A stretch of 64,000 nt of DNA from an uncultured Rhodospirillaceae bacterium (GTDB lineage Bacteria; Pseudomonadota; Alphaproteobacteria; UBA9219). Numbering within the stretch: position 1 is the first letter of the stretch; each line of letters starts with the position of its first letter. The stretch spans positions 7,881 through 71,880 of the forward strand of contig CAZPKC010000006.1 in the NCBI GenBank assembly GCA_964587125.1, given 5' to 3'. Shown one piece after another: positions 1-64,000 of this stretch. Position numbers and translations under genes: made by a program. Under the pieces are notes generated by a model that saw only the letters and a list, made by a program, of their open reading frames with translations, was not told where the DNA came from and did not search any database.

Positions 1-2348
1 ATTTTCGGAAAAGGCGTATTATAAATCGTGCCGACCCCGCCGCCTTGTTTAACGGCCTCAAAATTTTCCCCGATTTGATTTTCGGCATAATCCGGTTCGG
101 CCAACATACGAATGCTGTGGTTTTCCCACACGCCTGCATAAACGTCAAAATTCGCCCGTTTTCCTGCTTCATAAAGAATCGCCATTGTTTGCAGGCAGGA
201 GTCGATCCGGCGTCCTCCATCGGACAGCGCCCTTCTTGTACTGCCGGAACCATCGCCCAGAATCCACAACTCCACGCTGGTCGGCTCGGTTTCAATCTGA
301 TCTTTTTTCCAGCGTTGTAAATCTGCATCCTCAATTTTTTGTCCGGTCGCGCGTTTCGCGGCCAAATTCATGTGCGCTCGCATATCGAGACGTTGGCGCA
401 CGTCGCCGCCACGCGGCAATTGTTCTTTTTGCTTCGACAGGCCGCGCACAAATTGTTTTTGCTGATCGCGGATATAGACAAAATCGTCGGCGACGCGAGA
501 GATTACAGGCTCAAGTTCATTAATCCGCTTCCTGAATTCTTTCCAATCTCCGCCTGACAGTTTGGTAAGATCAACGTTCCTTTGGCCATCGCTGCCGCCC
601 TGCCCCATATTAAGGTCACAGGGAGTTCCATTTCCGGCTTTTTCGTCCCCTTGCGCCTCTTTGCCGTCCTTGCCGTTGGAGGCATTGTTTTTGCGTTCCT
701 GCTGCTTGGCGTCATGCGCGAGATCGCGTACAGTCTTTGCATCGTCCGTGTTGACTTCTTCTTCGCTCTTTTGGCGGTCGGCTTTCCGCGCTTCTTCCGG
801 CGTTGACGGCAAGCTGCCGTCAATATCCATTTTGCCGACGCCCTCGACATCAACCGAGCCGGGATCGCCGCCTTGCTGTTCCTCCCCGCCCGATCCGCTG
901 CTACTGCCTTGAGAGGGGGACGGATCGTCGGAATTTTGCTGATTTTGTTGTGACCCAGACCCGCTTGTCCCGTCGGATTGTTTTTCGCCCTGCTGTTTGG
1001 AACCTTCGCTTTGCCCGTTTTTCTGGTCTTCGGACTGCTGTTGCTTCTGATTCATCTTGTTTTCGGCATTTTCTTCTGCCGCGTCGATCAGAACTTGAGC
1101 GTAGGGCGCGGCGTATTTGTCCCAGATGCCGTCAATCAGCTTGCAACGTCGGTCGGCATAGGCCTCTACACTACGGGCGAAAACGCTTCTGAACAACCAA
1201 CGGTCGCGTGCAGCGGGTTGCAGATTGGCCACGCCTTCCGCGCCAACGCATTGTTTCATAAGATCATCAAAGTTGCTGTTATCCACGCCCTTAATGTCGG
1301 CGGGATCAACGCCAAGGTTTTTCCATGTCTCCGTATCCGATGTTTCAAACAGCCCATTGGTAGTATAAAAAGACAACGCTAAGGCTTTTCTGAGTTTGCT
1401 TAGGGCTTCCTCGGCGTCAGCAATCTCTTTTTGTTTTGGGGCAAGCGTTAATCCCTGTTTTTGGGGCAAATTGCCTTGCTCAACTGCCCTTAAATACGCG
1501 CCGGAGCCTTGCAGGGTTACGTTCGCTGTGTTTAACGACTCAGCAAAATCGTGCGGAAACTCGATGCTTTGATTGGCGGCATAACGGTTCACGCAATTGT
1601 CTTCCGTCGCGTTGTATATATCATGGCGCAATTCAAATTCTTTGCGGGTGCGCGAAAGCTGTTTGAATTCGTCGCGCGTCAGCTTGCGTGTCTTGCTTTC
1701 CTCTAACAATTTATCTACGCGCTCTTTCAACGGAAGCATCGCATCCGTATATCGGGTTGAAAGTTGCGCGTGGCCAACTTCGTGTATCATCACGCCCGTC
1801 GCATGAGCCAGCCCCTTCATTCCAGGCGCGGGGTCTTTGCCAAAGCCGAGCAGCAGTGTATGAAACAGGTCGATGTTGATATGGTTTTTATCCGGCGAGA
1901 ACCAGAACCAGCTCCCCGGCGTTCCCCAATCCATTGTAGCGTTGCGGTTGGTAATCGAAAGATCGACATAGCGTGCGGACGCGCCAAGTGACCCCGATAA
2001 CTGAGGATTGCGCGTCAGCGTTTTCCACAGAGAACTGGAACGAATTGTGCCAGATTTACTGTTTTGAAAAACAAACCCCAATCCAGCGGCCCAGACCAAC
2101 TGCCCCGCACGCGTCGATAAATCCGCCTCAACACGGGCGCTTGGATCGGTCATAACCTGTTCAAGCTTCGACCGTTCCTGTGCGGCTTCCGATGGCAAAG
2201 CGTCTAGGAATTCTTTAAAGCTCGTTTCGTTCAGGGATTTTTCGTTAAACCGTTTTTTCAGGTCAAGCGCATACGCGGTGAAAGGATCGTTATATATGCG
2301 ATCCAGTTCCGTTTGTACTGAAAGTCTTATTTCACCAAGGTTTGGCAT
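1..2348 (-). CDS. Large protein, partial in the window (its C-terminus runs past position 1). Putative HExxH metallopeptidase domain, then a long Q/S/G/E-rich acidic low-complexity linker, then a vWA domain (DUF2201-like metallopeptidase+VWA architecture)
   Basis: I translated the minus strand myself from ATG-ATG at about 2343-2348 and got an uninterrupted reading frame down to position 1. It is absent from the ORF track, presumably because there is no stop codon in the window. Motifs read directly: GVMIHEVGHAQ (HExxH) and LWILGDGSGSTRRAL (DxSxS MIDAS of vWA). Between them is a roughly 150-aa Q/S/G/E/K-rich linker. Confidence 0.55.
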   Translation of the reverse strand, partial: MPNLGEIRLSVQTELDRIYNDPFTAYALDLKKRFNEKSLNETSFKEFLDALPSEAAQERSKLEQVMTDPSARVEADLSTRAGQLVWAAGLGFVFQNSKSGTIRSSSLWKTLTRNPQLSGSLGASARYVDLSITNRNATMDWGTPGSWFWFSPDKNHINIDLFHTLLLGFGKDPAPGMKGLAHATGVMIHEVGHAQLSTRYTDAMLPLKERVDKLLEESKTRKLTRDEFKQLSRTRKEFELRHDIYNATEDNCVNRYAANQSIEFPHDFAESLNTANVTLQGSGAYLRAVEQGNLPQKQGLTLAPKQKEIADAEEALSKLRKALALSFYTTNGLFETSDTETWKNLGVDPADIKGVDNSNFDDLMKQCVGAEGVANLQPAARDRWLFRSVFARSVEAYADRRCKLIDGIWDKYAAPYAQVLIDAAEENAENKMNQKQQQSEDQKNGQSEGSKQQGEKQSDGTSGSGSQQNQQNSDDPSPSQGSSSGSGGEEQQGGDPGSVDVEGVGKMDIDGSLPSTPEEARKADRQKSEEEVNTDDAKTVRDLAHDAKQQERKNNASNGKDGKEAQGDEKAGNGTPCDLNMGQGGSDGQRNVDLTKLSGGDWKEFRKRINELEPVISRVADDFVYIRDQQKQFVRGLSKQKEQLPRGGDVRQRLDMRAHMNLAAKRATGQKIEDADLQRWKKDQIETEPTSVELWILGDGSGSTRRALSDGGRRIDSCLQTMAILYEAGKRANFDVYAGVWENHSIRMLAEPDYAENQIGENFEAVKQGGGVGTIYNTPFPK

Positions 2349-2793
2349 CATTAATCCACTGAATTATATAATTTTTTTGTCGGTAACAACAAATCGTTAC
2401 TTCAAACACAATTTATAATAATCGGAAAATGCAGTTTACAGGAAAGCAATGAAAGTAAATAGAAAATTCAGCGTTAACCATGATCGCGCTAATGTCCGCA
2501 ATTCTTACGGAACTGAAAGATCACTGTAGTAATTGTGCCTTTTGCCTTCTTGATATTCTTCGGTTGGAGGGAGTTCCTATCCGGTTTCACCCTGCGGTGC
2601 AGGACATTTAAACGTTGGGCGCGACTATCTGATTTTTCCAAGACTCCTTCGCAAAGTGCAGACCCTTTGAACTTGAAGCCTCACGCCACTGCGTTAAAAT
2701 GATTAACATTTATTCTTCCCTTGAAACCGCTAACTGCTGCCCTTAAGTGTAACGAGGTTCGGATATCGTCTACTAACCTCGACCATGAAAAGA

Positions 2794-2820
2794 AAAAAGG
2801 GCCAAATTTGGCCCTTTTTT
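2794..2820. terminator. GC hairpin flanked by A-run and T-run (aaaaaagggccaaatttggccctttttt); bidirectional intrinsic-terminator-like stem-loop
   Basis: Perfect 7-bp GC stem gggccaa/ttggccc, A-tract 5' and T-tract 3'. It lies in the divergent intergenic region between the first two genes. Confidence 0.45.
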
Positions 2821-3002
2821 CTTTTCACAGTTGATGAGAATGGGTTTGACCGTCCGAGAAGGAGGTTGGATGCCAAGCCATTCCTTATAGCGTTCGAGGC
2901 AGCACCGCGAACGCGCAAAAATATAATTTTATGGCGCAGACAGGGCGAGCGATGTGCCCTCTTAGGCACATCGAGAAGCCAATCTCTCTTCGACCAATAA
3001 AG

Positions 3003-3024
3003 AAGGGGCCAAGTGGCCCCTTTT
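3003..3024. terminator. Second, near-identical GC hairpin (aaggggccaagtggcccctttt), terminator-like
   Basis: Palindrome ggggccaagtggcccc followed by a T-run. It is a near copy of the hairpin at 2794-2820. An additional hairpin (cgatgtgcc / ggcacatcg) sits at about 2950-2974. Confidence 0.4.
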
Positions 3025-3177
3025 CATTTCAATGATCTGAAAACAGGGTGAGCCCATCACTCAGCCAGAAAACTTATTGGATAAACATGGTTAAAAAAGA
3101 TACTTCCGATGAAAGTATTTTTAGCCTCGTCCATGTTATATACTCAGGCGCTTTCATCATATGAATTTTAAAACATC

Positions 3178-5931
3178 ATGTTTGACCAAATTGATTACGA
3201 CTGCATGACGGCTTTAAGAGAACGGCTCCGCGTTCAAGTTGGGCTAACCCGCCATTATAATGTCAGTTGTTCGACGGGGCGCATTCCCCTTAGTAACGGG
3301 TCAAGTAGCGCTTCTCATTTTCAACCTGAAGAAAATGAAATTCTTCGCTTCTATACCCGCAAAGGAAATAACCACACGCCTCAGTTTCTATTGGCCCCCC
3401 TCACGCCCGAGGCGTTTGAAGAAAGGGTGCAAAACGTTAAGCTGACGACGGCCGGAAAACAACGCGCAGAGATTGTTCGACGCGCGATAAAAAAACATCC
3501 TGAAAATTTTTCGCGGCAAGTCGTCACGGCGTATTCGGCGCTTTATAACGAAATTCTGCCCTCCCGGATTCGGCAAATTACGATCGATTATGAACTTTTT
3601 GCTCCGGAATTTTTGATAGAGGTGCTTCAGGATAAAACCTCCGCAACGCACCAGCTTTTGGGGACAAAAGAGGGAAACGATTTTATTTTAACCCGCTTTT
3701 CGGATGTCCGTACGGCCTGGAAAATCGGGGAAACGCCTTTCGATTTGTTGCATACGACGCCAAAAGGCCCGATTCAGCTCATGCCCTATCGAGGCGACCT
3801 TTCTCCGGATACATTATGCAACAAGTTGAAAGCCGCAGAGATTATCCCGAAATCGGCGCTGAACACTCTCGTGTTTCTTCTTGAAGCTGGGCTTGCGCCC
3901 GTTGGCGGCATGGAACAGGTGCTTTATGCAACCCAAATCAAAGAACGCGTTCTTGAGTGGCTCAAGACTTGCCGCCCTGAGGACCCGCGTATCGACGCCT
4001 TTTCGAAAATCCCGACAGACCGTTCTTATTTCTCCTTATGGGGCGCGTGCTCGGATGATTTATGCGCCCCTGCCTATTACGGGAACGCGTTGCATGATTG
4101 GCGCCTGACCGAAGCAACGGCACGGGATATTATGGACGTGCCGGGATCGATCTCGATGAGCGCTGATTCCATCGTTCTTAACAATCGGTTGCTTTCCTCT
4201 TCCGAAGAATTTCTTGACGAAGAAACGGCTCGCGAAGCGTTCGCCCGTTTGGCTGAAAAAGGAGCTCTTGTTCTTGTGTCGAAACCCTCCTTGAAAAAAC
4301 AAAAGGGAGAGGCTTCTCGGAAATTGCAAGACATCACGGACCCCCTTCTTTCCGGATGCATGGATCGCGTTCTTAGAAAACGGCCGATGTTCGATTTGGT
4401 TCGCCAAGCCAAAACTCTTCGCGATTACGTGAATCCTCTTATGGACTGGACTTTTCAACCTGAAACGTTTCCCTATGCACGCTCCCTTCTGGGGCACATC
4501 GTCAATGAAATCAAAATCTGCTACGGGGATTCCACGGCGCAGGACGTCAAGAAGCAATTGGAGAAGAATTTTTCAGTTGAAACGGGCGTACACGTATCTC
4601 TTCCGCGCACGATGAACCGCCCGGGCAAGCCTTCTTCTCCGATTTTCAACAGCAGCACGCTTTGCTATCAGGCGATCCTTCTTTCCGCGGCGGCACAACT
4701 CACAACGCCGCTTGTTCCAACCGATTTATGGGCACAGGTCATCGACCTATTCCACGGCGTAGATTCGGCCCCTTATAATCCGCAGATTCAGCCTCTGCCC
4801 TCTTTCGTCGATTGGGATAAAATTCGGATCGACAAGAACGATCCGCGTTTTTATGAGAAGCTTGTTCCGCTCGGCCCCTTTTCGCGCTATTTCAGCATTT
4901 TTACGGACGGCATTTACGCGGGCGAACGCGAAACGTCCTGCTATACGCCCGGTGAAATCGAAGGCGCAACGATAACTCCCTTCGTTCGCGAAAGCCTCGC
5001 CGAACGGCTCACGCTTGCAAATATGCTTTTGCCGGAAGGCTATGCTTTTCTGGTATTCGAAGGACACCGTGAAGTGAGGGATCAGAAAACTTTTTTTGGG
5101 CGATTTGCCAACAAACTCTACGAAGACAAGAAAGGAAGTTTTATCGAGGAAAAACAGGGATTCTTGCGTCCCTATACGAAAGAAGACGCTTTTTCCGAGG
5201 CCCAAAAGCATTGGCTACCGCCGGATGCCGAAAATTCGACTCACACGACCGGAGGTTCGCTTGATCTCACCCTTGTTCGCTTCGATAAAAACGACTGGGA
5301 ATGCCTGCAAAAGCTTAATCGGGATCAGCAATATCTCCTTGATCTCGGTTTATCCGAATCCGATGACAGAATCTTCGAGATAGAATTGCAGCGCCATCAA
5401 CTTTTCCGAGAGAAGGCGCGGATGGTGCCGATGGGAATCGTTTTTGACGAAGTTTCTTGGGATGAAAAAGGTTATCGTAAATCAGACCTGCGCTATTTTG
5501 CGGAAAAGAGAGAACGCGAGCCAAAAAATCCCGAGTTTTTGCTAAGCGAGGAGGAAAAGCAGATTGAAGAAAATCGCCGTCTCCTTCACACGATCATGAC
5601 GATCGTCGGTTTTACGCCCGGAGAAAGAGAACTGTACCATTTTGACTTGTGGAACAAACGTTGGGCTACTTCCACAAAAAGCTCCGTTTCCTTTTACGGC
5701 CCCGCCGTTCGTTCACCCGAAAATCTGGAATTCGAGCAATTTCGGAGAGACATTCGCGATCTCAGCATCAAAGCCTCAAATCCGGATTTTGATCCTGCAA
5801 AATTGATCTGGGGCGATTCGATAAGATTTGAGCTTTTACGCCAATACGGATCGATGACAACCGCCAATCTCGACCGCCAGTACCGCGCGGCTTATATTCC
5901 TTCATGTCCGTTGTCCTGTAAAGCGATGTAA
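3178..5931 (+). CDS. 917-aa hypothetical protein. The C-terminal ~350 aa carry a VanX/DdpX-like (peptidase M15D) D-Ala-D-Ala dipeptidase signature. The N-terminal ~550 aa are unrecognised
   Basis: Long ORF in the track. Motifs read: ENSTHTTGGSLDLTLV matches the VanX zinc-site motif S-x-H-x-x-G-x-x-x-D-L-T-L. The downstream ERELYHFDLW matches the E-x-x-H catalytic/His-ligand motif. The upstream LPEGYAFLVFEGHRE resembles the VanX N-terminal GY...D/E-G-YRP region. Confidence 0.6.
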   Translation: MFDQIDYDCMTALRERLRVQVGLTRHYNVSCSTGRIPLSNGSSSASHFQPEENEILRFYTRKGNNHTPQFLLAPLTPEAFEERVQNVKLTTAGKQRAEIVRRAIKKHPENFSRQVVTAYSALYNEILPSRIRQITIDYELFAPEFLIEVLQDKTSATHQLLGTKEGNDFILTRFSDVRTAWKIGETPFDLLHTTPKGPIQLMPYRGDLSPDTLCNKLKAAEIIPKSALNTLVFLLEAGLAPVGGMEQVLYATQIKERVLEWLKTCRPEDPRIDAFSKIPTDRSYFSLWGACSDDLCAPAYYGNALHDWRLTEATARDIMDVPGSISMSADSIVLNNRLLSSSEEFLDEETAREAFARLAEKGALVLVSKPSLKKQKGEASRKLQDITDPLLSGCMDRVLRKRPMFDLVRQAKTLRDYVNPLMDWTFQPETFPYARSLLGHIVNEIKICYGDSTAQDVKKQLEKNFSVETGVHVSLPRTMNRPGKPSSPIFNSSTLCYQAILLSAAAQLTTPLVPTDLWAQVIDLFHGVDSAPYNPQIQPLPSFVDWDKIRIDKNDPRFYEKLVPLGPFSRYFSIFTDGIYAGERETSCYTPGEIEGATITPFVRESLAERLTLANMLLPEGYAFLVFEGHREVRDQKTFFGRFANKLYEDKKGSFIEEKQGFLRPYTKEDAFSEAQKHWLPPDAENSTHTTGGSLDLTLVRFDKNDWECLQKLNRDQQYLLDLGLSESDDRIFEIELQRHQLFREKARMVPMGIVFDEVSWDEKGYRKSDLRYFAEKREREPKNPEFLLSEEEKQIEENRRLLHTIMTIVGFTPGERELYHFDLWNKRWATSTKSSVSFYGPAVRSPENLEFEQFRRDIRDLSIKASNPDFDPAKLIWGDSIRFELLRQYGSMTTANLDRQYRAAYIPSCPLSCKAM

Positions 5932-5984
5932 AATATCGCGCTCTAGAAATAGGGTTCACAACAGGGGCTTTTTTAAGGTAAGAC

Positions 5985-7445
5985 TTGCGAGAGAAGGCAA
6001 AACAATCCCCTTTCCAAGGAAAGCCCCATATGCGTTCTATTTTTCGCAAGAAAATCATTACCCATACGGATTCCGAATATGACCGTAGTTCTTTACGAAA
6101 ATGCCTTTCCGCCCTTGACCTGACGTTGCTCGGCATCGGATGCATTATCGGCACGGGAATTTTCGTTCTTACGGGCATAGCGGCCGCGACGCAGGCCGGT
6201 CCCGCCGTTGTCCTGTCTTTTGTGATCGCCAGCGTCCCCTGCATTATGGCCGCTCTTTCCTATGCTGAACTGGCTTCCTGCGTGGGCGGTTGCGGCAGCG
6301 CCTATGGTTATTCCTATGCCGCATTCGGCGAACTGATCGCATGGATCGTGGGGTGGGACCTTATTCTCGAGTATGGGGTTTCGGTCGCAGCCGTCGCCAA
6401 TGGTTGGTCGGGTTATTTCAATAACATTCTGACTGTCATCGGCTTGTCGCTTCCCAACTGGCTTACGCGCGGGCCTTTCGACAGCGGGATCGTCAATCTT
6501 CCCGCCGCATTTATCATTCTGACGCTGATGGGCGTTCTTGTGCTGGGCATCCGGCAAAGCGCGCAGACGAACGCGGCGATTGTTTTTATCAAGCTCGTGA
6601 CGCTTGCCGTTTTCATCATTGTTGCGTTGTTCAATATTCATCCGGCAAACTGGCATCCTTTCATGCCTTACGGCTGGTTTTCAACTCTGCCCGGCGGAAA
6701 GACCGTCGGCGTCCTTGCTGCGGCTTCTTTGGTGTTTTTCGCCTATGTAGGTTTCGACGCCGTTTCGGTCGCCGTCGAAGAAACGCGCAATCCGCGGCGC
6801 GATGTGCCCATCGGCATTCTGGCCTCTCTGGGATTTTGCACGCTTGTCTATGTTATCGTATCGGGATTGCTGACTTCTCTCGTTCCCTACACCGAGCTTA
6901 ACGTGTCGTCGCCGGTCGCTTTCGCGCTTCAACAGATCGGCATTCATTGGGCGTCGGCATTGGTCGCCACGGGCGTTATCGCGGGACTGACTTCGGTGAT
7001 GCTGGCGCTTTACTACGCCCTAACCCGCATCATCTACGCCATGGGACGGGATGGTTTGCTGCCGCGAGGCGTGGCGCTCGTCAACGAGAGGACGCTCACC
7101 CCCGTGCGCGCGACGGTACTGCCGGGCATCCTTATGGCGATCATCGCAGGATTTTTTCCTCTCGGCATTTTGGCGGAACTGGTGAATATCGGCACGTTGG
7201 CGGCTTTTATTCTTGTGTGCGGGGGCGTCATCGTTCTGCGGTACACGCATCCGAAAATGCACCGCCCCTTCAAAGTGCCGGGAGGCATCGTCTTGCCGAT
7301 GCTCGGCGTCGTGACGTGCGGCGCATTAATCGCTTTCTTGCCGCTCATCACGCATCTTCGATTTGTCATCTGGCTTGTAATCGGCATCGCCGTTTACTTC
7401 GGCTACTCGGTCAGACACAGCAATCTGGCCGACAAGCACAACTAA
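5985..7445 (+). CDS. APC-superfamily amino acid permease (cationic amino acid transporter-like), ~12 TM
   Basis: Hydrophobic multi-helix translation. The N-terminal region LTLLGIGCIIGTGIFVLTGIAAATQAGPAVVLSFVIASV is typical of APC permeases. An alternative start at the internal ATG (about 6030) has an aggaaag Shine-Dalgarno. Confidence 0.8.
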   Translation: MREKAKQSPFQGKPHMRSIFRKKIITHTDSEYDRSSLRKCLSALDLTLLGIGCIIGTGIFVLTGIAAATQAGPAVVLSFVIASVPCIMAALSYAELASCVGGCGSAYGYSYAAFGELIAWIVGWDLILEYGVSVAAVANGWSGYFNNILTVIGLSLPNWLTRGPFDSGIVNLPAAFIILTLMGVLVLGIRQSAQTNAAIVFIKLVTLAVFIIVALFNIHPANWHPFMPYGWFSTLPGGKTVGVLAAASLVFFAYVGFDAVSVAVEETRNPRRDVPIGILASLGFCTLVYVIVSGLLTSLVPYTELNVSSPVAFALQQIGIHWASALVATGVIAGLTSVMLALYYALTRIIYAMGRDGLLPRGVALVNERTLTPVRATVLPGILMAIIAGFFPLGILAELVNIGTLAAFILVCGGVIVLRYTHPKMHRPFKVPGGIVLPMLGVVTCGALIAFLPLITHLRFVIWLVIGIAVYFGYSVRHSNLADKHN

Positions 7446-7466
7446 GGCTTCCGTAAAAAAAGATTT

Positions 7467-8216
7467 TCATTTACCGACTTGCTTGAGCGTCGCGGCAATC
7501 AGCCTTTTAGCCGCAGGCAGAGGATCTCCCTTGGTGACGTAATAAAGAGAGATTTTTTCTTTTTTGTCGAGCACCAACGGACGCACGGACGGAGTTGTCG
7601 AGCTTTCGCTCATAATGCCTAATGCCTCCGGTATTTGGGCTACGATTCTTTCGATCATAGTGGCATTAAGCATTTCGCGCCTATCCGCCTTTATCGGCTT
7701 GCCTCCCAGAAGATTCTTTTCGACATCGGAGCGAAGCCCCCCCGATGGAATTTCGGTCACAACGAGGATGGGTCTATCCTCGCCGCCGACCTCTTTCCAG
7801 TTGGTTGTTTTTCCGCTCAGGATATCGGCGATTTGAGATTCTTTCAGCTCTTTAACCGGATTAGATGGATTGACTGTAAAAGCAACATAGGTCTTTAAGA
7901 TTTCCAAGGGCTTGAACGCGGCAATATCGATAGCGCCGGGCGTTTCCGCATTCACTTTGGCGGCTGTGGCTGCCAAATCGCTGGATATCATGGCTATGTC
8001 GGCCTTGCCTTTCGCCAGATCGAGCAAGCCTTTGCCCGAACCGTTAGCCACGATATCAAGAACGAGCCCAGAATCCCGCTGAATTTCGGCGGCATGGGCA
8101 TCAAAAACCGCGGCGACAAACGTGGTCGATCCATGGATGGAAATCGTTTCGGCAATCCCTGACGTCGGAAACAGAAGCGCGCCAAGCAACACTATAATTT
8201 TAATGCCAGATTTCAT
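7467..8216 (-). CDS. Periplasmic solute-binding protein of the PstS/phosphate-binding-like PBP family (orphan, no transporter genes adjacent)
   Basis: Signal peptide MKSGIKIIVLLGALLFPTSGIA; motifs ISIHGSTTF and ANGSGKGLLDLAKGKADIAMISSDL. Start chosen at M20 of the track ORF (7467..8273). Confidence 0.6.
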   Translation of the reverse strand: MKSGIKIIVLLGALLFPTSGIAETISIHGSTTFVAAVFDAHAAEIQRDSGLVLDIVANGSGKGLLDLAKGKADIAMISSDLAATAAKVNAETPGAIDIAAFKPLEILKTYVAFTVNPSNPVKELKESQIADILSGKTTNWKEVGGEDRPILVVTEIPSGGLRSDVEKNLLGGKPIKADRREMLNATMIERIVAQIPEALGIMSESSTTPSVRPLVLDKKEKISLYYVTKGDPLPAAKRLIAATLKQVGK

Positions 8217-8385
8217 AAAAAATTCCTTATACGTTGGAGCAAAAAAGTTAAACGAGAGATTCTCTTCTACCAAAACCCGGATAAATTCACCAGTTCAAAA
8301 TGTCAGAAACAATTTTCGTTAGGGAAGTATTAAGGGCTGTGGCGCTACGTTCTTCGGGCAACGAGAATCATTCAGGAGAAGCAAA

Positions 8386-10203
8386 ATGGGTCGTTTGCGC
8401 GGGTTTTCTTTATCAACCAAAACGGGTCTTGTTGCAGTTCTTGTTTCCGTTATATTTGGCATCGCCGTCATCTGCTCGACGCATCTTATCTTAACTTCGT
8501 ACTTACTGGAACACGCACAAAAAGAGGTTGGCTCCAATCTGCGGTTGGCGCGCACCATCGTCGAATGGAGCTATGGAACGAATTATAGCCAAAAAGACGG
8601 TCGTCTGTTCGTCGGAAATCACGCTATCGATAACGATATGAATTTAATCGATCAAATCACCTCCCAGTTTGGTGAAGATGGCGAGGTTATGACGATTTTT
8701 AAAGACGATGAGCGCATCATTACGAACGTCATAGATCCCAAAACCAATTCGCGCGCGATAGGAACGAGGCTGTCCGAAGGACCCGCCTATAATTCGGTTT
8801 TCCGCGAAAAGAAAAAATACGATGGCGAAGCGACGGTTTTGGGAACCACCTATCTTTCGACCTACGATCCCATCTTTGACGAAAATGGAAAGGTCATAGG
8901 CATCTTTTTTGTAGGTCTTAACAAAGCGTCGGAACTTGCCATCATCAAGAAACTCGAAACCATCATGGCCAGCGCGACGGCGTTTATCGCCTTGCTTGTT
9001 GCCGGTATTTTCTGGTCGGTTTCCCGCTTCCAAATGAAGCCTCTTTTAGAAATGGTGGATGTCGTCGAAGGCCTTCGTCAGGGAAAAACGGGGATTGACG
9101 TGCCCTTTCTCGATCGAGGCGATGAAATTGGGAAAATGGCCTTCGCTATCGAAGTTTTCAAAAAAGACATCATCGAAAATGCCCGCCTGCAAGAAGAGCA
9201 AGAAAAAGAAAGAACCGCTGCCGAAAAACGGACGGCGGAGATTCTCCAATTACAGGCGGAGAAGGCAAAAGAGATGGAGGCCAACGAGAAGAGAACGGCC
9301 CAAATCCTCGAACTGCAAGCGGAGAGAGAACAAGAGCTTGCCGCTAAAGAAAAAAGAACAGTGCGGATATTTCAGCTTAACATCGATTTTGAGAAAGCGA
9401 TCGAGACGGCTCTTGATTCGCTTCTAACCGCCCAAACGGACCTGAACGCCACGGCGGGAGCCATGTCGGAGAATGCTTCCGTAGCCATACATACCGTTCA
9501 GTCGGCCGAGGTTTCCGTTCAGGACGTTTTGGCAAACATACAATCTATCGCTTCCGCGACGGAAGAATTGACCTCATCATCCGTCGAGGTTTCGCGGCAG
9601 GGTTCCTATTCGTCTAAAATTGCCATGAGCGCCATAAATGAGGTCGAGGACACCTCTAAAACTATAAACTCTCTGGCGGATATGGGGAAAAAGATCGGCA
9701 GTATCGTCGATATCATCAAAAACATCGCCTATCAGACGCGTTTGTTGGCCCTTAATGCGACGATTGAAGCGGCGCGCGCGGGCGATGCGGGAAAGGGGTT
9801 TTCCGCCGTTGCTTCCGAAGTTAAAACCCTTGCCGCCCAAACGGCAATGGCGACGGAAGACGTTGCTTCGCAAATTGCGCATATACAGGAAACTTCTCAG
9901 TTTGCCGTCGCTGCAATTATGAAAATTCGCACCATAATTAAGGAAATGTCGGAGATATCCGCCGCTGTCGCGGATCATGCGGAAGAACAGGGCTCAGCGA
10001 CGGCGGAAATTAGCCGTAATGCCAGCAGCGTCGCCAAAGAAGCGTCGAAGCTCTTAAACGACATATCCAGCGCGGAAGAATCGACCAACAAAACCGGATT
10101 GTCGTCGGGAAAAGTCTTGTCAGCTTCAATTTGCCTTGGCGCTCAATCCGACGAACTCAACAAAACCGTCAAGGATTATCTGACAAAAATCAGCCAAGCC
10201 TGA
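8386..10203 (+). CDS. Methyl-accepting chemotaxis protein with periplasmic Cache-type sensor, HAMP, internal coiled-coil repeats and C-terminal MCP signalling domain
   Basis: Two TM segments flank a ~160-aa periplasmic domain. Signalling-domain signature [36 protein letters not shown]. Repeated [14 protein letters not shown] units. Confidence 0.85.
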
Positions 10204-10215
10204 CAAAAGACGGGG

Positions 10216-10881
10216 CTATTTTCCGGTCAAGGCCCTATCCGACACGAACGGATTATCTTTGCGTTCTTGCGCAAAGCTTGATGTTTCGCCGTGACCCGGA
10301 ACGAAGTCAACATCTCCCAAAGGCCAAAGTTTTTGCGTGATGGAATAGGTCAAAGCTTCGGGATCGCTGTGCGGAAGATCAGTGCGCCCGATTGAGCCTT
10401 TGAAAAGAACGTCGCCGACTTGGGCAAAATTATTTTCCTTATTGTAAAAAACGACGTGGCCGGGCGTATGCCCGGGGCAATGAATAACTTGCCATGTCGT
10501 CTCGCCAACCGTGACCGTGTCGCCGTCTTCAAGCCAACGGTCGGGATCGAAGGTATCCATTCCCGCAATGCCGTAAAAAGTGGCGTGCTGGGGAATGTTT
10601 TCAACCCAAAAATCGTCGTCTTCGTGCGGCCCTTCGATCAGAGCGCCCGTTCTGGCTCTAAGCTCGCTCGCGCCGCCGCCGTGGTCAAGATGCCCGTGCG
10701 TGATCCAAATTTTCTCGACGGTTAAGCCGCGCTTTTCGACTTCGGCCAGAATTCGATCGACCTCGCCGCCAGGATCGATGACGGCGCATTTTTTCGTCTT
10801 GGCGCAAGCGACGATTGTGCAGTTCTGCTGGAACGGCGTGACGGGAACGATGAAATAATCGAGAGAAGAACTCGTTTTCAT
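10216..10881 (-). CDS. MBL-fold metallo-hydrolase (glyoxalase II-like)
   Basis: THGHLDHGGG metal-binding motif, plus downstream HCPGHTPGH and PGHGETS. The start overlaps the stop of the upstream gene by 4 nt. Confidence 0.8.
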   Translation of the reverse strand: MKTSSSLDYFIVPVTPFQQNCTIVACAKTKKCAVIDPGGEVDRILAEVEKRGLTVEKIWITHGHLDHGGGASELRARTGALIEGPHEDDDFWVENIPQHATFYGIAGMDTFDPDRWLEDGDTVTVGETTWQVIHCPGHTPGHVVFYNKENNFAQVGDVLFKGSIGRTDLPHSDPEALTYSITQKLWPLGDVDFVPGHGETSSFAQERKDNPFVSDRALTGK

Positions 10882-12746
10882 TTGATTTCTCCAAAACGCA
10901 AACGCGTTAAGGCGCGATGCAGAAGGCTCGCGCCGTCCTCCGACATAATGGATTCCGGATGGAATTGAAATCCCATAAAGCGGACGCCTTCCATCGCGAT
11001 AATCCGGTCTGTCTCGTCGATATCGAATTTAATGTCCCCATGCGCCCGCGCGTTCGCGTTGAAGACAGGCGAAAACGAATTATAAAATCCAAGGCGGAAT
11101 TTTTTCCCCAGAAGGTCGACTTCGCGTTGCATGCCCTGCGTCGAATGAATTTGCCTTTCGACATCGATTTTTTTATTTACCGCCAAAGCCTGATGCCCGA
11201 GGCAGATTCCAAGCATCGGTTTCCGCCGTTTTGTTAAATCGCTTATGATCTCCTGCAAACGACGCATGCGCGGATGCGTCATATCTGTCGGATCGCCCGG
11301 ACCGGGCCCAACGATCACAATATCGCTGTCGTCTTTGGACGGATCAAACGCGAGGCTATCCACGACGGAAACTTCCGCCCGCATCGTGCGCAGCATATGC
11401 CCTGCCATGTGCGCGAAGTCATCTTCATTGTTCAAAATCGTTATTTTGACCTTATCAAGGGCAAGCGCGCCCTCGGCATAAGGGTTTTGGCGGTTCATCC
11501 AGAAAGCCGACAGTTTTTCGTTCCTCGCGCGCAAAATGGGCTCGACCTTGCGGCAGAGATCGTCGGTCAGGTACGGTTCTTTAAGCTGGGCCGCGCCCGT
11601 CAAAACGCCCAACAACCCCATCGCTTTCGCGCGGGATTCTTTGGCTTCGTTGTCGGGATCGGAATCGCGCACGATGCCGCCTCCCGCCTGAACGCGAAAC
11701 TTTCCGTCGCCGTCGATCTCCGCGCAACGGATGAGAATAGCGCAGTCCAAATCCCCGTTGGGGATGTCCGTGCGCGGATTTGAATAGATTCCGATTTCTC
11801 CCGCGTAATACCGGCGCGATTCCGGTTCGTATTTGTGAATGATGCGCGCGGCGCTTTCCATAGGCGAACCGACCACCGTCGGCGCATGAAGCGTGCGTCG
11901 CAGAGCCGATATCGTATCGCGCCCCCGACGCCCGACAAGGCGGTATTCCGTATGCACGACCGCGCCGATGTCGCGCAAAAAAGGCCCTTCGACCTCGCCG
12001 CCGTCCGGACAAATGACGCCCATAATTTTCATTTCCTCATCGACGACTTGAAACAGCTCGTTGATCTCCTTGGGGTCGGCGAGGAAACGGTCGAGGCGCG
12101 CCACGAATGTCCCTCGGTCTTCCTTGCGCAAGGTTCCCGCGATAGGAACCATGATTGTTTCGTTGCCGCGGACTTCAAGATGCCTTTCAGGCGAAGCGCC
12201 TATGATAAATTGGTTTTTGGATTTATCCTTCGGGTGAATATTGGCGAAAAGCACGGCCATATACTGGCCGCGCTGATTCAGGATTTTGCGATAGATGCTT
12301 AAAGCGGTTTGGATATCGAAAGCCTCGATAATTCCGGAAAAACGCCGCGCCAGAGTCGTCTGGGAGGCGTTGCCTTTTTCGATCTCGTTTTTCTGAAAAT
12401 CGCGGACGAGATCGGCGTACGCTTTGTCGGAAAGCGATGCCTCGATTTTCCCGTCCCACGCGATTTCGGACCCCGGCAGTTCGCCCGCCAGAGTTTCCGT
12501 CGGGATAGATAAAGCGATTTCGATTTCAAGCGCCAGAATAGGCTCGTCCCCTCGCGCTTCGAAGCCGCGTTCCCTGATGGCGCGGTAAGGCAAGGCAAAA
12601 GCAATATCGCGCCCCGTTTGGCGCGCAAGCTTATGAATGTCGTCGATTTTATCGAGCGCATGAAACGCTCCCTGAGCGCACAATACGCGCCCTTGTTTTT
12701 CGATCAGCGCAAAAGAACGGTTTGTGTTTATGGAATCGAGAAACAT
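10878..12746 (-). CDS. Fused chorismate-utilising enzyme (anthranilate-synthase-like, PIAGT type) with C-terminal class-I glutamine amidotransferase; TrpE(G)/PhzE-like, 622 aa
   Basis: Chorismate-binding domain motifs ASPERHLEV, MVPIAGT (Ala, not the PabB Lys) and GGGIVRDSDPDNEAKESRAKA. C-terminal GATase with catalytic Cys in GICLGHQ. Shorter than typical 730-aa TrpE(G) proteins. Confidence 0.7.
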   Translation of the reverse strand: MFLDSINTNRSFALIEKQGRVLCAQGAFHALDKIDDIHKLARQTGRDIAFALPYRAIRERGFEARGDEPILALEIEIALSIPTETLAGELPGSEIAWDGKIEASLSDKAYADLVRDFQKNEIEKGNASQTTLARRFSGIIEAFDIQTALSIYRKILNQRGQYMAVLFANIHPKDKSKNQFIIGASPERHLEVRGNETIMVPIAGTLRKEDRGTFVARLDRFLADPKEINELFQVVDEEMKIMGVICPDGGEVEGPFLRDIGAVVHTEYRLVGRRGRDTISALRRTLHAPTVVGSPMESAARIIHKYEPESRRYYAGEIGIYSNPRTDIPNGDLDCAILIRCAEIDGDGKFRVQAGGGIVRDSDPDNEAKESRAKAMGLLGVLTGAAQLKEPYLTDDLCRKVEPILRARNEKLSAFWMNRQNPYAEGALALDKVKITILNNEDDFAHMAGHMLRTMRAEVSVVDSLAFDPSKDDSDIVIVGPGPGDPTDMTHPRMRRLQEIISDLTKRRKPMLGICLGHQALAVNKKIDVERQIHSTQGMQREVDLLGKKFRLGFYNSFSPVFNANARAHGDIKFDIDETDRIIAMEGVRFMGFQFHPESIMSEDGASLLHRALTRLRFGEIK

Positions 12747-12748
12747 AC

Positions 12749-13039
12749 CTATCCCCTTGAATCTGAATTATTTTGTTGTTCGGCTTTCTTTTCGCGCATC
12801 CTATATTTCAAACACCGGTAAACGCCATAAAGACTGATAAGCCCCCATGCCAAATTGGAGATAGAAGACGCTATGTTCGGATGGTAGACGAGGGAGAGAA
12901 GGATCATGATCGTCCCCGCCAGATTGATGGCCGAATAACCAAGTTTTTTCACATACTCGCGCTGCCATTGCGCGCGCCCGTATGCGTATATCGAAATTAC
13001 GGCTCCGAGAATCCCCACGGCATCAGGCAAATCCGTCAT
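12749..13039 (-). CDS. Small (96 aa) membrane protein, 2-3 TM, first gene of the operon with the TrpE-G-like gene
   Basis: Hydrophobic segments GILGAVISIYAY, INLAGTIMILLSLVY and LAWGLISLYGVY. The stop is 3 nt before the next gene's start. Confidence 0.5.
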   Translation of the reverse strand: MTDLPDAVGILGAVISIYAYGRAQWQREYVKKLGYSAINLAGTIMILLSLVYHPNIASSISNLAWGLISLYGVYRCLKYRMREKKAEQQNNSDSRG

Positions 13040-13121
13040 TTTCTTAAACCCCCGAACAAAACATGCCTTGCCACGTTACAATTAATCTGTCACCGAGAAT
13101 AGCCTGTATAATACTCCCGTT

Positions 13122-14513
13122 TTGGATGAGTCAAAGCATGATCCGGGTTTTGTTTTCATGAATTCGCCCTTCCCTTCAGAACGGTACGATGCAGATAACG
13201 CTTTCGCGCGCGGCGTCGCTGCCCAAATTAAAGGAGATATAAATGCCGCCGCGCAAGAATGGCGGCGTGCCCTCGTTCTTGCGCCGGAACACGCGCCTGC
13301 GCTTTATAATCTGGCTGTCGCTTCGGCTTTAATGGGGGATGAAAAAGGCGCCGAGGAAAATTATGAAAAGCTTCTGGCTCTGCACCCCGAGCATAGGGAC
13401 GCCCTTTTCAATCTTGCCAATCTGAAAAAACGTCAGAAGCGCGACGCCGACGCCGAAAACCTTATCAGGCGGTTGACAACCGCTCATCCCGATTTTGCTT
13501 CCGGTTGGGTCAATCTGGCTAAAATATATTCGGATCGCGGCGATTTGAAAAACGCGGAGCCGCTGCTTCGCAAGGCCTTAAAGCTCGACCCCTCCCACGT
13601 CGTCGCGCATTGGAATTTATCTCACGTTTTATTGCGTTCCCATTCTTGGGAAGAAGCATGGAAAGAATATGAATGGCGTTTGCAGCTTCCGGGCTGGCTC
13701 AAGCCGCCGGTTTTGGCAAAAGCGTGGACGAAAAACGTTCCGGCGCGACGCATTTTCTTATGGAACGACCAAGGCAGAGGGGACGCGCTTCAATTTCTCC
13801 GTTATCCCCGCCTGCTGGCGGAAAAAGGGCATGAAGTTTGGGTGCTTGTTCAGGAAGACTTGAAAACGATTGCCGCAACGGCGCCCGGCGTGACGGGAGC
13901 CGTCGGCCCCGACGATCCCTTCCCCGAAATCGACGCCGAAGCGCCGCTTCTCAGCCTGCCCTATCGCCTTGGTTTGCCCGATCCACGAAATGCGGGAACC
14001 GCGCCTTATCTTTCAAGCAAAAAGCAGATGTCCCTGCCCCATCGTTCCAAACAGCTTGCTGTAGGATTGGTTTGGGCTGGGAATCAAAAATTCAAAAACG
14101 ACGCCGATAGAAGCGCGCCGCTTTCCTCTCTTACGCCGCTTTTCGAGATCGAGAATATCGATTGGTACAGCCTTCAATGCGGCGACGCGCACGAACAAAT
14201 TCGGGAAAATCGTCTTTCGGACGTTATTCGAGATTTATCGCCGGGCTTAAGAGATTTTTCCGATACGGCCGCCGTTTTGGAAGCGTGCGATATTATCATA
14301 AGCGTCGATACCGCCGTCGCGCATTTGGCCGGAGCCCTTGGCCGCACGTGTTATTTGATGCTTTCAACAAAGCCGGATTGGCGTTTTGCCGACGATGAAA
14401 CGGCGAGCCTTTGGTATCCGACTTTACGCCCGTTCAGGCAAATCCACGCGGGCGATTGGCAAAGCGTTGTGTCCGATATCGCAACCGCGTTGAGAGAAAA
14501 ATTATCACAATAA
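13122..14513 (+). CDS. TPR-repeat protein fused to a glycosyltransferase family 9 (heptosyltransferase-like) domain
   Basis: The N-terminal half has TPR-like repeats (ALYNLAVASALMG, ALFNLANLKK, GWVNLAKIYSDRGD). The C-terminal half has LAVGLVWAGN... and IISVDTAVAHLAGALGRTCYLML, typical of GT9. An alternative start at M13 is possible. Confidence 0.65.
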   Translation: MDESKHDPGFVFMNSPFPSERYDADNAFARGVAAQIKGDINAAAQEWRRALVLAPEHAPALYNLAVASALMGDEKGAEENYEKLLALHPEHRDALFNLANLKKRQKRDADAENLIRRLTTAHPDFASGWVNLAKIYSDRGDLKNAEPLLRKALKLDPSHVVAHWNLSHVLLRSHSWEEAWKEYEWRLQLPGWLKPPVLAKAWTKNVPARRIFLWNDQGRGDALQFLRYPRLLAEKGHEVWVLVQEDLKTIAATAPGVTGAVGPDDPFPEIDAEAPLLSLPYRLGLPDPRNAGTAPYLSSKKQMSLPHRSKQLAVGLVWAGNQKFKNDADRSAPLSSLTPLFEIENIDWYSLQCGDAHEQIRENRLSDVIRDLSPGLRDFSDTAAVLEACDIIISVDTAVAHLAGALGRTCYLMLSTKPDWRFADDETASLWYPTLRPFRQIHAGDWQSVVSDIATALREKLSQ

Positions 14514-14550
14514 AAATCGCCGCACCGATAAATATCGATGCGGCGATTTT
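14513..14550. terminator. Bidirectional intrinsic terminator hairpin between convergent genes
   Basis: aaaatcgccgca-ccgataaatatcga-tgcggcgatttt: 11-bp stem, A-run and T-run on the two sides. Confidence 0.6.
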
Positions 14551-14564
14551 GAAACGATCACGAC

Positions 14565-17519
14565 TTACTGATTAATTCCGTCAATGCCGCAAGGCGTAAC
14601 TTCATTGCACTGAATAAGCGGCGTGATGCCCGCGTTTCCAGCCCCGCCCGCCTGAGGCGACAGTTCGGCAAGAGAAGTCGGGTTATCGCCGCCCGCATGA
14701 GGCGACAAATCAGCCAAATTCCCGCCCGTGGTCTCTCCGCCGCCGCCGTTCACGATCGAAAGAAGCGTGCCATAGGGTCCGTTTCTGTTGAAGTTATGAG
14801 GAACGTGCTCAAGCACGTCGCCGATGTCCAGAGGATCAACCGTCAACGTGCCCGGGACTATCGTAATAGTGTAGCCGTCGGGATTAGTCGCCACTGTGGC
14901 GACCGCGCCGATGTCAGGATAAGCACCCACGGGCGCCGGAGGCGGCGATCCCGCCGACGTTATATTACTAAAGGTCGGCGGCGTTGTAAGGAAGACGCCG
15001 AGATAAGCGCTCGGATCATAAGCGGCCCCGCCAATCGTATAGCTCGACGTAAAGCCATCGCTCGCCACGACCGACGTGTAGTCTTGCCCGAAAAACTTGG
15101 TCAGATCGTTGAAGGTCACGGTAAGAGCGGGCTCGACGGCGAAGACGTAACGGTCGCCATCGACGGTAATGCTGGTGGGATAAACGGTGTCCCAAATGGC
15201 CGTATTCCCGCTATCGAGGTTGCCGAATACGTCCGTCAGGGGACTGTAGCTATAAACCAGCCAGCGTCCGTCCAAAGCGGTGGGGCTTGCATTATTATTG
15301 ATGAAGTCGCCGTAGCTGTCGGCAAGCGTCACGGACGTTCCTTCTGCCGTGCTATTGACGCCGCCGTTTGCGCCCAGAGTAATGCTTCCGGCTCCGATGC
15401 TCGCGTTCCCCGCAAGAACCTCCGCCAGAAACACGCTGTTGCCCATCGTTTGCATGCCGTTAATTTCGATGCTGCCGGTGTCGTTCAACAGGTTCACGTT
15501 CGTTTGCCAAGTATAGCCGTTGGCCGTGATCGTTCCCGAATCGCGGAAAGTGTTGCCGACGGTAATGCTCGCCGCTTCGGAATTCACATCGCCCAAAACG
15601 GTATTTGTCAGTTGAAGGGTGATGGGGTCGCCTTCGTTATTGAACGCTTCGTCCGCCGGCGATCCGCCGACGCCGATGTTGGTGCCCGACGTAAGAGGTT
15701 CGAAGAAAACGTCTCCGGTTGTTTCTATGGTAGCCGTATTGTCCATGCTGATCGTGTCGGTCACGAAGACGATGTTTCCGCTGTCCCCTACACTGCCGAT
15801 CGTGGCTCCGTCGGTCACGACGATACCGTAATTCCCGTCGCTCGCGAGATTATCTCCGCCGCCGATGCCGACGATCTTGATATTGCCGCTCGTCGAAAGA
15901 ACTTCCGCGTCGGACGTTATGAAGACGCCATAGTTGTTTCCGCTAGGAGAAACATCGCCAATGCTTTCGACAGCGGCAACGAAGTCTTCGCTATCGCTGA
16001 CAGAAACATTTCCACCTTGGCCGAAGATTTTGACGTTGCCGCTATTCGAATAAACTTCCGTGCCACACGTCAGATAAACGCCATAGTTGTTTCCACTGCC
16101 AAAACCGCTGCCTGCGCCTCCGCCGATGCCAACGATCTTGATGTTGCCGCTATCCGATGAAACGACGTCGCCGCTATCCGATGGGACATCCGCGCCGGGC
16201 GGCGTTATCATAAAGACGCCATAGTTGTTTCCGCTGACATTGGCAGCGTCTTGACCGCCGCCTTGGCCGAATATCGAAATCTTGCCGCTACCGCTTGTCT
16301 CGACAACAGAGGCGTTGGCCAACTCGACGCCGTAATCGTAACCGGCCACAAAGGAAGATGCCCCGTTATATCCCGTGCCGGAGATGGAAATGTTCCCGCC
16401 GTTGCCCGCATTAAGCGTGGCGTCGTTAAGATAAACGCCGGCCGTATAAGAACTGTTGCCCTGACCGGCAAGTTTGATGTTTCCGCCGTTCGTGACAATG
16501 GACGAACCCGGATCCATTTCGATCGAGCCGCCGCTCGCCTTAACGCTGCCGTCATTGGTCGTAATGGACGAACCTGCGCCCATATCGATGGAGTTGGCCG
16601 TCAGAACGATCTGGCCGTTTACGGTTTCGACGTTTTCGGCCTGAACGATGCTGTCCAGATTGATCTGGCTGTCGACGACGGCCTCGGCTGCGGACGCCGT
16701 CAATATGACTTGGCCGCCGTTGGAATTGATCGTGCCTGTATTTTCGACCAGCTGATCCTTGATATTTCCGCTGGCCGTCATGCTAAGAAGCCCGTCGCCA
16801 TAAAGATCGACGGAAGTAGCCGTATCGCCGGAAGCAAGAATGACTGTGCCGACATTGGCGTTGATCGTGCCATTATTGACCACTTCAGGAGCGACAAGCG
16901 CGACAAGCCCGCTCGATGTTATCGTGCCGTTATTCGTGACGGACGCAGAGCCGTTGCCGCCCGGCGCAAAGGCGAACGTATTGGTCGTAACATTGGGATT
17001 GAAATTCGAAGAACTGATCGCGCTCGCCGTTGCGATCAAGCCGCCGACGCTGACGGTCGAACCATTTTCAAACGTGATGCCGTTGCCGTTAGCCAGAATA
17101 AGCGTGCCGTTCGGATCGCTGATCTTGCCGAAAATTTGCGAGGCGCTGTTGCCGCCAATTTGGGCAAGAGTCACCATACTTGAAGCAGTAGATTTGTTAA
17201 CAAAATCGACCGTAGCGCTGGAGCCGACGTTGAAGCTCAAAAAATTGATAATCGCGCTGGCTGAGGTTTGTTTGATCGTTTCGGTAACGGTAGGCTTCAA
17301 AATGGTACCGCCGAAGCTGTACCCCAAAGAGGCGTTGCCGCTGGAAGCAATGTTGCTCGGAGTAAGGATCTTGGTTGGAACGGGCGTCGTGAGCGCGGGA
17401 ACCGCTGCCAACGCGGAAGAAACGAACGCCGGATTGATAATGCAAACGGCGGTCAAAAGGCCAGCTATGCTGCTGGCAAATTTCTTATTGTGTTTTTTCG
17501 TCATAGCCGAGTCTCCCAA
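14565..17519 (-). CDS. TpsA-type exoprotein (filamentous-haemagglutinin-family N-terminal TPS domain) with repetitive beta-helical body
   Basis: Signal peptide, then a TPS-domain-like region (ISDPNGTLILANGNGITFENGS, resembling the NPNGI motif). Long G/S/N/T-rich sequence with repeated GNNYGV(Y/F) and SGNIKI(V/F)G(I/Q)GG units. Confidence 0.7.
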   Translation of the reverse strand: MGDSAMTKKHNKKFASSIAGLLTAVCIINPAFVSSALAAVPALTTPVPTKILTPSNIASSGNASLGYSFGGTILKPTVTETIKQTSASAIINFLSFNVGSSATVDFVNKSTASSMVTLAQIGGNSASQIFGKISDPNGTLILANGNGITFENGSTVSVGGLIATASAISSSNFNPNVTTNTFAFAPGGNGSASVTNNGTITSSGLVALVAPEVVNNGTINANVGTVILASGDTATSVDLYGDGLLSMTASGNIKDQLVENTGTINSNGGQVILTASAAEAVVDSQINLDSIVQAENVETVNGQIVLTANSIDMGAGSSITTNDGSVKASGGSIEMDPGSSIVTNGGNIKLAGQGNSSYTAGVYLNDATLNAGNGGNISISGTGYNGASSFVAGYDYGVELANASVVETSGSGKISIFGQGGGQDAANVSGNNYGVFMITPPGADVPSDSGDVVSSDSGNIKIVGIGGGAGSGFGSGNNYGVYLTCGTEVYSNSGNVKIFGQGGNVSVSDSEDFVAAVESIGDVSPSGNNYGVFITSDAEVLSTSGNIKIVGIGGGDNLASDGNYGIVVTDGATIGSVGDSGNIVFVTDTISMDNTATIETTGDVFFEPLTSGTNIGVGGSPADEAFNNEGDPITLQLTNTVLGDVNSEAASITVGNTFRDSGTITANGYTWQTNVNLLNDTGSIEINGMQTMGNSVFLAEVLAGNASIGAGSITLGANGGVNSTAEGTSVTLADSYGDFINNNASPTALDGRWLVYSYSPLTDVFGNLDSGNTAIWDTVYPTSITVDGDRYVFAVEPALTVTFNDLTKFFGQDYTSVVASDGFTSSYTIGGAAYDPSAYLGVFLTTPPTFSNITSAGSPPPAPVGAYPDIGAVATVATNPDGYTITIVPGTLTVDPLDIGDVLEHVPHNFNRNGPYGTLLSIVNGGGGETTGGNLADLSPHAGGDNPTSLAELSPQAGGAGNAGITPLIQCNEVTPCGIDGINQ

Positions 17520-17746
17520 ATTTCAAACGCCGAATATGGATTAACAGATTATTGATGCACAATGAAGTCTTAATGTTTCTTTAGCAACAGAAAAAAATAC
17601 TTTCACCCCTCCTGTGTACGGGAAAAATGTGGGAATTTACCCGTTTTTCCCCGAAAACTCTTGTTTACACACGGTTTTTAATCCTATACACTTCCGCGTC
17701 GCTGTTTGGTCTCGAAAATCGACTTTTATGCCGAAGGGAAAATCCG

Positions 17747-27898: not shown

Positions 27899-29523
27899 AC
27901 CAATCTCGATTTCTGCACGGCAGCCGCGATAAACGATTTGAATAGCGGATGCGGATCGAGCGGTTTGGATTTCAATTCCGGATGGAACTGGACGCCGATG
28001 AACCACGGATGGTCTTTGCGTTCGACCATTTCGGGAAGCTGTCCGTCGGGCGACATGCCGCAAAACACCAATCCGGCTTTTTCAAACTGCGGGCGATAAG
28101 TGATGTTCACTTCATACCGATGCCTGTGACGCTCGTGGATCAGGTCGGTTCCGTAGATTTCGTGCGCTTTGGTTCCTTTAATCAAACGGCACGGATACGC
28201 GCCAAGGCGCATCGTGCCGCCCAGATTTCCGTTCGACTTGCGGATTTCAAGCTGATTGCCTTTCATCCATTCGGTCATGAGGCCGATGACGGCGAAATCG
28301 CTCGCGCCGAATTCGCTCGATGTGGCTTTCGGCACGCCGCCCAGATTCCGCGCGGCTTCGATCACCGCGAGCTGCATGCCGAAGCAGATGCCGAAATAGG
28401 GGATCATTTTTTCGCGCGCGAATTGCGCCGCGCGGATTTTGCCTTCCGTCCCGCGTTCGCCGAAGCCGCCCGGAACCAGAATGCCGTCCACGCCGTCGAG
28501 ATAATGCAGCGTATCCGCGTTCTCGAACACCTGCGAATCCAGCCATTTGAGATTCACGCGCACGTTGTTGGCGATGCCGCCGTGCGTCAGAGCCTCGGAG
28601 AGCGATTTATAGCTGTCGAGAAGGCTTGTGTATTTGCCGACGATCGCGATTGTGACTTCGCCTTCCGGCTCGCGCACGCGCTGGACGATGTTCTTCCACG
28701 GAGTCAGATTCGGCTTCGGTTCCGTCGGCAAATTAAAATAGCGCACCGCCTGTTCGTCGAGCCCCTGCTCGTGATATTTGACCGGCACGTTGTAAATCGT
28801 GTCCATGTCGAGCGCTTCGATCACGCATTCGGGCTTGACGTTGCAGAACAGCGCAATTTTTCTGCGCTCGTTGTCCGGGATCGCGCGTTCCGCGCGGCAC
28901 AAAAGGATTTCGGGTTGAATGCCGACGCTGAGCAATTCCTTGACCGAATGCTGGGTCGGCTTTGTTTTAAGCTCGCCCGCGGATTTGATGTAAGGCAGAA
29001 GCGTCACGTGGATGAAGAGGCAGTTTGCCGATCCCTCTTCGTTGCGCAATTGACGGATCGCCTCGAGGAACGGCAGGCCTTCGATATCGCCCACCGTGCC
29101 GCCGATCTCGCAAAGGCAGAAATCTTCGCCGTGCAAATCGGCGCGGATAAATTCCTTGATCGCGTCGGTGACGTGCGGAATGACCTGAACCGTCGCGCCC
29201 AGATAATCGCCGTGGCGTTCCTTGCCGATGACGGACGAATAAATCTTGCCCGACGTGACGTTGTCGCTTTGCCGCGAGGCCACGCCCGTGAAGCGTTCAT
29301 AATGGCCCAGATCGAGATCGGTTTCCGCGCCGTCGTCCGTGACGTAAACCTCGCCGTGTTGCGTCGGCGCCATCGTTCCCGGATCGACGTTGAGATAAGG
29401 ATCGAGCTTGCGGAGGCGGACTTTATAGCCCCGCGCCTGCAGCAAAGCGCCGAGCGCCGAAGACGCGAGCCCCTTGCCCAACGAGGACACAACGCCGCCG
29501 GTAATAAAAATAAAACGAGTCAT
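27895..29523 (-). CDS. pyrG: CTP synthase
   Basis: [35 protein letters not shown]...; GATase domain with GICFGMQ. Confidence 0.95.
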
Positions 29524-29576
29524 TCAACAAATCTCCGCCAACTCAAACGACTTTAGGGCAGTCAATAAGAAAAACC

Positions 29577-29927
29577 TCATTTAGCCAAAGGAACCTGCGG
29601 CCCTGCGGGAGCCTGAGGAGCTTCGGGCGCTTTTTGCTCTTCGACAGGAGCCACGGGCGCAATCTGATCGATCAGGCTGGCGCTTTTATGCTGGCTGCTG
29701 GCCATAACGCCTAACGCAAGACTGTTCAGAATGAATAGCGTGGCGAGAACCGCCGTCGTTCTCGTCAGCAAATTGGCGGAACCGCGCGCCGTAAACAGGC
29801 CGCCCATCGTGCCGCCCCCTCCGCCGCCCATCAGGCCGCCGCCGTCCTGCGCCGTGCGCTGAACCAAAATCACGGCGACCAGCGCCAGAGCGAGGATCAA
29901 TTGAACGACAAGCAGGACATTTTGCAT
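29577..29927 (-). CDS. secG: Preprotein translocase subunit SecG
   Basis: MQNVLLVVQLILALALVAVILVQ...GGG-rich loop...LTRTTAVLATLFILNSLALG. Start at M26 of the track ORF. Confidence 0.8.
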   Translation of the reverse strand: MQNVLLVVQLILALALVAVILVQRTAQDGGGLMGGGGGGTMGGLFTARGSANLLTRTTAVLATLFILNSLALGVMASSQHKSASLIDQIAPVAPVEEQKAPEAPQAPAGPQVPLAK

Positions 29928-30550
29928 TGAGAAAACCCCTCGAAAAAAACGAACAAACAAAAAACAGCCGCACCGAATCTTTATGACCCGGTTCAGTTGC
30001 ATAGGACTTATTTTGGGCTGGAATGACTTTATAGATGATGTAAGGGGAAAAAGGAAGCGTTACGGAGAACTTTTCTTCGGAAATTTTCCGTCCGGTTTTC
30101 GGCGACAAATGCGAAAAGAAAAAAGACGATTTATTCATTATTAACAATAGAGTGGCGCGCATATTTAAATCTGTTTTCGATCATGAAGGCAATCGTTTCA
30201 ACCTCGATCTATTCTCTTCAGTTAAAGGCAAATTTTGATAGCATTTTTTCCGCGTCCGATTCGGCATACGCGGAGGCTTTATGGTTTTGCCGATAAAGTA
30301 AGGAGAAACTTTTTATGATCAATTCCCCTTTTGATTCAGACCAACAGACTAGGATATCCGTCTATAACGAAAGAGTGGAGAGAGCAAGCAGCCTTAGACT
30401 GCAAGAAAATATCGGGATATCTCTCGATAATACCTCTCGCGAGCCCGATCCGTCGAAACGCCCCCCGCTTCAGCTTCCAAACCGCCCCTCCCGAAGAACA
30501 AACGGGGTTTCCGAAAATTGGGCGCTAGCTCTTCCTCCCGCTCAGTAACA

Positions 30551-30889
30551 TTACCGATCCTCGAACGGAATGCCTTTCGCGGCGAGAAGTTTCTGCATCT
30601 CGCCCTCCTCCACCATCTCGCGCATGATGTCGCTGCCGCCGACAAATTCGCCTTTGATATAAAGCTGCGGCAGCGTCGGCCAGTTGCTGAAATCCTTAAT
30701 GCCCTGATGAAGGCTGGGATCGGCCAGAACGTCAATCGCCTTATATTTTACGCCAAGCATCGAGAGGATCTGCACCGCCTGCGCCGAAAATCCGCATTGG
30801 GGAAAAACGGGCGTGCCTTTCATATACAAAACGACGGGGTTTGTAGAAACTTCGGAGTGAATGCGCTCGGCGACGACAGGATTGATCAT
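30551..30889 (-). CDS. grxD: Grx4-family monothiol glutaredoxin
   Basis: CGFS active site (FPQCGFSAQAV) and WPTLPQLYIKGEFVGGSDI. Confidence 0.9.
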   Translation of the reverse strand: MINPVVAERIHSEVSTNPVVLYMKGTPVFPQCGFSAQAVQILSMLGVKYKAIDVLADPSLHQGIKDFSNWPTLPQLYIKGEFVGGSDIMREMVEEGEMQKLLAAKGIPFEDR

Positions 30890-31281
30890 GAAAAAATCTC
30901 CTCGTTCAACGGCGTATTATGCCTCCGGAACGCCGGGGAGAGAAGAAAAATCGGGAGACATTTTTGTCGAATCGACGTACTGTTTTTCGGCTATCGATGC
31001 GTACCTTTTTCGGCTCCAAGGATATTGCGTATGTTTTCTCCCGACTCGCCGCCACCTTTAAAATATCATCATGTGAAGCCTCCCTCTCCAAAACGCGAGG
31101 AAGCGTGGCTATGGGTTAAAAGAATTCTGCAGGTCTTGTTCATTATTATAGGCGTCGGCGCAATCGTCGGCATAATTCTTTTTGGCCCTAAAGGAAAGAA
31201 GCTCGTCTGCGACAGGAATATGCAGGTGGGAGCGTCGCTTATTTCTTTCGGCTCTTGCACAGAACAATAATCACTCTTTAA

Positions 31282-31521
31282 TTACTCTTTTTGCGGAATG
31301 GCCGTTTTCAACGACAGCGCATGAAGAACGCCACCCACGCGGCCCTGCAGAGCCGCGTAGACCATTTGATGCTGCTGCACGCGCGTTTTTCCGACGAAAG
31401 ACCGGCTTTCCACAGTCGCTTGGAAATGATCGCCGTCGCCGCGCAAGTCTTTTAATTCCACAACGGCGTCGGGCAAAGCTTCTTTAATCAGGCGCAAAAT
31501 TTCCGCTTCGGTCATCGGCAT
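31282..31521 (-). CDS. bolA: BolA-family protein
   Basis: 79 aa, with GDGDHFQATVESRSFVGKTRVQQHQMVYAAL. Confidence 0.8.
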   Translation of the reverse strand: MPMTEAEILRLIKEALPDAVVELKDLRGDGDHFQATVESRSFVGKTRVQQHQMVYAALQGRVGGVLHALSLKTAIPQKE

Positions 31522-31533
31522 CGTCTTGTTCCC

Positions 31534-33741
31534 CTATCTCATATAGTCCGGCAAGAAAGATTCATGCGCGCGGCGCAGCGCGTCCACGGCAACGCCGCCG
31601 TCGGGCAACGCGATATCGGCGCCATTTGTTTGGCCAAGCTTCGTCAAAAGAATGCCTGATGCTTTGGCTTTTTGGGCAACACTATCGGGAAATTTGGTCG
31701 CAATAACATAACGCCCCTGATCTTCGCCGAACCAGAAAGCCGCGTCGCCTTTCTGCTCGATCGAAATGCCGACGCCTTTTGGCATCGCCATTTCGGCTAT
31801 CGCCACGAGCAAGCCTCCGTCCGAAACGTCGTGGCATGAGGTCAGAAGTTTTTCGTCGATCAACGCGCGGACGAATTCGCCGCGTTTGCGTTCGTCCTTC
31901 AAATTCACTGGCGGCGGCGCGCCTTCTTCCTTGCCAAAAATTTCTCTCAAATAAAGGGATTGTCCGAGTGCGCCTTTCGTCTCGCCGAGGGCGAAGACGG
32001 TTTCACCCTCCCCCTGGAACGCGATGCCAACGGCTTTCGTCACGTCCGGCATCAGGCCGACGCCGCCGATCGAAGGCGCGGGAAAAATCGGATGGCCGCT
32101 CGTTTCGTTGTAAAGGCTGCAATTTCCCGATACGACGGGGTAATCAAGCGCAAGGCACGCTTCTTTGATGCCCTGAATCGCGCCGACGAACTGGCCCATG
32201 ATGCGCGGCTTTTCGGGATTGCCGAAGTTCATGCAGTCCGTGATCGCCAAAGGCTTGGCTCCCACCGCATTGATGTTGCGCCACGTTTCGGCGACAGCCT
32301 GCATGCCGCCCATGACGGGATCGGCGGCGCAATAACGCGGCGTGCAATCGGTCGTTATCGCCAAGGCTTTCTTGCTGTCGTCAAGCCGCACCACAGCCGC
32401 ATCGCCTCCGGAACCTTGCGCCGTGTTCGCGCGAACGAGGCTGTCGTATTGCTCCCATATCCAGCGCTTGGAGCACAGATCGGGCGAGGCAATGAGTTTT
32501 TGCAAGACGCCTAAGATCGTTTCGCCTTTTGGCAACGGATAGCTTGACGCCGCGATTTCGGCGGGAGGCTTCGTCGGCTCCCACGGGCGTTCATAAACCG
32601 GCGATTGATCGACGAGCGGCGCAACCGCGATATCGATTTCCTTATTGCCGTGAAGCGTGCAAACCATGCGGCCCGTGTCAGTCAAATGGCCGATGATGGC
32701 GAAGTCCAGCTCCCATTTTTTGAAGATGCGTTCAGCTTCGGCTTCGCGTCCGGGTTTCAAGACCATCAGCATGCGTTCCTGGCTTTCGGAAAGCATGATC
32801 TCGTAAGCCGACATCCCCTTCTCGCGCAACGGCACTTTGTCGAGGTCGATTTCGATGCCGAGGCCCCCTTTCGAGGCCATTTCGACGGCCGAGCATGTCA
32901 ATCCCGCCGCGCCCATATCCTGAATGCCGATGATCGCATCGGTCGCCATAAGTTCGAGGCACGCTTCGAGCACCAGCTTTTCCGTGAACGGATCGCCCAC
33001 CTGCACCGTCGGGCGTTTGCTCTCGGAATCTTGGTTGAATTCGCCCGAGGCCATCGTCGCGCCCTTGATTCCGTCGCGCCCCGTTTTGGAGCCGACATAG
33101 ACGACCGAATTGCCGACGCCCGCCGCGGCGGAATAGAAAATCCTGTTGGCGTCGGCGACGCCTACCGTCATCGCGTTGACGAGATTATTGCCGTTGTAGC
33201 TCGGATGAAAATTAGTTTGGCCGCCGACGGTCGGAACGCCGATGCAGTTGCCGTAGCCTCCGATCCCCGCCGTGACGCCCGCGATCAGGGATTTCGTTTT
33301 CGGATGATCGAGCGCGCCGAACCACAAGGCGTTGAGGTTGGCGACGGGCCGCGCGCCCATCGTGAAAATATCGCGCAGGATTCCGCCTACCCCCGTGCCC
33401 GCGCCTTGATAAGGCTCGATGTAGGAAGGATGGTTGTGGCTCTCCATTTTGAATATGGCAGCTTGGCCGTCTCCTATGTCGATCACGCCCGCATTTTCGC
33501 CCGGCCCGCAGATGACGTGCGGCCCTTTCGTCGGTAGTTGCTTGAGCCACAGCTTCGTCGATTTGTACGAGCAATGCTCCGACCACATCGCGGCGGCCAC
33601 GCCGAATTCCGCCAAAGTCGGCTCGCGCCCCATGATGCCCAAAAGGACTTTATATTCCTCGCGCGACATGCTGTGTTCGGCCAGCAATTTGTCGATGCCG
33701 CCTTTTTCTTTGGAAACCGTTTTTATCTTGGATTCTGTCAT
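31534..33741 (-). CDS. purL: Phosphoribosylformylglycinamidine synthase subunit PurL
   Basis: SREEYKVLLGIMGREPTLAEFGVAAAMWSEHCSYKSTK; two AIRS-like domains. Start placed at M12 of the track ORF. Confidence 0.9.
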   Translation of the reverse strand: MTESKIKTVSKEKGGIDKLLAEHSMSREEYKVLLGIMGREPTLAEFGVAAAMWSEHCSYKSTKLWLKQLPTKGPHVICGPGENAGVIDIGDGQAAIFKMESHNHPSYIEPYQGAGTGVGGILRDIFTMGARPVANLNALWFGALDHPKTKSLIAGVTAGIGGYGNCIGVPTVGGQTNFHPSYNGNNLVNAMTVGVADANRIFYSAAAGVGNSVVYVGSKTGRDGIKGATMASGEFNQDSESKRPTVQVGDPFTEKLVLEACLELMATDAIIGIQDMGAAGLTCSAVEMASKGGLGIEIDLDKVPLREKGMSAYEIMLSESQERMLMVLKPGREAEAERIFKKWELDFAIIGHLTDTGRMVCTLHGNKEIDIAVAPLVDQSPVYERPWEPTKPPAEIAASSYPLPKGETILGVLQKLIASPDLCSKRWIWEQYDSLVRANTAQGSGGDAAVVRLDDSKKALAITTDCTPRYCAADPVMGGMQAVAETWRNINAVGAKPLAITDCMNFGNPEKPRIMGQFVGAIQGIKEACLALDYPVVSGNCSLYNETSGHPIFPAPSIGGVGLMPDVTKAVGIAFQGEGETVFALGETKGALGQSLYLREIFGKEEGAPPPVNLKDERKRGEFVRALIDEKLLTSCHDVSDGGLLVAIAEMAMPKGVGISIEQKGDAAFWFGEDQGRYVIATKFPDSVAQKAKASGILLTKLGQTNGADIALPDGGVAVDALRRAHESFLPDYMR

Positions 33742-33839
33742 GTTGATCTTTCGTTTCTTAACCGCCCGAAACACTACACTAGATTCTTCCCCTGCAAAAT
33801 GGCAAGATTGAAAGGTTAACGGCCCCCACGGAGGATCCC

Positions 33840-34631
33840 ATGTCCATAACAGTCAAGGATATCGTCAAGGGCGGAAAACCCATTGTTTGCCTCACCTCCT
33901 ATACGGCGCCTATGGCGAAAATCGTCGATCCCCTTGTCGATATTATCCTGGTCGGGGATTCGCTCGGCATGACCATTTACGGGTTCGAAAATACCCTGCC
34001 CGTAACGATCGACATGATGATCGCGCACGGAGCCGCCGTGGTTCGCAACGCGTCGCATGCGCTCGTCGTCGTCGATATGCCCATAGGCACTTACGAGAAA
34101 TCGCCGAAGCAGGCGTTGGAAAACGCGCGGCGCATCATGAAGGAAACCAAATGCGCGGCGGTCAAACCGGAGGGCGGCGTCGAACTGGCTCCTACCGTGC
34201 GCCACCTCGTCGAAAACGGCGTGCCCGTGATGGGGCATGTCGGGTTGATGCCTCAATCCGTCGAGAAAATGGGCGGGTATAAAATTCAGGGGCGCAACGA
34301 CGAGGGCGCGAAAAAAGTCATGGCCGACGCCAAAGCCATAGCGGACGCGGGAGCTTTTTGCGTCGTCATCGAAGGAACGTTAGAGCCCGTGGCGAAAGAC
34401 ATCACGAACGCGATTTCGGTTCCCACAATCGGGATCGGCGCGTCGCCCGCGTGCGACGGGCAGGTTTTGGTGATCGACGATATTCTCGGGTTGTTTACGG
34501 CCTTCACGCCGAAGTTCGTCAAACGGTATGCGGAATTGGCGCCTGTTATTTCGGCTGCTGTCGGAAAATACGCGGAGGAAGTGCGCGCGCGGAAGTTTCC
34601 GGAAATGGGGCATTGTTTTTTGGCAAAATAG
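33840..34631 (+). CDS. panB: 3-methyl-2-oxobutanoate hydroxymethyltransferase
   Basis: [13 protein letters not shown]...[13 protein letters not shown]... Confidence 0.9.
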
Positions 34632-34704
34632 ATTGATGAAAGTATTATCGAACAAATAAATGGCTTAAAAAAAACAGGCGATAAAGGATCGATAATGTGG
34701 CCTG

Positions 34705-34962
34705 TTGGAGGATGACATGGATATTTCAGAAATTACGATCCTTTCCGGGACAGCAGCGTACGAGATTGCTAATTATGTGGTTATGACCCGTCGTCTTTTT
34801 CCCCGCAAAAAGAAAGACATATCTTCTGCTCCAATTGTCAGGCGGCTTACTGCGGAAGACAAGTATGCCTGCGAAAACGGATTGCCTCTTCCCAACCGCG
34901 CGAAACCGAGAACACAAGTTAAAGCCAATCCGCGAACGCTAATACCGGGTAATTCTTGTTAG
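34705..34962 (+). CDS. Possible small hypothetical protein (85 aa), AT-rich
   Basis: ORF only; weak. Confidence 0.2.
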   Translation: MEDDMDISEITILSGTAAYEIANYVVMTRRLFPRKKKDISSAPIVRRLTAEDKYACENGLPLPNRAKPRTQVKANPRTLIPGNSC

Positions 34963-34966
34963 TTTC

Positions 34967-35671
34967 TTAGAAAAACACATCGCCTGCGTTGATGTTGCGC
35001 TCGGTTCCGTCTTGCAAGCGCAGGTGAAGGTTGCCTTCGGAATCCAAATCCACAAATTCGCCGACGAGTTCGGTTTTGTCCGGAAGGCGGACGCGCAGGT
35101 TGCCTTTGCGGGCCTCTGCGAGCCACGCGGCGCGTATCGGAGCAAAGCCTTTTTCGTTCATACGGACGTACCACACATTGAAAGATTCCAAAATTGCATT
35201 CAAAACATCTTCGAGCGGGGGAAGGTTGCTTTTCTCCGCCGCAAGGCTTGTCGCCGGATAGAGTGGATTTTCGGGAATATTTTGTACGTTGAGGCCGATG
35301 CCTGCTATGAGAAAATCCCCGCCGGATTCCAGCAAAATGCCGCTGATTTTTTTGCCCTGCGCCAGAACATCGTTCGGCCATTTGAGTTCGACAATCGCAT
35401 CGGGCAAAAATCCGCGCACGACCTCGCTTATCGCCAGTGCCGCGACGAAGCTGTAATTTCCCCACGCGCGTTTTGGCAAAGGCGGGCGAAGAAGAACGGA
35501 AAAATATAAATTGCCTTCGGGGGATTGCCACGCGCGCCCCTGCCGTCCCCGTCCTGCGGTTTGGGTCAGAGCCCAAACAACCAAGCCTTCGGGAGCGCCG
35601 GTTTCCGCCGCCCTTTTGGCGTCGTCGTTCGTGCTTGCGGTCACCTCTATGCGGCGGATAGTGAACTTCAT
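34967..35671 (-). CDS. birA: Biotin--[acetyl-CoA-carboxylase] ligase (group I, no DNA-binding domain)
   Basis: ALTQTAGRGRQGRAWQSPEGNLYFSVLL; overlaps the nuoN stop. Confidence 0.85.
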   Translation of the reverse strand: MKFTIRRIEVTASTNDDAKRAAETGAPEGLVVWALTQTAGRGRQGRAWQSPEGNLYFSVLLRPPLPKRAWGNYSFVAALAISEVVRGFLPDAIVELKWPNDVLAQGKKISGILLESGGDFLIAGIGLNVQNIPENPLYPATSLAAEKSNLPPLEDVLNAILESFNVWYVRMNEKGFAPIRAAWLAEARKGNLRVRLPDKTELVGEFVDLDSEGNLHLRLQDGTERNINAGDVFF

Positions 35672-37140
35672 CAGCCTATAAATCCTTTTGCCGCGCTAAG
35701 CGCGCTATCGATCAACGGCGCGGGAACGAGCGCAAAACAAATCATCGCCAAGGATGAAAGCGCGAGAACGGTTTTGACGCCCCAATCCGGCAAGGGATCG
35801 ATGCCCATGAGAGGTTCGTCGAAATACATGATCTTGATGAGGCGCAGATAATAAGTCGCCGTCACGACGCTCGTCAAAACGCCGACGATCGCAAGCGGAA
35901 GCAAATCCGCTTTGACCGCCGCAAGGAACATGAAATATTTGCCGAAAAATCCCGCCAGCGGCGGAACACCCGCCAGAGAAAACATCAAAACCGCCATCGC
36001 CAGCGCCACAAGCGGATTGGTTTTCGAAAGGCCTGAAAGATCGACGATCGACTCGACGGCTTTGCCACGGCGGCGCAGGCACAAAATAACCGCGAAAGCG
36101 CCGAGCGTATTCAAAGCATAGATCGCAAAATAAATCAGGATGGCTTGAACGCCCGAAGCGCCTCCGACGACAAGCCCGATAAGGAGCGTACCGACGTTGG
36201 CGATGGAACTGTAGGCCAGAAGGCGTTTCAGGTTCGTTTGCACAAGTCCCGCGAACGCGCCCCAAAGCATCGAGGCTATGGAAATAAATATAATCACCTG
36301 ATGCGCCTGCGCCGTCAGGCCGATCATCGGCTGCAGCAAAAAGCGCGCGAATAAAGCCAGCGCCGCAAGCTTCGGCGCCGAGGCGAAAAACGCCGTCACG
36401 GGCGTGGGCGCGCCTTCGTAGACGTCCGGCGCCCACATATGAAAAGGCACGCCGGATATTTTAAATGCCAGCGCCGCGCAGACGAAAACCATCCCCGCGA
36501 CGACGCCCGGATGCGCCGCTCCGCGCAACGCGAACGCCAGATCGACGAAATCGGTCGTTCCGGCAAAACCGTAAATCAAAGAAATGCCGTAGAGCAAAAT
36601 CCCCGACGACAAAGCGCCGAGGACGAAATATTTCAGCCCCGCTTCGCTCGACCGCGCGTCGTCGCGCAAAAACGCCGCAAGGACATAGAGCGACAGGCTT
36701 TGAAGCTCCACTCCGACGTAAAGCGAAAGCAGATTGCTGGCCGAGATCATCAGCATCATGCCAAGCGCCGCGAAGAGCATCAAAACGGGATACTCGGGAC
36801 GTTCGCGCTTGCCGGATTCAAAATAGCTCCACGACAAAAGGATCGACAGCCCCGAAGCGCCGAGGACAATCGTTTTGGCAAAACGGGCGAAAGCGTCGTC
36901 CACGAATTGCGCGTTGAAAGCGAAAACAGGCAACGCGCCGTTCAGCAAAAGGCCAAGCCGCGACGGGCAAAACATCGTTGCAACGGCAAGGACAAAAACC
37001 GCAATCGCCAGAATGCCGATGTGCCGCGTCGCGCGCGCGCCGCAAACCGCAGCAGCGATAAGGGAGACGAGAGCCGCTACGGCAATCTCGATTTCCGGCA
37101 TCGCGACCATAAAGGATCGGGGATCAATCATGTTGCGCAC
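35671..37140 (-). CDS. nuoN: NADH-quinone oxidoreductase subunit N
   Basis: Polytopic membrane protein; last gene of the nuo operon. Confidence 0.85.
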   Translation of the reverse strand: MRNMIDPRSFMVAMPEIEIAVAALVSLIAAAVCGARATRHIGILAIAVFVLAVATMFCPSRLGLLLNGALPVFAFNAQFVDDAFARFAKTIVLGASGLSILLSWSYFESGKRERPEYPVLMLFAALGMMLMISASNLLSLYVGVELQSLSLYVLAAFLRDDARSSEAGLKYFVLGALSSGILLYGISLIYGFAGTTDFVDLAFALRGAAHPGVVAGMVFVCAALAFKISGVPFHMWAPDVYEGAPTPVTAFFASAPKLAALALFARFLLQPMIGLTAQAHQVIIFISIASMLWGAFAGLVQTNLKRLLAYSSIANVGTLLIGLVVGGASGVQAILIYFAIYALNTLGAFAVILCLRRRGKAVESIVDLSGLSKTNPLVALAMAVLMFSLAGVPPLAGFFGKYFMFLAAVKADLLPLAIVGVLTSVVTATYYLRLIKIMYFDEPLMGIDPLPDWGVKTVLALSSLAMICFALVPAPLIDSALSAAKGFIG

Positions 37141-38635
37141 TTTCAGCCTGCGCTTCGAAAAGAGTCAAAGTCCTTTCCAAAGTCGGCGCGTAAACAGTGT
37201 GGAAGGTCGAAGGATAAATGCCGATCCAAAAAACCAAAACGAGAAGCGGGGCAAAAACGGCGATCTCGCGCATGTTCAGATCGGACATAGCGCGAACATC
37301 CTCCTTATCGAGCACGCCGAAAAACAGGCGGCGATAAAGCCAAAGCATATAGCAAGCGCCGAAAATAATGCCCGTCGCCGCGAAGAAAGCAAACCAGCTA
37401 TTGGCCAAAAACGCGCCCTGCATGCTGAGAAATTCGCCGACGAAGCCGGAAGTGCCGGGCAGTCCTATCGCGGCCAGCATAAAGATCATGAACACCGCAG
37501 CATAACGCGGCATATTTGTTGCCATTCCTCCATAGCGCGAAATCTCGCGCGTATGCAGGCGGTCGTAAACAACGCCGACGCAGAGGAACAACGCGGCGGC
37601 GACGAAAGCGTGCGATATGATGACGAACATCGCGCCGTCGAAGCCTTGTTGGGTGAAGGTGAACAACCCCAATGTGACGTAGCCCATATGCGCGACGGAG
37701 GAATACGCGATGAGTTTTTTCATATCCGTTTGCGCCAAGGCAACAAGCGAGGCGTAGACAATCGCGATAAGGCTCAGGACGATCATCAGCGGCGCGAAAT
37801 ACTTGCTGGCTTCGGGAAGCATTTGAATAGAGACGCGAATGAAGCCGTAGGCTCCCATCTTCAGCAAAACGCCCGCGAGGATGACCGAACCTGCCGTGGG
37901 CGCTTCGACATGCGCGTAAGGCAACCACGTGTGGAACGGCCACAAAGGCGTTTTGACCGCGAATGATGCGAAAAACGCGAGCCACAACCAAAGGACCATT
38001 TCCTTGGGGAATTTGCCGCCCATCATCGCGGTCATATCGGTCGTGCCCGCATGAAGAACCATCGCGATGATCGCGATCAACATCAGAACCGAACCGAGAA
38101 GCGTATAGAGGAAAAACTTATAGGCCGCGTAGGTGCGTTTCTCTCCGCCCCACACGCCGATGATAAGAAACATCGGGATCAGCACGCCTTCGAAGAAGAC
38201 GTAAAACAATACGAAATCGAGGCTCGTGAACGTCCCGATCATCATCGTTTCGAGAACGAGAAGCGCGATCATGAATTCTTTGACCCGCGTTTTGACGCTT
38301 CCGATGGAGGAAAGAATACATAGCGGCGTCAGAATCGTCGAGATCATGACGAACCAAACCGATATGCCGTCGATGCCCTTGATATAGGCGATGCTGAAAG
38401 ACGGCATCCAGACGAAACGTTCCATAAGCTGAAAGCCCGTATTCGCCGAATCGAACCGTTGCAGCATGTCGAACGACAAAACGAGCGTCCCAAGCGAGAC
38501 TAAAAACGCGACTTTCTGAGCGATTTTGGCGCCTTCGTCGTTGCGGCTGTCGCCTTTGACAAACAACAAAATAAGAAACGCGCCGAAAAGCGGGAGAAAT
38601 GTGAGCGCGGAAAGGATGGGAAAGGTTGTCATCAT
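37124..38635 (-). CDS. nuoM: NADH-quinone oxidoreductase subunit M
   Basis: 503-aa antiporter-like subunit. Confidence 0.9.
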   Translation of the reverse strand: MMTTFPILSALTFLPLFGAFLILLFVKGDSRNDEGAKIAQKVAFLVSLGTLVLSFDMLQRFDSANTGFQLMERFVWMPSFSIAYIKGIDGISVWFVMISTILTPLCILSSIGSVKTRVKEFMIALLVLETMMIGTFTSLDFVLFYVFFEGVLIPMFLIIGVWGGEKRTYAAYKFFLYTLLGSVLMLIAIIAMVLHAGTTDMTAMMGGKFPKEMVLWLWLAFFASFAVKTPLWPFHTWLPYAHVEAPTAGSVILAGVLLKMGAYGFIRVSIQMLPEASKYFAPLMIVLSLIAIVYASLVALAQTDMKKLIAYSSVAHMGYVTLGLFTFTQQGFDGAMFVIISHAFVAAALFLCVGVVYDRLHTREISRYGGMATNMPRYAAVFMIFMLAAIGLPGTSGFVGEFLSMQGAFLANSWFAFFAATGIIFGACYMLWLYRRLFFGVLDKEDVRAMSDLNMREIAVFAPLLVLVFWIGIYPSTFHTVYAPTLERTLTLFEAQAESAQHD

Positions 38636-38644
38636 ACGGTCATT

Positions 38645-39514
38645 TCAGTGAGACGAAAGCGCGTAGGGTTTGATGGGACGGAAAAACTCTTCAGAATCGG
38701 AATAAACGCGAATGATACGATCGGCCGTTCCGTCAAAAAACAGTTCGCCAAGCGCAACGTCGATCATCGTCTTGAACGCAACATCGCCCTGCGGCAAGCC
38801 AAAGGATGCCGCATAGACTTGCAAGGGACTCGTTTTATCGAGAATCTTCACTTTGCCCGGATTGGCTTTATCGTAGCTGAGAAAATCGGAATAGGTTACG
38901 CCGGTCGCATCGGCTTTCTTCGTTTCGACTTCCTGCAAAATCGAAGAAAAATCGTTCATCTGCGGCAACGATTTGATTTGAGCCTTTGGGAATCTTACGG
39001 GAGCCAAAAAGCTGAAGGCTTCTCCGTCAAGCACCGAGATCGTATAGGCCGGATCGTTCGCGTCATCCGTTTTATGAATACGGTTTTCATCCGCGCGAAC
39101 GACGAGATACGTAGGCGCGTAAAAAAGCGGCGCGCTGAAATCAATCTCGCGCGCGCGGCCCGAAATCACGCCAATCCCGGTGCAAATGGCGTCGTAACGA
39201 TGCGTCGCGAGGCCCTCGACAACCGTTCCCCAATTCGTTTCTTCCGCCCATTCGATACGCAGGCTAAGCTTCTTGCCGATCTCTTCCATAATGTCGTGCG
39301 AAATGCCTTTGATCTCGCCGGTTTTCAAGTCCTTGAAAAGAACGGGGCTCCATATCGCATAGCCGCAGCGGATTGTCTTTGTTCGCATCACGCGGTCGAA
39401 CGCCGTTTCCTGTTTGGCGGGAGTCGCGTTTTCGCGCCCCGCAGGACGCAGGGCGACAACCAACAACGCGATAAGGGCGACGACGAGAGACAAAACCGCG
39501 ATTTTGTTTTTCAT
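38645..39514 (-). CDS. Family-3 periplasmic solute-binding protein (amino-acid-binding PBPb type), orphan, embedded between nuoL and nuoM
   Basis: Signal peptide MKNKIAVLSLVVALIALLVVA. Bilobal SBP_bac_3-like sequence (RCGYAIWSPVLFKD...DAICTGIGVISGRAREIDFSAP). Intergenic gaps of 4 nt and 9 nt to nuoL and nuoM. Confidence 0.65.
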   Translation of the reverse strand: MKNKIAVLSLVVALIALLVVALRPAGRENATPAKQETAFDRVMRTKTIRCGYAIWSPVLFKDLKTGEIKGISHDIMEEIGKKLSLRIEWAEETNWGTVVEGLATHRYDAICTGIGVISGRAREIDFSAPLFYAPTYLVVRADENRIHKTDDANDPAYTISVLDGEAFSFLAPVRFPKAQIKSLPQMNDFSSILQEVETKKADATGVTYSDFLSYDKANPGKVKILDKTSPLQVYAASFGLPQGDVAFKTMIDVALGELFFDGTADRIIRVYSDSEEFFRPIKPYALSSH

Positions 39515-39518
39515 GGAA

Positions 39519-41471
39519 TTACCCTTTCAGCCAAAACCAGGAGACAAAACCCGCCAATCCCACAACTATCGCTAAGGCATACGTATAGATATATCCGCTT
39601 TCGAGCGCGCTGACGCGCCGCGCCAGACGCAGGGATAACGCCGCGATCCCGTCGGGGCCGAAGCCGTCGATAAAGGCATCGTCGCCCTTTTTCCACAAAA
39701 AGTCGCCCATCAAACGCGTAGGCGCCGCGAACAAAGCGTCGTAAAGTTCGTCGAAGTAGAATTTATGATAAACAAAGCGATAGACGCTGCCGAATGCCGT
39801 CGAAACGATCGCGGGCATTTCGGGATTTCTGATATAAAAAACGTACGAAAGGGCGATGCCCGAGACCGCGACGATAAAAGGCAGCCATTTGTAAACGGCG
39901 CTTACGCGTTCCGCAGCGGCAATGGAATCATGCGCGGGCAAAACAAAAATCGCGCCGTTCCAGAACGCGTCCCTGCCTGCGCCGCCGAACCATTGATACG
40001 CGAAAAAGCCTGCGAATATCGCTCCCAACGCCAAAGGCACGAGCGGCCCCAGCATGATCCATGGCGATTCATGCGCGTGTTCAAGAACGCGTTCTTCTTC
40101 GCGAGGTTCGCCGTGGAATGTCATAAACAAAAGACGCCCCGAATAGAACGCCGTCATAAACGCGGCGCAAAGGCCGAGGACATAAGAGAACGTGCCGATG
40201 CTCGTTCCCCGTCCCAACGCGGAATTCAAAATCAGGTCTTTCGAATAAAATCCCGCAAAGCCGAAAACGCCGTCGATGCCTATGCCCGCCAGAGACAAAA
40301 AGCCGATTGCCATTAAGGTATAAGTCACGGGCGCCGCGCGACGCAAGCCGCCCATCTTGCGCATATCCTGCTCGCCCGACAAAGCGTGAATGACGGAACC
40401 TGCGCACAGGAAGAGAAGCGCTTTGAAGAACGCGTGCGTCATCAAATGGAATATGGACGCCGAATAAGCCGACACGCCCGCCGCGAAGAACATGTAGCCT
40501 AGCTGGCTTATCGTCGAATACGCGATGACGCGCTTGATGTCGAATTGCGTCAGGCCTATCGCGGCCGCGAAGATGCAAGTCAAAGCGCCTATGACCGCGA
40601 CGAAAGCCAAAGCGCCGGGCGCGTATTCGAATACCGGCGACATGCGCGCGACCATAAACACGCCCGCCGTCACCATCGTCGCGGCGTGAATCAAGGCCGA
40701 AACTGGCGTCGGGCCTTCCATTGCGTCGGGCAGCCACGTGTGCAAGCCCAACTGCGCCGATTTGCCCATCGCGCCCATAAACAGAAGGAGGCAAACGGTC
40801 GTCAATGCGGGAAAGGAATGGCCGAGAAAAATCCATTTTGCCGAAGCGAGCGCGGACGCTTTCAGAAACATTCCGGCGTAATCGAGCGAGCCGAACAACG
40901 TAAAGCACCCGAAAATTCCGAGAATAAAACCGAAATCGCCTATGCGGTTGACCAAGAACGCCTTGATCGACGCGTCGTTCGCGGCGGGCCTTTCGTACCA
41001 AAAATCGATGAGCAGGTACGACATCAATCCGACGCCCTCCCAGCCGAAAAACATCTGCAAAAGATTGGCCGAGGTCGCCAACATCGACATAAAAAAGGTG
41101 AAAAGGCTCAGGTACGCCATAAAGCGCGGCTTGCTTTTATCGGCGCTCATATACCCGATGGAATAAAGATGAACCATCGACGACACGCCGTTGACGACAA
41201 AAAGCATCACGGCGGCAAGCGTATCGATCTTGACGCCCCAGCTTACCGAGAGCGTTCCCGATTGAATCCAGTCGAACAAAACGCGGGTCGTGGGATGGCC
41301 TTGCAGCGCGACCTCGCGAAATAAATAAACCGACAGGCACGCCGCCAGAAGAACGCAGCCGCACGTAACGGCCTCTGAGGCTTTGTCTCCTATGCGCCTT
41401 CCAAACAATCCGGCGATACCCGCGCCAAGAAGGGGCAAAAAAACGACCGCAATGTCAAAAGGAAAGTTCAT
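39519..41471 (-). CDS. nuoL: NADH-quinone oxidoreductase subunit L
   Basis: 650 aa, antiporter-like with long C-terminal extension. Confidence 0.9.
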
Positions 41472-41779
41472 GGGTCCTTCATCAAGTTGGCGCGTTCGAC
41501 ATCGATGTCGCCGCGATTGCGGAAGTAGGAGACCAAAATTGCAAGGCCTATCGCGGTTTCGGCGGCGGCGACCGTCAAAACAAAAATCGTGAAAACCTGC
41601 CCGACCAGATTATGCTGAGTGACCGAAAACGCGACGAAATTGACGTTGACCGCAAGCAAGATCAGCTCGATCGACATCAAAATGACGATAATGTTGCGGC
41701 GATTGACGACGATGCCGACCAGGCCGATCGTAAACAAAATCGCGGCGACGATAAGAAAATGGGAAAGGCCTATGGTCAT
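41468..41779 (-). CDS. nuoK: NADH-quinone oxidoreductase subunit K
   Basis: 103 aa, 3 TM. Confidence 0.9.
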
Positions 41780-42384
41780 AGCTCCACCCCCTGCCCCGTC
41801 GGGACTTTTTTGATTTCAACGGCGTCGGCGACGGATATTCCGGTTTGTCGGCGCGTTTTTTGGCGGCGCGCGTCTTTGCGGGAGCGCAGCGTCAAGACAA
41901 TCGCGCCCGTCATCGCCACAAGCAAAATAATCCCCGAAACCTGAAACGGAAGAAAATAATCGGTGTAAAGAACCCGCCCTAGCGCGCGGGTGTTTTCGAC
42001 CGTTCCTTCGGACGACGCCAGCGCCGTTATCGCATGAGGTTCCGTGACCCACGCGCTCGCGGTTAGCACGAGCTGCGCCAAAAGCACGAGCGCAACCGCG
42101 AAGCCTGCGGGCAAATAACGCGTATAGCGCCGCTTCAAGGCGCGGAAATCGACGTCGAGCATCATGACGACGAACAGGAACAACACCGCGACCGCGCCGA
42201 CATAAACGATCAGAAGGATGAAGGCGATGAATTCCGCCCCCATCATCAAAAACAATCCGGCAGCGTTGAAAAAACACAGGATCAGAAACAACACCGCGAC
42301 AACGGGATTGCGCGCCGAAATAACCATAACGGCCGATGCCAGAAGAACGGCGGAGAAGAGGTAGAAGATGACGGATGTTATCAT
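41776..42384 (-). CDS. nuoJ: NADH-quinone oxidoreductase subunit J
   Basis: Start placed at [10 protein letters not shown] (M52 of the track ORF). The upstream extension is R/K-rich and non-membrane. Confidence 0.8.
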
Positions 42385-42391
42385 ATAATTA

Positions 42392-42877
42392 TCACCTGTA
42401 TTTCGCGTCCGCTTCGAGATTTGCGGCGACTTCCGCTTCCCATCTGTCGCCGTTCGAGAGAAGATGGTCTTTGGTATAGTATAACTCTTCGCGCGTTTCC
42501 GTACCGAATTCGAAATTCGGCCCTTCGACAATCGCATCCACGGGACACGCTTCTTGGCACAGACCGCAGTAAATACATTTTGTCATGTCGATATCGTAGC
42601 GCGTCGTACGGCGGATTCCTTTTTCGTTTGGCGCGGAATCGATCGTAATCGCCAGCGCCGGGCAAATAGCTTCGCATAGCTTGCACGCGATGCAGCGTTC
42701 TTCGCCGTTGGCATAACGGCGCAAAACATGCTCGCCGCGAAAACGCGGGCTCAGCGGGCCTTTTTCATACGGATAATTGATCGTGACCCTGCGCCGGAAC
42801 AGATAGGAAAAGGTCAGCGCGAGGCCGCGAAGTATTTCGTAGAGGGAAAAAGTTTTAATGGGGCGAAGAAAGTTCAT
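42392..42877 (-). CDS. nuoI: NADH-quinone oxidoreductase subunit I (2x[4Fe-4S] ferredoxin)
   Basis: [12 protein letters not shown] and [12 protein letters not shown]. Confidence 0.9.
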
Positions 42878-42886
42878 GCTTTTCCC

Positions 42887-43906
42887 CTATTTCGGCAACT
42901 TGTCGAACAGAACAAGATACCCTGATGTCACCACGACCCAAAGCAGCGATACCGGCAAAAGGACTTTCCAGCCGATGCGCATCAACTGGTCGTAGCGATA
43001 GCGCGGCAACGTCGCGCGCACCCACAAAAACACAAAAAGGCACAGGGCGATCTTGGCGGCGAACCAGACGATGCCCGGGATGAAATCGAGCGCAGGGATC
43101 GGCGAAAGCCAGCCGCCCAAAAACAAAATGCTGGTGATCGCGCTCAGCAAAATCATGTTGGCGTATTCGCTTAAGAAGAACATCGCGAACGCCATCGACG
43201 AATATTCGGTGTGAAAACCGCCGACGAGTTCGGATTCGCCTTCGGGAAGATCGAACGGATGCCGGTTCGTTTCCGCCAACGCGCAAATAAAAGTAACGAC
43301 GAACATCGGCGTCAAAAGGCCGAATGCGAACCAGCCGTTGCGCTGCGCTTCGACAATCGCCGAGAGATTCAGCGAACCCGCGCAGAGAAGGACGGTGACG
43401 ATCGCAAGCCCCGTCGATACCTCATAGGAAACCATCTGCGCGGCCGAGCGCAGCCCGCCCAAGAATGAGTATTTGGAGTTCGACGCCCATCCCGCAAAAA
43501 CAATTCCATAGACGCTGAGCGACGAAACGGCGATCAGATATAAAACGCCGACGTTGATGTCCGCCAAAACCACTCCGGCTTGAAACGGGATGACCGCCCA
43601 AGCCGCAAGCGCGAGGAAAAAAGCGAAAATCGGCGCGAGAAGGAATATGACTTTGTTCGCGCCCGTCGGCAGAACCGTTTCCTTGCCCAAAAGCTTCACG
43701 CCGTCCGCAACCGGCTGCAACAAACCAAAAGGCCCCGTCACGTTCGGCCCGCGCCGCAGTTGCATCGCGGCCATAACCCTGCGTTCGGCGTACGTAAGAT
43801 ACGCGACGGCGGCTAAAAGCGGCAGCACGACGCACAAGACCTTGAGGACGATCCAGAGGAGAGGCCAGACAGAAGGCCAAACGGTATTGAAGAAAAAGTC
43901 TTTCAT
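42887..43906 (-). CDS. nuoH: NADH-quinone oxidoreductase subunit H
   Basis: 339 aa membrane subunit. Confidence 0.9.
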
Positions 43907-43909
43907 GAT

Positions 43910-45955
43910 TTATTCCGGAGCCTCCTTTGAAAGAAGGGGCAGGATAACTTCGGCGCATTTCTTCATCGTCGGCGAGGCGCGGCTGATGGGATCGGTCGCA
44001 TAGAAATTCTCGATTGCGGGCGCGAACGGAATATTTTGAACGCTTCCCGCGCCGCCGAACCGCGACCACGCGGATTTTTCCGCAACGCCGATGTTGGCAA
44101 GCGCGGGAGCGCATTCGGCCATTTTCTCGCGCAGCTGCGTAATCGTGTCGAAAGGCAAAGGCGTTCCGAAAACGTCGGAGAAAGCGCGGATGATTTTCCA
44201 GTCCTCGCGCGCGTCGCCCGGCGGGAACGTCGCTTGCAACGCCAATTGCGGGCGGCCTTCGGTGTTGACGTAAGTTCCGGTCTTTTCGGTATAGGCCGCG
44301 CCCGGCAAAATCACGTCGGCATGATGCGCGCCTTTATCGCCGTGATGCCCTTGATAGATCACAAACGCATCTCCTAAATTTTTGAAATCGATTTCATCCG
44401 CGCCCAGAAGCCAGATCACATCCATACCGCCGCTAAGGATTTTGCGCGTTCCCGCGCCGCCCGTTTGCGGCAGAAAACCGAGATCGATTCCTCCCACGCG
44501 CGATGCCGCAAGCTGAAGGACATTGAACCCGTTCCAATCCTCGCGTATTGCATTAAAATGTTCGGCTAACTCTCTGACGGTTCTGTGTAAAGCAGCACCG
44601 TCTGAACGCGCCAAAGCACTCGCGCCGAGAATGAGCATCGGCTTTTTCGCGGATTTAAAAACCGCCGCGAATGCGCCTTCGCCGTTCATCAGATCGGAGA
44701 TGGATTGCGGCGTGTTGCCGATATATGCGTGCGGGTACGAAAGATCGGCCGGAGACCCTATGAGGCCTATGCGACAACCTCCACGCAGCCAGCGTTTGCG
44801 GATGCGCGCGTTGACCATCGTTCCCTCAACGCGCGGATTGGTTCCGATAAGCAAAATCGCATCGGCCTCTTCGATCCCCGCGATGCCGCTGTTCATCATA
44901 TAGGCCGCGCGACACGAAACGTCGTACTCCGCGCCGTCCTGCCTGCAATCCATGTTGGGCGAACCTATCGCCTCCATCAGGCATTTCAGCGCGAACATGG
45001 ATTCGCAATCCGCGAGGTCTCCCGCCAAGGCCGCGACGCGGGATGCCGCGCTGTCATGAAGTTTTTCGGCGATAACGGAGAAGGCTTCATCCCACGAAGC
45101 GGGAACGAGTTTTCCGTCACGGCGCACATAGGGCTTGTCGAGGCGTTGGCGTTTAAGCCCGTCGATAGCGAAGCGCGTTTTATCGTTGATCCATTCCTCG
45201 TTGATGCCGTCGTTGCGGCGAGGAAGGACGCGCATGACCTCGTTGCCGCGCGTATCGACGCGGATATTGCTGCCAATTGCGTCGAACACGTCGATGGTTT
45301 CGGTTTTCTGAAGTTCCCACGAGCGATAGGTAAAGGCCGCAGGTTTATTCGTCAAAGCCCCCGTGGGGCAGATGTCGATAAGATTGCCCGAAAGCTCGGA
45401 CGTCAGCGCGCGCGAAATATAGGTATCGATTTCAAGATTCTCGCCGCGATACATGCCGCCCAATTCGGGCGTGCCGCAAATCTCGTCGAGAAAACGGATG
45501 CAGCGCGTGCAATGGATGCAGCGCGTCATCGCGGTTTTGATAAGCGGCCCCAGTTCTTTTTCTTTAACGACGCGTTTGTCGTCTTTATACCGGCCGCAGG
45601 AACATCCATAGGCCACGGCTTCGTCCTGCAGATCGCATTCGCCGCCGCGGTCGCAGATGGGGCAATCGAGGGGGTGGTTGATGAGCAAAAGTTCCATCAC
45701 GCCTTGGCGCGCTTTTTTGACCATCGGCGTGTCTGTATGCACCACCATTCCCTCGGCGCAGGGTTGCGCGCAACTGGGAACTGGTTTCGGATTTTTTTCG
45801 ATTTCGACGAGGCACATGCGGCAATTGGCCGGAACGCTGAGCTTGTCGTGGCAGCAGAAATGCGGGATTTCGACGCCCGCCTGCTGCGCGGCCTGCAAAA
45901 TGCTCGTGCCCGCCGCGACTTCAAGTTGAATGCCATTGATGGTCAGTTTAGGCAT
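43910..45955 (-). CDS. nuoG: NADH-quinone oxidoreductase subunit G
   Basis: MPKLTINGIQLEV...; Fe-S cysteine clusters. Internal ATG chosen; the track ORF starts 9 nt upstream at an alternative start codon. Confidence 0.9.
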   Translation of the reverse strand: MPKLTINGIQLEVAAGTSILQAAQQAGVEIPHFCCHDKLSVPANCRMCLVEIEKNPKPVPSCAQPCAEGMVVHTDTPMVKKARQGVMELLLINHPLDCPICDRGGECDLQDEAVAYGCSCGRYKDDKRVVKEKELGPLIKTAMTRCIHCTRCIRFLDEICGTPELGGMYRGENLEIDTYISRALTSELSGNLIDICPTGALTNKPAAFTYRSWELQKTETIDVFDAIGSNIRVDTRGNEVMRVLPRRNDGINEEWINDKTRFAIDGLKRQRLDKPYVRRDGKLVPASWDEAFSVIAEKLHDSAASRVAALAGDLADCESMFALKCLMEAIGSPNMDCRQDGAEYDVSCRAAYMMNSGIAGIEEADAILLIGTNPRVEGTMVNARIRKRWLRGGCRIGLIGSPADLSYPHAYIGNTPQSISDLMNGEGAFAAVFKSAKKPMLILGASALARSDGAALHRTVRELAEHFNAIREDWNGFNVLQLAASRVGGIDLGFLPQTGGAGTRKILSGGMDVIWLLGADEIDFKNLGDAFVIYQGHHGDKGAHHADVILPGAAYTEKTGTYVNTEGRPQLALQATFPPGDAREDWKIIRAFSDVFGTPLPFDTITQLREKMAECAPALANIGVAEKSAWSRFGGAGSVQNIPFAPAIENFYATDPISRASPTMKKCAEVILPLLSKEAPE

Positions 45956-45964
45956 GCACTGCAC

Positions 45965-46155
45965 CGATAAAAAATGCCGTCATTCCGGAAAATTCGCTTT
46001 TTTGCCCCTGCTTGCAAAAATGCGAATTTATCCGGAATCCGATTTGCTTGGTTTGCTTACGGAAAGAGAACCAAATCGGATTCCGCATAAATTTTCTCTC
46101 GCTTTGCGAAGAGAAAATTTTGCGGAATGACGAGGATATATTGATGGCAGACGGG
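45965..46155. repeat. ~190-nt multi-hairpin element (three consecutive near-perfect stem-loops closed by an outer inverted repeat cgtcattccg/cggaatgacg), sitting between the GIY-YIG ORF and nuoG
   Basis: Read directly. Hairpin 1: attccggaaaattcgc...gcgaatttatccggaat. Hairpin 2: cggaatccgatttg...caaatcggattccg (14 bp perfect). Hairpin 3: aaattttctct...agagaaaattt. The outer ends (ccgtcattccg / cggaatgacgag) are complementary. Confidence 0.55.
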
Positions 46156-46449
46156 TTAGTTAAGATGGTCGTAGAGATCGATCCATTTCGGATTAAGCTT
46201 TTTAACAAGCTCGATCTTCCAAAGGCGTTTCCATTTTTTGACTTTCTTTTCAAAGGTAATGGCTTCGATTGCAGTTGGAAACTCGGCGCACCAGACAAGC
46301 TTTTTAAGGCCGTACTTTTTGGTATGTCCTTTGATAAGTCCTTCTCGATGCTCATGTGCGCGCCGCGCGATATTGTTTGTGACGCCGACATAGAGAGTGC
46401 CGTAAGGTTCGTCAGTGACGATATATACCCAAAAGCGCCTTTCATTCAT
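46156..46449 (-). CDS. GIY-YIG nuclease-family small protein (97 aa), inserted between nuoF and nuoG
   Basis: [29 protein letters not shown] matches the GIY-YIG motif (UPF0213/YhbQ-like). Its ATG overlaps the nuoF stop (ATGA). Confidence 0.7.
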
Positions 46450-47726
46450 GCCACCTTCGCTTTCTTGCGATAGTTTTCGATACGCTCGATCATAAGCGGC
46501 TTGAAGTGGCGGATGAGGCCTTGGATGGGCCAGACCGCGCCGTCGGCGAACGCGCAGATCGTGCGGCCTTCGATTTCCTTCGTCACGTCGAGCATCATGT
46601 CGATTTCGTCAACCGTCGCGTTGCCCTCGGCCATCCGCGTCATCATGCGCCAAAGCCAGCCCATGCCTTCGCGGCACGGCGTGCATTGGCCGCACGTTTC
46701 GTGCTTGTAAAAGCGGCTGATGCGCGCGACGGCGGAAATAATATCGGTTGATTTGTCCATCACGATCACCGCCGCCGTGCCGAGACTCGAATGAACGCTT
46801 TGCAGCGCGTCAAAATCCATCAGCACCGTGTCGCAGATTTCCTTGGGGATAAGCGGCATCGAGGAACCGCCGGGAATGACGGCAAGCAAATTATCCCAGC
46901 CGCCGCGAACGCCTCCGGCGTGTTTCTCGATAAGCTCTTTCAAGGGAATGCTCATCGCCTCTTCGACATTGCAGGGTTCGTTGACATGGCCGGAAAGGCA
47001 GAACAATTTCGTGCCGCTGTTTTTGGGACGTCCGAAGCTTGTATACCAATTCGCGCCGCGCCGGAGGATTTCAGGCACCGAGGCGAGCGTCTCGACGTTG
47101 TTGACCGTCGTCGGGCAGGAATAAAGTCCCGCGTTTGCCGGAAACGGCGGCTTGTTGCGTGGCTGGCCTTTTTTGCCTTCGAGGCTTTCCATGAGCGCGG
47201 TTTCTTCGCCGCAGATATAGCCGCCCGCCCCACGATGCAGATAAACGTCGCAATCCCATCCCGAACCCGCGGCGTTTTTGCCGAGCAGGCCGTAAGCATA
47301 AGCCTCGTCGATCGCCTGTTGCAGAATTTGGGCTTCGTTGAAAAATTCTCCGCGAATGTAGATATAGGCCGCATGCGCGTTGATCGCGAAGGCCGCGATG
47401 AGCGCGCCTTCGAGCAGACGATGCGGATCGTGGCGCAAAATATCGCGGTCCTTGCACGTTCCGGGTTCGGATTCGTCGGCGTTGACGAGAAGATAGTGCG
47501 GCTTCTCGGAGGGCTTCGGCATGAACGACCATTTCATGCCCGTGGGGAACCCTGCCCCGCCGCGTCCGCGCAAGCTCGATTTTTTGATTTCGTCGATGAT
47601 TGCGGATGCGCCTTTCCCGATGATTTCCGCCGTTTTATCCCAAACGCCGCGCCGCCGCGCGGCCGCGAGGTTCCAGCTCTCGAAGCCGTAAAGATTGGTG
47701 AAGACGCGATCTTTGTCTTTAAGCAT
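46446..47726 (-). CDS. nuoF: NADH-quinone oxidoreductase subunit F
   Basis: NAD/FMN-binding [10 protein letters not shown]; 4Fe-4S Cys motif. Confidence 0.95.
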
Positions 47727-48324
47727 CTGGTTTCGCCTTTTCTTTCAGGCTCGTCGGCCCGCTTTGGGCGCACGATCCGCGGCGTCCCGTTTGCGAGCCC
47801 GCTTTGGGTCTTTTGCCGACTTTCAGCGCGTCAAGAATATTTTCCATTGTTTCAGGCGTGAGGTCTTCGTAAACATCGTCGTTGATCTGAACCACCGGCG
47901 CGTTGACGCACGCGCCAAGGCATTCGACCTCGCATAGCGTAAATTTTCCGTCCCCCGTCGTTTCATCCATGCCGATGCCGAGTTTCTTTTGGCACGCGTG
48001 GACGACGCCGTCCGAGCCGCGCAGTCCGCACGAAATCGCCGTGCAGATTTGGACAAGGTTTTCGCCGACGGGCTTCAAATTGAACATCGTGTAGAAAGTG
48101 GCGACCTCGTAAACGCGCACGGGCGGCATATCGAGCATCTTTGCGACCGCGTCCATCGCGGCTTGAGGAAGCCAGTTGCCGCACTGCCGCTGCGCGAGGT
48201 CGAGAAGAGGTATCACGGCGCTGGCTTGGCGGCCTTGCGGATATTTGGCGATAATTTTCTGCGCCTGCGCGAGATTTTCGGCGGTAAAGGCGAAGGGTTC
48301 GGGCTGTTGGTTCGCTTTCTTCAT
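47719..48324 (-). CDS. nuoE: NADH-quinone oxidoreductase subunit E
   Basis: 2Fe-2S thioredoxin-like fold ([12 protein letters not shown]...CLGACVNAP). Confidence 0.9.
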
Positions 48325-49532
48325 CTATCCACCTCCCCGAACACAAGATCAAGGCTGCCGATGATCGCGACGGTATCGGCCAGCATATGGCCTTTGCAAA
48401 TTTCATCAATGGCTTGCAGATGCGCGAAACCCGTCGAGCGGATGTGGCAGCGGTACGGCCTGTTCGTGCCGTCCGCCACGAGGTAGACGCCGAATTCGCC
48501 TTTCGCGCTTTCAACTGCCGTGTAGGTTTCTCCGGCCGGAACGTGGAAGCCTTCGGAATAAAGTTTGAAGTGGTGAATCATCGCTTCCATCGACGTTTTC
48601 ATCTCGTCGCGGCGCGGCGGGGTCACTTTGCGGTCGTCGGATATAACAAGGCCTTCGGGCATGTCTTTCAGGCATTGGCGGATGATGCGCGCCGATTGGC
48701 GCATTTCGTTAAGCCGCACGAGATAACGCGCGAAGCAATCGCCCGTTTTCCCGACCGGTATGTCGAAATCGCACCGGTCGTAAACGTCGTAGGGCTGGGA
48801 CTTGCGCAAATCCCACGCGACGCCCGACGCGCGCAGCATCGGGCCCGAAAAGCCCCAATCGAGCGCCTGTTGCTTCGAAACAATGCCGATGTCCACCGTG
48901 CGTTGGCGGAAAATGCGGTTTCCGGTCAGAAGCTCTTCGAGATCGTCGATGAATTTGGGGAAATTCTCGGCCCACGCCTCGATATCTTCGGCAAGGCCTT
49001 CGGGCAAATCCTGATGCACGCCGCCGGGCCGGAAATAATTCGTGTGCATCCGCGCGCCGGACACGCGTTCGTAAAATTCCATCAGGATTTCGCGTTGTTC
49101 GAACCCCCACAAGGACGGCGTCACCGCGCCCAAGTCGATCGCAAACGTCGTGAGGCAGAGAAGATGATTCATGACGCGCGTGATTTCCGCGTACAGGACG
49201 CGGATATATTGCGCGCGCAAAGGCGGTTCGAGGCCGAGCAGTTTTTCTATCGCCAGAACGAACGCGTGCTCCTGCCCCAAAGGCGCCACGTAATCGAGGC
49301 GGTCGAAATAGGGAAGCGCCTGAAGATAGGTTTTGTATTCGATGAGCTTTTCCGTGCCGCGATGAAGAAGGCCGATATGCGGATCGGCGCGTTCGACGAC
49401 TTCGCCGTCCATTTCCAAAATCATGCGCAGGACTCCGTGCGCGGCAGGGTGTTGCGGGCCGAAATTGATCGTGAACGGCACGATCTTTTTGCCGTCGCGT
49501 TCCTCAGTCTGTTCGGGAAAGAAGTCGGTCAT
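48321..49532 (-). CDS. nuoD: NADH-quinone oxidoreductase subunit D
   Basis: Start at MTDFFPE (M16 of the track ORF). Confidence 0.9.
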
Positions 49533-50125
49533 TTTTCCCCGTCTCCCCGAAGTTGCACGTCCGTCATGCCTTCCCAAGGACTTAGGAAATCGAAATTGCG
49601 GAAGTCCTGCGGAAGCTTGACCGGCTCGTACACGACGCGTTTCTGATCCGCGTCATAACGAACTTCGACGTAGCCGGTCAGAGGAAAATCCTTGCAGAGC
49701 GGATGCCCTTCGAATCCGTAATCGGTCAGAATACGGCGCAAATCGGGATGGCCCGAAAAAGCGATGCCGAACATGTCCCACGCCTCGCGCTCGAACCAGC
49801 CTGCGGATTTAAAAACGCCCGTTGCCGTCGGAACAGGCGTATTTTCGTCAGTATGAAGTTTGACGCGTATTCGCGCGTTAAACTTCAGGCTGAGAAGCTG
49901 GTAGACGACTTCAAAGCGCTCGGGACGGTCGGGATAATCCGCGCCGCAGATATCCATAAGCTGGCTCATCATGATTTTGGGATCGTCGCGCAGAATTTGC
50001 AAAACCTCGACGATGCGCGCGCGCGGCACCGCGACCGACAATTCGCCGAGATCGACGGACGATTGAATGACTGCCGTGCCGAGGGCGCGGAGGACTTCGT
50101 CTCGAAGGTCTTCAATCGGAAACAT
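49529..50125 (-). CDS. nuoC: NADH-quinone oxidoreductase subunit C
   Basis: Start at MFPIEDL (internal Met). The track ORF's upstream extension is Arg-rich and runs through the nuoB region. Confidence 0.8.
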
Positions 50126-50127
50126 GA

Positions 50128-50643
50128 TTACACCCTGCGGATGACTTTTTTGCCGCGCCTGATCTTGCGCTGCAATTGCAAAAGCCCGTACACAAGCGCC
50201 TCCGCCGACGGCGGGCAACCCGGAATGTAGATATCGACGGGAACGATGCGGTCGCACCCGCGCACTACCGAATAGGAATAATGGTAATAGCCGCCGCCGT
50301 TCGCGCAACTTCCCATCGAGATGACCCAGCGCGGCTCCGGCATTTGGTCGTAGAGCCTGCGCAATGCCGGAGCCATTTTGTTGGTCAAAGTTCCCGCCAC
50401 GATCATTACGTCGGATTGGCGCGGCGAAGGCCGCGGCATCATGCCGTAACGGTCGAGGTCATAGCGGCTCATGAACGCGTGGATCATTTCGATGCCGCAG
50501 CACGCCAAGCCGAACGTCATCGGCCACATAGATCCCGCGCGCGCCCACGTCAGAAGATCGTCGATTTTCGCCAGAACGAAGTTCTTGCCTTCACCCTCCT
50601 CGCTCGGCTGCGCGGCAATTTGGCTTGGATTGGTTATTCCCAT
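50128..50643 (-). CDS. nuoB: NADH-quinone oxidoreductase subunit B
   Basis: [10 protein letters not shown]. An aaggag Shine-Dalgarno lies 7 nt upstream of the internal ATG (MGITNP...). Confidence 0.9.
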
Positions 50644-51002
50644 TCCAAGGCTCCTTTCTTCCATTCATAGACAAAGCCTATGGCAAGCACCAAAAGGAAC
50701 AGCATCATCGACAAAAATCCGGCCAAGCCGATGTCGCCGAGCGCAATCGCCCACGGGAAAAGAAACGCGAGTTCGAGATCGAAGATGATAAATAAAATGG
50801 CGACAAGATAAAAACGCACGTCGAATTTGGCGCGCGCGTCTCCGAAAGCCGGAAAGCCGCATTCGTAGGCGGAATTCTTCTCGGCATCCGGTTTTTGCTT
50901 GGCCAAAAGAAAGGAAAGCCCGACGGCGGCAAGGGCGACCGCAAAAGCGACGCCAAGAAAGATCAGAATGGGAAGATAGTCGATCAAAAGGCCGCTGAGC
51001 AT
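50634..51002 (-). CDS. nuoA: NADH-quinone oxidoreductase subunit A
   Basis: 122 aa, 3 TM; first gene of the operon. Confidence 0.9.
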
Positions 51003-51090
51003 GGGGAAAAACTCGGGTTGCGGGACTCTGGAAACGATTGAAACATCCGATGGTTAGGCGGGAAAATCAAGGGGATTCAGAGGGCTGTTC

Positions 51091-51798
51091 TTAATGTTCC
51101 TCGATCTCTTCACGCGCGGCGTTAAGATCGTCCTGAAAATCTGGGTTTGCGGTCAGCGCGCCCACAATCAGCATCGCCAGCAAGCGTCCGCCTTCGAGAT
51201 CGACGGGAAAATGGACGCCCGCTTCGACCCTGCGGAGGGCGATGGCATCGGCGCGGGCGCGTAAGGCGGAAAGTTCCTCGGGAGCCAGCATCCCCAGAAC
51301 TTCGGCAAGCACGCGCGACCCGGTTGTGTGGCCGCTGGGATAGGCTGGGCTTGCGTCAATCGGATCGACATAAAGTTTTACATGAGGATCGGCAAGATAA
51401 GGCCTTCTGGTGTGCCAGAATTTTTTGTCGGCATCCACCACCTGCCCCGTGGCACTCATCACGCGATCAAGAAGGGCGAATGTTTTTGGCAAGCGTTCGC
51501 GGGTAAAAGCGGGGCCAAGGGTATCCGTAAGCAATTCAATCCGGAATTTTTGTTCGTCCCTGATCGCGAAAAGTTCGGCGGGAGACAGATGGCGTTGCGC
51601 ATGCAAAATGGCTTTGATTTGGGATTTCCACGCGGAACCGCCTTCTTCAGGCGGAGGGAGCAAAAGTTGGGGCGGCAAAAATTGCGCCTGAATATAGTTT
51701 TGTTCGGCAACCGCTGCCCAAGGCGTTGACGGCACGGCAACGCCACAGAAACAGACAAGGGCGACGACGACAAAACGATAGAAGCGCGGCAGAAACAA
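51091..51798 (-). CDS. PAP2-superfamily acid phosphatase (class A-like), secreted
   Basis: Signal peptide; KKFWHTRRPY (KxxxxxxRP), PSGHT, RRVEAGVHFPVD (SRxxxxxHxxxD). Confidence 0.75.
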   Translation of the reverse strand: MFLPRFYRFVVVALVCFCGVAVPSTPWAAVAEQNYIQAQFLPPQLLLPPPEEGGSAWKSQIKAILHAQRHLSPAELFAIRDEQKFRIELLTDTLGPAFTRERLPKTFALLDRVMSATGQVVDADKKFWHTRRPYLADPHVKLYVDPIDASPAYPSGHTTGSRVLAEVLGMLAPEELSALRARADAIALRRVEAGVHFPVDLEGGRLLAMLIVGALTANPDFQDDLNAAREEIEEH

Positions 51799-51808
51799 GG
51801 AATTCTCC

Positions 51809-52192
51809 CTATTTCAAGAATTGAGGGGGCTGAAGCGCGTTCGGGTTTTGTTTATCTTGCGGCGCAGCATCCCCCGGAATCGGGTTGTTTTGAAAAGTTT
51901 CCCTTTTAATCGTTTCGGCTTCGACGCGCTCGGATTCAAGTTCCTCCATAGAGCGGTCGTAAAGCGCCTTAGCCGAAAAATTCCTTGGTTTAAAAGGCAC
52001 ATCGCCGAGGCGCGGCCAGTTTATCTCATCAAGAGAAGGCGGGGGCGTTTCGACCAAACGGGGTTGCGCCTTGACCTCGTCCGGAACCTCGTCGTGCCCG
52101 AAAAGATTCGGCACGTGGATGCTGTCGCACCCCGCAAGCAGAAAAAAACTTAGTAAAGGAACGATTGATGATGCGCCGATCGTGATTTTCAT
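51809..52192 (-). CDS. Small lipoprotein (127 aa)
   Basis: Internal start MKITIGASSIVPLLSFFLLAGCDS with lipobox LAGC. Embedded in a longer track ORF whose N-terminal part is Arg-rich and implausible. Confidence 0.5.
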   Translation of the reverse strand: MKITIGASSIVPLLSFFLLAGCDSIHVPNLFGHDEVPDEVKAQPRLVETPPPSLDEINWPRLGDVPFKPRNFSAKALYDRSMEELESERVEAETIKRETFQNNPIPGDAAPQDKQNPNALQPPQFLK

Positions 52193-52266
52193 GTAAGTTC
52201 TCGCGCCTTCCCCTTGCATCGATTGCAAGGCACCCTTTTTGCGTTTCATTCTCAATCCGCCCGGCC

Positions 52267-54357
52267 ATGACCATAGCAGAAGATTCCCCCGATTCCCAAA
52301 CCGGAAAAAAACTCGAGAAATCCCTCGACGCCATCGCGGCTCTCCGCAAAGCGATGGCCGAGCGTCTCGCCGAAACAGCCGCCGACGCGTCCGCCGAAGC
52401 CTTCGCGAAGGCGGAAGCCAAACCCGCGCAGGAATCCCGGCCCAAACAAGAATCTCAACCCAAAGCCGAAACCGCGCCCGCCGAAACAGCCGGAGATGCG
52501 CCGCAGCAAACACGGAGAAAAGATGACGCGGGCAGCGCCGCACCTTCGGTAAAGTCCGAGCCGCAAAAAGAAACAGACATCCATTTCGACATCGTCGAAT
52601 GGTCGCGGATCATGATTCATGTTTCCGAAGAGAGCCAAAAGCTTGTCCGCGACTATATCGTCCGCACGCGGGACAAGCCGGTCAATACCGTGCCGATCTC
52701 TCCGGTTCCCTTCATGGATTCTTTTTCGCAACTGATCTCGCGTTTTCTCGATAATCCCGAATCCTATACCGACGCGCAGCTCGCCACGTGGCAAAATTAT
52801 ATCGACCTTACGCGCGCGACTTTGCTGCGCCTCCAAGGGCATTCGGCCCCCCCGGTCGCGGAACCTCCCGCCTATGACAAACGATTCAAGGCCAAGGATT
52901 GGCAAACCAACTGGATGTTCGATTTTCTGAAGCAAGCCTATCTTTCGACCTCCGACGAAGCGCGCCGCCTGGTGCAGCAGGAAGCGTCGAACGTCGAAAC
53001 CAAAATGGCCAAGAAGCTCGAATTTTACTCGCGCCTGTTTTTAGACGCGAGCGCGCCCAACAATTTCTTCATGACCAATCCCGAAGTCTTGCGCGTCACT
53101 TTGGAAAGCAAGGGCGAAAATCTCATCAAGGGATTTGCGAATCTTCTGCGGGATTTGGAAAGCGGCAACGGTCTTTTGCGCATCCGCATGAGCGACTACC
53201 ACGCCTTCGAGTTGGGCAAGAACATCGCCGTCACGCCCGGAAAAGTCGTCTATCAAAACGATTTGATGCAGCTTATCCAGTACGCGCCGTCGACGCCTTC
53301 CGTGCATCGCGTGCCGTTTTTGATCATTCCGCCGTGGATCAACAAGTATTATATTCTCGATCTGCGCCCGGAAAATTCCTTCATCAAATATCTCGTTTCG
53401 CAAGGGCACACGGTGTTTTGCATCAGCTGGGTCAATCCGATGAAACGCCACGCCCTGACCCAGTTCGAGGATTATATGGAAACGGGGGCCTTGGCCGCTC
53501 TGCGCGAGGTCAAGCGCCTGACGGGGGAAGACAAGGCCAACGTCCTCGGTTATTGCATCGGCGGAACTCTTTTGGCGTGCACGCAGGCTTATTTGGCGGG
53601 TTTGCATGCGACTCCGGCCGATCTGCCGACAATCGCCAGCGCGACTTATCTCGTCACGATGATCGATTTCTCCCAGCCGGGCGATCTGGGCGTTTTCATC
53701 GACGAAGATCAAATCAGCCTTTTGGAAGACCGCATGGCGCGGCTCGGTTTTATGGACGCGAACAGTCTGGTCCTGACCTTCAACCTGCTGCGCGCCAACG
53801 ATCTGGTTTGGCCTTTCGTCATCAATAACTATTTGCTCGGCCGCGAACCTTTCCCGTTCGACATTTTGTACTGGAACGCGGATTCGACCAATCTGCCCGC
53901 CGCCATGCAAAGCTACTACCTACGCAAGATGTATCTGGAAAACAAGCTGATCGAACCGAACGCCCTCAAGATGAAAGATATCCCGCTCGATCTCGCCGAA
54001 ATTTCGACGCCGAGCTTTTTGCTCGCCACGCGCGAAGACCATATCGCTCCGTGGCGTTCGACCTATGCCTCGACGCATCTTTACAAAGGGCCCGTCACTT
54101 TCGTCCTTTCGGGGTCCGGGCACATCGCGGGCGTCATCAATCCGCCGGATGCGAATAAATACGGGTATTGGATGAACGGCGATTTGCCCCAAAATCCGGA
54201 CGACTGGTTGAAGGAAGCCACGCCGCACAAGGGCTCGTGGTGGCCGGAATGGATCAAATGGCTTGCATCTTTTGCCGGAGACGACGTGCCCGCGCGCGAA
54301 GTCACGTCCGGCATCGAAGACGCGCCCGGAAGTTATGTGAAGATAAGGGTGGTGTGA
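52267..54357 (+). CDS. phaC: Class I poly(R)-hydroxyalkanoate synthase with extended Ala/Glu/Lys/Pro-rich N-terminus
   Basis: Lipase box GYCIGG; the conserved PhaC core reads through to the C-terminus. Confidence 0.9.
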   Translation: MTIAEDSPDSQTGKKLEKSLDAIAALRKAMAERLAETAADASAEAFAKAEAKPAQESRPKQESQPKAETAPAETAGDAPQQTRRKDDAGSAAPSVKSEPQKETDIHFDIVEWSRIMIHVSEESQKLVRDYIVRTRDKPVNTVPISPVPFMDSFSQLISRFLDNPESYTDAQLATWQNYIDLTRATLLRLQGHSAPPVAEPPAYDKRFKAKDWQTNWMFDFLKQAYLSTSDEARRLVQQEASNVETKMAKKLEFYSRLFLDASAPNNFFMTNPEVLRVTLESKGENLIKGFANLLRDLESGNGLLRIRMSDYHAFELGKNIAVTPGKVVYQNDLMQLIQYAPSTPSVHRVPFLIIPPWINKYYILDLRPENSFIKYLVSQGHTVFCISWVNPMKRHALTQFEDYMETGALAALREVKRLTGEDKANVLGYCIGGTLLACTQAYLAGLHATPADLPTIASATYLVTMIDFSQPGDLGVFIDEDQISLLEDRMARLGFMDANSLVLTFNLLRANDLVWPFVINNYLLGREPFPFDILYWNADSTNLPAAMQSYYLRKMYLENKLIEPNALKMKDIPLDLAEISTPSFLLATREDHIAPWRSTYASTHLYKGPVTFVLSGSGHIAGVINPPDANKYGYWMNGDLPQNPDDWLKEATPHKGSWWPEWIKWLASFAGDDVPAREVTSGIEDAPGSYVKIRVV

Positions 54358-54687
54358 TTTTTATTAGCGCAATTGATTCACATCCCGCCGTAACCCCTTC
54401 CACTTAAAGTATGCCTTGTTCGAAACGCAGCCCAATCCCTTGTGCTCCGCCGCAACTTTAATAGATTGAACTCGTTTCGTTCACGGTATTAGTTAATTGA
54501 TAATCCACAGATTTTTTGAGATTCGACTCATTAATCCCTTGACCTCCCAATATTTCCCATGATATCCCATCCAAACCCAGAGGGAGACTGGGTTATCCCA
54601 AGTTCGAAGTCCGCACAGATACCAAGAATACGACCCGCGAGGATGCTTCCGGCATCCATGTAACCTTTTGTTTTCGCCGAGGAACTT

Positions 54688-55164
54688 ATGGCCGTTTTCC
54701 TGTCCAGTTTTGTCAATAAGATCGACAAAAAGGGGCGTGTGTCCGTTCCGGCTCCTTTCCGCGCGGCGCTTGGCGCCGACACCTCCGGAATTGTCGTCTT
54801 CCGTTCGTTGCAATACGAGGCTCTCGAAGGCTGCTCGATCGCGCATCTGGAACTCCTCAGCCAAAGCCTCGAAAAACAGGACCTTCCTCCCGACGTTTTC
54901 GAGTTGATCGAGACGACGATTTTCGGCGGCTCGGTGCAGTTGCCGTTCGACGGCGAAGGACGCATCAGCCTGCCGCAAAATTTGTTGACCGGCGTCGGCA
55001 TCACCGAAGAAGTCGCGTTTGTCGGACGGCGCAAGACATTCCAAATCTGGGATCCGAAAAAACTTGCCGCGCATGAGAACGCCGCGCGCGCCAAAGCCCG
55101 CGCCAAGGATATTTCGCTGAGCAAGATCATCGCTGCCGTCACGCAGTCTTCGAAGGAGGGCTGA
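54688..55164 (+). CDS. mraZ: Transcriptional regulator MraZ
   Basis: MAVFLSSFVNKIDKKGRVSVPAPFR; two MraZ repeats. Confidence 0.9.
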   Translation: MAVFLSSFVNKIDKKGRVSVPAPFRAALGADTSGIVVFRSLQYEALEGCSIAHLELLSQSLEKQDLPPDVFELIETTIFGGSVQLPFDGEGRISLPQNLLTGVGITEEVAFVGRRKTFQIWDPKKLAAHENAARAKARAKDISLSKIIAAVTQSSKEG

Positions 55165-56123
55165 TGACCGACGCGCCCTCCCATATCCCCGTCATGCTGC
55201 GCGAAGTAATCGCCGCATTGGCCCCGCGAGATGGCGGCGTCTATGTGGACGGAACTTTCGGGCGCGGCGGTTACGCGCGCGCCCTGCTCGACGCCGCCAA
55301 GACCGAAGTCGTCGCCATCGACCGCGATCCCGACGCCATCGAAGCGGGACAAAAAATGGTCGCCGAATTCAAGCCGCGCCTCACGCTTTTGCAAGGTCCT
55401 TTCGGCGCGATGGATGTCTTGCTGGCGGGCCAGCATATTTTCCGCGTTGACGGAATTACGCTCGATCTGGGCGTCTCCTCGCCGCAAATCGACGAGCCGG
55501 AACGCGGCTTTTCGTTCGCCGCCGACGGGCCTTTGGATATGCGCATGAGCAAGTGCGGCCCCAGCGCCGCCGATGTCGTCAACACGATGGATGAGCGCGA
55601 ACTGGCGAATGTCATCTATACGTTGGGCGAGGAGCGTTTCTCGCGCCGCGTCGCGCGCTGCATCGCCGAAGAGCGCGCGAAAAACCGCATCGCGCGCACG
55701 GCTCAACTGGCCGACATCATCCGCCGCGCCGTGCCGCGCTCAAGCGACGGCCTCGATCCCGCCACGCGCAGTTTTCAGGCTTTGCGTATTTACGTGAACG
55801 ACGAAATGGGCGAATTGACCCGCGCCTTGAACGCCGCCGTCATGTTGCTTAGCCCGCGGGGGCGTTTGGCGGTCGTTTCATTCCATTCGCTCGAAGACCG
55901 CGTGGTGAAGGATTTCATGCGCTCTCAAAGCGGCATGGGAGGGCAAGTATCGCGCCATCTGCCCGCGAACGATCACGAAAAGAAGGAACCTCTTTTCCAA
56001 ATCCTGACCAAAAAGCCGCAAACGCCGAAAGACGACGAAAGGACCGCCAATCCGCGCGCCCGTTCGGCCAAATTGCGCGTCGCCGAAAGAACCGACGCGT
56101 CCATCCAGAAGGAGGAAGCATGA
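55164..56123 (+). CDS. rsmH: 16S rRNA (cytosine1402-N4)-methyltransferase
   Basis: HIPVMLREVI...DGTFGRGGY... Confidence 0.9.
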   Translation: MTDAPSHIPVMLREVIAALAPRDGGVYVDGTFGRGGYARALLDAAKTEVVAIDRDPDAIEAGQKMVAEFKPRLTLLQGPFGAMDVLLAGQHIFRVDGITLDLGVSSPQIDEPERGFSFAADGPLDMRMSKCGPSAADVVNTMDERELANVIYTLGEERFSRRVARCIAEERAKNRIARTAQLADIIRRAVPRSSDGLDPATRSFQALRIYVNDEMGELTRALNAAVMLLSPRGRLAVVSFHSLEDRVVKDFMRSQSGMGGQVSRHLPANDHEKKEPLFQILTKKPQTPKDDERTANPRARSAKLRVAERTDASIQKEEA

Positions 56124-56638
56124 TCCGCTCGTATTCCTCCCTGCTTTTCTGGCTCGGCATGACGATCGCGGCGAGCCTTATGCTTTATCACACCAGCGAC
56201 AGGGTCCATGCTCTCGACGAGCAACTTCGCTCCCTTAACGCGCAAATAGAAGACGAGCAAAAGAGCCTGCATGTGCTGAAAGCCGAGTGGGTTTATCTGG
56301 CCAATCCCTCGCGCGTCGAAGCGGAAACGAAGCGGCATCTCGGCATCCAGCCAACAGCGCCGAACCGCATCGCCGCCTTGAAAAACATGGGCGACCTTTT
56401 GCCGTTGCAGGACGGAGTCTCCATGCCGCCCGTTCAAATGGCTCAAACACCGGCGTCCCATGCGCCCTCTTCATCTCCCGCGAAAACGGTTTCTCTCCCG
56501 CGCAACAAAAACGAACGCATTATGGCTTCGCTTAACGCGGGACGCATCAACGATCATATGACGATGCAGCACGCGGCAGCAGAAGCATCGACGGACAGAA
56601 TCGGCGCGTTGATCGGAAAACTAGGTTTGCATCCATGA
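56120..56638 (+). CDS. ftsL: Cell division protein FtsL-like
   Basis: Single TM, then a coiled coil (LDEQLRSLNAQIEDEQKSLHVLKAEW). Position in the dcw cluster. Confidence 0.65.
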   Translation: MIRSYSSLLFWLGMTIAASLMLYHTSDRVHALDEQLRSLNAQIEDEQKSLHVLKAEWVYLANPSRVEAETKRHLGIQPTAPNRIAALKNMGDLLPLQDGVSMPPVQMAQTPASHAPSSSPAKTVSLPRNKNERIMASLNAGRINDHMTMQHAAAEASTDRIGALIGKLGLHP

Positions 56639-58437
56639 CCAAATGGCGGCTTAAAGGGTCAGCAGAAGCGCCGCAGCCCAGTCTGCCGGGGTTGGATTTG
56701 AAGCCGAAAAGACACCGCCTTTCCACTCCGCACGAACAAGCCTTAAGTTTGGCGAAGGTTCGGCTTAGCGTCGTTTTTCTCCTTTTCGCGGTTACGTGGG
56801 GCGTGATCGGGGGGCGGCTGGCGTACCTATCCCTTTCCGGCGATCCGAACGCCCCTGTCGCGCGCGCGGAGCCGGACGACAACCCGATCAACCGCGCCGA
56901 TATTACCGATAGGAACGGAACGGTTCTGGCGACCTCTTTGCCCACCGTTTCTCTGTGCGCCGATTCCAAATCCGTCATCGATCCTGCCGAGGCGGCGAAG
57001 CAATTACTCGGGGTTTTGCCCGATCTCAATCCCCAGAAGCTCAGCGAGGACTTGCAAAACGGCAAGCATTGCTCGATCATCCGGCGCCATTTGACCCCGC
57101 GTCAATATTACGAAGTGAATAAGCTTGGCATCGCCGGGCTTGATTTTCTCCCCGACGAACGCCGCATCTATCCCGCGGGCAATTTGGCCGCGCACGTCGT
57201 CGGCTTCAGCGACATCGACAATAACGGGTTGGCGGGAATCGAAAAGTCGATGGACACGCGACTGAACGAAAATTCTAAACCGCTGGCGCTGGCGCTCGAT
57301 CTGCGCGTGCAATCCGTTTTGCGGCGCGAATTGTTGGCGGCCATGAACGATTACCGCGCCGAAGCCGCGACCGGCCTCGTCATGGACATCAACACCGGAG
57401 AAATTCTCGGCATGGTCTCGCTGCCCGATTTCGATCCAATACGCGCGGGTCAAGCTTCCGACGACCAGCTTTTCAACCGCGACACGCTCGGCGTTTACGA
57501 AATGGGCTCGACTTTCAAGATTTTCAACACGGCGCTGGCGCTCGAGTCCGGAACGGTCCATCTCGCCGACACGTTCGATACGACGCATCCGATCGAAATC
57601 GGCAGCTACAAGATCCGGGATTTTGAGAAGGAAGACCGCAATCTAAATGTCGCGGAGATTTTCACCCATTCGTCGAATATCGGATCGGCGCGCATGGCGG
57701 AGCGTTTCGGCGGCGTCAAACAACGCGCTTTTTTCGAACGGCTGGGATTGACTGAAAAAATTTCTCTTGAATTGCCGGAAGTCGGCGCGCCCTTGATACC
57801 CTCGGCGCGCGAGTGGGGCGAGGCGACCACGATGACCGCCGCTTTCGGCCACGGAATTGCGGTCAATGCCGTGCAGTTGGCAAGCGCCGTCGCCACCATC
57901 GTCAACGACGGGCACCCGGTGCATCCGACGCTCCTTAAACGCGACGATACATACGAAAGGGATGTCGATACCGTTATTTCTCCCCATACCTCCGCGCTCA
58001 TTCGCGGATTGATGCGTTTGGTCGTGACGCGCGGAACGGCCAAAAAGGCCGATGTCGAAGGCTATATGGTCGGCGGGAAAACGGGCACGGCGAACAAGCT
58101 GGCCAACGGCCATTATCTCGAAAACGCCAGAATCTCGTCTTTTATCGGCTTATTCCCGATCAACGCGCCGAAATATCTGGTTTTCGCGTCGCTGGACAAT
58201 CCCAAAGGCAACGCCAAAACCAAAGGCATAGCGACCGCGGGCTGGGTCGTCGCGCCGCTCGTCAATAACGTGGTGACGCAGATCGCCCCGATGCTTGGAA
58301 TGCCGCCTCTGGCAAAAGAGTCGAACGAGGCGACCGAGCGGCAGGTCCTCAAGCCCTTGGGCGCGGAGATCGTGGACGGGATTCCCGTCGATGACGGAAA
58401 GGATTACGCCGCCGTGGAGTCGGACAGCGTGGAATAA
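56635..58437 (+). CDS. ftsI: Peptidoglycan D,D-transpeptidase FtsI (PBP3)
   Basis: STFK (active-site Ser), SSN and KTGT motifs all present. Confidence 0.9.
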   Translation: MTKWRLKGSAEAPQPSLPGLDLKPKRHRLSTPHEQALSLAKVRLSVVFLLFAVTWGVIGGRLAYLSLSGDPNAPVARAEPDDNPINRADITDRNGTVLATSLPTVSLCADSKSVIDPAEAAKQLLGVLPDLNPQKLSEDLQNGKHCSIIRRHLTPRQYYEVNKLGIAGLDFLPDERRIYPAGNLAAHVVGFSDIDNNGLAGIEKSMDTRLNENSKPLALALDLRVQSVLRRELLAAMNDYRAEAATGLVMDINTGEILGMVSLPDFDPIRAGQASDDQLFNRDTLGVYEMGSTFKIFNTALALESGTVHLADTFDTTHPIEIGSYKIRDFEKEDRNLNVAEIFTHSSNIGSARMAERFGGVKQRAFFERLGLTEKISLELPEVGAPLIPSAREWGEATTMTAAFGHGIAVNAVQLASAVATIVNDGHPVHPTLLKRDDTYERDVDTVISPHTSALIRGLMRLVVTRGTAKKADVEGYMVGGKTGTANKLANGHYLENARISSFIGLFPINAPKYLVFASLDNPKGNAKTKGIATAGWVVAPLVNNVVTQIAPMLGMPPLAKESNEATERQVLKPLGAEIVDGIPVDDGKDYAAVESDSVE

Positions 58438-58526
58438 AATCAGAGAAGTGGCCCGCCAGGTACTCTTACGTGAGATGTTTTTCCATCGCTTGTATCCAAG
58501 GGGGCTACGTAACGCCGTTTTTATTT

Positions 58527-59990
58527 TTATAAAGTGTATTCGCTTATGGACTGATTAATATAAGTGTCCTTCGGATGCGAACGCGCATAGTTCTGATGAT
58601 AATCTTCGGCGGGATAGAAGCCCTTCAAGGGCTCAACCTTGGTCGCAATCGGAGCCGCGAAAACCTTCGCGCGTTGCAACTGATCGATATAAGCTTCCGC
58701 TATCTCTTGCTCTCTCGGTGTCGCATAGAATATCGCCGAACGATATTGCCCGCTGCCGTCGGGTTCATGGCGATCAAACTGGGTCGGATCGTGAGCGGCC
58801 GAAAAAAACACTTTTAAAACCTGTCCAAGCGTAATTTCGGCAGCGTCATATGCCACCCGTACTGACTCGGCATGTCCTGTTTTACCGGTGCTAATGCGTT
58901 CATAATTTGCCGAATCTGCTGTCCCTCCCGAGTAGCCTGAAACGGCGCTTGTCACGCCCTTCACATGCTCAAACACCGCCTGCACGCCCCAGAAGCATCC
59001 TCCAGCCAAAATGATGCTGGCTCCTTCGCTGATTTCCTCTAAATGAGTATCAAGGACAGGATCAGGCAATGTTACAGTATCTGGGCTTTCAAGCCTGCAT
59101 TCCATATGTCCATCAAGAACGCTTTTTTGTGGGGAGATCCCCCTTGTTTCTTGAGGCGACAAATTTTTCGTTCTTTCTTCCAAAATTTCTGTCAGATCTC
59201 CGATAGGACCTTTAACACGAACGCCGAACATGTTTTGGGTTGCGATCAAGCCTGTTACTCGCGATGACTTAACGAGTTCAGTGATATACGCCCCCGCTTC
59301 ATTGTGGTTGGGGCGTTTTTTGCTGTACTTGCTCTTGACCAACATGACGGTCGCATCAGTGACCATATAGTAGCCGTCTGGGCCTTCATTATTCATAAGT
59401 TCCTGCAGAAGTCCGCAGACCTTTTTAGCCCGGCTAAACGGAGAGGGTTCACTCTCCTTGTTAAGGCGTTCTTTCTTTTCAAGCTGTAAATCTTGTCGTT
59501 TGGCTTTTTGCAAAGTTTCGGAGGATAAGCCCATGCGCCATCTCATTGCGTCGCTTATGTTACGAAAACCAAAGTTTTCCATCAGCAGAAGCTCGGCATT
59601 TCCTGGAGAAAATTCCGTGTCCCGATAGAGAAGGGCTATGCCCTCTTCACCAATAATAGGCAGACACCGGCCAAGGCGCAGGTTATGCCTGTTCAACGAA
59701 GCCAGTATGTCGCCTTCGGGTCTTACATACGGTCCTAAACATATTTCGGAGGCCGCAACTTTACCTTCGGTTTTTACAACCGTGCCCAAACATACTTCGT
59801 AACCACAAGAAACAGCTTTTTCCTTCAGCCAATCGTCCGGAACTCCATCAAGCTCCATATCAAACATAAGCTCAACATCCGTCATTTTGTCAGTGACGGC
59901 ATTTTGCGTTTCTTCCGGAAGCTGCCAGAATCTGAGTCTGGCTTGCCTGTTAGCGTTCCAAATATGGGAAAGTATTTCTTTATAGTCCAT
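58527..59990 (-). CDS. Fusion protein: ~300-aa unrecognised AT-rich N-terminal domain plus C-terminal peptide-methionine (S)-S-oxide reductase MsrA
   Basis: The C-terminal domain has the MsrA signature AGGCFWGVQAVFEHVKGV and GYSGG...NYE. The N-terminal half is visibly AT-richer than the flanking genes. Confidence 0.75.
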   Translation of the reverse strand: MDYKEILSHIWNANRQARLRFWQLPEETQNAVTDKMTDVELMFDMELDGVPDDWLKEKAVSCGYEVCLGTVVKTEGKVAASEICLGPYVRPEGDILASLNRHNLRLGRCLPIIGEEGIALLYRDTEFSPGNAELLLMENFGFRNISDAMRWRMGLSSETLQKAKRQDLQLEKKERLNKESEPSPFSRAKKVCGLLQELMNNEGPDGYYMVTDATVMLVKSKYSKKRPNHNEAGAYITELVKSSRVTGLIATQNMFGVRVKGPIGDLTEILEERTKNLSPQETRGISPQKSVLDGHMECRLESPDTVTLPDPVLDTHLEEISEGASIILAGGCFWGVQAVFEHVKGVTSAVSGYSGGTADSANYERISTGKTGHAESVRVAYDAAEITLGQVLKVFFSAAHDPTQFDRHEPDGSGQYRSAIFYATPREQEIAEAYIDQLQRAKVFAAPIATKVEPLKGFYPAEDYHQNYARSHPKDTYINQSISEYTL

Positions 59991-60113
59991 ATTTTCGTTC
60001 CTGTTTATCCTTATGCTTGATGTTGAGAACGCTTATAATTGATATTCTTACGATTACAAACGGGGTTGAATAGTACAAAGGGAGATTTTGACGGTGACTA
60101 ACAGATTGAAAAA

Positions 60114-60188
60114 TGGTGCCGATTGTGTGATTCGAACACACGACCTACCGCTTACAAGGCGGTTGCTCTACCCCTGAGCTAAATCGGC
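60114..60188 (-). tRNA. tRNA-Thr (anticodon TGT)
   Basis: The reverse complement reads GCCGATTTAGCTCAGGGGTAGAGCAACCGCCTTGTAAGCGGTAGGTCGTGTGTTCGAATCACACAATCGGCACCA. It folds as a cloverleaf with anticodon loop CTTGTAA, T-arm GGTTCGAATCC-like and encoded CCA. Confidence 0.85.
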
Positions 60189-60316
60189 TAACTTAATTTC
60201 CTCCGCAACCGCCTTGTAACAGGTTTTGCTCGCCTGCGCTCGCGGGGCGGGTGCTCTACCCCTGAGCTAAATCGGCTAACTTCACTCTGCTCTACCCCTG
60301 AGCTAAATCGGCTTTT
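60189..60316. repeat. Tandem partial copies of the tRNA-Thr 5' segment (gctctacccctgagctaaatcggc plus the taactt flank) and of its anticodon-arm segment, immediately upstream of the tRNA 5' end
   Basis: Direct repeats read in sequence at about 60164-60193 (inside the tRNA), 60252-60283 and 60288-60313. caaccgccttgtaac is repeated at about 60206-60220. Confidence 0.7.
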
Positions 60317-60388
60317 GTCGATCATCTAACACAACATTTCCTAAACTAACAACTGGAAGTACGGGGACTTTGCTGCTAGACAAAATTC

Positions 60389-61252
60389 ATGACGAATCCG
60401 CAACAAATGCTGGCCGATCTTGAATGGCAGGTCGATATCGGCGCCGACGAGGCTATCGGCGAAAAGCCCTGCCTCGCAAAGTGGGCATCTGGAACCAAAA
60501 ACGTTGGATTGGATAAAAAAGAGGCCGTAACCGAACCCCCGTTTTTAGAAAACAGCCAAAAACAGGGTAGATTTTCCCCATCCGATACCCTCTTCCCCCA
60601 ACCCGCCCGCCAAGCCCCAATACCGGATGCAAGGCCCCGTGCCGGATGTTCCGCCCAAACGCTTGACGAGTTGCGCGACGAGCTTTCGAAATTCGAAGGA
60701 TGCGCTTTACGCTCGACAGCCATGAATCTGGTTTTTGCCGACGGGAATCCCGCCTCGCCCGTCATGTTCATCGGCGAAGCCCCCGGGGAAGACGAAGACC
60801 GGCAGGGAAAACCCTTTGTCGGGGTTAGCGGCCAGCTGTTCGACCGGATGCTGGTCGCAGCGAGCATGGCGCGCAAGGACATTTATATATCCAACATCCT
60901 GTTTTGGCGTCCTCCCGGCAACAGGACACCGACGGATGCCGAAATCGCGGCGTGCCTTCCTTTTGTCGAACGCCATATCTCATTGATAAAACCTAAAATT
61001 TTAGTTCTTTTGGGCGGCGTCGCAGCTAAAACCCTTTTGCGTACGACCGAGGGCATTACGCGCCTTCGGGGCCGATGGACGACCTATAATATGCCCCAAG
61101 AGTCTGGCTTCGATACCCCCATTCCTTGTCTGCCGATCTATCACCCTGCCTATCTGCTGCGTCAAGCAAGCGCCAAACGTCAAGCGTGGAACGACATTTT
61201 ATTGCTCAAAAAACGCCTCAAAGAAATTAACGCATTGAAAAACAACGAATAA
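60389..61252 (+). CDS. Uracil-DNA glycosylase, family 4, with N-terminal extension
   Basis: [31 protein letters not shown]...; HPAYLLR near the C-terminus. Confidence 0.85.
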
Positions 61253-61259
61253 ATTTTAT

Positions 61260-63212
61260 TTGCCTGTTTTTGGCAGTCGATTTTTCTTGCCCTCCCTTAC
61301 TTTCGTCCCTACAGCGTCACGCATGAACGACGTTTCGGCCAAAGAACAACCCTCCCGTCGCCTGCCCAAGATGGCAGCGATGGCGCTTGTCTTTTGGGGA
61401 TTAAGTTCCGGCTCTCCTTTGGACGCCGCGCCGGTTTGGATGCTTCAGAACGATTTGCCCCCGCATATCGCTCCTCAGGCAAAACTCCCTTTCGATGATA
61501 ACCAAATCAGCGTGTTATCGGAAGACGATGCCATTTTATACCGCGCCGCCTTTGCCGCGCAGGAAAAGGCCGATTGGACCTATGCCGATAAAGCCTTGGC
61601 GCAGATCACGGATAAAAGGCTTGTCGGGCACGTTTTGGCCGATCGTTATTTGCGCAGGCAAATGACCCCGAACGAGGCCACGCAATGGTTCGCTTCCTAT
61701 TCGTCCCTGCCCGAAGCCGAGACGCTTTACGACCAAGTCAAAAAGCTTAAAGGCCTTCCTGCCGCTTCCATCCCCCAACCTAAAGCCGTCGAAGAATGGC
61801 AAGGCAGCAACGGGTTTACTTCTTCTTCAGGCTTCCGAAACGTCAACGACAATGACGATCCCCTTCCCAAAAATCCTATCGAAACCGAAATAAATTCCGC
61901 TTTGCGCCACGGCGATGCGGCCAAAGCGCGTGAAATTCTGGATGCAGGATTAAACCGGGGCGCCTTGTCGATAACCCAATCGGGCGACCTTATCAGCCGT
62001 ATCGCCGCAAGTTTCTATTATCAGGGCGAGATCGAGAACGCGCGCAAGATGGCGCGCAGGGCCGTCGACTCCGGCGTTCCTTTCGGATTATGGATCGAGG
62101 GGCTTTCGGCTTGGACGCAGCGAGATTTCGGGACTTCCGCCTATTCCTTCGCGGAGCTTGCCGATACGAAGGGGCTTTCCTCATGGGACCGCGCCACGGC
62201 CGCTTATTGGGCCTATCGCGCCGAAAGCCGCCTTGGCGATAAGGCTCAGGCGCACCGCTGGCTGGCCGAAGCGGCAAAATCTCCGCAAAGCTTCTACGGG
62301 GCTATGGCTGTCCGCCTGATGGGACGTTCCCCCGAACATTCGTGGAAATTGCCGGAATTAAGCGCCAAATCCATTTCTCTCTTGACGTCCCAAGATGCCG
62401 GTTGGCAGGCTTTGGCTTTGGCTCAAATCGGGCGCGCCGATCTGGCGGAAAGCGAATTGCGCCAGATGCTTTCGGTTGAAAGTTCGCGCGACATGCAGAT
62501 GGCAGCTCTTGCTCTGGCGGAAGAAGCCCACATGCCGTCCCTCCTCCTTCAACTCAGCAGCGTAGCCGTTCGCGCGAACGGAAAGCCTTTCGACGCCGCC
62601 CTTTATCCCCTTCCGCCGTGGCAGCCTTCGGGCGGATTCACGGTCGATCGCGCCTTGATTTACGCAATCATGCTTCATGAATCCCAGTTCGATACGGAGG
62701 CAGTCAGTTCGCGCGGCGCGTGCGGCCTGATGCAGATTATGCCCTCGACCGCGCGGCGCATCGCCAACGATAACAGGGTCGTCCGCGTGGCGAGACACAC
62801 TTGCCCCGACACTCTGTTGGATCCCTCGACCAATATGAGCATGGGGCAGAAATTCGTCCACATTCTGGCCGAAAGGCCGATGATCGGCGATAATTTGCTT
62901 TTCCTGCTTGCCGCTTATAACGGAGGCCCGGGAAATCTCGCGCATTGGCTCGCCGGAGCTGACCGCTCCGATCCGCTTCTGTTTCTCGAAAGCCTGCCCG
63001 TCCGCGAGACCCGCGATTACGTGCAGCAGGTTATGATGCACTATTGGATGTACCGTTCGCGCCTGTCGGAGCCGGATACAGCAGCAGCCTCGTTGGCGCG
63101 CGGCGAATGGCCGAGATACGCATTAGGCGACGCAAGCGCGACGAAACGCGCCGACGCGGAAGGGCTTGAATTAGCGAGCCTTGAGTTGGCTAAAATGAAC
63201 GGGACGCGATAA
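61260..63212 (+). CDS. Soluble lytic murein transglycosylase (Slt family)
   Basis: Catalytic-domain motif IMLHESQFDTEAVSSRGACGLMQIMPSTARRIA (ES...GLMQ). N-terminal superhelical/TPR-like region. The start is probably the internal MNDVSAKEQ Met, about 63 nt downstream of 61260. Confidence 0.85.
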   Translation: MPVFGSRFFLPSLTFVPTASRMNDVSAKEQPSRRLPKMAAMALVFWGLSSGSPLDAAPVWMLQNDLPPHIAPQAKLPFDDNQISVLSEDDAILYRAAFAAQEKADWTYADKALAQITDKRLVGHVLADRYLRRQMTPNEATQWFASYSSLPEAETLYDQVKKLKGLPAASIPQPKAVEEWQGSNGFTSSSGFRNVNDNDDPLPKNPIETEINSALRHGDAAKAREILDAGLNRGALSITQSGDLISRIAASFYYQGEIENARKMARRAVDSGVPFGLWIEGLSAWTQRDFGTSAYSFAELADTKGLSSWDRATAAYWAYRAESRLGDKAQAHRWLAEAAKSPQSFYGAMAVRLMGRSPEHSWKLPELSAKSISLLTSQDAGWQALALAQIGRADLAESELRQMLSVESSRDMQMAALALAEEAHMPSLLLQLSSVAVRANGKPFDAALYPLPPWQPSGGFTVDRALIYAIMLHESQFDTEAVSSRGACGLMQIMPSTARRIANDNRVVRVARHTCPDTLLDPSTNMSMGQKFVHILAERPMIGDNLLFLLAAYNGGPGNLAHWLAGADRSDPLLFLESLPVRETRDYVQQVMMHYWMYRSRLSEPDTAAASLARGEWPRYALGDASATKRADAEGLELASLELAKMNGTR

Positions 63213-63326
63213 ATAAAAGCGGATTAAACTGTTTTTAACCAAGAATATTAAGAGCTTATAAATCATGTTCTTGTATTCTCGGCATCGTGCATTGAGTGAA
63301 AGTAATTATTTTAAAGGCATCTGGAA

Positions 63327-63683
63327 ATGGAGCCAAACAACACCTATAATGGTATCCGATCTGGCGGCGTCGAGTGTGTCTCGATGCCGAGAGTGTTGGG
63401 TGCGGTTATGGAAGAAGTAAAAAAGAATCTGACTCAGACTATGGCTGCAGCGGGGAAAGAAGTCGTCGCAAACCCGGGCGGCGTGCCTCGTACGTTTGAT
63501 TTTGAGCACAGATCTATGGAGGAGTTTCCTGCATGGTGGGCTGCGCGCGAGAAGGAAATTAATCTCCTCATTGCGAAGATTGAAGCGGAAGAACAGCCAG
63601 TCGTTGAAAGAAGGAAAGAGTCGGGAGTGGAAGAACTCAATCGGGTTGTCAAAGTTATGCGAGCGAATTTCGCCTTTAGTTGA
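63327..63683 (+). CDS. Small hypothetical protein, paralog 1 (possibly starts at an internal Met, ~90 aa)
   Basis: AT-rich ORF. C-terminal KESGVEELNRVVKVMRANF is shared with the next ORF. Confidence 0.45.
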   Translation: MEPNNTYNGIRSGGVECVSMPRVLGAVMEEVKKNLTQTMAAAGKEVVANPGGVPRTFDFEHRSMEEFPAWWAAREKEINLLIAKIEAEEQPVVERRKESGVEELNRVVKVMRANFAFS

Positions 63684-63949
63684 ACATGGAGAACGTGAGA
63701 AAGAGTCTGACTCAGACATTAGTCACGGCGAAGACAGAAGTCGCTGCAGGCCTCGACGACGTGCCTGACACATTAGATTTTGAACGTATGTCTATGGAAG
63801 AGCTTAGGGCCTGGTGGGTTACAGAAAAGGAAAGGCTTGATCGAAAGTATGGACTGCACTCGCCGGATGTTGGAAAAAAGAAAGAGTCTGGACTGGAAGA
63901 ACTCAATCGAGTTGTCAAAGTTATGCAGAATCATCTCGCTTGTAGCTGA
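63680..63949 (+). CDS. Small hypothetical protein, paralog 2 (89 aa)
   Basis: Collinear similarity to the preceding ORF (KSLTQT..., DFE(H)RSMEE(L/F)(R/P)AWW, KESGLEELNRVVKVMQNH). Its start overlaps the previous stop. Confidence 0.45.
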   Translation: MNMENVRKSLTQTLVTAKTEVAAGLDDVPDTLDFERMSMEELRAWWVTEKERLDRKYGLHSPDVGKKKESGLEELNRVVKVMQNHLACS

Positions 63950-64000
63950 ATATCCCGCAGTTCAGATCATAGCTGCGCGACAATTTTCTTCCAAAATTAA

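Follow-up and report, generated by a model that had tools for sequence, protein, structure and literature searches.

The ORF487 locus

The window (the whole 64-kb stretch of DNA analysed) carries on its minus strand an ATG-initiated open reading frame, termed ORF487, in which an N-terminal module of orphan character is followed by an MsrA domain (Table 1). It is the sole open reading frame of at least 100 aa between positions 58438 and 60113, and its neighbours are a tRNA-Thr gene, a UDG gene and ftsI. The 3′ end of the tRNA-Thr gene is situated 123 nt upstream of the ATG on the same strand, which agrees with the preliminary description of this DNA, where ORF487 was placed just downstream of the tRNA.

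Table 1. Features of the ORF487 locus in window coordinates, with GC and GC3 values
Feature	Position	Strand	GC	GC3	Remarks
Chimeric ORF (orphan N-module + MsrA)	58527..59990	-			487 aa; end coordinate counts the stop codon
N-module, aa 4-275	59166..59981	-			homologous to standalone 283-aa P0122 (MDD4616843.1)
Fusion junction, aa 276-305	59076..59165	-			P0122 homology fades after aa 275
MsrA catalytic domain, Pfam PMSR, aa 326-477	58560..59015	-			GCFWG Cys332 at 58995-58997
Shortened C-terminal tail (…INQSISEYTL, stop)	58527..58559	-			9 aa vs median 22 in relatives
AGGA Shine-Dalgarno-like motif	59999..60002	-			8 nt upstream of ORF487 ATG
tRNA-Thr(UGU)	60114..60188	-			ARAGORN; Rfam tRNA 74.8 bits
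tRNA-Thr fragment mosaic, upstream of tRNA	60205..60318	-			sequence matches
N half of ORF487			0.464	0.47	
MsrA half of ORF487			0.507	0.50	
ftsI			0.583	0.715	
SLT gene			0.575	0.64	
UDG gene			0.538	0.58	

Does ORF487 represent a gene? There are 0 stops in its 487 codons, and the frame is unbroken over 1.46 kb. For the N-terminal half, a run of 295 stop-free codons has a chance probability of ~3e-8 at the same composition, and the remaining five frames of this stretch hold 4-23 stops, so the open frame is not a chance event. Coding-type periodicity is seen in both halves, with GC1 greater than GC2 and purines favoured at the first position. ORF487 begins with MD(Y)K..L..IW, which lines up with the beginning of P0122, the one homologue of the N-terminal half. 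A crude scan with a sigma-70 consensus found no promoter-like site on the ORF487 strand. The contigs that bear ORF487, compared in a search for population variation to be used for dN/dS, were all 100% identical.

Base composition sets the whole of ORF487 apart from its neighbours. Its GC3 is among the four lowest of the 43 long open reading frames in the window (range 0.45-0.73). The N-terminal half had been described as visibly AT-richer than its surroundings, and a windowed plot had been proposed as a check. The deviation from the neighbours is real (GC3 0.47 against 0.58-0.72), but it covers the entire open reading frame and not the N-terminal half alone, as the MsrA half is also atypical (0.50). 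The contrast is thus one between the gene and its neighbours, not between the two halves.

The two halves and their junction

The N-terminal half had been characterized from the letters as devoid of recognizable motifs and as a separate, fused module, and both statements stand. Residues 1-295 gave no match in Pfam (at E values up to 10), NCBIfam, PHROGs, PADLOC or the PDB sequences. One true homologue emerged when 1.84 billion representatives were scanned in full with HMMER: P0122, a hypothetical protein (PHW76_07015) encoded in the Alphaproteobacteria bacterium MAG GCA_028708035.1. With phmmer the two proteins align at E 2.6e-41 and 42-43% identity, residues 4-275 of ORF487 against residues 3-262 of the 283 of P0122, and they have a start in common, MD-K..L..IW.ANR. 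The homologue is free-standing and ends at its own stop codon; the part of ORF487 that it covers therefore represents a module in its own right. Two further weak matches in the HMMER scan, P0123 and P0124, were judged spurious because they are repeat proteins. A word-indexed search of 5.8 billion clusters matched nothing but the query itself, a profile built from the ORF487 and P0122 pair recovered those two proteins and no others, and no relative was found in metagenome contigs, viral contigs or by tblastn against plasmids and phages. The N-module is a genuine protein unit and belongs to an orphan family with two members.

The organism carrying P0122 is a relative of the window organism, as its FtsI is 70% identical to that of the window (the same MAG also gave locus L007). 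The P0122 gene is AT-rich in its host as well, with a GC of 0.437 and a GC3 of 0.39 compared with 0.57-0.72 in its neighbours. In its genomic setting, however, it differs from ORF487: it is a gene on its own, flanked by a parE/gyrB-like gene and by lon, and neither a tRNA gene beside it nor a trace of msrA in its vicinity was found. The two loci have no DNA in common outside the coding region, and hence no shared mobile cassette. P0122 also lacks a 9-aa duplication (CLG…EG) that is present in the window copy. A PET-domain match on P0122, at E 0.04, was sub-threshold and was judged to be noise.

Could the N-module be a redox partner of the MsrA? MsrB and thioredoxin-like domains had been named as partners to look for. 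ORF487 has no Pfam match to SelR (MsrB) or thioredoxin and no NCBIfam match to these partners, and the alignment of the N-module with P0122 shows no conserved cysteine, so a thioredoxin-like redox role is unlikely; the lack of a conserved cysteine and of a known fold together argue that the module is not a redox partner. Neither a signal peptide nor a transmembrane segment was detected in it (hydropathy maximum 1.44). Structure prediction was of low confidence. AlphaFold2 gave a pLDDT of 33.5 for the whole of ORF487 as a single sequence and 47.5 with the two-sequence alignment, where moderate confidence was reached at residues 184-275 only; this stretch is modelled, within a model of low overall confidence, as alpha-beta-beta-alpha-beta-beta-alpha. 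A Foldseek comparison of the pLDDT 47.5 N-module model with the PDB found nothing below E 0.06, with a TM score of ~0.2.

The C-terminal part fits its earlier description as a canonical MsrA with a GCFWG motif. PF01625 (PMSR) matches at 181.2 bits (cut-off 23.7, E 2e-53) over model positions 2-151 of 153, and TIGR00401 (msrA) at 150.3 bits (cut-off 108.1). The cysteine of GCFWG is residue 332 of ORF487. The columns of GCFWG, GHAE, the D and QYRS are invariant over 121 aligned sequences, that of the window included, and so are Y68, E80 (of GHAE), D116 and Y121 (of QYRS) of the domain, which are active-site positions in the E. coli and bovine enzymes. Among solved structures, the best match is to the Neisseria meningitidis PilB MsrA domain (PDB 3bqe, E 1.4e-37).

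The best 120 MsrA relatives listed are proteins of 209-258 aa with 55-66% identity over the catalytic core. A hydrophobic leader, scored as an 11-aa hydropathy peak above 1.6 (median 2.5), precedes the mature domain in 87% of them, and lipobox-like sequences occur in some. ORF487 has no such leader: the peak is at most 1.44 over residues 1-329 and 1.08 just before the domain. One relative inspected for its context, P0012, sits in an msrB-msrA-DsbD/thioredoxin cluster, which is the classic arrangement for extracytoplasmic methionine sulfoxide repair; neither msrB nor a DsbD/CcdA-thioredoxin gene is found beside ORF487. With the extracytoplasmic, one-domain subfamily (leader-bearing proteins of 210-231 aa, among them the matches P0002-P0121) ORF487 shares GCFWG, GHAE, HDPT and QYRS, as well as the TLPDP segment that follows the leader. 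Both are of the one-Cys type: ORF487, as its relatives, lacks the C-terminal recycling cysteine and has ‘PYI’ at the C-terminus where the E. coli and Neisseria enzymes have that cysteine. In place of a leader, however, ORF487 has the foreign N-module of 295 aa without any lipobox context, and the leader, the tail motif and the redox-partner neighbourhood of the subfamily are all missing.

The MsrA part also departs from its relatives in sequence. The relatives end in a tail of the form I-x-ND-PKV--L---FP-LY, of which ~13 residues are missing in ORF487, with the D, P, K and L columns absent. Six columns with at least 95% conservation differ in ORF487, among them those changed from QG to HE in RQGxD. 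Its deviations total 11, whereas the homologues average 0.9 and reach 6 at most; selection of these homologues for their similarity to the query biases the comparison. The deviations and the lost tail motif could mean decay rather than a working enzyme. Taken together, the MsrA part has the appearance of a copy derived from a leader-bearing MsrA.

Where do the two halves meet? MsrA-family homology starts at about Cys297/TLPDP, which is where the leader peptide of the relatives ends in the alignment, and upstream of Cys297 is the tail of the N-module, with no hydrophobic stretch. When the junction was read in three frames, no leader remnant was seen in another frame. The exact junction 32-mer is absent from the metagenome contigs searched, and the combination of N-module and MsrA occurs once in ~15 billion proteins.

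A variable interval between tRNA-Thr and ftsI

The position at a tRNA 3′ end had raised the prospect of an integrated element. This was not borne out. No integrase was found in the 1.7-kb interval between ftsI and tRNA-Thr, ORF487 has no integrase domain, and the 24 nt of the tRNA 3′ end match only themselves in the 64-kb window with up to three mismatches allowed. What does hold is that the interval varies between relatives. In none of the relatives with an FtsI 70-79% identical to that of the window does msrA lie beside ftsI. One of them (L020) has the same ftsI … tRNA-Thr(UGU) arrangement with an interval of 4 kb that carries genes for a DpnI-like nuclease, a Methyltransf_28 protein, an SDR and a pilin-like protein; in another (L009), ftsI is followed by an unrelated 312-aa open reading frame and then by murE-murF-mraY. 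As these two relatives hold different genes, the interval between ftsI and tRNA-Thr is considered a variable segment. The 312-aa open reading frame was compared with ORF487 as a possible positional analogue and proved unrelated (hhalign probability 0.1).

Upstream of the tRNA-Thr gene is a mosaic of its own fragments. The first 25 nt of the gene recur as exact extra copies at 60252-60276 and 60288-60312, and the anticodon arm recurs in inverted form at 60205-60224; three such matches are observed, compared with 0 expected in shuffles. These fragments may be scars of recombination at the site. The locus resembles tRNA-linked genomic islands in its placement on the 3′ side of a tRNA, its atypical composition and a gene content that varies among relatives. 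It differs from them in that there is neither an integrase nor a direct repeat of the tRNA 3′ end, in its size (1.7 kb with a single open reading frame), and in that the tRNA-derived repeats are 5′ fragments and lie upstream of the tRNA.

There are also signs of mobility in the MsrA lineage. The closest msrA among the relatives listed (P0002, 66% identity) has a GC of 48% within a contig of 36.5% GC and adjoins an integrase (tyrosine-recombinase) gene; the MsrA part in the window, at 51% GC, lies within a host region whose GC is ~58%. This suggests that the msrA clade to which P0002 and ORF487 belong moves horizontally between genomes.

Origin and possible role of the fusion

How did this gene originate? 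ORF487 is somewhat more probably than not a genuine chimeric gene, so far found only in this organism. An AT-rich, lineage-restricted orphan gene of the P0122 family (~280 aa) would have been fused in frame with the mature portion of an msrA whose parent was of the leader-bearing, extracytoplasmic type, and the join would have removed both the stop codon of the orphan gene and the leader peptide of the msrA. The likeliest route would be a deletion or rearrangement involving two accessory genes that lay adjacent and in the same orientation within the variable tRNA-Thr–ftsI segment; the deletion is put forward as a scenario, since no genome shows both parent genes side by side. The product would be a soluble cytoplasmic protein of ~54 kDa, and its C-terminal half would still reduce methionine-S-sulfoxide by standard MsrA chemistry, in which Cys332 of GCFWG would attack the sulfoxide and be converted to a sulfenic acid. 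As a recycling cysteine is absent, direct reduction of the sulfenate would fall to thioredoxin or a small thiol. The MsrA half is probably active as a one-Cys enzyme. The data show the open reading frame and its domain limits, the standalone homologue, the lack of a leader, the shorter tail, the atypical composition and the variability of the locus; from them we infer the order of events and the expression of ORF487, as well as the cytoplasmic location and the retained activity of its product. An in-frame, strain-specific fusion of two accessory genes that gives a cytoplasmic MsrA chimera is, on balance, the favoured explanation, if by no means a secure one. The fusion is most likely a recent, strain-specific accident, neutral or mildly useful, and not a conserved architecture under selection, though one occurrence does not by itself bear on selection in either direction.

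A fusion in the data need not be a fusion in the cell. An orphan gene and a leaderless msrA beginning at Met296 might have been joined by a sequencing or assembly error, or in a chimeric contig. The source is a metagenome assembly, and an ATG (Met296) falls exactly at the junction, one residue past where P0122 would end in the alignment. However, the same sequence was recovered in at least two assemblies made independently, one giving an ENA contig of 109 kb and the other a Logan contig of 2.5 kb; both contigs span the junction and are 100% identical across it, which makes an artefact unlikely, although they may share one population or read set. Met296 is also not preceded by a Shine-Dalgarno motif, GC3 is similar on either side of the junction, and the flanks match the synteny of relatives, with ftsI on one side and tRNA-Thr on the other as in L020. 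An artefact is therefore highly improbable. A real but non-functional by-product of the rearrangement, unexpressed or catalytically impaired and heading for loss, is quite unlikely, even though several features fit it: the export leader is gone although the closest relatives are extracytoplasmic, the tail motif is deleted, six highly conserved positions are substituted (the Gly of RQGxD, for one, by Glu), tRNA fragments scar a locus that varies from one relative to the next, and no promoter-like site was found. Against such decay stand a frame free of stops and frameshifts over 1.46 kb where the other frames are full of stops, intact catalytic residues and the coding-type base periodicity kept in both halves; as to the promoter, the sigma-70 consensus used in the scan was crude, and ORF487 may be transcribed together with the tRNA.

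Could the fusion be adaptive? The N-module would then direct a now cytoplasmic MsrA to a client protein or site, serving for targeting or substrate recognition as the preliminary description had surmised, and the fusion would link the P0122 family to methionine sulfoxide repair. The frame is intact over 487 codons and is preceded by a good ribosome-binding motif, every catalytic MsrA motif is kept, the leader loss is clean and in frame, and the N-module itself is conserved in two genomes at 42-43% identity over ~270 aa. An adaptive origin is nevertheless unlikely: the architecture is found once in ~15 billion proteins, P0122 as the sole other member of the family is near no msr gene, the N-module has neither a conserved cysteine nor a recognizable binding fold and its structure model is of low confidence, and the MsrA half has unusual substitutions and a tail deletion. 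Given the single occurrence, an N-module otherwise unlinked to msr genes and the unusual changes in MsrA, nothing indicates a selected fusion, and a strain-specific joining of two accessory genes remains the preferred explanation.

The literature search on MsrA fusions brought up MsrAB and PilB-type proteins only, in the portions of the sources consulted; the fusions described there are MsrAB/MsrBA and Trx-MsrA-MsrB (PilB) (PMC6210582, PMC8000184). ORF487 resembles these in having MsrA as one module of a longer polypeptide, and its core is closest to the PilB MsrA. It differs from them in its partner, which is not MsrB or thioredoxin and has no conserved cysteine. The models NF004042 and NF010625 aligned over the MsrA part only, with 178.7 and 133.1 bits against cut-offs of 330 and 522 bits.

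What would the fusion mean? One may picture the N-module as a new fold that docks a leaderless, re-localized MsrA on a specific cytoplasmic client or structure and so provides dedicated, targeted methionine sulfoxide repair. This is distinctly improbable, but if true, ORF487 would be a ‘Rosetta stone’ fusion and the first functional clue for the two-member orphan family. Should the fusion be functional in whatever way, it would represent an MsrA architecture beyond the MsrAB and Trx-MsrA-MsrB types found described and would provide the sole functional hint for the orphan family. The biological significance of the fusion is doubtful; rather than a new repair system, ORF487 seems to be a fusion specific to one strain and located where the genome varies. 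For the present it is chiefly of value as a clear illustration of the birth of a chimeric gene in a variable, tRNA-flanked segment, where an exported repair enzyme would have been turned into a cytoplasmic fusion through loss of its leader.

The segment between ftsI and the tRNA-Thr gene

The dcw cluster (mraZ-rsmH-ftsL-ftsI) ends after ftsI both in the window genome and in L020, the locus of a relative that shares the ftsI and tRNA-Thr(UGU) arrangement. In another relative (locus L009), ftsI-(unknown ORF)-murE-murF-mraY is retained. The break point falls at the same place as the variable segment that adjoins tRNA-Thr. Where the window carries ORF487, the chimeric gene that joins an orphan N-terminal module to an MsrA domain, the equivalent L020 interval contains genes for a DpnI-like nuclease of the Dam-replacing family, an SDR, a Methyltransf_28 protein and a protein that bears the N-methylation motif of type IV pilins.

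On the other side of the tRNA gene there are fragments of the tRNA itself. Its first 25 nt are present as two additional exact copies, and the motif AAGTTA precedes both the tRNA and the nearer copy; the anticodon arm is found as an inverted copy. Rfam recognised the intact tRNA alone. These fragments are 5' pieces on the upstream side, whereas typical tRNA-targeting integrases leave 3' att scars, i.e. the opposite.

Features near tRNA-Thr and in relatives' loci
Feature	Coordinates	Strand	Position or sequence
dcw cluster, window	56635-58437 and beyond
dcw region, L009	6001-12824
tRNA-Thr fragment region	60205-60318	minus	immediately upstream of tRNA-Thr
25-nt copies	60252-60276, 60288-60312
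Inverted anticodon arm	60205-60224
L020 interval matching ORF487 locus	874-4545		directly downstream of tRNA-Thr
CLG duplication, ORF487 aa 61-90	59720-59810		CLGTVVKTEG / CLGPYVRPEG

Composition and internal duplication

Four further ORFs in the window (19393-20043, 27386-27895, 29689-30180 and 45952-46470) have a low GC3 (0.45-0.51) like that of ORF487, and show that this genome segment is compositionally patchy. At 63100-64000, right after the SLT gene, GC is low (0.46-0.49) and GC skew strongly positive (+0.2 to +0.3).

The N-terminal module of ORF487 has a short internal duplication, which goes with a 9-aa insertion relative to its standalone homologue P0122. This duplication accounts for the spurious match to the repeat protein P0124.

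MsrA relatives

The exported MsrA type was represented, for reference, by the msrB-msrA-DsbD_TM/thioredoxin gene cluster on the contig of a relative (L069, 5611-8330), a compact module for extracytoplasmic Met-SO repair. At 66% identity, P0002 (locus at L068, 2869-5162) is the closest MsrA homologue; it has 48% GC against 36.5% for its contig, with a tyrosine-recombinase gene ~460 nt away and a MazE-like gene nearby. The GC contrast and these two neighbours suggest that this msrA clade is mobile cargo.
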